NCBI GenBank assembly: GCA_963700985.1
Contig: OY969554.1
Location: 1,920,001-1,984,000, forward strand
Source of the DNA: an uncultured Chlamydiales bacterium
Lineage (GTDB): Bacteria > Chlamydiota > Chlamydiia > Chlamydiales > Rhabdochlamydiaceae
Direction: 5' to 3'
DNA length: 64,000 nucleotides
The first letter of the stretch is position 1; every line of letters starts with the position of its first letter. Both the position numbers and the translations under genes were made by a program. Shown here piece after piece: positions 1 through 64,000 of this stretch. The notes under the pieces were generated by a model. That model was not told the origin of the DNA, did no database searches, and saw nothing but the letters and a program-made list of their open reading frames with translations.

Positions 1-20238: not shown

Positions 20239-21093
20239 TTAGCTACGTAGTGCGTTATAAAACTCAGAAACTTTATAAAAACCATCTTTTAGGTTTTGGG
20301 AGAGACCGCATTCAAGGGCGCTTTTAGCAAAAGGAACTTGCCAGCTCTCGGGTGGTTCAGGCAAAACTGCTGGTAATGGATGTGTGTTACGTGCTCTGAA
20401 TACTCTTTGCAGAGTATATTTAAAGGTGCCAAGTTCTCGATTGTCGTATTTAAGAAGCAATAGCATATCAATAAGATCTTTCGAACGTGTATTGATTTGC
20501 TCTAGAGGAAGGGTGTATGCGTGCAGCTTTTCCGCAAATTGCTGCTCTATAGAAATCATCTGAATAACCGGGGAAGTGATCCCGCAAAATTCAAGCCAGT
20601 TTGTTCCTTGAATTTTTTCTGTCTGATCGATAAGAAAATCACCACCAACATCTAGATGAAATTCTATGAAAGGCTTGTTGTCTATAACAGCTAAGACACT
20701 ATGCCGAGAGCCGCCATACGGTGCATTTTTTATATCACGTTGAGGTTGGCCGATTTGATAGGAGAAGTAATCGTTTAAATTGATACGAGCAAGAGCTTGC
20801 AGCTCTTGTAGAATTAGTTCACTTGTTGGTTCTTTTGTGTTACTCATGCGTTTAAAGCAGGTTAAATCCATGTCTTTCGTAGCCCGAGCTCGTGCAATAC
20901 GTAACTCCATTGCATAACCTCCCTTGAGAAAAAATAATGAGGGCTCTTGAGAGAAGATTCTTGCTAGAAGTCTGTCGCACGCAACTTTTTGACGGAGGCG
21001 CCTAATGCTCTCGCCCGTGTGAAAGGAATGTATTTTAAGCTGAGATTCCAACTCTTTACGAAACTCGGCAGCAGTTTTTAAGCTTATGCTCAT
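20239..21093 (-). CDS. abiEii: AbiEii/AbiGii-family nucleotidyltransferase toxin (type IV TA)
   Basis: LKGGYAMELR, RATKDMDL, AEKLHAY and TRSKDLIDM motifs. Confidence 0.92.
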   Translation of the reverse strand: MSISLKTAAEFRKELESQLKIHSFHTGESIRRLRQKVACDRLLARIFSQEPSLFFLKGGYAMELRIARARATKDMDLTCFKRMSNTKEPTSELILQELQALARINLNDYFSYQIGQPQRDIKNAPYGGSRHSVLAVIDNKPFIEFHLDVGGDFLIDQTEKIQGTNWLEFCGITSPVIQMISIEQQFAEKLHAYTLPLEQINTRSKDLIDMLLLLKYDNRELGTFKYTLQRVFRARNTHPLPAVLPEPPESWQVPFAKSALECGLSQNLKDGFYKVSEFYNALRS

Positions 21094-21097
21094 ATGT

Positions 21098-22492
21098 TTA
21101 TCCTAAAATTGAAAGCGCTGAGAGAATAGAATGTGGTCCATGAAAGTAGACATTTCTTGATCCAGATGAGGGATCGTAACCTAGGAGATCTTCGGCTATT
21201 GCAATGCCAACAAGAATAGGTGCATTATTTACGATTTTCCAAAGTCCACTACCACTAAGTCCTGCAAAGGAAGAGATAACTTTTCTTCGTAAATTCCTTA
21301 TTTCATATGTATGATTACTCACTGGACACGTTATATAGTCAGCGTTACGTAGTTGTTGATAGCTTGAGGCAACAAATGCATAAGGGCCGATGTTAAGTTG
21401 AGTTGTTCTAGGATTATCAAAATAGATTGGTTCGATACCTCCCAAAGAGACAAGAGCATCTTGCAGTAATAAATTCTGAGGTTCTTCTGGGATTTTGTAA
21501 AATGCTTTATAGATTTTAAGAGTATCTATGATCTCCGCGGTAGGTATGACAATAGCTAGGTCTTTCGGGTAAAGGGTCAGACCATTATCAAGCATTTTGA
21601 TATCGAAAGTTGAGTCCCATTCAAGCACTGTAAAGTTTTTCGAGGATTGTGCTGGGTATTCTCTTCTGATGGTGTCGAAGCGTAGAAGCATGCTGACAGC
21701 CTTTGCTTTCTTAAGAGCTCTGCCAATGTGAGTAGCTGTAAGTAGGAAGTATTTCGATTTATAATGACATAGCACTGCCGTTCCAAATCCTTGATCTTCC
21801 AAGGAAAGTCCAATCGTGTATGGTTCTATCATTCGCCCAAAATCTGCCAATTGAGCATTTGCTTGAGTCCATACTTTGTCGATTGCCTTAGCAATGACTT
21901 GGCTCATTCCATCAGATTCTGTCAATTTTTGAAGGAGTTCCATTTCTTGAATAGTTGAAAGGCCTTTAATCAAAGATTTCTGGATTGCAAGATCTAGGAT
22001 TGCAAGTTCAATTTGTTCATATTGAGTTGTTCCTTCTCGAATTATATCAGCCAAGGTTCGAAGTGGTGTAGTAACGCGGAATCCTTGTCGTATTTCTATA
22101 TCTGACTGTGATATTTCATCGACAAAGTGTAAGTAGAGGTTTTTTGGAATTTCTGTGCTTTTTCTGAAGCTACGCGGAACAGTCATGTGAAATTGGGCAG
22201 GGGATACATCGCTGAGGCCGTGGATATCAAGGGCAGTTTCGTGCGACCAAATTCCTTGAGGAATACCTTTTTTATCAGCGCTCCAAAGTGTCCAAAGTGC
22301 AAGCTCTTGCTGCGAAGAAGATGGATAATTTGCGAGTCGATAAATACCGTGAATCTCTTCTTTGTTCCATTTTCCTGACTGTAATTTACGATGAAAATTT
22401 GAGCGGGAAAACCCGCAATCTTCTGCTTGACGGCTTGTAAAGTAACCTTGTTGGCTTTCGGCAATCTGAAGAAGTCTGTTTTCTTTTTCCAT
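21098..22492 (-). CDS. AbiEi-family antitoxin fused to a C-terminal trypsin-like serine protease domain
   Basis: Residues ~1-190: IAESQQGYFT, GIYRL, SHETALDIHGL, VTTPLRTLADI (AbiEi). Residues ~196-464: GTAVL, LLTATH, KDLAIV, GLSGSGLW, LVGIA (trypsin-fold triad motifs). Confidence 0.82.
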   Translation of the reverse strand: MEKENRLLQIAESQQGYFTSRQAEDCGFSRSNFHRKLQSGKWNKEEIHGIYRLANYPSSSQQELALWTLWSADKKGIPQGIWSHETALDIHGLSDVSPAQFHMTVPRSFRKSTEIPKNLYLHFVDEISQSDIEIRQGFRVTTPLRTLADIIREGTTQYEQIELAILDLAIQKSLIKGLSTIQEMELLQKLTESDGMSQVIAKAIDKVWTQANAQLADFGRMIEPYTIGLSLEDQGFGTAVLCHYKSKYFLLTATHIGRALKKAKAVSMLLRFDTIRREYPAQSSKNFTVLEWDSTFDIKMLDNGLTLYPKDLAIVIPTAEIIDTLKIYKAFYKIPEEPQNLLLQDALVSLGGIEPIYFDNPRTTQLNIGPYAFVASSYQQLRNADYITCPVSNHTYEIRNLRRKVISSFAGLSGSGLWKIVNNAPILVGIAIAEDLLGYDPSSGSRNVYFHGPHSILSALSILG

Positions 22493-22569
22493 AACACAAA
22501 TGATATCAAATATATGATTATAATGTCAATTATGCATAAAAGTTATGCATTTGATAACAATTGTGATAT
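22491..22569 (-). promoter_or_regulatory. Promoter and imperfect inverted-repeat operator of the abiEi-protease/abiEii operon
   Basis: Minus strand TTGACA(22529-22524)-N18-TATCAT(22505-22500). 21-bp arms at 22491-22511 and 22549-22569 are complementary at 18 of 21 positions. Confidence 0.5.
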
Positions 22570-22692
22570 ATATAAGTTATTTAGAATGTGTTAGTTAAAG
22601 ATCGAGATTTTAAGCTAATCTTTCTTTGGACTTCCCGGGAACGCTGTTTAAATTGATGCTCCATTATGATGTTTTTAAACCAGAGTATAACA

Positions 22693-23394
22693 ATGAACCT
22701 ACTCATTGAATCGTTTCTGCGAGTGTTTTTTCCTCCTCTCTGTGTGCATTGCCAAGATCCCACAGCCAAACTCAAAACAAAACTCTGCACCACTTGTTTA
22801 GAGCAGATGAGCCTGCTCGAGATTGAAGGGCGTTGTCCGCGCTGTTTTAATGAAAAAGAATCAGGTGCATGTACTCGCTGTCGGCAAAAAAGCTCACCAT
22901 TCAGGCGCATGATCGCGGCTTTTGAATATGCCGGACCTGCAGCTTCGCTCGTTCAACAACTCAAATTTGGAGGCAGACAAGAGCTCGCCAAAGATCTTGC
23001 CGCTTGGATGGTCATTCAATTTCTCAAACTTGAAGTGCCTCTGCCGGATCTTATTGTGCCCGTGCCACAACCGCTAGCACGCACTTTCACACGAGGATAT
23101 AGCCAGAGCTTGCTGCTGGCCAAAGAGATTGGGCTTTTGCTCGATCGGCCAGTTGGAGATCTGCTCAAGAAAAAAAGCGGAGACTTCCCTCAAACGGGTC
23201 TTTTGAGAGAACAACGTGAAAATTTAGCTGCGGGTGCGATCTCATGGAAAAGCCATTGCTCTATCTCGGATAAAGTCGTATTACTGGTAGATGATGTGAT
23301 GACCACGGGATCGACGCTGCGGCACTCAGCTCGGACGTTAGAAGAAGGGTTTCCCGCTGCGCTCTACGCGCTCACATTTTGTATGACGGAGTAA
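22693..23394 (+). CDS. comF: ComF family protein (double zinc ribbon + phosphoribosyltransferase domain)
   Basis: CxxC pairs, IVPVP, RGYSQS, LLVDDVMTTGSTL. Confidence 0.88.
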   Translation: MNLLIESFLRVFFPPLCVHCQDPTAKLKTKLCTTCLEQMSLLEIEGRCPRCFNEKESGACTRCRQKSSPFRRMIAAFEYAGPAASLVQQLKFGGRQELAKDLAAWMVIQFLKLEVPLPDLIVPVPQPLARTFTRGYSQSLLLAKEIGLLLDRPVGDLLKKKSGDFPQTGLLREQRENLAAGAISWKSHCSISDKVVLLVDDVMTTGSTLRHSARTLEEGFPAALYALTFCMTE

Positions 23395-23401
23395 TTTAAG
23401 C

Positions 23402-24391
23402 ATGCGCGCCATGGTGTTAGAGAAACTCGGCTCACCGCTGAAGCTCAAAGAGGTTGAAGTCCCAAAGCCCGGCAAAGGCGAGATTTTAATCGAAGTCGCC
23501 ACCTGCGGTGTCTGCCGCACCGATCTACATATCATCGATGGTGAACTTCCTCAGCCACACCTTCCGCTTATCTTAGGTCACCAAATTGTGGGCCGCATTT
23601 TGGAAGTGGGAGCTGGGGTTAAGAAACGCCACGTGGGCGAAAGAGTTGGAGTGCCATGGCTGGGTGGCTCTTGCCAAGAGTGTGGATTCTGCCAAGCCGG
23701 CCAGGAGAATTTATGCAACGATGCCGTTTTTACCGGTTATCAGAAAAATGGTGGCTATGCTGAGTTTTGTGTTGCCGATGCACGCTACTGTTTTCCATTG
23801 CCAGAACAATATGATGATGCCACTGCCGCGCCTCTTTTGTGCGCCGGCCTCGTGGGCTACCGCGCACTGCGTTTTACAGGTGCGGGTAAACGCATCGGGC
23901 TTTATGGGTTTGGCACGTCAGCGCACATCATTCTGCAAGTTGCACTTGCACAAGGACGCGAAGTCTATGTGTTCACAAGGCAAGCAGATGACGCCCCCAG
24001 TAAATTTGCTAAAAAGCTCGGTGCTACCTGGGTAGGTACAAGTGATACTCTGCCGCCTAAGCTATTGGATGCAGCTATTCTCTTTGCACCTGTCGGTGCG
24101 CTCGTGCCTCAAGCCTTAAAAGCCCTAAATAAAGGCGGCGTCGTAGTTTCTGCCGAAATCTACATGAGCAACATTCCTTCATTTCCATATAAACTGCTTT
24201 GGGAAGAGCGATCGATTCGCTCGGTTGCAAATCTAACCGTCCAAGATGGCGAAGAGTTTCTCAAACTTGCAGGAGAAATCCCCTTAAAAGTCACAGTCAA
24301 CAGCTATCCATTAGAAAAAGCCAACGAAGCCCTCAGCGATTTGCGCGCAGGCAAGCTCGATGGCGCTGCCGTGCTCACTATCAAGCAATAA
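23402..24391 (+). CDS. Zinc-dependent alcohol dehydrogenase family protein
   Basis: CGVCRTDLH, LGHQIVG, CxxCxxC...C structural zinc site, APLLCAG, GLYGFG. Confidence 0.93.
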   Translation: MRAMVLEKLGSPLKLKEVEVPKPGKGEILIEVATCGVCRTDLHIIDGELPQPHLPLILGHQIVGRILEVGAGVKKRHVGERVGVPWLGGSCQECGFCQAGQENLCNDAVFTGYQKNGGYAEFCVADARYCFPLPEQYDDATAAPLLCAGLVGYRALRFTGAGKRIGLYGFGTSAHIILQVALAQGREVYVFTRQADDAPSKFAKKLGATWVGTSDTLPPKLLDAAILFAPVGALVPQALKALNKGGVVVSAEIYMSNIPSFPYKLLWEERSIRSVANLTVQDGEEFLKLAGEIPLKVTVNSYPLEKANEALSDLRAGKLDGAAVLTIKQ

Positions 24392-24392
24392 G

Positions 24393-24422
24393 TTGACAAT
24401 ATCCCATTGCATGGGATATATT
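24393..24422 (+). promoter_or_regulatory. Promoter with palindromic operator for the RelE-like/HTH pair
   Basis: TTGACA(24393)-N18-TATATT. Perfect inverted repeat ATATCCCAT-TGC-ATGGGATAT (24399-24419) fills the spacer. Confidence 0.75.
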
Positions 24423-24447
24423 GCCTGTTGTAAAACAAGGCATAGAT

Positions 24448-24636
24448 GTGGAAAAGGAAACGCCAGCTTGGCAGGTCAGTGCCCTTAAAAAAGATAAGCG
24501 CATACCTGATAACTCATACCATTGTCACATCAAGAGCGGCCGGCCAACTTATGTGGTTTGCTGGCGAGTAGAGAATAAAAAAGTAAAAATAGTTGAGATT
24601 TTTTATGTCGGCACGCACGAAAACACGCCGTATTAA
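24448..24636 (+). pseudogene. RelE-like toxin, apparently internally deleted (62 aa)
   Basis: C-terminal YHCHIKSGRPTYVVCWRVE...EIFYVGTHENTPY resembles RelE-superfamily toxins paired with XRE antitoxins; the N-terminal WQV strand runs straight into ALKK without the expected helices. Confidence 0.55.
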
Positions 24637-24907
24637 GCGTCCATCCTCTGCCAGGAAAAAAGAGAAAGAGCGCCTTATTCCATGGAAAGATGCTTTCAAG
24701 GAAGAAATAGAAAAATACACCGAGGCCGGCCTTTCTTTACGTGGAAGCCGACTTAAAGAAGGACTTACTCAAAAAGAGCTGGGTGATACTTTAGGGGTAA
24801 GCCAAAATCATATCAGTGAAATGGAAAATGGCAAGCGAACGATCGGAAAAGAGATGGCAAAAAGGTTTGCAACTTTTTTCAAGACCGATTACAGAATTTT
24901 TCTATAG
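24605..24907 (+). CDS. XRE-family HTH antitoxin (HigA-like)
   Basis: LRGSRLKEGLTQKELGDTLGVSQNHISEMENGKRTIG helix-turn-helix. Confidence 0.88.
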   Translation: MSARTKTRRIKRPSSARKKEKERLIPWKDAFKEEIEKYTEAGLSLRGSRLKEGLTQKELGDTLGVSQNHISEMENGKRTIGKEMAKRFATFFKTDYRIFL

Positions 24908-25020
24908 CAAGAAGAAGACAACGAAGCCTCTAAATATCTGCGGAGTAGGCTCCGACTAACCTTCGTATTGATCTTCTGTTTTTTTTCGCCCATCTAAAAA
25001 TTTACAAAGTCCAGAAAAGT

Positions 25021-26778
25021 ATGAAATTAACAGGTTTTATCTGGGGTTTTCTACGAAAGCATCGCTTGATATCTGCTGTCATTGTGTTTCTTTCGTTTAT
25101 GTGGCCATTCGAAGTGCTCTTCTGGCCTTTTTTTCTGAGGAAGATCGTCGATACTTTAAGTCTTTATGATGCGGATCGTGCGGCAGCTTGGCCCAATCTA
25201 AAAAATCTTCTTATGGGCGGTGCGGCTGCTTGGATTTTTATGGAGGGGGGATTTCGCTTAAGGGACTATTTACAAGCGCGTCTTTTTCCAAAGCTGGAAG
25301 CAGATATCCGCATGAGCATGTTTGATCATGTGCAAAGGCATTCTCCAAAATATTTCAATGAGCATTTTTCAGGCAGTTTGGCGAATAGAATTGGAGATAT
25401 GGTCTTGTCGATCATAGTAATTTTACGCAACGTTTGGGTCTATTTTGTGCCCGCGGCTCTCACTTGCACCTTGGTGATTGTGATTTTCGCAGAGATGAAC
25501 GCTTTCCTGGCGTTGATTGTGGGAAGTTGGCTTGTAATCCATTTTCTGCTTTGTTGGATTTTTACAATAAAATGCACTGAATACTCCTTTCTTCATGGAG
25601 AAGCTAGAAGCGCGCTTGCGGGAAAAATCGTCGATAGTCTGACTAACAATTTTGTAGTGAATCTTTTCTTTCGCTTCCGTTTTGAAAAAGATCAGATCGC
25701 TCAATATCAAAGAGAAGAGCAGAAAGCGAATCACTTAGCGCAAGTCTATACAGTAAAAATGTACACTTCCTTGTGCGCCGTTCTGGCTGTGGAAATCTTC
25801 ACTCTAACAGGCTTTACCATCTTTTATTGGATGCATGGGAGTATTACCACAGGAGAAGTCATTCAGCTTCTTTATACGATATGGAATTTAAGCATGGTCG
25901 TTTTGCTTATTGCCGATAGAGCTCCTGAATTTTTTCAGGCTCTTGGAATAGCAAAGCAGGCGCTTTCGGTTATGCTAGATCCGCAAGATATCCTCGATTC
26001 TCCGCATGCTGAAAATCTTTCCATTAAACAAGGGGAGATCGTCTTTGAAAATGTTTCTTTTCGTTACGGAGAGAAAAGGATTTTTCAGGATAAAAATTTA
26101 CAGATTGCCGCTGGGGAAAAAGTGGGGCTGGTTGGGTATTCAGGCGCGGGAAAATCGACCTTTGTCAATCTAATCCTGCGTTTTTTCTCTCTTGAAAAAG
26201 GCAGAATTCTGATCGATGGCCAAGATATTGCTTCGGTTACCTTGGAATCTCTTCGCCAAAATATCGCCCTTATTCCCCAAGATCCAATTCTTTTCCATCG
26301 CACTCTTGAAGACAATATTCGCTATGGACGAGTAGAAGCTTCTCAAAATGAAGTAATCGAGGCGGCAAAGCTAGCCCATTGCGATGAATTCATTAAAAAG
26401 TGCCCCGGAGGATATAAGGCACTTGTCGGAGAGCGAGGCACAAAACTGTCCGGCGGCGAAAAGCAAAGAATTGCCATCGCGCGCGCCATGCTTTTAAAGG
26501 CCCCGATTCTCATCCTAGATGAAGCCACGTCCGCTCTTGATTCGGTTACAGAACAATACATTCAAGACAGTTTAGAAAAGCTCATGGCGAATCGGACGAC
26601 GATCGTGGTGGCACATCGCCTCTCCACTCTGGCTAAAATGGATCGCATTTTAGTCTTTGATCAAGGAAAAATCATCGAAGAGGGTTCCCACCTGGAGCTT
26701 CTGAATAAAAATGGGCACTATGCCCACATGTGGCGCATGCAGGCAGGGGGCTTTCTGCCCGATAGACCTCTTTCCTAA
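25021..26778 (+). CDS. ABC exporter, fused permease/ATP-binding protein
   Basis: N-terminal TM domain, GYSGAGKS, LSGGEKQR, ILILDEATSALD. Confidence 0.93.
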   Translation: MKLTGFIWGFLRKHRLISAVIVFLSFMWPFEVLFWPFFLRKIVDTLSLYDADRAAAWPNLKNLLMGGAAAWIFMEGGFRLRDYLQARLFPKLEADIRMSMFDHVQRHSPKYFNEHFSGSLANRIGDMVLSIIVILRNVWVYFVPAALTCTLVIVIFAEMNAFLALIVGSWLVIHFLLCWIFTIKCTEYSFLHGEARSALAGKIVDSLTNNFVVNLFFRFRFEKDQIAQYQREEQKANHLAQVYTVKMYTSLCAVLAVEIFTLTGFTIFYWMHGSITTGEVIQLLYTIWNLSMVVLLIADRAPEFFQALGIAKQALSVMLDPQDILDSPHAENLSIKQGEIVFENVSFRYGEKRIFQDKNLQIAAGEKVGLVGYSGAGKSTFVNLILRFFSLEKGRILIDGQDIASVTLESLRQNIALIPQDPILFHRTLEDNIRYGRVEASQNEVIEAAKLAHCDEFIKKCPGGYKALVGERGTKLSGGEKQRIAIARAMLLKAPILILDEATSALDSVTEQYIQDSLEKLMANRTTIVVAHRLSTLAKMDRILVFDQGKIIEEGSHLELLNKNGHYAHMWRMQAGGFLPDRPLS

Positions 26779-26828
26779 TCTCTAGCAAGGGACTCTTTCG
26801 CATTTACAAATGAAAATTTTTTTACTTG

Positions 26829-27074
26829 GAGGGTGTCTACAAAGTAAACCTTCGATCTTTGGAAGCTTTGAAGAACTCCTCCTTCGGGTAGGAGATTCTT
26901 GCTGGCGTTGTTTTTTTACTAAAAAAGATAGCTTGCCTTTGGCAAGCGGCCTATCGCGATCTTTTTCCTCCCCCTCCTCAGCCATGTCATCTCGACATTG
27001 TCTTCGTCAGGAGAGAAAAAACCTCATCGAAAAGCTTCTCAAATCTCTAAAAGGTCTACTTTGTAGACACCCTC
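26829..27074. mobile_element. 246-bp non-autonomous MITE-like element with 24-bp terminal inverted repeats
   Basis: GAGGGTGTCTACAAAGTAAACCTT (26829-26852) and AAGGTCTACTTTGTAGACACCCTC (27051-27074) are complementary at 23 of 24 positions. Flanks TTG/TTA; no transposase inside. Confidence 0.75.
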
Positions 27075-28246
27075 TTAAAAACGTCGAAATCGAGGCCGCT
27101 TGCTGTGATTTGTTCGGTTAGGGGAAATCCTTGGTTACCTGGGAAAATAACATAGAGATGATCCAGCTTTAAATCTTTGCAGGCAATGAGCATGGAAGGG
27201 GTAACTTTAGGTCTATCGGTGTATTTAAACTCAAATCCCAGACGCTTTCCGTCTTTGACAATCAGCAAATCCAATTCTGCGCCCGATTGGGTTCCCCAGA
27301 AATAGCACTCTTCTGGTGCGGCATGGAGTTGGCGGATGATCTCTTCTAAAGCAAATCCCTCCCAAAAGGATCCAAGTTTGGGATAAACATCTAGTTCTGA
27401 TTCATTTCGCAGACCTAATAAAGCGTGCAAGATGCCACTATCTCTGAAGTAAATTTTCGGCGACTTGATTTGCCGTTTTTCGAGATTTTCAAACCAGGGA
27501 TTGAGAACTCGAATCATGAAAGTTCCAGCAAGAATATCTAAATACTTGCGAACGGTATGACCCGAAATGCCCAAAGATTTTCCGAGCTCTGCTGCTGTGA
27601 AAATTTGACCATGATAATGGACCAGCATAAGCCAGAAACGTCGCATCTGTGGAGGAGGAATCTGAAAACCAAGGCTGGGAATATCTCTTTCGAGAAATGT
27701 AGTAATGTAGGATTGCCGCCACAAAAAGCTATCTTCATTATTGGTTGCTAAAAATGAGCGAGGAAAGCCTCCTCTGAGCCAGAGTAGAGGGGTGTTTTGG
27801 ACCTCATCTAATGAAAATGGCATTAGTTCGAGATAGCCGATGCGGCCGGCTAAGGTTTCTGAGGACTGGCGAATTAGGTCCCTTGAAGCGCTGCCTAAGA
27901 TGAGGAATTTCCGCTTTGATTTCACTTCATCGACAAGTACGCGGATCACAGGGAATAGCTCCGGCCTGCGCTGGATCTCGTCGATAATGATCAGTTGGTT
28001 TGAGAGTTTGGATAGAGCAAGCATTGGGTTTTCGAGTCTAGAGAGGTCGAGGGGATTTTCTAGATCGAAGAAGTGGACCTTTTCTTTAGGATGTCTCTCT
28101 ATGAACATCTTTGCCAAAGTCGTTTTGCCTACTTGACGTGGTCCAAGAATGGCGCAAATGGGGTGGATGTTGAATTGCTGCTCTATATCACTCAGATACT
28201 TAGGTCTTTGCATAAACACCTTGTATTTTTGAACTTTAAGTTCCAT
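27056..28246 (-). CDS. AAA_14 ATPase with DUF4143 and C-terminal PD-(D/E)xK-like domain
   Basis: GPRQVGKTT, IIIDEIQ, LGSAS, SETLAGR, RGGFP, KSPKIYFRDSG, ELDLLI..GFEFK. Confidence 0.88.
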   Translation of the reverse strand: MELKVQKYKVFMQRPKYLSDIEQQFNIHPICAILGPRQVGKTTLAKMFIERHPKEKVHFFDLENPLDLSRLENPMLALSKLSNQLIIIDEIQRRPELFPVIRVLVDEVKSKRKFLILGSASRDLIRQSSETLAGRIGYLELMPFSLDEVQNTPLLWLRGGFPRSFLATNNEDSFLWRQSYITTFLERDIPSLGFQIPPPQMRRFWLMLVHYHGQIFTAAELGKSLGISGHTVRKYLDILAGTFMIRVLNPWFENLEKRQIKSPKIYFRDSGILHALLGLRNESELDVYPKLGSFWEGFALEEIIRQLHAAPEECYFWGTQSGAELDLLIVKDGKRLGFEFKYTDRPKVTPSMLIACKDLKLDHLYVIFPGNQGFPLTEQITASGLDFDVFKRVSTK

Positions 28247-28375
28247 TTTACAAGGTGCTAATTAAAACGTCAACTTTGCCCTTTTTAACCTTCTTTCCAG
28301 AAATTGCAGAAAAATATGAGTTTATATTCTTTCGTAAATAGCTTACTTTCAGATAATTATATTATAAATTTATTT

Positions 28376-28404
28376 TTGACAAAATCTGCTATTGTTGTTA
28401 AAAT
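28376..28404 (+). promoter_or_regulatory. Sigma66/sigma70-type promoter
   Basis: TTGACA-N17-TAAAAT, 33 nt upstream of the ATG at 28438. Confidence 0.7.
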
Positions 28405-28437
28405 AAATAGAAATTTTTAATTAATTTTTTATGTTTT

Positions 28438-29544
28438 ATGGTTGTTAGATTTAATTCTTATTATAAGTCCTCTGATCTTTCTATAATCACCGACCTTGAA
28501 AGTCAGATGCCATCTCTGCTTTTAAGGGATGCAAGCTTACAAGAGAGAGTCACGCGCCTTGTTCAAGATCAACCCATACGTCAATATCTTGAGCATCCAT
28601 TCAGGTCTCACGATCAAACTGAGCTGCACCAAGCGAGTTGGAGAGCTCTTAGTCCTTGCGTATTATATCATAACAGCCTTGGTGACTGGGTCATTAAAAC
28701 CAATTATGGCGATGGAGAGAATGGGAAATTCGTTGGAGAGCTAATCTGGCGAGGTGACGACATGGTCGCTGAATTTCCAGCTGGACGTTTTGATAATCTC
28801 CAAAGGCCTCTTGCAAGTCAAATTTTGCGAAGAGGAGCACAAGCTGTAGGCCTAGATCTCGCTGTTCCCGAAGAATATCTAGTTCCCATTCCAAACCCAC
28901 AAGGCCGTGATTTACGACAGCGTTTTTTTGTACTTAGCCAGAGATTTAACCTGCCTTTAGACTGCTTAAGCGGTTGGGAAAGATACTACGATCGTCCAGA
29001 TGAGCTAAGAAATTTAGTACGCAAGATATGCAATTACATTATCGTCACAGGCAAAGGCGATGCTGATGTTACAAATCTGCGTTTTACGCAAGAGGGACAG
29101 CTAGTTGATGTGGATAGCGAGACTGTGGGTCTTTTGAAGGATGTTCAAGAGTTATCCGCCAAAGAAAAAGCTGATCTAGCGCCTATTCCCACGATAATAC
29201 GTATTCAAGGCTATGCAGAGGCTGGACTGGAACGATTTAAGACTTCTTTTAACGACAAAATTCGCCAGAGTGACAGCAATAGATCACGACTAAGTTTTAT
29301 TTCCGGGATCATCCACGACGAAGTAGAACAGGCAAAACGCGCTAATGATGATTGGTTCCGAGATCTTCCAGCAAGAGGGCTGCCTGAAGAAACATTCAAG
29401 GCAGTGCACGTCGAAGCTAATGCACAATACAACTGGGGTCTGATCATCGCGAGTGTTTTAATGCCGCTTATTCCTCTGATCTTGCTGATCGAATCAGCAA
29501 TTCATGAATGGCGCACTACTCCCCAAGCTATTCCCTCAACTTAA
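28438..29544 (+). CDS. Hypothetical protein, possible protein-kinase-like fold with C-terminal TM anchor
   Basis: WVIK, GDADVTNL and VDVDSE occur in kinase-like order; hydrophobic WGLIIASVLMPLIPLILLI near the C-terminus. Confidence 0.55.
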   Translation: MVVRFNSYYKSSDLSIITDLESQMPSLLLRDASLQERVTRLVQDQPIRQYLEHPFRSHDQTELHQASWRALSPCVLYHNSLGDWVIKTNYGDGENGKFVGELIWRGDDMVAEFPAGRFDNLQRPLASQILRRGAQAVGLDLAVPEEYLVPIPNPQGRDLRQRFFVLSQRFNLPLDCLSGWERYYDRPDELRNLVRKICNYIIVTGKGDADVTNLRFTQEGQLVDVDSETVGLLKDVQELSAKEKADLAPIPTIIRIQGYAEAGLERFKTSFNDKIRQSDSNRSRLSFISGIIHDEVEQAKRANDDWFRDLPARGLPEETFKAVHVEANAQYNWGLIIASVLMPLIPLILLIESAIHEWRTTPQAIPST

Positions 29545-30071
29545 AATAGTAACGGATTCTCTAGCTCGACAGAGAGGGGATTGCTCTCAGTGTGGCCTAC
29601 TTTCACGTGGCCCATGATCTGCACACCTTCATCGACACTAAGGGTTAGAGCGGAGATATCGCCTTTTATCTCAGCGCGGCCGCGGAGCACGAGACGATTG
29701 CGCACGCGGATATTTCCTTCAACTTTTCCTGAGATGAATGCCTCATCTAAATTGATATCAGCCTTAACATGTGCTTTTGGGCCAACGATGAGTTTGCCTT
29801 GAGATACGAGCTCACCTTCAAAGGTGCCATCGATGCGCAGGACGTTTTGAAAAATCAGACTGCCGCGCATGGAGACATTTTCGCTGATGGTGGTTTCGGG
29901 CTCTTCGCTTATCTCTTGTTCAGGAACGCTTGGTGCGGGGGCAAGTGAAGCGGGGAGTGGCTGGGTTCTGAGTGCGGAAGGAAAAGGAAGTGTGAGGGGA
30001 GAGTAGTCGGTATCGCCTGGAGATGTGATCTCTTTATCTAAATAGCTCTTTGGATATTTCTTAAACATCAA
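29541..30071 (-). CDS. bacA: Bactofilin (polymer-forming cytoskeletal protein)
   Basis: ETTISENVSMRGSL..LRIDGTFEG..ISGKVEGNI..GDISA..LSVDEG beta-helix repeats; next to dnaA as in chlamydiae. Confidence 0.88.
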   Translation of the reverse strand: MMFKKYPKSYLDKEITSPGDTDYSPLTLPFPSALRTQPLPASLAPAPSVPEQEISEEPETTISENVSMRGSLIFQNVLRIDGTFEGELVSQGKLIVGPKAHVKADINLDEAFISGKVEGNIRVRNRLVLRGRAEIKGDISALTLSVDEGVQIMGHVKVGHTESNPLSVELENPLLF

Positions 30072-30120
30072 ACCCTCCGCTAGTAAACTAGCTGCAAGAG
30101 TTCAATTATTGCAGCTCGTT

Positions 30121-31458
30121 CTAATTTTCTAAATTGCGCCGCGCCATCTGTATTTGGCGTCTTAGCATCTCATCTTCTTCTAGCCTTGTGGCGACTTTTT
30201 TCCAAGCATGGAGAAGAGTTGAGTGGGTTTTACCTCCGAAATTGGAGGCGAGTTTGATGAGAGATTCGTTGATGAGTTCTTTGGCAAGATACATAGCTAC
30301 TTGACGGGGAAAAGCGATCTCTTTGGTTCTAGAATCCCCGCGTAAATCACTAATGCGCACTTCAAAAATAGCCGCCACGCTTTTCAGGATATTTTCCACC
30401 GTAACGCGTTTTTGAGGGGAGGGTTGGAAGAGTTCGCTGAGGGTCTTTTCCACCACTTCTTCGGTTACATCCAGCTGCATTAGGCGGCAGTATGCGCAAA
30501 GCCGGTTGATGGCGCCTTCCAGCTGTCTTACGTTATTAAAGATATGTTCTGCGATCACGAAAGCTGCTTTGTGGGGGATGCGTAGACCTTTTTGTTCAGC
30601 TTTATGCTGAATGATGGCCACACGCGTCTCTAAATCGGGGATACCGACATTCGCAACTAGACCCCATTCCATGCGTGCGATCATTCTTTCTGAGAGTTTC
30701 AGTTGTCCGGGTGGCTTATCTGAGGTGATCACGATCTGCTTATTCTGATTGATCAGGCTTTCAAAAGTATTACATAGCTCTTCTTCGAAGTTGAGCCGGC
30801 TTTGCAGAAACTGGATATCATCCACCAGCAGTACATCTAAAGAACGGTAGTATTTTTTCATCTGGTCCATCGACTTGTGACGCAGATTGTCGACGATGTC
30901 GTTAATGAACCCTTCGGTGGTAATGCACTGGATGCGTATTTTTTTATTCGTATCTTTAATGTTATGGCCAATGGCGTGCAGAAGATGCGTTTTGCCAAGA
31001 CCGACTCCGCCGTGGATAAAGAGGGGATTATAGGATTTGCCAGGTCTTCCGGCCACGCCAAGCGCCGCGGATTTCACAAATTGATTTGCGGGACCTTCGA
31101 TGAAATCATCGAATCGATAAGTTGGATTAAGTTTCAACTCGCGGCCCGAGGCAGCATCCGCAGCAGCATGTGAAATAACAGCAGGAGCATGCACAGTTTT
31201 TTTGTGTTCAGCGATCACAAAACTCACCGCTGGCTCGCTATTTGCTTTTAGTGGCACGAAACTGCATAGATCTTTCTTGTAATTGGCGATCAAGTATTCT
31301 TGAACGAAAATGTTCGGTACTTCGAGCACAATTCCTTCGGACGTAGCTTCGAGAAGCTTGATCGGCGCAATCCAATTCTCATATTCCGTGGCAGAGCAGC
31401 GCTCGCCGATGAATTCGAGAAATTGGGTCCAGGTGTCGTGCGGATTACTAGTTAGCAT
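30121..31458 (-). CDS. dnaA: Chromosomal replication initiator DnaA
   Basis: [41 protein letters not shown]. Confidence 0.97.
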
Positions 31459-31461
31459 AAG

Positions 31462-31481
31462 TTATGAACAACCTTTCCACA
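31462..31481. promoter_or_regulatory. Two DnaA-box-like 9-mers immediately upstream of the dnaA start
   Basis: TTATGAACA (31462-70) and CTTTCCACA (31473-81), each one mismatch from TTWTNCACA. Confidence 0.45.
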
Positions 31482-31658
31482 ATATGCTGTGGAGGCTATT
31501 TTATGCCGCCAATCTAACATCGCAATGCAATGGTCGCAACAAAATTGTCGGCATGTCTGATACATCTTTCTTAACCCTTTGGAATTCAGCGAATGATTCA
31601 CATTGCTGTAACAGATTCGGCGTAAAGTGAGCAAATAGATTATCCGAAATTGAAGAAT

Positions 31659-31770
31659 TTAAACCACCGAGATCGCTGTGAATCCAGAGAAAAGAGAAAG
31701 AAGTTAACAAGGATCCTGCCCATCCTGTTTATTTTTCTTCCCTCTGTGTTCTCTGTGACTCGTGGTTTAA
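31659..31770. repeat. Degenerate intergenic fold-back repeat element
   Basis: Ends TTAAACCAC(C)GAG...CTCGTGGTTTAA; internal CTCTGTGTT-CTCTGTG and ATCCTGCCC-ATCCTG 9-nt periodic units. Confidence 0.5.
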
Positions 31771-31778
31771 TCTTCTTA

Positions 31779-32177
31779 TTAAGAAGTGTAGGCGAGAATG
31801 AGCGCGGTCGCTTGATTGGCGATCTGTTCGATCGGGCAGGTCAGCAAACTTTTGGCGGATGCAAGTCCCTGTTTTTTATAACCGAGGCTAAAGAGAGCTT
31901 TAACGCGGTTAAGTAATGTTGGATAGTGATGAGGATCGAGCTTAAGCGCTTTCTCAATTGTATTAAGCGCCATCAGATTATTGTTCTTCTGAAGATAGAG
32001 CGCGCCCAAAGTTTGTAGGTCGTAAGCATTTTGCGGAGCGAGAATCGAGAGCGCTTCAAAAAATGTGAGCGCAAGATCATAGCTTCCCTGCTTAATATAG
32101 GAGTAACCGACGAAACGCAGATCGTCTAGTTCATCTTGCTGCCAACCTAAAACTTCTAACCAATTTACTTGGCTCAT
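31779..32177 (-). CDS. TPR protein, SycD/LcrH-like type III secretion chaperone (CT274-like)
   Basis: LRFVGYSYIKQG.Y..A..FFEAL, YDLQTLGALYLQ TPR pattern; chlamydial synteny. Confidence 0.8.
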   Translation of the reverse strand: MSQVNWLEVLGWQQDELDDLRFVGYSYIKQGSYDLALTFFEALSILAPQNAYDLQTLGALYLQKNNNLMALNTIEKALKLDPHHYPTLLNRVKALFSLGYKKQGLASAKSLLTCPIEQIANQATALILAYTS

Positions 32178-32194
32178 ATAATTAGAACCTACTG

Positions 32195-32722
32195 CTAACC
32201 CTTTTGATATTGTCCGCGACGCGAGTTGATGTCAATCGAGTCTCTTTCTAAATCAGATACTTGATTTAAGAGATGCACGATAACAGTCTTCTCATGCTCT
32301 TTTTGTTCTAGCTCTCTAATCTGCTGCCAAGCTTGGGTACGATCTTCACTTTTTAAAGTTTTTTCCTCAACAGTCTCATTACTTTTCTTAGATAAGGCAG
32401 CCATATCAATAACGCGTTGCAGCTGAGCCTCCTTCATTTCAGGCGAACCTAAAGAGGGAATGACCTGAAAGGTGAATATGCGCTTCTTCTGTTCATTATA
32501 CTTAGGGGGTGCGAGGAAATCTGCCCAAAATTGGTTGCGCCGGCCCGTATCAAAGAGCGCCTCAAACTCGCTACCATATGAAGGAGAAGTAACGTCAACC
32601 TCGGCTTGCTTTTGAACGCCGCGCGCTTCGGATACAAGCTTTGCATCATATAGGTTCTGATCCTCTGCGTAGCGTGTGTAGGCTTCGGATCCTAGGTTAT
32701 CTATCGTTCTCGGTTGGGCCAT
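32195..32722 (-). CDS. Conserved chlamydial hypothetical protein (CT273-like)
   Basis: WADF..PP.Y..Q.KR.F...PSLG and C-terminal INSRRGQYQKG; position between the chaperone and the dcw cluster. Confidence 0.7.
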   Translation of the reverse strand: MAQPRTIDNLGSEAYTRYAEDQNLYDAKLVSEARGVQKQAEVDVTSPSYGSEFEALFDTGRRNQFWADFLAPPKYNEQKKRIFTFQVIPSLGSPEMKEAQLQRVIDMAALSKKSNETVEEKTLKSEDRTQAWQQIRELEQKEHEKTVIVHLLNQVSDLERDSIDINSRRGQYQKG

Positions 32723-32802
32723 AAATGATCCTCTTTCTTATCCATTTGCCTGCGTTTTTGCTTTTTATCAATAAATTATTTTAGAAATTTTTGAGGCTTG
32801 TG

Positions 32803-32970
32803 AACACAATTCCCACAATTTCCCACAAAGCGTCTATTTGACATCTAAGTGATTTGTTTTTAGGTATTTATAAATCAGAAAAAACAGGGTATTTTGTGGG
32901 TAAATAAGGGAGTTATGTGCAAAAAAGTTGCGAAGTTAGGTGGCTGGTGTTAAATTGTGGGAAACGATGG
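32803..32970 (+). promoter_or_regulatory. dcw promoter region with MraZ-box-like GTGGG/CCCAC repeats
   Basis: ACAC/CCCAC/CCCAC at 10-nt period (32803-32827), TTGACA at 32838, further GTGGG copies at 32896 and 32957. Confidence 0.55.
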
Positions 32971-32979
32971 TTAATATTC

Positions 32980-33483
32980 ATGACCCGCTTCTTCTTCAGT
33001 GGATCTGTCAGCGCTAAACTCGACGAGAAAGGACGTTTTGTCCTTCCTCAATCGATGCGTTTTGGTCTGGTTGAAAATGGCGCGTTAGAATTTAGCTTGG
33101 CTTTGGGCTTAGGCGGCTGCTTGGCGATCTATCGCAAGAGCGATATCGAGAAGATAGTGCAAAAGTTTCAGTCTAAACAACATATTGGCCGCTATCAGAA
33201 GTTCTTCACCCTCTTTTTTTCAACCCTTCATCAGACCAGCTGTGATAAGATCGGCAGGGTGATGGTTCCCCCTCTATTAAAGAAGGCGATTAACATCAAA
33301 AGTGAGATTGTGGTAGCCGGCGTATTAAATAAGATCGAAATTTGGCCGAAAGAGCGCTATGATGCTCAGTTGAACGCTGTGCTCAGCGGCAAAGACCCAG
33401 AATTTGACCTTTCTAAGATTTGTGAAGAGGCCTTCGCTCTATTGGAGAGCGATGAGGAGAAGACCGATGAAGAGTGCGAATGA
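32980..33483 (+). CDS. mraZ: Division/cell wall cluster repressor MraZ
   Basis: KLDEKGRFVLP and CDKIGRVMVP repeats, GVLNKIEIW. Confidence 0.9.
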   Translation: MTRFFFSGSVSAKLDEKGRFVLPQSMRFGLVENGALEFSLALGLGGCLAIYRKSDIEKIVQKFQSKQHIGRYQKFFTLFFSTLHQTSCDKIGRVMVPPLLKKAINIKSEIVVAGVLNKIEIWPKERYDAQLNAVLSGKDPEFDLSKICEEAFALLESDEEKTDEECE

Positions 33484-34416
33484 GAATAGCCCTCATCTTC
33501 CAGTAATGGTTGACGAAGTCCTGCATTATTTCAAAGACAGACCTCTTAAAGTTTTTTTTGAAGGCACCTTAGGCGCCGGCGGACATGCGCGCGCAATTCT
33601 CGAAGCTCATCCAGAAATCCAAACCTATATCGCTTGTGATCGCGATCCAGAAGCTCTAAAGCTGGCTGCTGCCGTTTTGAGTCCTTGGAAAGATAAGGTG
33701 CACTTTGTGCATGGTGATTTTGCCGATGTGGATCAGCACTTAAAAAATCTCGGCGTGCAACAAGTCGACGGTTTTTTTTTGATCTGGGGGTTTCATCAAT
33801 GCAACTAGATCAAGGACAGAAGGGCTTCAGCTTTTCTAAAGAAGGACCGCTGGACATGCGGATGAATCCTTCTAGCCCGCTTACAGCCAAAGAAATTGTC
33901 AATGAGTGGTCCGAACACGAATTAGCTAAAATTTTCCGTGAACTTGGGGAAGAACCCAGGTGGAGAAGAGCCGCGCAAGCGATTTGCGCTGAGCGTAAAA
34001 AGCATCCCATTTCAACGACTAAAGAGCTTGCAGATCTACTCGTGTCAACACTCGGTTATCGCGGCAAGAAAAGGCTGCATCCCGCTACTCTGATTTTCCA
34101 AGCATTGCGCATCTCTGTCAATGACGAGTTGGGTTCGATTGAAAGGGCTTTGAATCAAGTTTCAGGTTTTCTATCTCCCGGCGGAAGAGTAGGAGTGATC
34201 AGTTTTCATAGTCTCGAAGATCGCATTGTGAAAAATATCTTTAGATCTGCTGCGCAAAAACGCCGTGCAAAAAGAGGCCAAGAAGAGATCGTGCCTGTTT
34301 TGCAGCTACTCACCAAGAAGCCCGCAGTGCCGAGCGAAATCGAGACGCGCCGTAATCCACGTTCGCGAAGCGCCAAGTTGCGCTTTGCTGAAAAAGTTGG
34401 AGGCTCAGATGAATAG
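33467..34416 (+). CDS. rsmH: 16S rRNA m4C1402 methyltransferase RsmH, split by a frameshift at a T9 run
   Basis: HLPVM, GTLGAGGHA, DRDPEAL in frame 1; DLGVSSMQLD, GPLDMRM, HPAT, ISFHSLEDRIVK, NPRSRSAKLR in the -1 frame. Junction at T9 33772-33780. Confidence 0.88.
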
Positions 34417-34768
34417 AGGCTTTATTCTAAGGATCTGCTTATGTATGCTGTTCGCAGGCCTCTGTCTCTATTCTTTCGTAGACATGCAAAATGAAGTGAC
34501 TGAGTTTAGAATTAAGCTTCCTCAGATCGCCAAAGAGATTAAGACTATCCAAGAGGAAAACGATAGATTGCATTACGAGATCGAACAGTTCGAAAACCCC
34601 CAGCATCTCATGCAGCTCGCTAGACTTCCTGAGTTTAGTCATCTTAAACACCCTCTTCTTAAAGAGATTCTCACAGTAAAAGAGGATGTGGCGCTTGCTA
34701 TTCCCGCTGTGAAAGAAGAAAAAGTAGCAGTCAAGCCCGCATTAACCCTTGCCATCGGTGCCAACTAA
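34409..34768 (+). CDS. ftsL: FtsL-like cell division protein
   Basis: GGAGG SD; TM segment plus coiled coil (FENPQHL); between rsmH and ftsI. Confidence 0.7.
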   Translation: MNRGFILRICLCMLFAGLCLYSFVDMQNEVTEFRIKLPQIAKEIKTIQEENDRLHYEIEQFENPQHLMQLARLPEFSHLKHPLLKEILTVKEDVALAIPAVKEEKVAVKPALTLAIGAN

Positions 34769-36761
34769 CTCAAATTTTGTGAATAGAAAGCGACTCTTAT
34801 ATGTCGCTTTCTTTACTCTACTCCTTTTCAGCCTGCTAATCGTTCAATTCTTCCGTATTCAAATCATTGAAGGCGAAAAGTGGACGAAAGAGGCGCGAAA
34901 GCAGCATCAACTCGTCATCGCAGAACCGTTTAAACGCGGTCTTTTTTATTCCAATAGCGCCATCAAGAAAGGACATCCTGAGACACTGCAACCACTGGTA
35001 GTGGATGTGCCTAAGTTTCATCTTTTTGTCGACCCTTCCTCTATTCCTTCTGATTTGCGAGATGGAGTTACTTTATCGATTGCACGCATCTTGAATCTCA
35101 CCAAAGAAGATGGCGAGAAAATGGGAGAGCAGCTGACCAAGAAGAGCAGAAACCGCAAGCTCAGAGCTTGGCTTTCTCAGGAAGAGCGCAATAAGGTCAA
35201 CCGCTGGTGGGAAAGCTGTTATAAAAAATATAAGCTCCCTAGAAACGCGATCTATTTTGTGCAAGATTACAAACGTTCCTATCCTTTCGGACACCTTTTG
35301 GGGCAAGTGCTCCACACGGTGCGCGAAGAGAGCGATGTTAAAACAAAGCAGAGCATTCCCACAGGGGGGCTCGAGCTTTATTTCAATCGTTACCTCAAAG
35401 GAAAAGAGGGTAAAAGACTGCTTTTGCGCTCGCCACGACACCCCTTAGATATGGGGAAGGTTCTGGCTCTGCCCGAAAATGGGGCGGACATCCATCTGAC
35501 GATCAATCACTACCTTCAAGCCATTGCCGAAGAAGAGATTGAAATAGCCGTAAAAAAAGCCTCAGCTAAAAGCGGTTGGGCGGTCATGATGCATCCCCGC
35601 ACGGGCGAGATATACGCTTTGGCGCAATATCCCTATTTTGAGCCTTCAAATTATGGCCAATATTTTGAGGAGCAACCTCAAGAGACCAAAGTCAAAGCGA
35701 TCACAGATCCTTATGAGCCTGGTTCCACCATGAAGCCGCTGACGTTGGCGATCTGCATGAAAGCCAATGCTGAGCTTAAAAAACAGGGCAAGAAGCCGAT
35801 CTTTTTCCCCGAAGAGAAAATCGCAACTGCAAATGGGCGTTTTCCTGGCCGTTCAAAACCGATCTCTGACACGCATCTGCATAATTTTTTAAACATGGAT
35901 CTCGCGTTGCAGAAGTCTTCGAATATCTATATGGCGCGCATGATCCAGCGCGTAATCGAAACTTTAGGCGAAGAGTGGTATCGCAACAGTTTGCAAGAGC
36001 TCTGCGGATTTGGAACAAAAGTAGGCCTTGAACTTCCCGGAGAGAGTATAGGCCTTCTTCCAGCCTTTGGAAAAAAACATCCTAATGGCGCCTTAGAATG
36101 GTCGACATCCACTCCTTTTTCTATTGCATTTGGCCATAATATCTGTGTCACCAGCTTGCAGATGATAAAAAGTTATGCCGTCTTGGCCAATGGCGGGTTT
36201 GATGTGAAACCTACGCTGATACGCAAAATTGTCAAAACACGTGCGGATGGAAGTGAAGAAATAATTTTAGATAATACCAATCGCACGGAGACAATGCCGC
36301 GCATTTTAGAAACTGAAATTGTCGACCGATTAATCCAATCGATGAAGTATGTGACAAAGCCTGGCGGAACAGCCGCGAAAGGCGATGTACCTGGATACAC
36401 AGAGGTGGGAAAGACGGCTACGACTGAAAAGATCGTGTCGGGGACCTATTCTAAAAAGGACCATATTGCTACCTTTGTGGGATTCGTGCCGGCTAAGAAT
36501 GCAGAATTTGTACTCTTAGTTGCCGTGGATGACCCAGAATTTAAATATATTCCTGGAGTAGGAAGAAATCAGCTCGGGGGCAATTGCTGTGCACCAGCAT
36601 TCCGCGAGATTTCCATCCGTGCGCTGCAGTATCTGGGAGTTGAGCCAGACGACCCTTATGGGTATCCAGCTGGGGATCCTCGTGCTAACCGCGAAAAGGC
36701 TGATTGGACGAAAGAGCTAAAGCAACTCAAAGAGCTCTACCTACAATGGAATGAGCATTAA
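34749..36761 (+). CDS. ftsI: Penicillin-binding protein 3 (FtsI)
   Basis: RSYPFG, YEPGSTMKP (SxxK), KSSN (SxN), GKTATT. Confidence 0.93.
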   Translation: MPSVPTNSNFVNRKRLLYVAFFTLLLFSLLIVQFFRIQIIEGEKWTKEARKQHQLVIAEPFKRGLFYSNSAIKKGHPETLQPLVVDVPKFHLFVDPSSIPSDLRDGVTLSIARILNLTKEDGEKMGEQLTKKSRNRKLRAWLSQEERNKVNRWWESCYKKYKLPRNAIYFVQDYKRSYPFGHLLGQVLHTVREESDVKTKQSIPTGGLELYFNRYLKGKEGKRLLLRSPRHPLDMGKVLALPENGADIHLTINHYLQAIAEEEIEIAVKKASAKSGWAVMMHPRTGEIYALAQYPYFEPSNYGQYFEEQPQETKVKAITDPYEPGSTMKPLTLAICMKANAELKKQGKKPIFFPEEKIATANGRFPGRSKPISDTHLHNFLNMDLALQKSSNIYMARMIQRVIETLGEEWYRNSLQELCGFGTKVGLELPGESIGLLPAFGKKHPNGALEWSTSTPFSIAFGHNICVTSLQMIKSYAVLANGGFDVKPTLIRKIVKTRADGSEEIILDNTNRTETMPRILETEIVDRLIQSMKYVTKPGGTAAKGDVPGYTEVGKTATTEKIVSGTYSKKDHIATFVGFVPAKNAEFVLLVAVDDPEFKYIPGVGRNQLGGNCCAPAFREISIRALQYLGVEPDDPYGYPAGDPRANREKADWTKELKQLKELYLQWNEH

Positions 36762-36769
36762 GTTAGACC

Positions 36770-38224
36770 ATGAAAATTAAAAGGCTTTTAAAAGACCTTC
36801 CCGACGTACAAGTCAGAGGCTCCAGAGAAGTGGAGATTACGGGTATCTGTGCGAACTCAAAAACCGTAGCTCCGGGGAACCTATTTATTGCAAAAAAAGG
36901 GCTTACGAACGACGGCGCCCGTTTTATTCCTGATGCAATCGCTGCCGGAGCTGTGGCTATTCTCACAGACATTTACGACCCTTTCCTGACAGATATCGTG
37001 CAGATTGTGCACGCAGATGTAGTGGGTCTTGAAGCTAAACTTGCTGCTGTTTACTACCACGACCCTGTCGATAAGCTCTTTTTAGTTGGCATCACAGGTA
37101 CGAATGGGAAAACCACAACGTCTTATCTTATTAGACATCTTTTCGAAAAGAGCAAGGTGCGTTGCGGCCTGATCGGAACAGTCGAGTGGATCGTTGGAGA
37201 GAATCATCTTCCTTCGCTTTACACGACGCCCGATCTTCTGACTAACTATAAGCTCTTTCACGAGATGGTGCAAAATGAGTGCAAAGCTGCCGTAATGGAA
37301 GTTGCTTCTCATGCTTTAGATCAAGAGAGAGTCAAAGATGTTGAGTTCGATGTGGCTGTTTTTACGAATTTAACCCAAGACCATCTCGACTACCATAAGA
37401 CGATGGAGATCTATGCCGATGCCAAGGCTAAACTTTTCCGCTCGCTTGGCAAAGATAAAGTTGCCGTGGTAAATGCAGATAGCAGCTGGATGCCATTGTT
37501 AATGCAAGGCTGCCAAGCTCAATGCATGACCTATGGTGTCGATGCTCAAGCAGATCTGATGGCCACTGAGATTGTTCTCTCTTCTGATGGCATTAAGTTC
37601 TGCGCGAATTACAAAGATAAAAAAGTCGCTTTCCGCACTGCACTTATCGGACGTTTCAACTTATATAACTGTCTGGCAGCTCTGGGAGCCGGTCTGGCAT
37701 ATGGGCTAACATTAGAAGAAATGGTGCCGCTACTAGCTAGTTTTAAAAGTGTGCGCGGAAGGCTCGAGCGCGTCGAGAATAATCGTAAGATGAATATTTT
37801 TGTCGATTATGCGCATACCGATGATGCTCTGAAAAATGTTCTAACTACGCTTAGCGAGTTTAAAAAAGGCCGCCTGATCACCGTATTTGGCTGCGGTGGA
37901 AATCGCGATGCAGGCAAACGCCCCAAGATGGGCAGCGTTGTAGATCTCTTTTCAGATCTATCGATTGTCACAAGCGACAATCCGCGCAATGAAGATCCAA
38001 ATGAGATTATTAAAGAGGTTCTAGGGGGCTTTCGTGACCCCGCCCGCCCAATCGTGCTGGCCGACCGACGCGAGGCGATCCGCAAAGCGTTGCAGCTAGC
38101 GAACCCCGACGATATCGTCTTGATCGCCGGCAAAGGACATGAGACCACGCAGATCTTTGCGCATCAGACCGTGCACTTCGATGACCGCGCTGTGGCCAAA
38201 GAAGAACTTCCCTCCATTACTTAA
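36770..38224 (+). CDS. murE: UDP-MurNAc-L-Ala-D-Glu--meso-DAP ligase
   Basis: GITGTNGKTT, DHLDYH, VDYAHT, FGCGGNRD, SDNPR (DAP-specific), AGKGHE. Confidence 0.96.
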   Translation: MKIKRLLKDLPDVQVRGSREVEITGICANSKTVAPGNLFIAKKGLTNDGARFIPDAIAAGAVAILTDIYDPFLTDIVQIVHADVVGLEAKLAAVYYHDPVDKLFLVGITGTNGKTTTSYLIRHLFEKSKVRCGLIGTVEWIVGENHLPSLYTTPDLLTNYKLFHEMVQNECKAAVMEVASHALDQERVKDVEFDVAVFTNLTQDHLDYHKTMEIYADAKAKLFRSLGKDKVAVVNADSSWMPLLMQGCQAQCMTYGVDAQADLMATEIVLSSDGIKFCANYKDKKVAFRTALIGRFNLYNCLAALGAGLAYGLTLEEMVPLLASFKSVRGRLERVENNRKMNIFVDYAHTDDALKNVLTTLSEFKKGRLITVFGCGGNRDAGKRPKMGSVVDLFSDLSIVTSDNPRNEDPNEIIKEVLGGFRDPARPIVLADRREAIRKALQLANPDDIVLIAGKGHETTQIFAHQTVHFDDRAVAKEELPSIT

Positions 38225-38318
38225 AAAATCGAAAATTAAATTGCAAAATCAGATTTTTAGCCTGTGAATTTATTTTTAAGTACTTAATTATTAGAGCGTT
38301 ATATTTATTGATCGTATT

Positions 38319-38365
38319 TGTAACACAAACACCCAGTTGAAGTATATGGGTGTTTGTGTTACATT
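38319..38365 (+). promoter_or_regulatory. Perfect 17-bp inverted-repeat operator overlapping the promoter of the second abiE operon
   Basis: TGTAACACAAACACCCA-N11-TGGGTGTTTGTGTTACA (38319-38363); TTGAAG(38337)-N17-TACATT(38360). Confidence 0.8.
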
Positions 38366-38371
38366 TTAGTT

Positions 38372-38968
38372 ATGAAACAATCAAAATACGCAACATCTCT
38401 TCAGGCTCTATCCAAAAAACCTATTTTTACTGCTGAAGAAGGACGCTTAGCAGGGATTCCTTCTCGCATGCTTTCATATTTTTGTTCAAAGGGATGGATT
38501 GAAAGAGTTAGCAGGGGGACCTACAAAATAAAAGAGATTGAGTTTGATCAAGATTTTGAATGGGAGGATCTTGCTTTAACTGCAATGAGCATTCCCAATG
38601 GGACCATCTGCCTAATTTCTGCGCTTTGCTATTATGATCTAACAGATGAAATCATGAGAGAGTTTTGGATAGCGGTTCCTCACTCAACAACCTCGCCAGA
38701 AAGAGAAAATGCTCGCATAGTGAGAACACGTAATACAACTCTTGGGCAAACCACTACGAAAATAGGAAACAATGATCTGAAAATTTTCGATCGTGAGCGT
38801 ACAGTTGTAGATGCTTTTCGTTATTTGGATAAAGAAATCGCTCTTAAAGCACTACAAGCCTATTTGAAGACGACTAAAGAAACAAAACCAGATATAATAA
38901 AAATTATGAAGTACGCCAAAATACTCAGAGTTGATTTAACTCCTTATATTATGGCGTTTTCAGTATGA
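38372..38968 (+). CDS. abiEi: AbiEi-family antitoxin (type IV TA)
   Basis: IERVSRGTY wHTH, ICLISALCYYDLTDE, IFDRERTVVDAFRY. Confidence 0.9.
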   Translation: MKQSKYATSLQALSKKPIFTAEEGRLAGIPSRMLSYFCSKGWIERVSRGTYKIKEIEFDQDFEWEDLALTAMSIPNGTICLISALCYYDLTDEIMREFWIAVPHSTTSPERENARIVRTRNTTLGQTTTKIGNNDLKIFDRERTVVDAFRYLDKEIALKALQAYLKTTKETKPDIIKIMKYAKILRVDLTPYIMAFSV

Positions 38969-39846
38969 AATCTCCCATAGAACAGTCAATAAAAGAAAAG
39001 CTTAAGCTGCTTGCAAAAGAGAGGGAAACTTCCTTTGCGCAGCTGTGGAGAAATTTAATTCTGGAAAGATTTTTAACCCGTTTGTCTCAATCTTCTTATA
39101 GAGATAAATTTGTCTTAAAAGGAGGTACACTTTTAGCGAAATATCTGCCTCTTGGAAGAGAAACAAAAGATCTCGATTTTTTCATTCAGAAGTTATCTAA
39201 CACTGAAAGCTCTCTTGAGAAAGTTCTCCGTGCCATTTGCGATATTGATGCAAGCGACAGCTTTGCGTTCGAGATGGTCAAGGTAGATGTTTTGGAACAT
39301 ATCCATTTGGCCTATACCGGCGCTCAAATATCCCTTCTTGCAAAATTCGGGGCTACTCAGACGCGGATTCGAATAGATTTGGGTTTTGGAGATATGGTTG
39401 AAGCTATTGATTATTCGATCGATTTGACAGCCACAACAAAAGGTCCTCTGTTTGAAAGTAAAATTTCGCTGCGTTGTTATCCGAAAGAATTTATCTTTGC
39501 AGAAAAATTAGAGACGGCAGTTTTTCGAGGTGAAGGAAACACCCGTATGAAGGATTTTCATGATCTACATTCGCTGATCTCTCTAGGAAACTTAAGCGAA
39601 GCCCTTACGGAAAAAGCCATTCAATTGGTTTTTAATCATAGGAAAACCTCTCTTAAAGGATTACCCATTGCTTTTGATGCTAACGTCTTGAAGCAGCTTG
39701 AAAAAGGGTGGGGCTTATACTGTCGAAGGCTTAAAACGACAAAAAACTTTCTCATTTTGCCTGGGTCTATTGAAGGCTTAATAGAATCCGTTAACCTGTG
39801 GCTCAATCAGAAAACAGCTCTTTGTAAGGGCAATGATGAAATTTGA
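38965..39846 (+). CDS. abiEii: AbiEii-family nucleotidyltransferase toxin
   Basis: FVLKGG, RETKDLDF, IDLGFGD, AEKLET, NTRMKDFHDL; 4-nt overlap with abiEi. Confidence 0.92.
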   Translation: MKSPIEQSIKEKLKLLAKERETSFAQLWRNLILERFLTRLSQSSYRDKFVLKGGTLLAKYLPLGRETKDLDFFIQKLSNTESSLEKVLRAICDIDASDSFAFEMVKVDVLEHIHLAYTGAQISLLAKFGATQTRIRIDLGFGDMVEAIDYSIDLTATTKGPLFESKISLRCYPKEFIFAEKLETAVFRGEGNTRMKDFHDLHSLISLGNLSEALTEKAIQLVFNHRKTSLKGLPIAFDANVLKQLEKGWGLYCRRLKTTKNFLILPGSIEGLIESVNLWLNQKTALCKGNDEI

Positions 39847-39952
39847 GTTCTTGAACAAAGTCGACGGAATCGCTATTCTTCGCTATACTGTTGCCGGTCC
39901 GAAAATTTGAGTTTCAGACTGACGGCGTTATATATATTATCGAGATAAGCTC

Positions 39953-40660
39953 ATGCGTTTTTCGGGTCGAATTCTTCTGTTTCTGTGTACGCTTATTCTG
40001 CTTGGCACCTCTTGCTCTTCAGCGAGTAAGAGCGAAGCGGCGCAATCTTCTTATGAACCTGCTGTGCGCAGTGAATCAGAGTTAGCTTCTTCTTCACATC
40101 TTTATCCAGCGCATCCGCTGATCATTTTAGACGCGGGACATGGCGGTACGGATGAGGGCGCGCGGGTTAACTCCTTTATGGAAAAGCGCATTACGCTTTC
40201 CACAGCTCTCTTAACGAAAAAACGTTTAGAAGAGCGCGGATACAAGGTCATCTTAACACGTGCACGCGATAGCTACATTTCGCTGGCAAGACGCGTCTCA
40301 ATTGCTAACCGAACAAAGTGTGCGGCTTTTGTCAGCATCCATTTCAATGCCTCACGCAGCCATACCGCTAAAGGAATTGAGATCTATTTCTGCGATACCA
40401 AAGAGAAATGGAGAGGAAGAGCTTCAAGACGTTTAGCGGATTGTATCCTTTATCAAGTGATCGATCAGACGGAAGCACACTCAAGAGGGGTCAAGGGAGG
40501 CAACTTCCATGTGATCCGCGAAACTGAGATGCCCGCGGTTTTAGTTGAAGGCGGATTTGTTACAAATGGCGAAGAGAGACAGCTGCTTAAAGATAAAGCG
40601 TATCTCTCTAAAATCGCTGAAGGAATCGCAAATGGCGTGGATAAATACTTTAAATCCTAA
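39953..40660 (+). CDS. amiA: N-acetylmuramoyl-L-alanine amidase (possible lipoprotein)
   Basis: ILDAGHGG, EK..TL, FVSIHFN, PAVLVEGGFVTN; signal peptide ending LGTSC. Confidence 0.92.
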   Translation: MRFSGRILLFLCTLILLGTSCSSASKSEAAQSSYEPAVRSESELASSSHLYPAHPLIILDAGHGGTDEGARVNSFMEKRITLSTALLTKKRLEERGYKVILTRARDSYISLARRVSIANRTKCAAFVSIHFNASRSHTAKGIEIYFCDTKEKWRGRASRRLADCILYQVIDQTEAHSRGVKGGNFHVIRETEMPAVLVEGGFVTNGEERQLLKDKAYLSKIAEGIANGVDKYFKS

Positions 40661-40671
40661 ATTCTAAAAAA

Positions 40672-40744
40672 CGTCCTCGGCGCGAATTGAACGCGCGACC
40701 TGTCGCTTAGGAGGCGACCGCTCTATCCTCTGAGCTACGAGGAC
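40672..40744 (-). tRNA. tRNA-Arg(CCT)
   Basis: GTCCTCG TAGCTCAGAGGATAGAGC G GTCGC-CT-CCT-AA-GCGAC AGGTC GCGCG-TTCAATT-CGCGC CGAGGAC G cloverleaf; CCA not encoded. Confidence 0.95.
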
Positions 40745-40819
40745 AAATCGCCATAAAACCCTTAAGAGTTTAGGGATTATTGGCTCTTTGACGCAAGCAA
40801 ATCATTGGAGAAACAGAAC

Positions 40820-42280
40820 ATGGCAGCACAACAAGCAGATATCGGTTTGATAGGCCTGGCCGTGATGGGTCAGAATCTCGTGATGAACATGAATGATCAC
40901 GGCTTTACAGTAGTAGTTTTTAATCGCACTGTTTCTAAAGTCGATCAGTTCATGGAAGGGCCGGCCAAGGGTAGCCATGTGATTGGCTCCCATACGCTCG
41001 AAGAATTTTTTAAAGCTCTTAAGAAACCGCGAAAAGTGATGATGATGGTTAAAGCCGGCCAACCGGTTGATGAGCTCATCGCTGAATGTCTGCCCTTTTT
41101 AGAGAAAGGCGATATCGTAATCGATGGCGGCAATAGCCATTTTCCCGATACCGAACGACGCGAGAAAGAGTTAAAGCAGAAAGGCATTTTCTTCATCGGC
41201 ACAGGGATCTCAGGGGGAGAAGAGGGTGCAAGAAACGGCCCTTCCATCATGCCCGGTGGCAGCCCAGAAGCCTGGCCTGCAGTTAAGCCTATCTTTCAGG
41301 CGATTGCAGCTAAAGCGGAAGAAGATGGTTTGCCTTGCTGTGATTGGGTAGGAAATGGAGGCGCTGGCCACTATGTTAAGATGGTGCACAACGGCATCGA
41401 GTATGGCGATATGCAGCTTATGTGCGAAGCCTATCAGCTGTTAAAAGAAGTGCTTGGTTTAAAAGCAGCTGAACTTCAAAGCATTTTTGCAGAGTGGAAC
41501 AATGGCGTTTTGCACAGCTATCTGATTGAAATCACCAGCCAAATTTTTGGCTTTAAAGATACAGATGGAGCTCCGCTAGTCGAAAAAATACTCGACGTTG
41601 CGGGCCAAAAAGGCACCGGCAAATGGACGGGCATCAATGCGCTCGATCTCGGTATTCCTGTAACACTTATTGGAGAAGCTGTGTTTGCACGCTGCCTATC
41701 TTCCTTAAAGGAGCAGCGTCTCAAAGCTTCAAAACTTTTCACAAAACCTAAAGTGAATTTTTCTGGAGATAAAAAAGCCTTTATCGATGATATCGCTCAG
41801 GCCCTCTATGCTTCGAAGATCATCAGCTATGCCCAGGGCTTTATGCTCATGGCTGCTGCTGCCAAAGAATATAAGTGGAAATTAGATTATGGCTCGATTG
41901 CGCTGATGTGGCGAGCAGGGTGCATCATCCGCAGCCGTTTTCTCAATGATATCAAAACCGCATATGGTAAAAATCCAAATCTAGAAAACTTGCTCTATGA
42001 TGATTTTTTCAAGAAAGCAATCGAGACTGCCGAGCCCGCTTGGCGTAGGGTAGTTGTTCAGGCAACACAGTTCGGGATTGCCGTGCCTTGCTTTAGCACA
42101 GCCCTCTCATTTTTTGATGGGCTACGCACAGCACAACTTCCTGCTAATCTCCTTCAAGCGCAGCGCGACTTTTTCGGTGCGCACACCTATGAAAGAATCG
42201 ATCAGCCTCGTGGGAAGTTCTTCCATACGAACTGGACTGGAACGGGCGGAACTGTAAGCTCATCTTCTTACACGGTATAG
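40820..42280 (+). CDS. gnd: 6-phosphogluconate dehydrogenase (decarboxylating)
   Basis: IGLAVMG, IDGGNS, GISGGEEGA, KMVHNGIEY, QAQRDFFGAHTY. Confidence 0.97.
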   Translation: MAAQQADIGLIGLAVMGQNLVMNMNDHGFTVVVFNRTVSKVDQFMEGPAKGSHVIGSHTLEEFFKALKKPRKVMMMVKAGQPVDELIAECLPFLEKGDIVIDGGNSHFPDTERREKELKQKGIFFIGTGISGGEEGARNGPSIMPGGSPEAWPAVKPIFQAIAAKAEEDGLPCCDWVGNGGAGHYVKMVHNGIEYGDMQLMCEAYQLLKEVLGLKAAELQSIFAEWNNGVLHSYLIEITSQIFGFKDTDGAPLVEKILDVAGQKGTGKWTGINALDLGIPVTLIGEAVFARCLSSLKEQRLKASKLFTKPKVNFSGDKKAFIDDIAQALYASKIISYAQGFMLMAAAAKEYKWKLDYGSIALMWRAGCIIRSRFLNDIKTAYGKNPNLENLLYDDFFKKAIETAEPAWRRVVVQATQFGIAVPCFSTALSFFDGLRTAQLPANLLQAQRDFFGAHTYERIDQPRGKFFHTNWTGTGGTVSSSSYTV

Positions 42281-42283
42281 AAA

Positions 42284-43000
42284 ATGCAGGTAGAGCTCTA
42301 TCCCGCGCAAGAAAGAGGATCTTCTGAAACGCCTTGGCTTGTGAGCCGGAATACTTTTAGTTTTGGGAATTACTACCATCCCAAGCGGATCAATTTCGGC
42401 ACACTGCGCGTTTTAAATGAAGATACAGTTGCACCGGCTCGCGGTTTCTCTTTGCATCCGCATGAGAATATGGAGATCGTTAGCATCGTTTTAGAAGGTA
42501 AGCTCGAGCACCGTGATACTCTCGATAATCATGGAGAGCTCAAGCCAGGCGATGTGCAACGAATCACGGCGGGTTCAGGGATTCGGCATTCAGAGATGAA
42601 TCCCTCTCAAACAGACAAAGTCCATTTTCTTCAGATCTGGGTTTTTCCTGAAAGAGAGGCGCTTGTTCCCAGTTACGAGCAGAAGAGTTTTACTCCTCAG
42701 ATGATCGCCAACCGTTTTTGTCCGATCGTATCTGGTAAGCCATCACCCGAAACGCTTTTCATCAACCAAGATGCAGCTTTTTTCTTAGGAAAATGGGATC
42801 AGGATACGCAAGTTAAGCATCTCCTTGCTGCCAAGCACCATGGCATTTTTGTATTTGTGATTGAAGGCAAAGCCAAAATCGGCGGAATGCATCTCAAAAC
42901 AGGGGATGGAATCGGCATAAAAGATTCTTTGGAAGTCGAAATCGCTCCTATGGCTGGCGCCTACCTGCTTCTCATTGAAGTCAGCACGCTGACTCTATAG
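42284..43000 (+). CDS. Pirin family protein (YhhW-like)
   Basis: FSFGNYY, LRVLNED, HPHENMEI, TAGSGIRHSE, LQIW. Confidence 0.92.
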   Translation: MQVELYPAQERGSSETPWLVSRNTFSFGNYYHPKRINFGTLRVLNEDTVAPARGFSLHPHENMEIVSIVLEGKLEHRDTLDNHGELKPGDVQRITAGSGIRHSEMNPSQTDKVHFLQIWVFPEREALVPSYEQKSFTPQMIANRFCPIVSGKPSPETLFINQDAAFFLGKWDQDTQVKHLLAAKHHGIFVFVIEGKAKIGGMHLKTGDGIGIKDSLEVEIAPMAGAYLLLIEVSTLTL

Positions 43001-43092
43001 TGTAAATTTTAATTTATATTCTTTTTTCTTTAGTTTTTTTTATTACATTTTTTCTTTATAATTCTGAAAAATTTTATAAAGAAATAGGACCT

Positions 43093-44241
43093 ATGAGCGT
43101 ACAAGGTTTACCAGCAAATGCATTTCCCGCCGAAGTAGCTTTTCAAGCACAGTGGACTCCAGAAAACAGCCATCTTGCCACAGGCATATTCGGGGATAGC
43201 TCTATCATTGACATCATTACAGCTGTCTTTAGGGATCCATTCTTCTTTGCCACCCTAATTCTAAAGGTGGTTTTAAAACCGTTCATAGGGCGTGTAGTGG
43301 TATTTTCAAGTAATTTCCCCGAAAGCCAGGTTGAGGGGGCGAAAACATTTTGGCAGAAGCTTTGGGTAGATCCTACAGATAACTCTACTCTTCAGAAGCT
43401 GCGCTTGCGTTACGAGGCAATTCCTTTGCGCATGACCACGCCAGATCAGGTGACTTTAAGTGGGACCTTCTATCGCGCGCGTTTAGCGCCCGATGCTGAA
43501 ATTCCTACGATCATTGTGGCGCAGCCGAATGCCGCTCTTTACAAAAGTGGTGGAAGCCAGACCTGGTTAAGCTTACATGATCTTAAAGGCTCTGCTTATA
43601 ATCTCGCCGTTTGGGATTATCGCGGAACCGGAGAGAGCGAGAAAGTTCCAGCTACATGCTCTAATCAGTTAGCGCTTGACGGGGATACTGTTTATCAGTG
43701 TGTGCAGCAAAATTTTCACATTTCGGAAAATAATATCCGCTTCTATGGAAGATCTTTGGGTGGGGCCGTGAGCGCGATCGTGAGAGCCAACCATCCTAGT
43801 CATGCCCCATATGTCAATGCGCACTCTTTTAATACATTACAAGATCTGATCGAGCATTCTGATCTGGCAGATGAAATTATTACGAAGGTCCATCATAGGT
43901 TCAATGAAGTGTTGCCAAGCTGGTTAGCCGGCTTCTTAGAATGTCTTATTACCGCATGGCTTTTGAGGAAGATTGTAAATTGGGCGATTTCAATTACTGG
44001 TTGGGATTTTAACGTGCCGGCAGCACTACAAACGATTGGAGCGGATGCTATGGTAGTTCACGATCTCCAAGATAAGTTCATGCAGGGAGGAAGAGTTAGA
44101 GTGGCTCCCACAAATCAAGAGTTAAGCGTGACGACGACTTGCCAGTGTGATCTGCATCATATGTGTCCTGAAGGGACTCTTCTAGATGAAAATCAACAGC
44201 CCGCTGCCGATCGAATAATCGCACATCTCTTGCGCGTCTAA
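43093..44241 (+). CDS. Alpha/beta hydrolase (candidate secreted effector)
   Basis: WDYRGTGES and the YGRSLGG nucleophile elbow; candidate Asp (HDLQD) and His (DLHH); AT-rich upstream region. Confidence 0.75.
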   Translation: MSVQGLPANAFPAEVAFQAQWTPENSHLATGIFGDSSIIDIITAVFRDPFFFATLILKVVLKPFIGRVVVFSSNFPESQVEGAKTFWQKLWVDPTDNSTLQKLRLRYEAIPLRMTTPDQVTLSGTFYRARLAPDAEIPTIIVAQPNAALYKSGGSQTWLSLHDLKGSAYNLAVWDYRGTGESEKVPATCSNQLALDGDTVYQCVQQNFHISENNIRFYGRSLGGAVSAIVRANHPSHAPYVNAHSFNTLQDLIEHSDLADEIITKVHHRFNEVLPSWLAGFLECLITAWLLRKIVNWAISITGWDFNVPAALQTIGADAMVVHDLQDKFMQGGRVRVAPTNQELSVTTTCQCDLHHMCPEGTLLDENQQPAADRIIAHLLRV

Positions 44242-44254
44242 GAAGCTTTTAAGG

Positions 44255-46078
44255 TTAATCACCCGCTTTCAAGACTTCCATGAAGGCTGATTGGGGGATA
44301 TTCACCTTGCCGATCTCCTTCATCTTCTTCTTTCCTTTCTTCTGTTTTTCCCACAGCTTGCGTTTGCGTGTGATGTCTCCGCCATAGCATTTTGCTGTGA
44401 CGTTTTTGGTGATTGCGCGGATAGTCTCGCGCGCTACGATCTTGCCGCCGATGGCAGCTTGCACAGGCACTTTAAATTGCTGCATGGGGATGACTTCTAC
44501 GAGTTTTTTGCAAATCGCACGGCCGCGCGCTTCCGCTTTGGTGCGGTGGACAAGACAGGAGAAGGCATCAACTGGTTCTTCATTGACGCGGATTTCTAGT
44601 TTCACGATATCGCTGATGTCATTTTTTTCGAACTCATAGTCGAATGAACCATAACCACGTGTGACTGACTTGAGCTTGTCGTTAAAATCCGTGATGATCT
44701 CGTTTAATGGAAAGCTGTAGGTGAGCATAAGGCGTTTACTATCTAACGTCTCCGTTTTAACCAGTTCGCCGCGTTTTTCCATGCCGAGACTCATCATCGC
44801 ACCTAAAAACTCAGCTGGCACCATGATGTGGCACTTCACCCAAGGCTCTTCAATAAATTCAATCATCGAAGGATCTGGATAGTGCGCAACGTTATCGATT
44901 TTCAACACTGTTCCATCGCCTAAAGTTATTTGATAGATAACACTTGGCGCGGTGGTGATGATATCGAGATCGAACTCTCTTTGCAGGCGCTCAAATACGA
45001 TTTCTAAATGCAACAAACCCAAAAATCCGCAACGGAAGCCGAGCCCCAGCGCCAAGCTGCTCTCTTGTTCCACGTAAAGTGCGGAGTCATTCAGTTGCAG
45101 TTTAACAAGCGCATCTCTTAACGCTTCAAAGTCTGAGCTATCGACAGGGTAAATTCCCGCATAAACCACCGGAGCGATTAAGCGAAATCCAGGTAGGGGA
45201 GTCGTTGTAGGGTCTTTCACGGAAGTGATCGTGTCGCCAACTTTGACATCGGTGGTCTTTTTGATATTGGCAGCCAGATAACCCACTTCACCCGGTCTTA
45301 AAACATCGACAGATTTGGCTGTGGGCGAGAAGATTCCAACCTCTAAGACTTCAAAGTTCTTATCGGTAGCCATCAGCTTGATTTGAGTTTTGCGCGAGAT
45401 TTCTCCGCTTATGACTCTGACATACACCATCACCCCTTGATAAGGGTCATAATGCGAGTCGAATACGAGCGCGCGCAACGTGTTATCTGTAGGTTTTTCA
45501 GGGTGAGGGACATCGATTAAAATGCGCTCTAAGACGTCTTTAATTCCAATGCCGACTTTGGCTGAACAGAGCACTGTATTTGAAGTGTCGATGCCAATCA
45601 CATCTTCGATCTGTTGCTTAACCCCTTCGACATCTGCCGAGGGCAGGTCGATCTTGTTGATGACCGGCACAATCGTTAGATTGCGATCAAGCGCTAGGTG
45701 CATATTTGCAAGTGTCTGAGCCTGAATGCCTTGAGCTGCATCTACGACGAGCAGCGCACCTTCGCAAGCAGAAAGAGAGCGCGATACTTCATAGGAAAAG
45801 TCTACGTGTCCGGGTGTATCGATGAAATTGATCTTATAAATTGTGCCATCTTCGGCTTCATAGATCATTGTAACCGGGTGGGCCTTGATGGTAATTCCAC
45901 GTTCTCTCTCGAGATCCATGGCATCAAGAACCTGCTCTTGCATCTCTCTTTGAGGGATGGTTTTGGTGATTTCGAGCAGCCTATCCGCAAGGGTCGATTT
46001 CCCATGGTCGATATGGGCAATAATTGAGAAATTTCGGATATTCCGTATGTCGTACTTAAAGATCTTTTCGTTTGTCAT
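44255..46078 (-). CDS. lepA: Elongation factor 4
   Basis: [47 protein letters not shown]. Confidence 0.97.
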
Positions 46079-46239
46079 AGATATACAGGGTGCAATCAAA
46101 ACCCTTAAACTTCAACAGGAAAGCGCAGTTCTGCTTGTAAAATAAATATTTTAAAATGACTGTATATAATTTTTTATAAATGTATTAATTTATTAGATTA
46201 TTTGTTAAAGTTATTACATCAATAATTATAGGTGTCATT

Positions 46240-47619
46240 GTGGCAACTGAAGCACTACCAGCAGCACCAGTTCAACTTCCTGCGCTAAGACCTGCTTTAC
46301 CCGAAAGCTGGGATGTAGGTGCGGATGTCGATTGTCGTATTTATACACTGGTGGTAATTGGAAGAATTCTTCAGGGATTAGCCGTTGCATCTGTCCTTGC
46401 CATAGGCGCGGTCACAGTGCTCTGTTCTCCTCTCGCATTAATCGGGCTAATTGTGCCTATTCTTCTGGGCGGTGGTGGAAATTCTCTAGTTAATGCACGC
46501 CTACTGCCTGATGGTTCGATTCACATTCCTTTCTTTACGCGCATCGCCTTTGTTCCTGGACAGCCAGTTGGTTTAGTGCGTCAAGGATATAACTGCTGCA
46601 TTAATTCTGCTCTTCAAATTGCGTTTACCTCCGCCGGTGTCCAGCAAGGGCTTGATGCTGCACCTGCAGAGCATGTCATCAAAGGGCTTCAAAATAATTG
46701 TCTCACAGCACAAGCTCAAAGGCAATTCGTGGCTAATGCAGATACTCAACTCGCTAGACTGTTTATCTCAAGCCCTAAACAACTCATCTCACCGAGTTCA
46801 AGTATTCAAGAAGATGCTGGAGAGGTGCTTAACCTTCTTTTAGATGCGCTAGAAACAGAAGCAGTTGCGCGTAGTGTGCCAGCATTGGGTTTAGAACAAC
46901 GCGAAGCTGCTAAATTGCCAGTGCTTCCATTCGCTTTTCAGATCGCAGAAAAACTGACGCGTATTTCAAATCCAGCAGATATTAAGAATCTAGATTCCAA
47001 AAAGGAGCATCAGCTTCTGCTTTCATTGCAAACCTATGTGGAACTAGAACGTGCAGGACAATTACCCGCAGGTCTTTCCGATGAGCAAGCCTTCATGCAG
47101 TACATTTTCGAGCCTTTCTTTAATGATCAGAACGAAGTTTTTCAGGTTGAGAAACAATTTGTTCAGCCTCCCTCTGAGTTGTTTGTGCAAGCTAATCGCA
47201 CCGTCTTTGTAAGAGATGCGCAGCCGCCAGCAGATAAGCAAATTCATTTAAAACTTAAGGTTAATGAGGAGCCAGAGACAAGGCGCGTATCTGTGAAGCT
47301 TGATATTTTACCAACACCACCAGGTGGAAGAGTTGAAAAAGTTACAGATTCCATTCCTGTGCCTCTGCAGTTTACATTACCTGCACGCTATGTGCAGAAT
47401 CCAGATGCAGCTGCGATGAACTATGAAGTCGATGCTTTCTTTGTGCACTACGGAAGAACAGCTGGCAGTGGTCATTATATTTCTTATAAAAAGAGTCTTT
47501 CACCTGAAGGTCAGACGATCTGGTGGGAGATTAACGATTCAAACGTAAGAGCGCTTTATCAGCGCGAGGCCGAAGCTGCTTTGAAGCAAGCTCACACCAT
47601 CCATTTCTCTCGTATCTAA
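46240..47619 (+). CDS. USP (peptidase C19)-like deubiquitinase with N-terminal bilobed hydrophobic domain
   Basis: Cys box GLVRQGYNCCINSALQ, QEDAGE, His box VHYGRTAGSGHYISY, WWEINDSNV; hydrophobic residues ~35-77. Confidence 0.82.
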   Translation: MATEALPAAPVQLPALRPALPESWDVGADVDCRIYTLVVIGRILQGLAVASVLAIGAVTVLCSPLALIGLIVPILLGGGGNSLVNARLLPDGSIHIPFFTRIAFVPGQPVGLVRQGYNCCINSALQIAFTSAGVQQGLDAAPAEHVIKGLQNNCLTAQAQRQFVANADTQLARLFISSPKQLISPSSSIQEDAGEVLNLLLDALETEAVARSVPALGLEQREAAKLPVLPFAFQIAEKLTRISNPADIKNLDSKKEHQLLLSLQTYVELERAGQLPAGLSDEQAFMQYIFEPFFNDQNEVFQVEKQFVQPPSELFVQANRTVFVRDAQPPADKQIHLKLKVNEEPETRRVSVKLDILPTPPGGRVEKVTDSIPVPLQFTLPARYVQNPDAAAMNYEVDAFFVHYGRTAGSGHYISYKKSLSPEGQTIWWEINDSNVRALYQREAEAALKQAHTIHFSRI

Positions 47620-47680
47620 TCTAAATAAGATAAGATCTCTTACGTAATTCGCTTTGTCTGAAAAAAACCAAAGATTATTT

Positions 47681-47709
47681 ATAAGCAGGATCGGCGCAAA
47701 GCGCCGGCA
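47681..47709. repeat. 29-bp dispersed hairpin repeat, copy 1
   Basis: ATAAGCAGGATCGGCGCAAAGCGCCGGCA, identical to 60063-60091. Confidence 0.85.
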
Positions 47710-47803
47710 AGAAAAGCAGGATATGTTTTATCTATCTTATCCTTCACATCCTCCCTGATCCTAGATATTCTGTTATCTTTCAGAATTTAAAATGGCTTCT
47801 AAT

Positions 47804-47843
47804 AAAAAAGCCCTCCTTCTTTCGAAGGAGGGCTTCTGTTTTT
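47804..47843. terminator. Rho-independent terminator (ntt; probably bidirectional)
   Basis: A-run, AAGCCCTCCTTC-TTTC-GAAGGAGGGCTT, then a T-rich tail. Confidence 0.85.
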
Positions 47844-47866
47844 AGAAGCTAGCTTGATCTTTACGA

Positions 47867-49444
47867 TTAGCTAGTGGCTTCGGGTTGAACACCACTTTTA
47901 GCCATTTCTGCTTCTTTGGTTTCTTTCTCAGCAGCTTGTACTTCTTTCTCAGCATTGAGCTTCGCAAAAAGCTTGCTCAATGTTTTAGCAGATCCGATCC
48001 ATGCGAAGATGATCAGGAAGAGAATGCCAGCTACATAAGGTGTAATTGCAGCGACCGAGCCGAGTGCAATGATCAGACCTTGCTGAACAAGAGAGCCGCC
48101 AGATTTTCCAAGTCGAGCACCGACGACGTCGATGGCAGCTTTCCCTTTAACCTTAGATTCTTGGTCAAGCGGGATATAAGCCATCTCTTTCGTAGGATCG
48201 AACAGAGAGTATTTAGCAGACTTACTCATGATGTTCTGTGCTGTTCCGAAGAGTACAGCGAGCATCAGTGGAGTTGTGCCTAGGACGCTAATAAAGGCTG
48301 AGAGTGAATCTCTAAAGATAACGAAGGAGAAGAATCCAACGCCTGTAATTAAGAGAACCACTGGAGTAATCAGCGCTCCAACACCCCATCCGAAACGACG
48401 AATGACGTTACCGCCAACAAAGAGCATCATCAGGATTGTTACGCTACCTGTAACGGCAGAGAAGTAACCCATGAAGGCACTGTATTCGTTAGGGCTTGGA
48501 TATTGAAGTTTCAATTGGCTCTTCCAGGTCACTTCAACCAGGTTAATCGCAACGCCGTAGCCGATCACTAGGATAGCGAGGCAGCCGAGGTATTTAGACT
48601 TCGCGAGGAACTTAAAGCTATCCATGAGAGGCATTTTTGGCTTCTCTTTTTTAGCTTTTTTGAGTTCGTTCGGGTCGTAGAAGCGAGCATCTGTAAGAAC
48701 ATTTTTATTGATCCACCAGTAGGTAGCCATGATGATGAGTCCAGAAACGACGACCATGCTCAACATATAGTTGAGGGAGACGCCCCAGGCATCAACACCA
48801 GCAGGCAGCTTGCTGCGGATATCAGAGAAATATACAATCGCTGGGCCAGAAAATAGCATCGCGAAGTTAGCGCCTAGGCCGAACATGGCATAGAAACGCT
48901 TAGATTCGGATACGCGTGTAATGTCGTTAGCAAAACCCCAGAAGAGGAGGGAGATAGCTACGCTACCCCACAGCTCGGACATGATGTAAAACAGGGCAAA
49001 TGTCCAATTTCTGAAGAGGGCTACAAGGCCGCTTAGTCCTTGAGGGAGAGCAGCTTGCATTCTGTCAGCCATATCCGTTGGATGCAATACATCGCGCAAT
49101 GGATAAAGAACCAGCGCGAAGATCGCAAAGAACGCGATAAAGATCGAGATTGTAGTATAAAATAGTTTAGTCTTGCTAAGTACGTTGCTCAACTTGGCGT
49201 AGAGCAGCATGAACAAGATGGCCACTGGGAGTACCCCCCACAGCTTCAAGAATGGAATGGCTTCAGCGCCAGACCCAGGAGCTGTCACAATAAGAGCATC
49301 TTTCGTATCTCTTAAAATGGTGTAATTAAAGTTAATGAAGAAAAATAAGAAGAACATAGGGAGGAGCTTTTTTAGCTCAAAATTATGGACTGGCCAAAAA
49401 AATGACCTCCATTTACCAAATTCACGTTGTGCGGTTTGCGACAT
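47867..49444 (-). CDS. ntt1: ATP/ADP translocase (NTT family)
   Basis: FGKWRSFFWP, NYTILRDTKD, GAEAIPFLK, LFWGFAN, KYSLFDPTKEMAYIPL, GKAAIDVVGARLGKSGG. Confidence 0.95.
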   Translation of the reverse strand: MSQTAQREFGKWRSFFWPVHNFELKKLLPMFFLFFFINFNYTILRDTKDALIVTAPGSGAEAIPFLKLWGVLPVAILFMLLYAKLSNVLSKTKLFYTTISIFIAFFAIFALVLYPLRDVLHPTDMADRMQAALPQGLSGLVALFRNWTFALFYIMSELWGSVAISLLFWGFANDITRVSESKRFYAMFGLGANFAMLFSGPAIVYFSDIRSKLPAGVDAWGVSLNYMLSMVVVSGLIIMATYWWINKNVLTDARFYDPNELKKAKKEKPKMPLMDSFKFLAKSKYLGCLAILVIGYGVAINLVEVTWKSQLKLQYPSPNEYSAFMGYFSAVTGSVTILMMLFVGGNVIRRFGWGVGALITPVVLLITGVGFFSFVIFRDSLSAFISVLGTTPLMLAVLFGTAQNIMSKSAKYSLFDPTKEMAYIPLDQESKVKGKAAIDVVGARLGKSGGSLVQQGLIIALGSVAAITPYVAGILFLIIFAWIGSAKTLSKLFAKLNAEKEVQAAEKETKEAEMAKSGVQPEATS

Positions 49445-49650
49445 GTTTATTCCTCAAACGAAGTTAACAAATGAAAAGGCTATTATAATGGGTTTTTGTT
49501 AAAAATCAAGGGTTATTCTGCGACTCTGCATTTTTGGATTTGCAACAACCTTCCAAACAACAAAAACTTTACTTGGTATGCGTTAGGAGAGTGAACTAAT
49601 TATTTTAATATGATGATTAATAGAATAGGTTTAGAAGAATTTCACTAAAT

Positions 49651-49685
49651 AAAAAATGCCCCCTTAAGTACTTAAGGGGGCATTT
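49651..49685 (-). terminator. Rho-independent terminator (perfect 32-bp palindrome)
   Basis: AAATGCCCCCTTAAGTACTTAAGGGGGCATTT with a + strand A-run, just downstream of the 49715 stop. Confidence 0.8.
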
Positions 49686-49714
49686 AAGAAGAAACTAAGC
49701 AGGCAAGATAAAAA

Positions 49715-50251
49715 TTATCTTGTCAAGCCTTGGAAGATCGCTTCTGGTAAAAGTGTTTGTTGAACATTGATGCATTCAACATAAGCATTCCAGAGTTCTG
49801 CCTCGACTTTGCCGTGACGGATAGAAGCAATCAGTTCACGCTTGCATGTAGCAAGAGATTTTTTTGGGCTAAGGATAGTAACCATTTCTTTGTCGCCAGC
49901 CATTCTAGCAATAGAGAGCATGCGCTCGAGTTGGCCTCTAGTAAAGGTGATCTGGTCGCGGCGCTTGCGTGAGCCTCTCGCAGCGCGTTGCTTAGGAGGA
50001 ACGCTATGAGGTCTGTCAGAATTGTTAATAAACTTTTCAATTAACGCACTCAGTTCGCCAGGTTGCTTCATGCGCATTTTACGCAGTGTGAAATGGTGCA
50101 TATATCCGCCATTACTCATAGGAATATATTTGCAAAGATCGTTCTCTTTCTTTCCGCCGACTTTTTTAATCGCTTTAGAGATTACATCTTCAATTTCACG
50201 TAAGCTTTTTGTTTTTGGCTCGTGTGCTTCATCTTTATTTGACATGCTCAT
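49715..50251 (-). CDS. Conserved chlamydial DNA-binding protein (CT066/DdbA-like)
   Basis: KENDLCKYIP..GGYMHHFTLRKM, PKQRAARGSRKRRD; position between ntt and ytgA. Confidence 0.75.
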   Translation of the reverse strand: MSMSNKDEAHEPKTKSLREIEDVISKAIKKVGGKKENDLCKYIPMSNGGYMHHFTLRKMRMKQPGELSALIEKFINNSDRPHSVPPKQRAARGSRKRRDQITFTRGQLERMLSIARMAGDKEMVTILSPKKSLATCKRELIASIRHGKVEAELWNAYVECINVQQTLLPEAIFQGLTR

Positions 50252-50511
50252 ACTTCCTTCTGTTTAAATAGATCACTTGACATTTCAGATTCTTTACTTA
50301 TGGATAGGTCTTGACTGGCGATATCCATTTTCTTTGCAATTATCGGATTTTAAGAAACTTGGTTCATTTTCTGCAAGATAATGTGTTTTGTATTGAAATT
50401 CTTTCGTCAGGAAGCCTAATATGTCAATGAATAATACTTGGTCAAATCAATTGAAACTCTGTCTGATATCATCATTTTTTGAGGAAAGAAAACTAATTAC
50501 GATAGGAAAAG

Positions 50512-51510
50512 ATGAAATATAAATACCTTCTGCTCCTAATAATTCCTCTATTCTTGGGATTGTTTGCTTGCTCTGATCATAGAAAAGAAAAGAATTCTTG
50601 GGCCACATGGACTGAAAATAATGGCAAAATTAAAGTCTTATCAACCACAGGCATGATCGACAATTTAGTTGGTGAGATCGGTAAAGAAAGGGTAGATCAT
50701 ATTCCTTTAATTCTAGGGGAAATTGATCCTCATAGTTATGAGCTTGTGAAAGGGGATGATGAGAAGATCTCATTTGCCCAGATTATTTTTTATAATGGTT
50801 TAGGCCTCGAGCATGGAGCTAGCCTTCAATATCAATTAGAAAAACATGTCCATAAAGTCGCTTTGGGTAATGAGATTCAAAAACGTTCTCCAGATGACAT
50901 TTTACGCGTCGATGGTCAGCTGGATCCTCATGTATGGATGGATATCTCCTTATGGGTTAAAGCCATAGATCCTATTGTAGAAGCTCTTTCTAAAGAGGAT
51001 GCGGCTCATGCAGATTTTTACCGTCAAAATGGGGCTGAACTTAGACAGACTATGCTTAAGGTCCATGCTGAAATCACACAGCGTTTCAAAGAAGTACCTG
51101 CAAATGCACGCTATCTAGTGGCAAGCCATGATGCATTTAACTACTTTGCACGGGCTTACTTAGCCGATGAAAACGAGAAACAAACAGGTGAGTGGCGCAA
51201 GCGTTTTGCCGCACCAGAAGGCCTTGCGCCGGATGGACAGCTCAGTTACACCGATATTAAAAATATTATCGAACACCTTTCTCTTTATCGAATTGGCGTT
51301 GTCTTTCCCGAATCTAATGTAAATAGAGACTCTTTGAAAAAAATTGTAAATGCCTGCAGTGAAACAGGAAATCCTATAAAACTCTCTTCAAGAGTTCTTT
51401 ACGGAGATGCGATGGGGCAGTCGGGATCTGATGCTGATGGGTATTTAAATATGCTCAAGCATAATTGTGATGTTATGGTCCAAGAATGGAGTGAAAATGC
51501 CGGACGATAA
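50512..51510 (+). CDS. ytgA: Metal ABC transporter substrate-binding lipoprotein (TroA family)
   Basis: Lipobox LFAC, IDPHSYE, YNGLGLE, DPHVWMD, SHDAFNYF. Confidence 0.92.
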   Translation: MKYKYLLLLIIPLFLGLFACSDHRKEKNSWATWTENNGKIKVLSTTGMIDNLVGEIGKERVDHIPLILGEIDPHSYELVKGDDEKISFAQIIFYNGLGLEHGASLQYQLEKHVHKVALGNEIQKRSPDDILRVDGQLDPHVWMDISLWVKAIDPIVEALSKEDAAHADFYRQNGAELRQTMLKVHAEITQRFKEVPANARYLVASHDAFNYFARAYLADENEKQTGEWRKRFAAPEGLAPDGQLSYTDIKNIIEHLSLYRIGVVFPESNVNRDSLKKIVNACSETGNPIKLSSRVLYGDAMGQSGSDADGYLNMLKHNCDVMVQEWSENAGR

Positions 51511-52273
51511 AATAGTTTTAAAAGTTGAGCAGCTGACCGCTAACTATGACAAGACGCCTGTGCTTTGGGATATAAACTTTGCTATTTCGCGCGGGTCGCT
51601 GGTTGGGGTGATTGGCCCTAATGGAGCAGGCAAGAGCACGCTGTTAAAAACTTTGCTAGGCATGATTGAGCCTCTTTCAGGGAGCGTCGAATTTTTTGGT
51701 AAGCCTATTTCTAAGGTAAGGCAGAAGGTAGCTTATGTGCCGCAGCGCAATTCAGTGGACTGGGATTTTCCGTTAACCGTTAAAGATGTCGTGCTCATGG
51801 GGAGATATGGTCATCTCGGCTGGCTTAAGTGGCCGAGCGCTGAAGACCGAAAGATCGCACATGAAGCGATGGAAAAAGTGGGAATGCTTCCCTTTGCCGA
51901 CAGGCAGATCGGACAGCTCTCTGGGGGACAGCAGCAGCGTGTCTTTATTGCCCGCGCTCTAGCACAAGACGCCGAGATCTATCTGATGGATGAACCTTTT
52001 GCAGGTGTAGATAATGCCACTGAAAATACACTGATCACTCTTTTTGAAGAGCTAAGAGCGCAGGGTAAGACCTTGATGATCGTACACCATGATTTAAGCA
52101 CCGTTGAACGCTACTTTTCATGGTTACTTATGCTCAATACTTGTTTGATCGCGAGCGGCCCTGTATCTGAAGTCTTTCATCGCGATCACCTGCTGCGCAC
52201 CTATGGCAAGGGCAGCATGCTCTTAGATGAAGCGGCAAAAATTTCCCAGACAAAAACAGCAGGTTTAAAGTGA
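51497..52273 (+). CDS. ytgB: Metal ABC transporter ATP-binding protein
   Basis: GPNGAGKST, AYVPQR, LSGGQQQR, MDEPFAGVD. Confidence 0.93.
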   Translation: MPDDKIVLKVEQLTANYDKTPVLWDINFAISRGSLVGVIGPNGAGKSTLLKTLLGMIEPLSGSVEFFGKPISKVRQKVAYVPQRNSVDWDFPLTVKDVVLMGRYGHLGWLKWPSAEDRKIAHEAMEKVGMLPFADRQIGQLSGGQQQRVFIARALAQDAEIYLMDEPFAGVDNATENTLITLFEELRAQGKTLMIVHHDLSTVERYFSWLLMLNTCLIASGPVSEVFHRDHLLRTYGKGSMLLDEAAKISQTKTAGLK

Positions 52274-53559
52274 TTTGGAATTACTTCACAGATCCTGTGT
52301 TGTGGGCGCCGACGGTCGGTAGCATTTTGATGTGCGTGGCCTCTTCCTTGATCGGTGTGGTGGCTTTTTTGCGAAAACGCTGTTTGCTCGCTGAAGCTCT
52401 ATCTCATTCAGCCTATCCCGGAGTGGTTGTGGGGGCCTTTCTCATGGCGACCTTTTTCTCTTCGGTAGGCGAGTTGGCAAGCCTAGTCATTTTGGCTGGG
52501 GCTTTCCTCTCTTCCTTAGTCGGTCTCGGGCTGGTGGAGATCATGGAACGACGTCTTGGAGTCAAAAGCGATGCGGCGCTCTGCTTTGCACTTTCGGTGC
52601 TTTTTGGCATAGGAATTCTCATCGCAAGCCGTCTGCAAATCTCACATCCTCTCTGGTATAACCAGATCCATCTATTTCTATATGGCCAAGTAGCTACGAT
52701 GACAGGGTTGCATGTCGCGATTTATAGCTCTCTTTTAACAATTACCGGGCTATTCCTGTTTTTTCTCTACCGTCCCTTGCAGCTGCTCAACTTCGATCGT
52801 CAGTTTTCCAAGACCGTTGGCGTGCGCACTGTCTTAGTTGATACACTGCTTTTTCTGCTCTTGGTATTAGCTATTGTGATTGGGATCCGCAGCGTCGGAG
52901 TGGTTTTAATGTCGGGTATGCTAGTAGCCCCTGCTGTCGCGGCAAGACAGCTGACACATAGAATGTGGCTACTCTTTGTATTGGCTGGCATATTTGGGGC
53001 GTTAAGCGGCTTTCTAGGAAACGTGCTTTCAATCGAGCTACCTAAAATTCTTTCAGGAGATGAGAAAAACTCTCTTCCAACTGGTCCGATGATTCTTTTA
53101 AGTGCTTCCTCAATCTGTTTACTGGCATTGCTTTTCTCTCCTACTACAGGCCTATTTAGCCGTCTGTTGCGGATCGCCCGCTTTAAAGATAAATGCCGTT
53201 TGGAAAACGCTCTTAAAGCTTTTTGGAGAGCAGGTCAAGGGTGGCACAAGTTATCGAGCAGCGTCTCTTCTTTTCAGCTTCAGCGTTTGCGCTTTAAAGG
53301 TTGGGTAGAAAAAGGGGGCAAAGGGCTTTATCGTCTTTCAGAAGAAGGCGCGAGAAGGGCTGCGCAGATCGTGCGACTTCATCGTCTGTGGGAGCTCTAT
53401 CTTGTCTCATTAGGTCAAGGAATTGAAAAGGTGCACCATAGCGCAGAAGAGATGGAGCACATTCTCACTCCTAAACTAGAGCGCGAACTCACTGAGTTTT
53501 TGCAAGATCCAACGCACGATCCGCATCAGCAGCCTATTCCAGGGAGTACGCATGTCTAA
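52270..53559 (+). CDS. ytgC: Metal ABC permease fused to a DtxR-like repressor domain (YtgCR)
   Basis: ALSHSAYPG permease motif; C-terminal VRLHRLWELYL...AEEMEH...DPHQQPIP. Confidence 0.9.
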   Translation: MIWNYFTDPVLWAPTVGSILMCVASSLIGVVAFLRKRCLLAEALSHSAYPGVVVGAFLMATFFSSVGELASLVILAGAFLSSLVGLGLVEIMERRLGVKSDAALCFALSVLFGIGILIASRLQISHPLWYNQIHLFLYGQVATMTGLHVAIYSSLLTITGLFLFFLYRPLQLLNFDRQFSKTVGVRTVLVDTLLFLLLVLAIVIGIRSVGVVLMSGMLVAPAVAARQLTHRMWLLFVLAGIFGALSGFLGNVLSIELPKILSGDEKNSLPTGPMILLSASSICLLALLFSPTTGLFSRLLRIARFKDKCRLENALKAFWRAGQGWHKLSSSVSSFQLQRLRFKGWVEKGGKGLYRLSEEGARRAAQIVRLHRLWELYLVSLGQGIEKVHHSAEEMEHILTPKLERELTEFLQDPTHDPHQQPIPGSTHV

Positions 53560-54547
53560 TCCCTATTGGAACAAAGATTTTTTTGAGTTTTTTGCAGTGA
53601 TGTTTGGGCGTTTAGGCAAATGGATTATAGGGGATTCTAGCGGGCCGCTGGCTTCAGATGAGGTCCAGTTGCTTGTATTAATCGCAATTTCTGTTAGCTC
53701 TGCGCTAGTTGGCACCTTCCTCGTGCTGCGCCGCATGACTATGTTAGCCAACTCGCTTTCACACACAATATTATTGGGAATTGTAGGTGTTTTTCTTCTG
53801 TGCGCTCAAACGATTACTACGCAAGGATTCAGCTTGCCTATCCTAATCGGAGCCTCTCTGATTACGGGACTTGTAACTACAGTTTTAACTCAGCTGCTTA
53901 CGCACTCGATGCGCCTTCAAGAAGATGCCAGCATCGGGCTCGTTTTCAATACGCTTTTTGCGCTCGGGGTGCTTCTAGTCACGCTGTTTACACGCAATGT
54001 CCATCTCGGTGTAGAAGCAATTATGGGCAATATCGATGCCTTGCACTTTGATGATTTAAAATTGGTCTGTTCGATGGGGCTAATCACCTTATTTTGTGTG
54101 GTGGCATTTTTTAAGCAATTCTCTCTGGTTTCTTTCGATGCATCGCATGGCCGTACGTTGGGGTTTTCTCCGCTTTTTTATACCTATTTTTTGATGGTGC
54201 TTGTCTCTGCAACTTCAATTGGGGCTTTCAGGGCAGTTGGAGTTCTCCTATTCTTAGCATTTCTCGTGGGGCCAGTTCTGACGGCCCGCCTTTTTACAAA
54301 TCGTTTGGCGCCGCTGATCGCTCTATCTTGCCTCATCGGTAGCGGAGCTTCGCTCTTCGCGATAGCTCTAGCGCGACATCTGCTTTCCTGTTATCATCTT
54401 CCACTTTCCACTGCTGGCCTGGTAGTCGTCACTATTGGCGCCTTTTACTTGCTTGCGGTGCTCTTTGCTCCACAGCGTGGCCTAGTCGTGCAGTGGGTAG
54501 CAAAAAGCCGATTGAAGAAACAGATAGAAACGCAACTCTCCTCGTAG
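53552..54547 (+). CDS. ytgD: Metal ABC transporter permease
   Basis: MLANSLSHTILLG, EDASIGLVF, FRAVG. Confidence 0.9.
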   Translation: MSNPYWNKDFFEFFAVMFGRLGKWIIGDSSGPLASDEVQLLVLIAISVSSALVGTFLVLRRMTMLANSLSHTILLGIVGVFLLCAQTITTQGFSLPILIGASLITGLVTTVLTQLLTHSMRLQEDASIGLVFNTLFALGVLLVTLFTRNVHLGVEAIMGNIDALHFDDLKLVCSMGLITLFCVVAFFKQFSLVSFDASHGRTLGFSPLFYTYFLMVLVSATSIGAFRAVGVLLFLAFLVGPVLTARLFTNRLAPLIALSCLIGSGASLFAIALARHLLSCYHLPLSTAGLVVVTIGAFYLLAVLFAPQRGLVVQWVAKSRLKKQIETQLSS

Positions 54548-54582
54548 TTCTGAGTTGCATTTGCAGATTGTATGATGGAAGT

Positions 54583-55731
54583 ATGATGGAAGTGCAAAAA
54601 AAAATTGCAGTTTTGGGAAGTACCGGCTCGATTGGTAAGAGCACACTCAAAGTTGCCCGCCATCTCTCTTCCAAAATAAAGATTCAAGCGCTGGCTGCGC
54701 ATTCACAAATCGATCTTCTAGAAGAGCAAGCTCGCGAATTTTCACCTGAAATGATCGCTGTTTTTAATAAAGACAAAGCGCTCGAGCTACAAAAGCGCCT
54801 GCCTCATATCAAAGTTGTAGGTGGGATGGAGGGGCTGTTTGAAGTCGTCTCTCTTGCATCCGTCGATCTAGTCGTTTCTGCGATCACGGGAACCCTCGGC
54901 ATTCAACCGACCATATTAGCCATTCAAAATGGCAAAGATATTGCCCTCGCAAGTAAAGAAGTGCTCGTTTCCGCAGGCGCATACGTGATGAATCTCGTGC
55001 GAGAAAAAGGCATCAACCTTATGCCAGTGGATAGCGAACATTCTGCTCTTTTTCAATGTTTGCGTAAGGAGAAGAAAGAGCATGTGCGCCGTCTGATCAT
55101 TACGGCTTCTGGAGGTCCATTTTTACACTCTAAGGCAGAAGATTTAAGAGAGATTACGCCCGAACGCGCGCTTGCCCATCCCACTTGGCGCATGGGGCCT
55201 AAAATTACCATCGATTCTTCTACGCTGATGAACAAGGGGCTTGAGGTGATCGAAGCGCACTGGTTATATGATCTGCCCATCGATAAGATTGATGTTGTTA
55301 TCCATCCACAAAGCATCGTGCATAGCATGATTGAACTGATCGATAACTCGATGCTCGCGCAACTTTCTCAAACGGATATGGCGCTGCCTATTCAATATGC
55401 TTTAACCTATCCCGAACGTTGTGAGAGTTTTCTTGCTCCCTTTGATTTTTCTAAAGCACTTTCTCTGCAGTTTTTTCCTCCAAATTTCAGCCAATTTCCT
55501 TGTTTAAGGTTAGCGTACGATGCACTTCGGGGAGGAGGAACGCTTCCTTGCTACCTCAATGCTGCCAATGAAGTTTTAGTCGCACGCTTCTTGGATGGAA
55601 AAATTGGTTGGCAAGAGATCGCACATAAACTCGAGCAGCTGCTATCATCGCACAAAGTAAATAAAACTCCCTCTCTGGAGACGATTCTAGCCGTCGATGC
55701 AATCGCAAAAGAAGAGGCCCTAACGGTATAA
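54583..55731 (+). CDS. dxr: 1-deoxy-D-xylulose-5-phosphate reductoisomerase
   Basis: LGSTGSIG, PVDSEHSA, LIITASGGPF, HPTWRMGPKITIDS, NAANE. Confidence 0.96.
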   Translation: MMEVQKKIAVLGSTGSIGKSTLKVARHLSSKIKIQALAAHSQIDLLEEQAREFSPEMIAVFNKDKALELQKRLPHIKVVGGMEGLFEVVSLASVDLVVSAITGTLGIQPTILAIQNGKDIALASKEVLVSAGAYVMNLVREKGINLMPVDSEHSALFQCLRKEKKEHVRRLIITASGGPFLHSKAEDLREITPERALAHPTWRMGPKITIDSSTLMNKGLEVIEAHWLYDLPIDKIDVVIHPQSIVHSMIELIDNSMLAQLSQTDMALPIQYALTYPERCESFLAPFDFSKALSLQFFPPNFSQFPCLRLAYDALRGGGTLPCYLNAANEVLVARFLDGKIGWQEIAHKLEQLLSSHKVNKTPSLETILAVDAIAKEEALTV

Positions 55732-55735
55732 AAAA

Positions 55736-57688
55736 ATGATTCAAAGTATTTTCTACATTGTCCTCGCCGCATTTGGTTTGGGCTTCTTAGTGTTTATCCA
55801 TGAGCTTGGCCACTACTTTGTGGCAAGACGCGTTGGCATGACTGTTGAGGCGTTTAGTATTGGTTTTGGAAAAGCAATTTTGAGCTGGGAACATAAAGGC
55901 GTAAAGTGGCAGGTAGGGTGGTTGCCTTTTGGCGGATATGTCCGCATTAAAGGAATGGAAAAGAAAGGCTCGATTGAACCATCTCAGATTCCCGATGGAT
56001 TTTTTGGAAAAAAACCCATCGATCGTATCAAGGTTGCCGTGATGGGTCCACTCTTCAACATCATTTTTGCTTTGTTAGCTTTTTGCCTAATTTGGGTAGC
56101 GGGCGGCAGACAGAAACCTTTCGCTGAATTCACGCATCTTATCGGTTGGGTTGATCCTTGCTCACCGCTTTTCGAGAAGGGTGTAAGACCGGGCGATGAG
56201 ATCGAACAATATAACCACCGCCCATTTCAGGGCTTTAAAGATCTAATGTACGCTGCTGTTATCCGAGAGAAAAGCTCCGAGATAAAAGGCTATAAGATCG
56301 ATTACACAAATATGCATCAGGAGCCTTTTGATTATGTGCTTCCTACATATCAAAATCCACTTGCTCAAGATCCAACACTTACCACAATAGGTGTGCTCAG
56401 CCCAGCCAGTTTTCTCATCTATGATCAATATCGCGATGGAAAAGATAGCGCTTTTCAATCTGGTTCGCCTATGCACGGTAGCGGCATCCAGTATAAAGAT
56501 CGCATTGTGTGGGTTGATGGCGAACTTATTTTCTCACTTAATCAGCTCAGTGCTTTGATCAATGAGCCTAAAACTTTGCTCACCGTTCAACGCGGCGAGA
56601 AGACCTTTTTAACTCGCGTGCCTAGATTGCGTGTAAGCGATGTTAAATTCTCTTCTGCTGAGAAAGCAGAATTAGATGACTGGCAACATGAGCTTGGGCT
56701 TAAGGGCAAGATCGATCAACTCTTTTTTATTCCTTATAATTTAAATCACGATGGTGTAGTTGAACGCGAGATTGTTTTTCTGGATGAAAACTCGAAAGAG
56801 TGTCGCTATTCAACAGCTTATCGCTCTTCGATTGTGATTCCATTAATTCCAGGAGATCGCATCTTGGCAGTCGATGGAACTCCAGTTTCAACATCTGTAG
56901 AATTAGTAAAACAATTGCAAACGCGAGCGGTGCGCGTGGTGGTACAGCGTTTACCTCAACTCCCAGCTCTTTCTTGGAAAGATGCCGATCAGTATTTTCT
57001 GTCGAATACCAATTGGAGTGAACTTTCTCAAATCACCAATGCTTTAGGTACGTCAAAAGCACCAACGCAAGTGGGAAGTTTTTATCTACTCAATCCAATC
57101 ACACCGCGGCCACTCTCAGAGTTTCCTCTTACCGAAACTCAAAGAACATGGCTTGCGCAAAGAGAAGATGAACAGAAAAAACAGATCGAAGCGATTGAAA
57201 ATCCTCAAGAAAAAGCCGAAGCGCAGCGTATGTTTGAAAGCGATCAAAAACGCGTTAAGCTGGGCATTGCATTGCAAGATTTGCCTGTAACTTATAATCC
57301 TTCACCCTTCACCATTTTCGGTTCAGTTATCCAAGACACGGTGCGCACAGTGGGCGCGCTTTTTAGTGGCTCTCTCAATCCAAAATGGATGGCTGGCCCT
57401 GTTGGAATTGTCGAAGTGATCCAGCACAGTTGGACCATCGGTGTAAAGGAGGCTCTCTTTTGGATGGGGCTCATTAGCTTAAACCTCGGTCTGCTTAATC
57501 TCATGCCTATCCCAGTGTTAGATGGGGGACATATCTGCTTTTCGCTTTACGAGATGATTACGAAAAAGCCGATTAAAGCCAAAACGATGGAAAAACTGAT
57601 CATTCCATTTATCGTTTTGCTCGTAGCGTTATTTGTGTATTTAACCTATCACGACCTCATACGTCTATTTGGCAGGTTTTTTAAATGA
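55736..57688 (+). CDS. rseP: Site-2 (RIP) zinc metalloprotease with PDZ domains
   Basis: IHELGH, FSIGFG, LPFGGYV, NLMPIPVLDGG. Confidence 0.92.
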   Translation: MIQSIFYIVLAAFGLGFLVFIHELGHYFVARRVGMTVEAFSIGFGKAILSWEHKGVKWQVGWLPFGGYVRIKGMEKKGSIEPSQIPDGFFGKKPIDRIKVAVMGPLFNIIFALLAFCLIWVAGGRQKPFAEFTHLIGWVDPCSPLFEKGVRPGDEIEQYNHRPFQGFKDLMYAAVIREKSSEIKGYKIDYTNMHQEPFDYVLPTYQNPLAQDPTLTTIGVLSPASFLIYDQYRDGKDSAFQSGSPMHGSGIQYKDRIVWVDGELIFSLNQLSALINEPKTLLTVQRGEKTFLTRVPRLRVSDVKFSSAEKAELDDWQHELGLKGKIDQLFFIPYNLNHDGVVEREIVFLDENSKECRYSTAYRSSIVIPLIPGDRILAVDGTPVSTSVELVKQLQTRAVRVVVQRLPQLPALSWKDADQYFLSNTNWSELSQITNALGTSKAPTQVGSFYLLNPITPRPLSEFPLTETQRTWLAQREDEQKKQIEAIENPQEKAEAQRMFESDQKRVKLGIALQDLPVTYNPSPFTIFGSVIQDTVRTVGALFSGSLNPKWMAGPVGIVEVIQHSWTIGVKEALFWMGLISLNLGLLNLMPIPVLDGGHICFSLYEMITKKPIKAKTMEKLIIPFIVLLVALFVYLTYHDLIRLFGRFFK

Positions 57689-59295
57689 GATTCTTTTCAG
57701 CTCTTTACTCTGTTCTTTTTTTCACTTCACCACTATTTGGTGATTGGGCTGAGGATCGAGTAAAGAAGATGAGTGTAGAACAGAAGATCGGGCAGCTCTT
57801 TCTTATTCCTGCTTGTCCTTTGCGGGGTGAGGAGCATTTTGATGATCTCAAGACGATTATCGAAAAATACCATGTCTGTGGTGCTATTCTTAAGCAAGGC
57901 GATGCAGAAACACAGCTGCGCTTAATTGCCCGTATGCAGAGCTACTCATGCTGTCCGCTGCTTTGCGTGGGCGATGCAGAGTGGGGGCTTGGGATGCGTC
58001 TAAAAAACACGCTCTCCTTTCCGAAGAATTTGACTCTCGGTGCCATTCAAGACACCTCACTAATTTATGAGCTGGGGAAAGAGATCGGCCGCCAGTGCAA
58101 AATGGTGGGTCTACATATTAACCTAGCGCCTGTGGTCGATGTGAATATCGATCCTGACAATCCGATCATCCATATGCGCTCTTTTGGGGAGAGCCCTGAT
58201 GAAGTTGCCCAGCGCGCAGCTCTTTTTACCAAAGGGCTTCAAGAAAGTGGCGTAGCTGCATGCGCAAAACATTTCATTGGCCATGGTGAAACACACTTCG
58301 ACTCCCATAAGACTCTTCCTACAATTCCTTTCTCATTTGAACACATTGAAAAATTCGATCTTTTGCCATTTCGCCAGTTGATTCGAGAAGGCGTATTGAC
58401 CGTCATGACCGGACACCTGTTTGTGCCCCAGCTCGATGCAAAATATCCCGTCTCTTTTTCCTCCACCATCGTGCAGGGACTCTTAAAGACCAAAATGGGA
58501 TTTCAGGGAGTTGTCATCAGCGATGCATTGAATATGCGCGCGCTCACTCAGAACACCTCTTTCGGGCATATCGCGCTCAGCGCTTTTTTAGCCGGACACG
58601 ATTTGCTTTTATATGGCGATCACATCGCCCCGAATGTGGATGAGATTTTGCATATTCAGATTCCACAAGCCTTTCAAGCTTTAAAGTCGGCTTGCGATGA
58701 GCAGATTATTACATCTGATGAGCTCGATCGCCGAGTGCTGAAAATTTTAAAGTTTAAGCAACGCTTGAATGTCAAAGATGTTCCAGAAAAATTAGAGCAG
58801 CCACTAGCCACTCCAGCCGCTCAAGCTTTGAAACGAAAACTTTTTCGTGAAGCGATCACACTACTTAAAAACAGGGATAATCTTCTGCCGCTTAAATCCT
58901 CTTCGCAGCCTATCCTCATTCAAGTCGGTGAAAAGAACGCCCAGCTGAGTGAGCTCTTTAAAAAGAAAGGCGTTAGCGAGAATGCTAAAGCCCCTTCGCA
59001 TCAAATCGTGACACTTTGCGGTCTCAATCATCTTTTGCCGAATTTTGGCCTATCAGATGCCGACTTACAACTCCTCTCAACGCTTTCGGCTTCTAAAATC
59101 CCAACCACATTGGTGCTATTCGGCAGTCCATACACTCTGCGTATCCTGCCAGAGTTCGCTTGCCTTATCGTAGCTTATGAAGATGACCCAGATGCCCTAG
59201 AAGGGGCCTGCGATGTGATTTTTGGGGCTTTAAACCCCACTGGCAAGCTTCCTGTAACCTCTTCCTTCCCTCGCGCCTCCGGCCTCTCCTTCTAA
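57685..59295 (+). CDS. Glycoside hydrolase family 3, beta-N-acetylglucosaminidase-like (two-domain, signal peptide)
   Basis: DAEWG, APVVDVN, RSFGE, KHFIGHGETHFDSH (NagZ-like), ISDALNM, GKLPVT. Confidence 0.85.
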   Translation: MRFFSALYSVLFFTSPLFGDWAEDRVKKMSVEQKIGQLFLIPACPLRGEEHFDDLKTIIEKYHVCGAILKQGDAETQLRLIARMQSYSCCPLLCVGDAEWGLGMRLKNTLSFPKNLTLGAIQDTSLIYELGKEIGRQCKMVGLHINLAPVVDVNIDPDNPIIHMRSFGESPDEVAQRAALFTKGLQESGVAACAKHFIGHGETHFDSHKTLPTIPFSFEHIEKFDLLPFRQLIREGVLTVMTGHLFVPQLDAKYPVSFSSTIVQGLLKTKMGFQGVVISDALNMRALTQNTSFGHIALSAFLAGHDLLLYGDHIAPNVDEILHIQIPQAFQALKSACDEQIITSDELDRRVLKILKFKQRLNVKDVPEKLEQPLATPAAQALKRKLFREAITLLKNRDNLLPLKSSSQPILIQVGEKNAQLSELFKKKGVSENAKAPSHQIVTLCGLNHLLPNFGLSDADLQLLSTLSASKIPTTLVLFGSPYTLRILPEFACLIVAYEDDPDALEGACDVIFGALNPTGKLPVTSSFPRASGLSF

Positions 59296-59360
59296 CCTGT
59301 ACAAAGGTTCTTTGCGTATATCTGTTCCAGCTAAGATATTTTTAAGGTGATTGTTGATTA

Positions 59361-59381
59361 ATATACCTTGTTGAGGTATAT
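59361..59381 (+). promoter_or_regulatory. Palindromic operator upstream of higBA
   Basis: ATATACCT-TGTTG-AGGTATAT directly after TTGATT (59354). Confidence 0.65.
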
Positions 59382-59404
59382 AGATATTATGAAGTAGAGG
59401 CAAC

Positions 59405-59692
59405 ATGGCCATTCGTTCATTTAAAGACGATGAAGCTGAAGGTTTCTTTTTAAAAGGCAAGTTACCTCATAAAAGAGGATGGGCTAGTGTGTCAAAGGTT
59501 GTTAAAAGAAAGCTTGATATGCTGCATTATTCGAAAGAGTTAAGAGATTTGCTCAGTCCTCCGAGTAATTTTTTAGAGAGTTTGTCTGGCGATTTAAAAG
59601 GATTTTATAGCATTAGAGTGAATGATCAGTGGCGAGTTGTTTTTAAATGGGATAAACAGCCCTATGATGTGCGCATCATGGACTATCACTAA
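59405..59692 (+). CDS. higB: HigB toxin (RelE/ParE family)
   Basis: IRSFKD, RKLDML, PPSNFLESLSGD, YSIRVNDQWRVVF, DYH. Confidence 0.92.
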   Translation: MAIRSFKDDEAEGFFLKGKLPHKRGWASVSKVVKRKLDMLHYSKELRDLLSPPSNFLESLSGDLKGFYSIRVNDQWRVVFKWDKQPYDVRIMDYH

Positions 59693-59709
59693 AGATTAGG
59701 AAGGATTAT

Positions 59710-60015
59710 ATGTATAGAAAGCCCACTTCCCCAGGAGAAATTCTTAGCGAGGAGTTTTTAAAGCCTTTGGAAATAAGCCAGAAGGATCTTGCTGAACACT
59801 TGGGTTGTGATTACAAGGTGATTAATCGAATTATAAACGAGAAATCCAGTGTGACGCCTGAGATGGCTATTAAACTTAGCGGGGCTTTCAACACAACACC
59901 AGATTTTTGGTTGAATGCTCAAATGGCGATGGATTTGTGGGCGCTTCGCTCACCAAAAGTAAAGATTCGTCCTCTATTCAGAGTCAAACGTAGAGCAAAA
60001 ACATCTCGTCTATAA
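59710..60015 (+). CDS. higA: HigA antitoxin
   Basis: PGEILSEEFLKPL, VTPEMAIKL, FWLNAQ. Confidence 0.92.
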   Translation: MYRKPTSPGEILSEEFLKPLEISQKDLAEHLGCDYKVINRIINEKSSVTPEMAIKLSGAFNTTPDFWLNAQMAMDLWALRSPKVKIRPLFRVKRRAKTSRL

Positions 60016-60062
60016 AATTGCTGCCTTGGACTGCTGAAATTTTTTGGTAAATCATTTACAGG

Positions 60063-60137
60063 ATAAGCAGGATCGGCGCAAAGCGCCGGCACGATATACC
60101 CAGCAGGATATACAAGATGTCCTGCCAGGATTTTAGG
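60063..60137. repeat. 29-bp hairpin repeat copy 2 followed by 37-bp hairpin repeat copy 1
   Basis: 60063-60091 is identical to 47681-47709; 60101-60137 matches 61116-61152 with 3 mismatches. Confidence 0.8.
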
Positions 60138-60157
60138 GCTGCGCAAATGAAGAAGAA

Positions 60158-60991
60158 TTAGTAGAGCTTAATGTCATGAACCTTTTTCCAGCTTTCTATG
60201 CCTTTTAAAATACATGAGTAATCTACTTCATCCATCATCAAAGCAAGACAGGCTTCTTCATAATTACTTCTGTTAGGAGCCGGTAATCTATCATGATTCA
60301 CCAACGAATACTTATCGTGTATGTATATGCCCACATTACCTGTATTGAGAAGAGCTTGTAAATCTTGCTTCCACTCGGCCTTTAATTCCGCGGAAATCGG
60401 TAGCTCGAAAGCCTTTACGGCCCATTTGTCTTCAAAAGCAGTTATTTTTGGAAGGCATTTAGGAACTATTAAAAGTCCCATTTGAAGCATCACATATTGA
60501 CCTACTACTTGGTGCAATGCTATCTCGACCACTTCATTGAGATCGTCATGTGGCGGAGTGAAAGGTCTCATGTAGTCAATAAGACCTTGTTTAATTTTAT
60601 TACGAAGCGTCTCAGGAAAGGCGGCTATTTCGTTTTTCCATTCTTCTTTTTGTAATGGAGTAGGGCCTAACTGATTTATTCGCAAAGCAAGTGCTTCCCA
60701 CTTCTTCACAAAGTTTTCTAAAACGTCTAACTCATCGACTGGCTGTTGAACGCTTCCAAAAATGCTTGCGAAAACGCTTGCAATTGCAGACCAGCAGCTA
60801 GATAGGGCGCTCCAAATAATGTCGCCCAACGATTTCAGAGAAGTACAGCAGCAGTTATCTTCAGCAACACAAGATGAAAAAATCGTCGAAATACACGAGC
60901 TATTGTTGGTTGGGGTAGCTTGACCTGGTTGTGGAGCCTCGCCGATTGTATGAGGAGCTCTTCTATCTACTGGACCTGTTGCTGTTGCCAT
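60158..60991 (-). CDS. Hypothetical protein, tandem paralog family B, copy 2 (candidate T3S effector)
   Basis: 277 aa; first ~80 aa nearly identical to the neighbour; Ser/Thr/Pro-rich then Cys-rich amphipathic N-terminus. Confidence 0.8.
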   Translation of the reverse strand: MATATGPVDRRAPHTIGEAPQPGQATPTNNSSCISTIFSSCVAEDNCCCTSLKSLGDIIWSALSSCWSAIASVFASIFGSVQQPVDELDVLENFVKKWEALALRINQLGPTPLQKEEWKNEIAAFPETLRNKIKQGLIDYMRPFTPPHDDLNEVVEIALHQVVGQYVMLQMGLLIVPKCLPKITAFEDKWAVKAFELPISAELKAEWKQDLQALLNTGNVGIYIHDKYSLVNHDRLPAPNRSNYEEACLALMMDEVDYSCILKGIESWKKVHDIKLY

Positions 60992-61115
60992 AATTTGTTG
61001 CCTATTTTAATGATTTTTGTAAAAAACATATTAATAATAGCATATTTTCTAAATAAGTTTCAATCGACGATTTTGTGCTATTAAAATATTTAATATATGT
61101 TTGCTGACGGAGCGT

Positions 61116-61152
61116 CAGCAGGACATACGAGATGTCCTGCCAGAATTTTAGG
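61116..61152. repeat. 37-bp hairpin repeat, copy 2
   Basis: GCAGGACAT-ACGAG-ATGTCCTGC perfect stem, just downstream of the 61159 stop. Confidence 0.75.
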
Positions 61153-61158
61153 ACTCAC

Positions 61159-61950
61159 TTAGGAGGTTTCGTAATACTCTTTCCATCTTCCTAAGCTGAG
61201 AGCAATGAGTGGGTAGTTCATCTCATCTTTCATCAAGGCAATACAAGCTTCTCTGTGCTTGATGTCATTATGAGCCGGTAATTTAGCAACATTTTCATGA
61301 GAATATGTACTATATAGGAAAGTGCTAAGATCGCTTGTATCGAGAAGAATCTGTAAATCGTTTGCCCATTCGGCCTTCACGTTTGCAGAAATCGGTAGCT
61401 GAAGCGCCTTTACTTTCCACTTGTCTTCAAAGGCAGTTACTTTTGGAAGGCATTGAGGGATCATCAAAAGATTTATTTGATGCATCACTTCATTACCTGC
61501 TACTACTTGCATAGCTTCCTCTGCTACTTCTAAGTCGTCGATAAGAGCTTGCTTAATTTTATTACGAAGTGTTTCTGGAAGGGCGGCTATTTCGTCTTTC
61601 CATTCTTCTTCTTGTAATGGAGTAGCACCATTTGAATTTATACGCGAAGCGAGTGGTTCCCACTTATTCAGAAGATTTTGTAAAGCTTGTAAGTCTTTAG
61701 AGGATTGAGAGCCTCCAAAAATGCTTGCGAAGATGCTTGCAATCGCAGACCAGCAGCTAGATAGGGCGCTCCAAATAATGTCGCCCAACGATTTCAGAGA
61801 AGTGCAGCAGCAGTTATCTTCAGCAACACAAGATGAAAAAATTGTCGAAATGCACGAGCTATTGTTGGTTGGAGGAACTTGATCTGGTTGTGGAGTCTCG
61901 CTGATTATATGAGGAGCTCTTCTATCTACTGGACCTGTTGTTGTTGCCAT
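61159..61950 (-). CDS. Hypothetical protein, tandem paralog family B, copy 1 (candidate T3S effector)
   Basis: 263 aa paralog of 60158-60991; upstream ~100 bp also duplicated. Confidence 0.8.
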   Translation of the reverse strand: MATTTGPVDRRAPHIISETPQPDQVPPTNNSSCISTIFSSCVAEDNCCCTSLKSLGDIIWSALSSCWSAIASIFASIFGGSQSSKDLQALQNLLNKWEPLASRINSNGATPLQEEEWKDEIAALPETLRNKIKQALIDDLEVAEEAMQVVAGNEVMHQINLLMIPQCLPKVTAFEDKWKVKALQLPISANVKAEWANDLQILLDTSDLSTFLYSTYSHENVAKLPAHNDIKHREACIALMKDEMNYPLIALSLGRWKEYYETS

Positions 61951-62059
61951 AATTTGTTGCCTATCTTAATGAATTTCGTAAAAAACATATTAATAATAGC
62001 ATATTTCCTAAATCAGCTTCAATCGATGCTTTTGTAGTATTAAAATCTTTAATAGGATA

Positions 62060-62118
62060 TTTGGTGCCGAGCCAAGCCTCGGCGAAGAAAAGCGGCGACA
62101 AGTCGCGCGCACTCCAAA
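62060..62118. repeat. REP-like palindromic element remnant
   Basis: TTTGG...GCCGAG-N6-CTCGGC...AAAGCGGCGACAAGTCGCGCGCACTCCAAA; GC-rich twin hairpins in an AT-rich spacer. Confidence 0.45.
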
Positions 62119-62148
62119 AAGAAAAGGGGGCGCTTTTGGCGCCCCCTT
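62116..62148 (-). terminator. Rho-independent terminator of dnaK
   Basis: AAGGGGGCGC-TTTTG-GCGCCCCCTT with a + strand A-run on the downstream side. Confidence 0.85.
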
Positions 62149-62175
62149 AGGGAAAATGCGAGAGTAATCTAGAGA

Positions 62176-64000
62176 TTACTTCTTTTCTTCGTCGAGGATC
62201 TCAACTTCGGCTTCTTCGATATCTGCTTTTCCAGATTCGGGCTTCTTATTCTTTCTCAGTGCATCCATGGTCGTGTTATGCACAGGACCGCTCTGAGCGC
62301 CTTCAGCTGGGCCTTGCTTTTGCATCGCCTCGCCGATCTTCTGCATGTGCGTATTCAGCTCTTCTGTCGCGGCCTTAATGGCAGCGATATCATCGCCTTC
62401 AAGCGTCTTTTTCAATGCATCGATCTTGCCTTGCACATTATCCTTTACCTCTTGAGGTAAGCGATCTTTGTGCTCATCTAAGGCTTTCTGAGCGCGGAAA
62501 GCGAGCGAGTCAGCCTCGTTTTTCGCTTCGATGCTCTCTTTTTTCAGCTTATCTTCTTCAGCGTGCTCTTCAGCGTCTTTAAGCATGCGCTTGATCTCGT
62601 TCTCATTTAAGCCAGACTTGGCTTCGATACGGATCTTCTGCTGCTTGCCCGACTGCATGTCTTTAGCAGATACATGCAAGATACCGTCAGCATCGATGTC
62701 AAAAGCCACTTCAATTTGAGGCATGCCTCTTGGCGCAGGTGGGATATCAGTTAGATCGAAACGGCCGATCTCTTTGTTATCCTTAGCCATCTTACGCTCA
62801 CCTTGAAGCACGACGATCGTCACCGCAGGCTGATTGTCAGCTGCAGTTGAGAAGACCTGCTTCTTCTGAGTTGGGATGGTTGTATTGCGCTCAACCAGCG
62901 GTGTTAGAACTCCACCTAGTGTCTCAATCCCGAGTGTAAGTGGGATTACGTCCAGGAGAAGAACGTCTTTCACTTCGCCACCGAGAACGCCACCTTGAAT
63001 CGCCGCGCCGATAGCTACGACTTCATCAGGGTTAACGCCTTTATGCGGCTCTCTACCGAAAATCTCGGCTACTTTTTTCTCAACTGAAGGCATACGGCTC
63101 ATGCCGCCGACTAAGATTACTTCGTCGATCTGGCTCGCTGCGAGGCCCGCATCTTTCAGAGCCTTAAGGCAAGGCTCTTTGGTGCGCTCAATGAGTGCGT
63201 GAACAAGGCTTTCGAGCTTAGCGCGTGTTAGTGTGAGCGCTAAGTGTTTTGGGCCAGATGCATCCATGGTGATAAATGGCTGATTGATCTCTGTAGACTG
63301 TGTGCCCGAGAGTTCAATTTTAGCTTTTTCAGCCGCATCGCGTAGGCGTTGCAGTGCCATCTTATCTTTGCTAAGGTCGATGCTCTGATCGCGCTTAAAC
63401 TCGTCTAGCATCCAGTGCAAGATCGCGTTATCAAAGTCATCTCCGCCAAGGTGGGTATCGCCGTTGGTAGATAACACTTCAAAAACGCCATCGCCGATCT
63501 CGAGAATCGAGATATCAAATGTACCGCCGCCTAAGTCGAAGACTGCGATTTTTTTATCCGCTTGCTTATCGAGACCATAAGCTAAGGCAGCTGCCGTAGG
63601 CTCAGGAATAATACGCTTAACATCGAGGCCAGCAATTCGGCCAGCATCTTTGGTCGACTGTCTTTGTGAGTCGTTAAAGTAAGCAGGAACGGTGATCACA
63701 GCTTCGGTGACTTTTTCACCGAGATAGGCTTCGGCTGTCTCTTTCATTTTGACTAGCACTTGTGCGCCTACTTCTTCTGGGGTGACGATTTTTCCATCGA
63801 TTTCAAAAACCGCATCGCCATTAGAATTCTGAGTCACTTTGTAAGGCACAGTTTTGATCTCGCCTTGCACTTCCGCGTATTTACGTCCGATAAAACGTTT
63901 AGCTGAATAGACGGTGCGCTCAGGGTTAGTTACCGATTGTCTTTTTGCAGGGATACCTACAAGGCGCTCTTCGCCTTTATAAGAGACAATCGAAGGTGTT
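62176..64000 (-). CDS. dnaK: Molecular chaperone DnaK (5' end outside window)
   Basis: Frame open to the window end ([17 protein letters not shown]); [32 protein letters not shown]. Confidence 0.97.

Follow-up and report, generated by a model that had tools for sequence, protein, structure and literature searches.

What is a serine protease doing on the antitoxin of an AbiE pair? The question is raised by a locus in the window, i.e., the whole 64,000-nucleotide stretch of Chlamydiales DNA analysed here. According to the available part of a 2026 preprint (10.64898/2026.01.19.700257), cellular proteases are unlikely to attack the stable AbiEi, and the mechanism that activates AbiE is called elusive. 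The protease welded onto the pair may be the missing switch that turns on an AbiE-type toxin.

The AbiE pair and its promoter

The fusion gene is a 464-aa ORF at 21098..22492 on the minus strand, encoding a complete AbiEi antitoxin (residues 1 to ~190) followed by a C-terminal protease-fold domain. Its stop codon (TAA, 21100-21098) is separated by 4 bases (ACAT) from the AbiEii ATG at 21093. An earlier note on this DNA had described such a fusion, ending 4 nt before an intact toxin gene, and the ORFs, Pfam and PADLOC bear it out. The locus comprises the following features.

20239..21093, minus strand: AbiEii (DUF1814) nucleotidyltransferase toxin, 284 aa (PF08843, PADLOC AbiEii)
21101..21907, minus strand: predicted chymotrypsin-fold serine protease domain, residues 196-464 (AF2 and Foldseek)
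21899..21937, minus strand: inter-domain linker, residues ~186-198, holding Met196 (codon 21907-21905)
21923..22492, minus strand: AbiEi antitoxin part, residues 1 to ~190, with an N-terminal winged helix (5-54) and the antitoxin C-terminal domain
22491..22569, minus strand: predicted promoter-operator region, with a promoter-like site and paired inverted-repeat elements
20229..22665, no strand assigned: extent of the inserted module, between a 1526-aa gene (ends 20228) and a comF-like gene (starts 22666)

The AbiEi part is matched by Pfam AbiEi_4 (PF13338; residues 5-54, E 5e-8, above its cut-off) and by the PADLOC AbiEi profile (residues 3-197 on profile positions 26-198 of 216, E 4e-54). 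A match to the PDB entries 6y8q / 9hlo (S. agalactiae AbiEi; E 3e-4) covers residues 77-126, and the whole part aligns co-linearly with a 194-aa AbiEi that stands alone (56% identity). AbiEii is matched by PF08843 (E 4e-23, 83 bits against a cut-off of 22.5) and by the PADLOC AbiEii model (E 5e-75). It aligns with M. tuberculosis Rv1045 (MenT3, 6y5u; E 2e-6) over only a few short gaps, with RATKDMD here opposite RTSKDFD there, and residues T72, D74, D76 and K189 are invariant across 17 relatives; they comprise the Asp-x-Asp and Lys that are catalytic in DUF1814 toxins and the Thr/Ser phosphorylated in characterised homologues. The MenT3 serine aligned with Thr72 is reported to be a phospho-site (S78A; 10.64898/2026.01.19.700257, available part). 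By these sequence criteria AbiEii looks intact; a complete antitoxin part and an intact-looking toxin are what the earlier note had described. An 8-residue segment following Asp-x-Asp, extra relative to MenT3, was considered as a gating insertion and dropped, as the second AbiEii of the window is of similar length there by eye.

That second pair consists of a 204-aa AbiEi_4 protein (38354..38968) and a 293-aa AbiEii (38965..39846), and makes a valid control within the window. The length of described AbiEi proteins is ~195-205 aa, as in the second pair, versus 464 aa in the fusion. Besides the AbiEii next to the fusion, the genome has five further PF08843 matches. As to the type IV AbiE label given earlier, AbiE membership stands, and "type IV" is perhaps outdated: the preprint, in its available part, reclassifies AbiE as type VII (10.64898/2026.01.19.700257).

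The neighbours of the fusion gene are AbiEii, a 1526-aa protein without a Pfam match, the comF-like gene and an alcohol dehydrogenase. In two same-genus genomes, G031 and G112, the flank matches lie ~390 and ~110 nt apart, respectively, versus ~2.6 kb between the corresponding points here. Judged from this comparison, the module is a ~2.4-kb insertion that is absent at the site in both genomes. It is a mobile, accessory element.

A promoter of its own and an inverted repeat had been claimed for the fusion gene, and a promoter-like site and inverted repeats do lie upstream of it. The promoter-like site, TTGACA-18-TATCAT at 22529..22500 (minus strand), matches at 11 of 12 positions and has a TG before the -10, which ends 8 nt before the fusion ATG. 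Such sites are not in excess in the region (5 found versus 6.2 expected in shuffles). The inverted repeats at 22491-22569 include an 8-nt perfect dyad (22532-22550) and 35-nt arms (22491-22525 and 22535-22569). Judged by eye from the sequences, 13 of 14 related loci have two copies of a ~21-nt dyad in opposite orientation, ~50 nt apart (upstream of the remaining one, L040, the contig ends). A typical element reads ATGTTATCAAAAGCATAACAT, the other copy being its reverse complement. Some 5 nt separate the second copy from the start codon, and the surrounding sequence varies between loci. The fusion promoter thus carries a conserved operator pair, a putative site of autoregulation.

The locus resembles the AbiE/MenAT systems (COG5340 AbiEi with DUF1814 AbiEii) of S. 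agalactiae, L. lactis and M. tuberculosis (MenA3-MenT3). Shared are the winged-helix AbiEi with its antitoxin domain, the DUF1814 nucleotidyltransferase with a conserved Thr/Ser-x-Asp-x-Asp segment, the two-gene operon with the antitoxin first, and the promoter with paired inverted repeats. The difference is the extra ~270-aa serine protease, carried here by the antitoxin and in a sister lineage by the toxin. Literature searches on AbiE-protease fusions found no description of one.

The protease domain and the linker

An AF2 model of the C-terminal domain (pLDDT 93, pTM 0.91) has a long N-terminal helix (residues ~194-225) followed by two β-barrels. Foldseek against the PDB gave 316 matches at E<=1e-3. 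The best 50 of these are almost all S1-family proteases (one is DegS), at probability 1.00 and TM 0.43-0.63. The predicted catalytic residues are His255 in LLTATH (21730-21728), Asp311 in PKDLAIV (21562-21560) and Ser413 in GLSGSG (21256-21254), that is, in the order His-Asp-Ser and within TAxH, D(L/I)A and GxSGG contexts. All of 15 diverse family members have the Asp and Ser and 14 the His, the exception being the truncated P0115; the triad is retained in 16 of 16 fusions. In alignments, the Asp and Ser motifs pair with DIALIKL and GDSGGPL of plasma kallikrein (best E 0.005); with tPA, it is the His and Ser motifs that align. The modelled C-terminal ~270 aa is a trypsin/chymotrypsin fold with a conserved triad, and the predicted protease is apparently catalytically competent. 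The earlier note had read the three motifs, in trypsin-fold order, from the letters; they lie where it placed them, and family alignment, AF2 and Foldseek agree with the fold it proposed.

The family is divergent and unnamed, forming 25 clusters among 1.84 billion representatives. Pfam yields no protease match for the window protein, even at E<=10, and the relative L015 reaches 17.6 bits with Trypsin_2, under the 27.6 cut-off. NCBIfam has no match for the fusion or the AbiEii protein. Of 15 family members, 13 match PADLOC LmuA model PDLC03855 over its protease part (profile 5-196 of 425), with a best E of 1.7e-12; for the window protein, the match is only a weak one (E 3e-4 to 9e-4, profile 131-171). 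A Lamassu context (the C-terminal part of LmuA, or LmuB, the SMC-like ATPase) and an adjacent MBL pro-nuclease are absent at the locus. The locus is not a Lamassu system; the common element is the protease domain only. A complex prediction for the protease domain with AbiEii scored 0.00, a value that counts neither for nor against binding.

The linker is the most variable stretch of the fusion, with a per-block identity of 0.38 at residues 191-200 versus 0.63-0.74 in four segments; divergent members have a 3-residue indel in it. The internal methionine that had been proposed as a seam (codon at 21907) is present, and its position is M, I or L in 14 aligned related fusions and also V in a wider set. 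The Met is not conserved among related fusions, and both the seam and an internal start at Met196 were rejected for that reason. In the full-length AF2 model, residues 173-179 form a low-confidence stretch. It was dropped as a candidate cleavage hinge, its conservation being no higher than that of its surroundings and the variable linker lying instead at 186-200. A conserved cleavage-site motif was sought in the linker across the fusions, and none was found.

Distribution and alternative architectures

The earlier note had proposed looking across genomes for AbiEi-trypsin proteins encoded upstream of AbiEii, and the architecture proves to be recurrent. Full-length fusions account for 69 of 106 database matches (55-79% identity); those with a named source all belong to Chlamydiota. 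Among 15 loci in species genomes, 14 carry an intact fusion, and in 9 of these 14 an intact AbiEii follows immediately downstream. At the other five, AbiEii is altered (L036), a remnant of 101 or 86 aa (L040 and L047, respectively) or missing (L037 and L043); L023 is likewise without an intact AbiEii next door. All six of these fusions retain His, Asp and Ser. Thus, the protease is seemingly useful without an adjacent toxin, unless it serves AbiEii paralogues elsewhere.

In a sister lineage, the same protease (45-47% identity) is found at the C-terminus of AbiEii: L009 (genome G289), L059 (G409), P0085, P0087-P0089 and P0091. The AbiEii portion of P0085 is 55% identical to the window AbiEii, and that of L059 is frameshifted. 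Both L009 and L059 have a separate AbiEi of 192-194 aa upstream. The AbiEii-fused proteases form a clade of their own (7 rows, support 93/94). The AbiEi and AbiEii fusions are separate events, because an AbiEi-protease-AbiEii order cannot become AbiEi-AbiEii-protease through loss of a stop codon.

Stand-alone relatives of the protease also exist. In L012 and L013, a 286-aa protease heads an operon with HicB (104 aa) and a DUF1016/YhcG nuclease (PDDEXK), with gaps of 6-10 nt; here, the protease is again beside antitoxin-like and toxin-like genes. No toxin-antitoxin context was found for the stand-alone relatives L015 and L057, and a search with the stand-alone protein P0118 found just its own 2-kb contig, without toxin-antitoxin neighbours. 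A profile search of metagenome contigs with the A4 alignment gave no match, nor did tblastn of the protease against plasmids and phages or a viral-contig scan. A close AbiEi lineage has a DUF5677 domain where the protease would be.

The fall-back reading of the earlier note, a protease gene inserted and fused by chance, is refuted by the 69 full-length homologues, the 14 of 15 loci and the separate AbiEii fusion. Chance is excluded on the ground of this conservation, not of statistics on a single sequence. An assembly or frameshift error, or a recent functionless fusion already in decay, is likewise extremely improbable. The contigs assembled from public reads cover fragments only, and none of the four short ones placed on the locus spans the domain junction near 21900; however, three X1 DNA contigs inside the fusion gene are 100% identical to the window over the overlap. 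Moreover, the same ORF occurs in dozens of independent assemblies at the identities given above and with an invariant triad, and across 34 fusions the AbiEi part and the protease average 0.74 and 0.67 identity to the window protein, respectively. The fourth contig, a 242-nt metatranscriptome piece, lies within AbiEii (20293-20534) and is not taken as showing transcription.

Possible roles of the protease

We tentatively favour a three-part, protease-gated AbiE, in which AbiEi is the antitoxin, AbiEii the toxin and the protease the switch. At rest, AbiEi would repress the operon through the paired operators and hold AbiEii neutralised. A trigger, such as infection or the element being lost, would cause the tethered protease to cut a member of the AbiEi:AbiEii pair. 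It might act on either partner or on another substrate; the likeliest target would be the antitoxin, which is otherwise stable, with the cut made in cis or by a neighbouring molecule. Once the antitoxin is cut, neither repression nor neutralisation would last, and translation would be blocked by AbiEii. In the sister architecture, the protease borne by the toxin would cut the separate antitoxin. A stricter version is possible, though we hold it with less conviction: this would be the first TA/Abi system with its own antitoxin-destroying protease, an AbiEi- or AbiEii-tethered domain that cleaves AbiEi, ends both repression and toxin phosphorylation, and so frees AbiEii.

The protease switch is favoured because AbiEi, AbiEii and the operators look functional and the fold and triad are well supported. 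It is also favoured because functional coupling is indicated by the conserved fusion, the separate fusion to the toxin and the HicB/nuclease operon. Precedent adds to this: the domain is homologous to the LmuA protease, and in defence systems the trypsin-like proteases carried by HamA, Avs1a and LmuA have been proven to act as proteolytic switches (PMC12799240, available part). Finally, the AbiE field is without a trigger mechanism and AbiEi is stable (10.64898/2026.01.19.700257, available part). Against the switch stand the triad-bearing fusions without an adjacent intact AbiEii (5 of 14 loci), which argue against a purely toxin-releasing role, the lack of a conserved cleavage motif in the linker, and L015 and L057 with no toxin-antitoxin context. 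The presence of DUF5677 in the protease's place is a pattern more typical of swappable effector or sensor domains. Furthermore, the precedent protease activates a partner pro-enzyme and does not destroy an inhibitor (PMC12799240, available part).

Several of these points can be turned to other readings. The protease might be toxic itself, a second effector arm that degrades cellular or phage proteins and is checked by AbiEi in cis, or in trans where it is fused to AbiEii. The AbiEi-protease would then be a single-chain toxin-antitoxin able to stand alone, which is in line with its persistence, triad intact, at loci without an intact AbiEii. The DUF5677 proteins would exemplify the swapping of effector modules, and the domain is homologous to the N-terminal domain of LmuA, where the Lamassu effector sits. 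Trypsin-like domains are also presumed effectors on retron type XI reverse transcriptases (PMC7736814, available part). We nonetheless consider this reading doubtful: in the dissected trypsin fusions of defence systems (Hachiman and AVAST), the protease activates a partner enzyme and is not the killer (PMC12799240, available part), and it is not obvious how a broadly toxic protease on a DNA-bound repressor would become active.

That same precedent points to pro-toxin activation, in which AbiEii (and, in the HicB operons, the DUF1016 nuclease) would be a latent enzyme that becomes active once the protease cuts it. The parallel would be with the trypsin/pro-nuclease pairs of Hachiman, AVAST, Lamassu and DRT, and activation of this kind is the published mechanism for such proteases (PMC12799240; bioRxiv 10.1101/2025.09.03.673762; available parts). 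The homology to the LmuA-fused protease, the nuclease that follows the stand-alone protease in the L012 and L013 operons, and the protease on the toxin itself in the sister lineage all fit. It is unlikely, however, given that there is no adjacent MBL-type nuclease, that the alignment of AbiEii with MenT3 shows no obvious extra gating segment and that the protease is retained at loci without the toxin. In addition, AbiEii of ordinary two-gene systems is active without processing (10.64898/2026.01.19.700257, available part). The toxin-less fusions and the conserved operators at the fusion's own promoter would also suit a non-defence regulator, i.e., chiefly a transcription factor whose protease is self-processing or responds to a signal, its AbiEii link being secondary; in a variant, the protease would clear surplus toxin and reinforce the antitoxin. 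AbiEi homologues are reported to control other loci (10.64898/2026.01.19.700257, available part). This reading is quite unlikely in view of the same protease on the toxin in the sister lineage, the homology to a defence-system protease and the intact toxin directly downstream in most of the intact-fusion loci.

If the stricter version of the protease switch is true, it would be a direct, testable answer to how AbiE/MenAT-type systems switch on, and the protease-switch principle of Hachiman, AVAST and Lamassu would reach toxin-antitoxin modules, in Chlamydiota. A toxin-antitoxin/Abi module joins the systems that have recruited mobile trypsin-like defence proteases, of which those associated with HamA (Hachiman), Avs1a (AVAST), LmuA (Lamassu) and DRT activate an MBL-fold pro-nuclease (PMC12799240, available part). 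The main text of that paper mentions neither AbiE nor toxin-antitoxin systems (0 occurrences each). The likeness lies in a cytoplasmic trypsin-fold protease on the core protein of a conflict system and in recurrent, independent fusions; unlike in those systems, the protease is C-terminal here rather than N-terminal, and its host is a toxin-antitoxin/Abi pair without an adjacent MBL nuclease. Retron type XI, a tripartite defence system that resembles toxin-antitoxin modules, likewise has a C-terminal trypsin-like protease on its core protein (PMC7736814, available part); that protein, a reverse transcriptase, is unrelated to AbiEi.

The logic of the protease switch, antitoxin proteolysis that frees a toxin, is shared with protease-labile type II antitoxins and with SanaTA, also a DUF1814 system, for which activation through degradation of the antitoxin by Lon has been proposed (10.64898/2026.01.19.700257, available part). 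There, the cell supplies a housekeeping protease, whereas here the module encodes a dedicated one. With the protease built into the pair, on either partner, this is a simple system for testing proteolytic control. Environmental Chlamydiota, obligate intracellular bacteria, maintain and exchange such modules. In LexA, λ CI and the ImmR-ImmA pair, a repressor loses its activity to a protease, either its own or a dedicated one. They resemble the AbiEi fusion in logic only, as N-terminal DNA-binding repressors joined to, or paired with, a protease able to end repression. LexA and CI have the S24 Ser-Lys dyad fold and ImmA is a metalloprotease, whereas the fold predicted here is a chymotrypsin fold with His-Asp-Ser.

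Module organization and the C-terminal domain

The two genes of the module are arranged as follows.

21098..22492, minus strand: ORF of the AbiEi-protease fusion, 464 aa
20239..21093, minus strand: ORF of AbiEii, 284 aa

The fusion's TAA stop codon is followed by four bases and then by the AbiEii ORF. Fusion residues 5–54 match Pfam AbiEi_4 (E 5e-8), residues 3–197 match the full-length PADLOC AbiEi profile (E 4e-54), and residues 77–126 match the solved S. agalactiae AbiEi (6y8q, 9hlo; E 3e-4). At a related locus, a separate AbiEi of 194 aa is 56% identical over the common span, and its end coincides with the end of the fusion's AbiEi part. Thus, the AbiEi part is complete. The 284-aa ORF is, by profile, an AbiEii/DUF1814 nucleotidyltransferase (PF08843, E 4e-23; PADLOC, E 5e-75). 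Its RATKDMD motif aligns with RTSKDFD of M. tuberculosis Rv1045/MenT3, and T72, D74, D76, and K189 are invariant among 17 relatives. ORFs and profile matches agree with the earlier note, which had described a single 464-aa ORF with a complete AbiEi region and AbiEii four bases after its stop; the second, ordinary AbiE pair that it reported is also present (204 and 293 aa, 38354..39846). Contigs assembled from public reads contain only fragments of the module. One of 242 nt, from the wood-decay metatranscriptome run X2, has exactly the sequence of window 20293–20534, within AbiEii, and hints weakly that the organism and its gene are present, perhaps expressed, in wood decay; DNA carry-over is possible.

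Residues 195–464 of the fusion match no Pfam or NCBIfam family. An exhaustive search of 1.84 billion representatives returned only 25 clusters at E ≤ 1e-3, and by sequence comparison the domain is assigned to a small family without a name. The His, Asp, and Ser motifs picked out previously are present. In an alignment of 15 diverse family members, Asp311, Ser413, and the glycines next to them never vary, and His255 is kept in 14, the exception being the truncated homologue P0115. The profile of these 15 members matches only S1 proteases in the PDB, weakly (best E 0.005); in these alignments the family's Asp and Ser motifs coincide with those of kallikrein, and its His and Ser motifs with those of tPA. 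The AlphaFold2 model of the domain, built from a 53-sequence alignment, has a pLDDT of 93 and a pTM of 0.91, and Foldseek finds 316 PDB matches to it at E ≤ 1e-3. The best 50 of the 316, which have a probability of 1.00 and TM scores of 0.43–0.63, are almost all chymotrypsin/trypsin-family proteins; DegS appears once. In the ESM Atlas, the domain neighbours clusters of Trypsin_2 and Peptidase S1. The domain is predicted to be a chymotrypsin-fold serine protease; that is, the model and its S1-type matches support the trypsin-like fold proposed earlier. The full-length fusion model (pLDDT 84, pTM 0.71) has a low-confidence hinge at residues 173–179.

Elsewhere in the genome, a 302-aa protein with no Pfam match (L027:1432-2340, at G000:C1 ~635900-636800) faintly matches the His-motif region of the protease profile (E 1.5e-4). 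Similar frames of ~275–330 aa are present in other chlamydial genomes, and these proteins may form a second, distantly related family of trypsin-like proteins in the cytoplasm.

Conservation, distribution, and alternative architectures

A whole-protein search gave 106 matches, of which 69 cover at least 95% of the fusion, at 55–79% identity and lengths of 422–480 aa; all the named ones among the 69 are Chlamydiota (Rhabdochlamydiaceae, Chlamydiales, Chlamydiia). A species-genome collection yielded 15 loci, from records labelled as 13 chlamydial MAGs, one Verrucomicrobiae, and one uncultured bacterium. The fusion ORF is intact (464–475 aa) in 14 of them, and the other is a contig-end fragment. 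His, Asp, and Ser are retained in all 16 fusions examined. These full-length homologues and intact loci effectively refute the chance insertion considered in the earlier note, and on comparative grounds the fusion is judged conserved, not accidental. Across 34 aligned fusions, the AbiEi part has a mean identity of 0.74 to the window protein and the protease one of 0.67; residues ~186–200, which include Met196, are the most variable. The internal Met codon at 21907 does exist; its proposed role as a seam or start fails, since the position is M, V, I, or L in relatives and lies inside this segment, which the alignment marks as a linker with no second start.

In a phylum sample of 400 genomes, 21 have a match at E ≤ 1e-3, 15 of these at E ≤ 1e-30 with the window genome counted in; none of the three other same-genus genomes has one. 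An order sample of 401 genomes gave 15 at E ≤ 1e-10, four of them new. In the same-genus genomes G031 and G112, matches to the flanking 1526-aa gene and comF-like gene lie ~390 and ~110 nt apart, respectively, whereas the corresponding points in the window are ~2.6 kb apart. Thus, the module is a ~2.4-kb insertion or deletion difference. In genome G392 (L014/L024, G392:C1 ~1738700-1741000), frameshifts break up the whole module; AbiEi, protease, and AbiEii are each matched piecewise, in two or three frames, and by sequence this is a decaying copy. The plasmids, phage genomes, and viral contigs searched held no relative.

The protease is also found fused to the toxin. Homologues P0085, P0087–P0089, and P0091 (522–549 aa) carry PF08843 and match the window protease at 45–47% identity over 55% of the query; in P0085, an AbiEii 55% identical to that of the module precedes a protease at 47% identity, and P0110 (546 aa) matches in the same way. 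At L009 (genome G289), AbiEi (194 aa) is followed by AbiEii-protease (549 aa), an order repeated at L059 (G409) with the AbiEii part frameshifted. Since the orders differ, AbiEi-Prot-AbiEii versus AbiEi-AbiEii-Prot, the antitoxin and toxin fusions are independent events in one AbiE lineage. In a tree of 33 protease domains, drawn from the window, L023, and 11 of the 69 full-length homologues together with 7 toxin-fused and 13 stand-alone forms, the toxin-fused domains fall in one clade (93/94) and the main antitoxin-fused domains in another (82/64); its root is arbitrary, and the bootstrap values had not fully settled. The divergent fusion L023 falls firmly in neither clade.

Stand-alone forms of the protease are 257–289 aa long. 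At two loci, one comes first in an operon with a HicB-family protein and a nuclease, as follows.

L012:63-2340, minus strand: protease (286 aa), HicB (104 aa), DUF1016/YhcG PDDEXK nuclease (361 aa), gaps 6–10 nt
L013:240-2337, minus strand: protease-HicB-DUF1016/YhcG operon, nuclease truncated to 301 aa, gaps 6–10 nt

At L013, a phage-type integrase is directly upstream. The operon could by itself constitute a toxin-antitoxin or defence module linked to a protease. The stand-alone proteases of L015 and L057 have no toxin-antitoxin context at the locus.

The close AbiEi relatives P0086 and P0090 (53–55% identity; P0086 compared directly, P0090 from the search listing) have a different ~280-aa C-terminal domain instead of the protease, in P0086 a weak DUF5677 match. 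The C-terminus of this AbiEi lineage seems, from such sequences, to be a swap site for accessory domains. Another AbiEi-domain fusion type occurs in 17 clusters of ~330 aa (P0092–P0108), from MAGs labelled Binatia and Deltaproteobacteria, in which an N-terminal region of the AbiEi_4 type is joined to Pol-beta-type nucleotidyltransferase domains (PF18765, PF01909); in 16 of the 17 that region is annotated. At a toxin-less locus of genome G077, a 417-aa Fic/DOC-domain gene (L005:217-1470, plus strand) converges on the fusion, with an overlap of a few bases at the 3′ end of the fusion gene.

Relation to defence proteases and possible roles

The window protein faintly matches the PADLOC LmuA model PDLC03855 (E 9e-4 for the whole protein, 3e-4 for the domain alone). 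Of the 15 diverse family members, 13 match this model (best E 1.7e-12), at positions 5–196 of its 425, where a Lamassu LmuA variant has its N-terminal protease. Defence systems are reported to have repeatedly acquired trypsin-like proteases fused to HamA, Avs1a, or LmuA, which, once activated, cleave an adjacent MBL-fold pro-nuclease (PMC12799240, 2025); in retron type XI, a reverse transcriptase is fused to a trypsin-like domain (PMC7736814). Together with the PDLC03855 matches, these reports place the window protease in a mobile pool of defence proteases. In contrast to the HamA, Avs1a, and LmuA systems, it serves a toxin-antitoxin/Abi pair and sits at the C-terminus, and no MBL nuclease lies near the module. 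PMC12799240 contains no mention of AbiE in its main text, although its supplements may list more host systems, and we found no description of an AbiE with a protease domain in literature pairing AbiE or AbiEi with protease, trypsin, peptidase, or Chlamydiae. The module is a real, conserved, new variant of AbiE, open to a clear and cheap experimental test.

According to a 2026 preprint (10.64898/2026.01.19.700257), AbiEi binds AbiEii and causes the toxin to phosphorylate itself; on this basis AbiE would be type VII. The same source describes AbiEi as stable and an unlikely target of cellular proteases, treats the AbiE trigger as unknown, and says that the related SanaTA system is thought to fire on Lon degradation of its antitoxin. 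These points make a switch the most economical reading: the built-in protease would remove or disable AbiEi, acting in cis or on a neighbouring molecule where AbiEi carries it, and in trans where AbiEii does. We hold this reading tentatively, at somewhat below an even chance. Counted against it, 5 of the 14 fusions, and also L023, have no intact AbiEii adjoining yet retain the triad, and no conserved cut site is visible among the 34 aligned fusions. The protease could instead be a second effector restrained by AbiEi, which we consider unlikely.

The proven precedent, in which a protease activates its partner enzyme, also counts against the switch; activation of AbiEii as a pro-toxin is nonetheless improbable in our estimate, and a mainly regulatory or housekeeping role is a little more doubtful still. 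With the fusion intact at so many loci, we give an artefact hardly any weight. A switch acting on AbiEi remains the preferred reading.

Upstream region and genomic neighbourhood

Upstream of the fusion there is one promoter-like site.

22529..22500, minus strand: promoter-like TTGACA-18-TATCAT with TG extension, −10 ending 8 nt before the ATG

Inverted repeats overlap this site, in line with the promoter and inverted repeat reported earlier. Promoter-like sites as a whole are no more numerous than chance predicts. By eye, a ~21-nt dyad element, typically ATGTTATCAAAAGCATAACAT, occurs twice in opposite orientation, ~50 nt apart, in the 110 nt upstream at 13 of 14 related loci (the upstream sequence of the remaining one, L040, is cut off). 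The second copy stops ~5 nt short of the start codon, and the sequence around the copies varies among loci, again by eye. Such paired dyads have the architecture expected of a putative AbiEi operator pair. Since the −10 element ends 5–8 nt before the start codon in the window (22492–22529) and in relatives (L034–L047), the fusion mRNA may be leaderless or nearly so.

The 1526-aa ORF flanking the inserted module (window 15648-20228, plus strand) has an N-terminal hydrophobic segment. It matches nothing in Pfam at E ≤ 1e-3, and same-genus genomes conserve it. At window 24421-24907 (plus strand), ~2 kb away from the module, a 71-aa ORF without a Pfam match overlaps a 104-aa HTH_3 (Xre-type) ORF, a pair that looks like another toxin-antitoxin module. 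PF08843 (AbiEii) is matched six times in the 2.07-Mb genome, at five loci, which include the following.

G000:C1 1014324-1014980: PF08843 match
G000:C1 1261597-1262307: PF08843 match
G000:C1 1774120-1774958: PF08843 match, split between two frames
G000:C1 1959067-1959732: PF08843 match

Six is a large number for a bacterium that lives obligately inside cells, and these AbiEii matches may allow cross-talk with orphan antitoxins.
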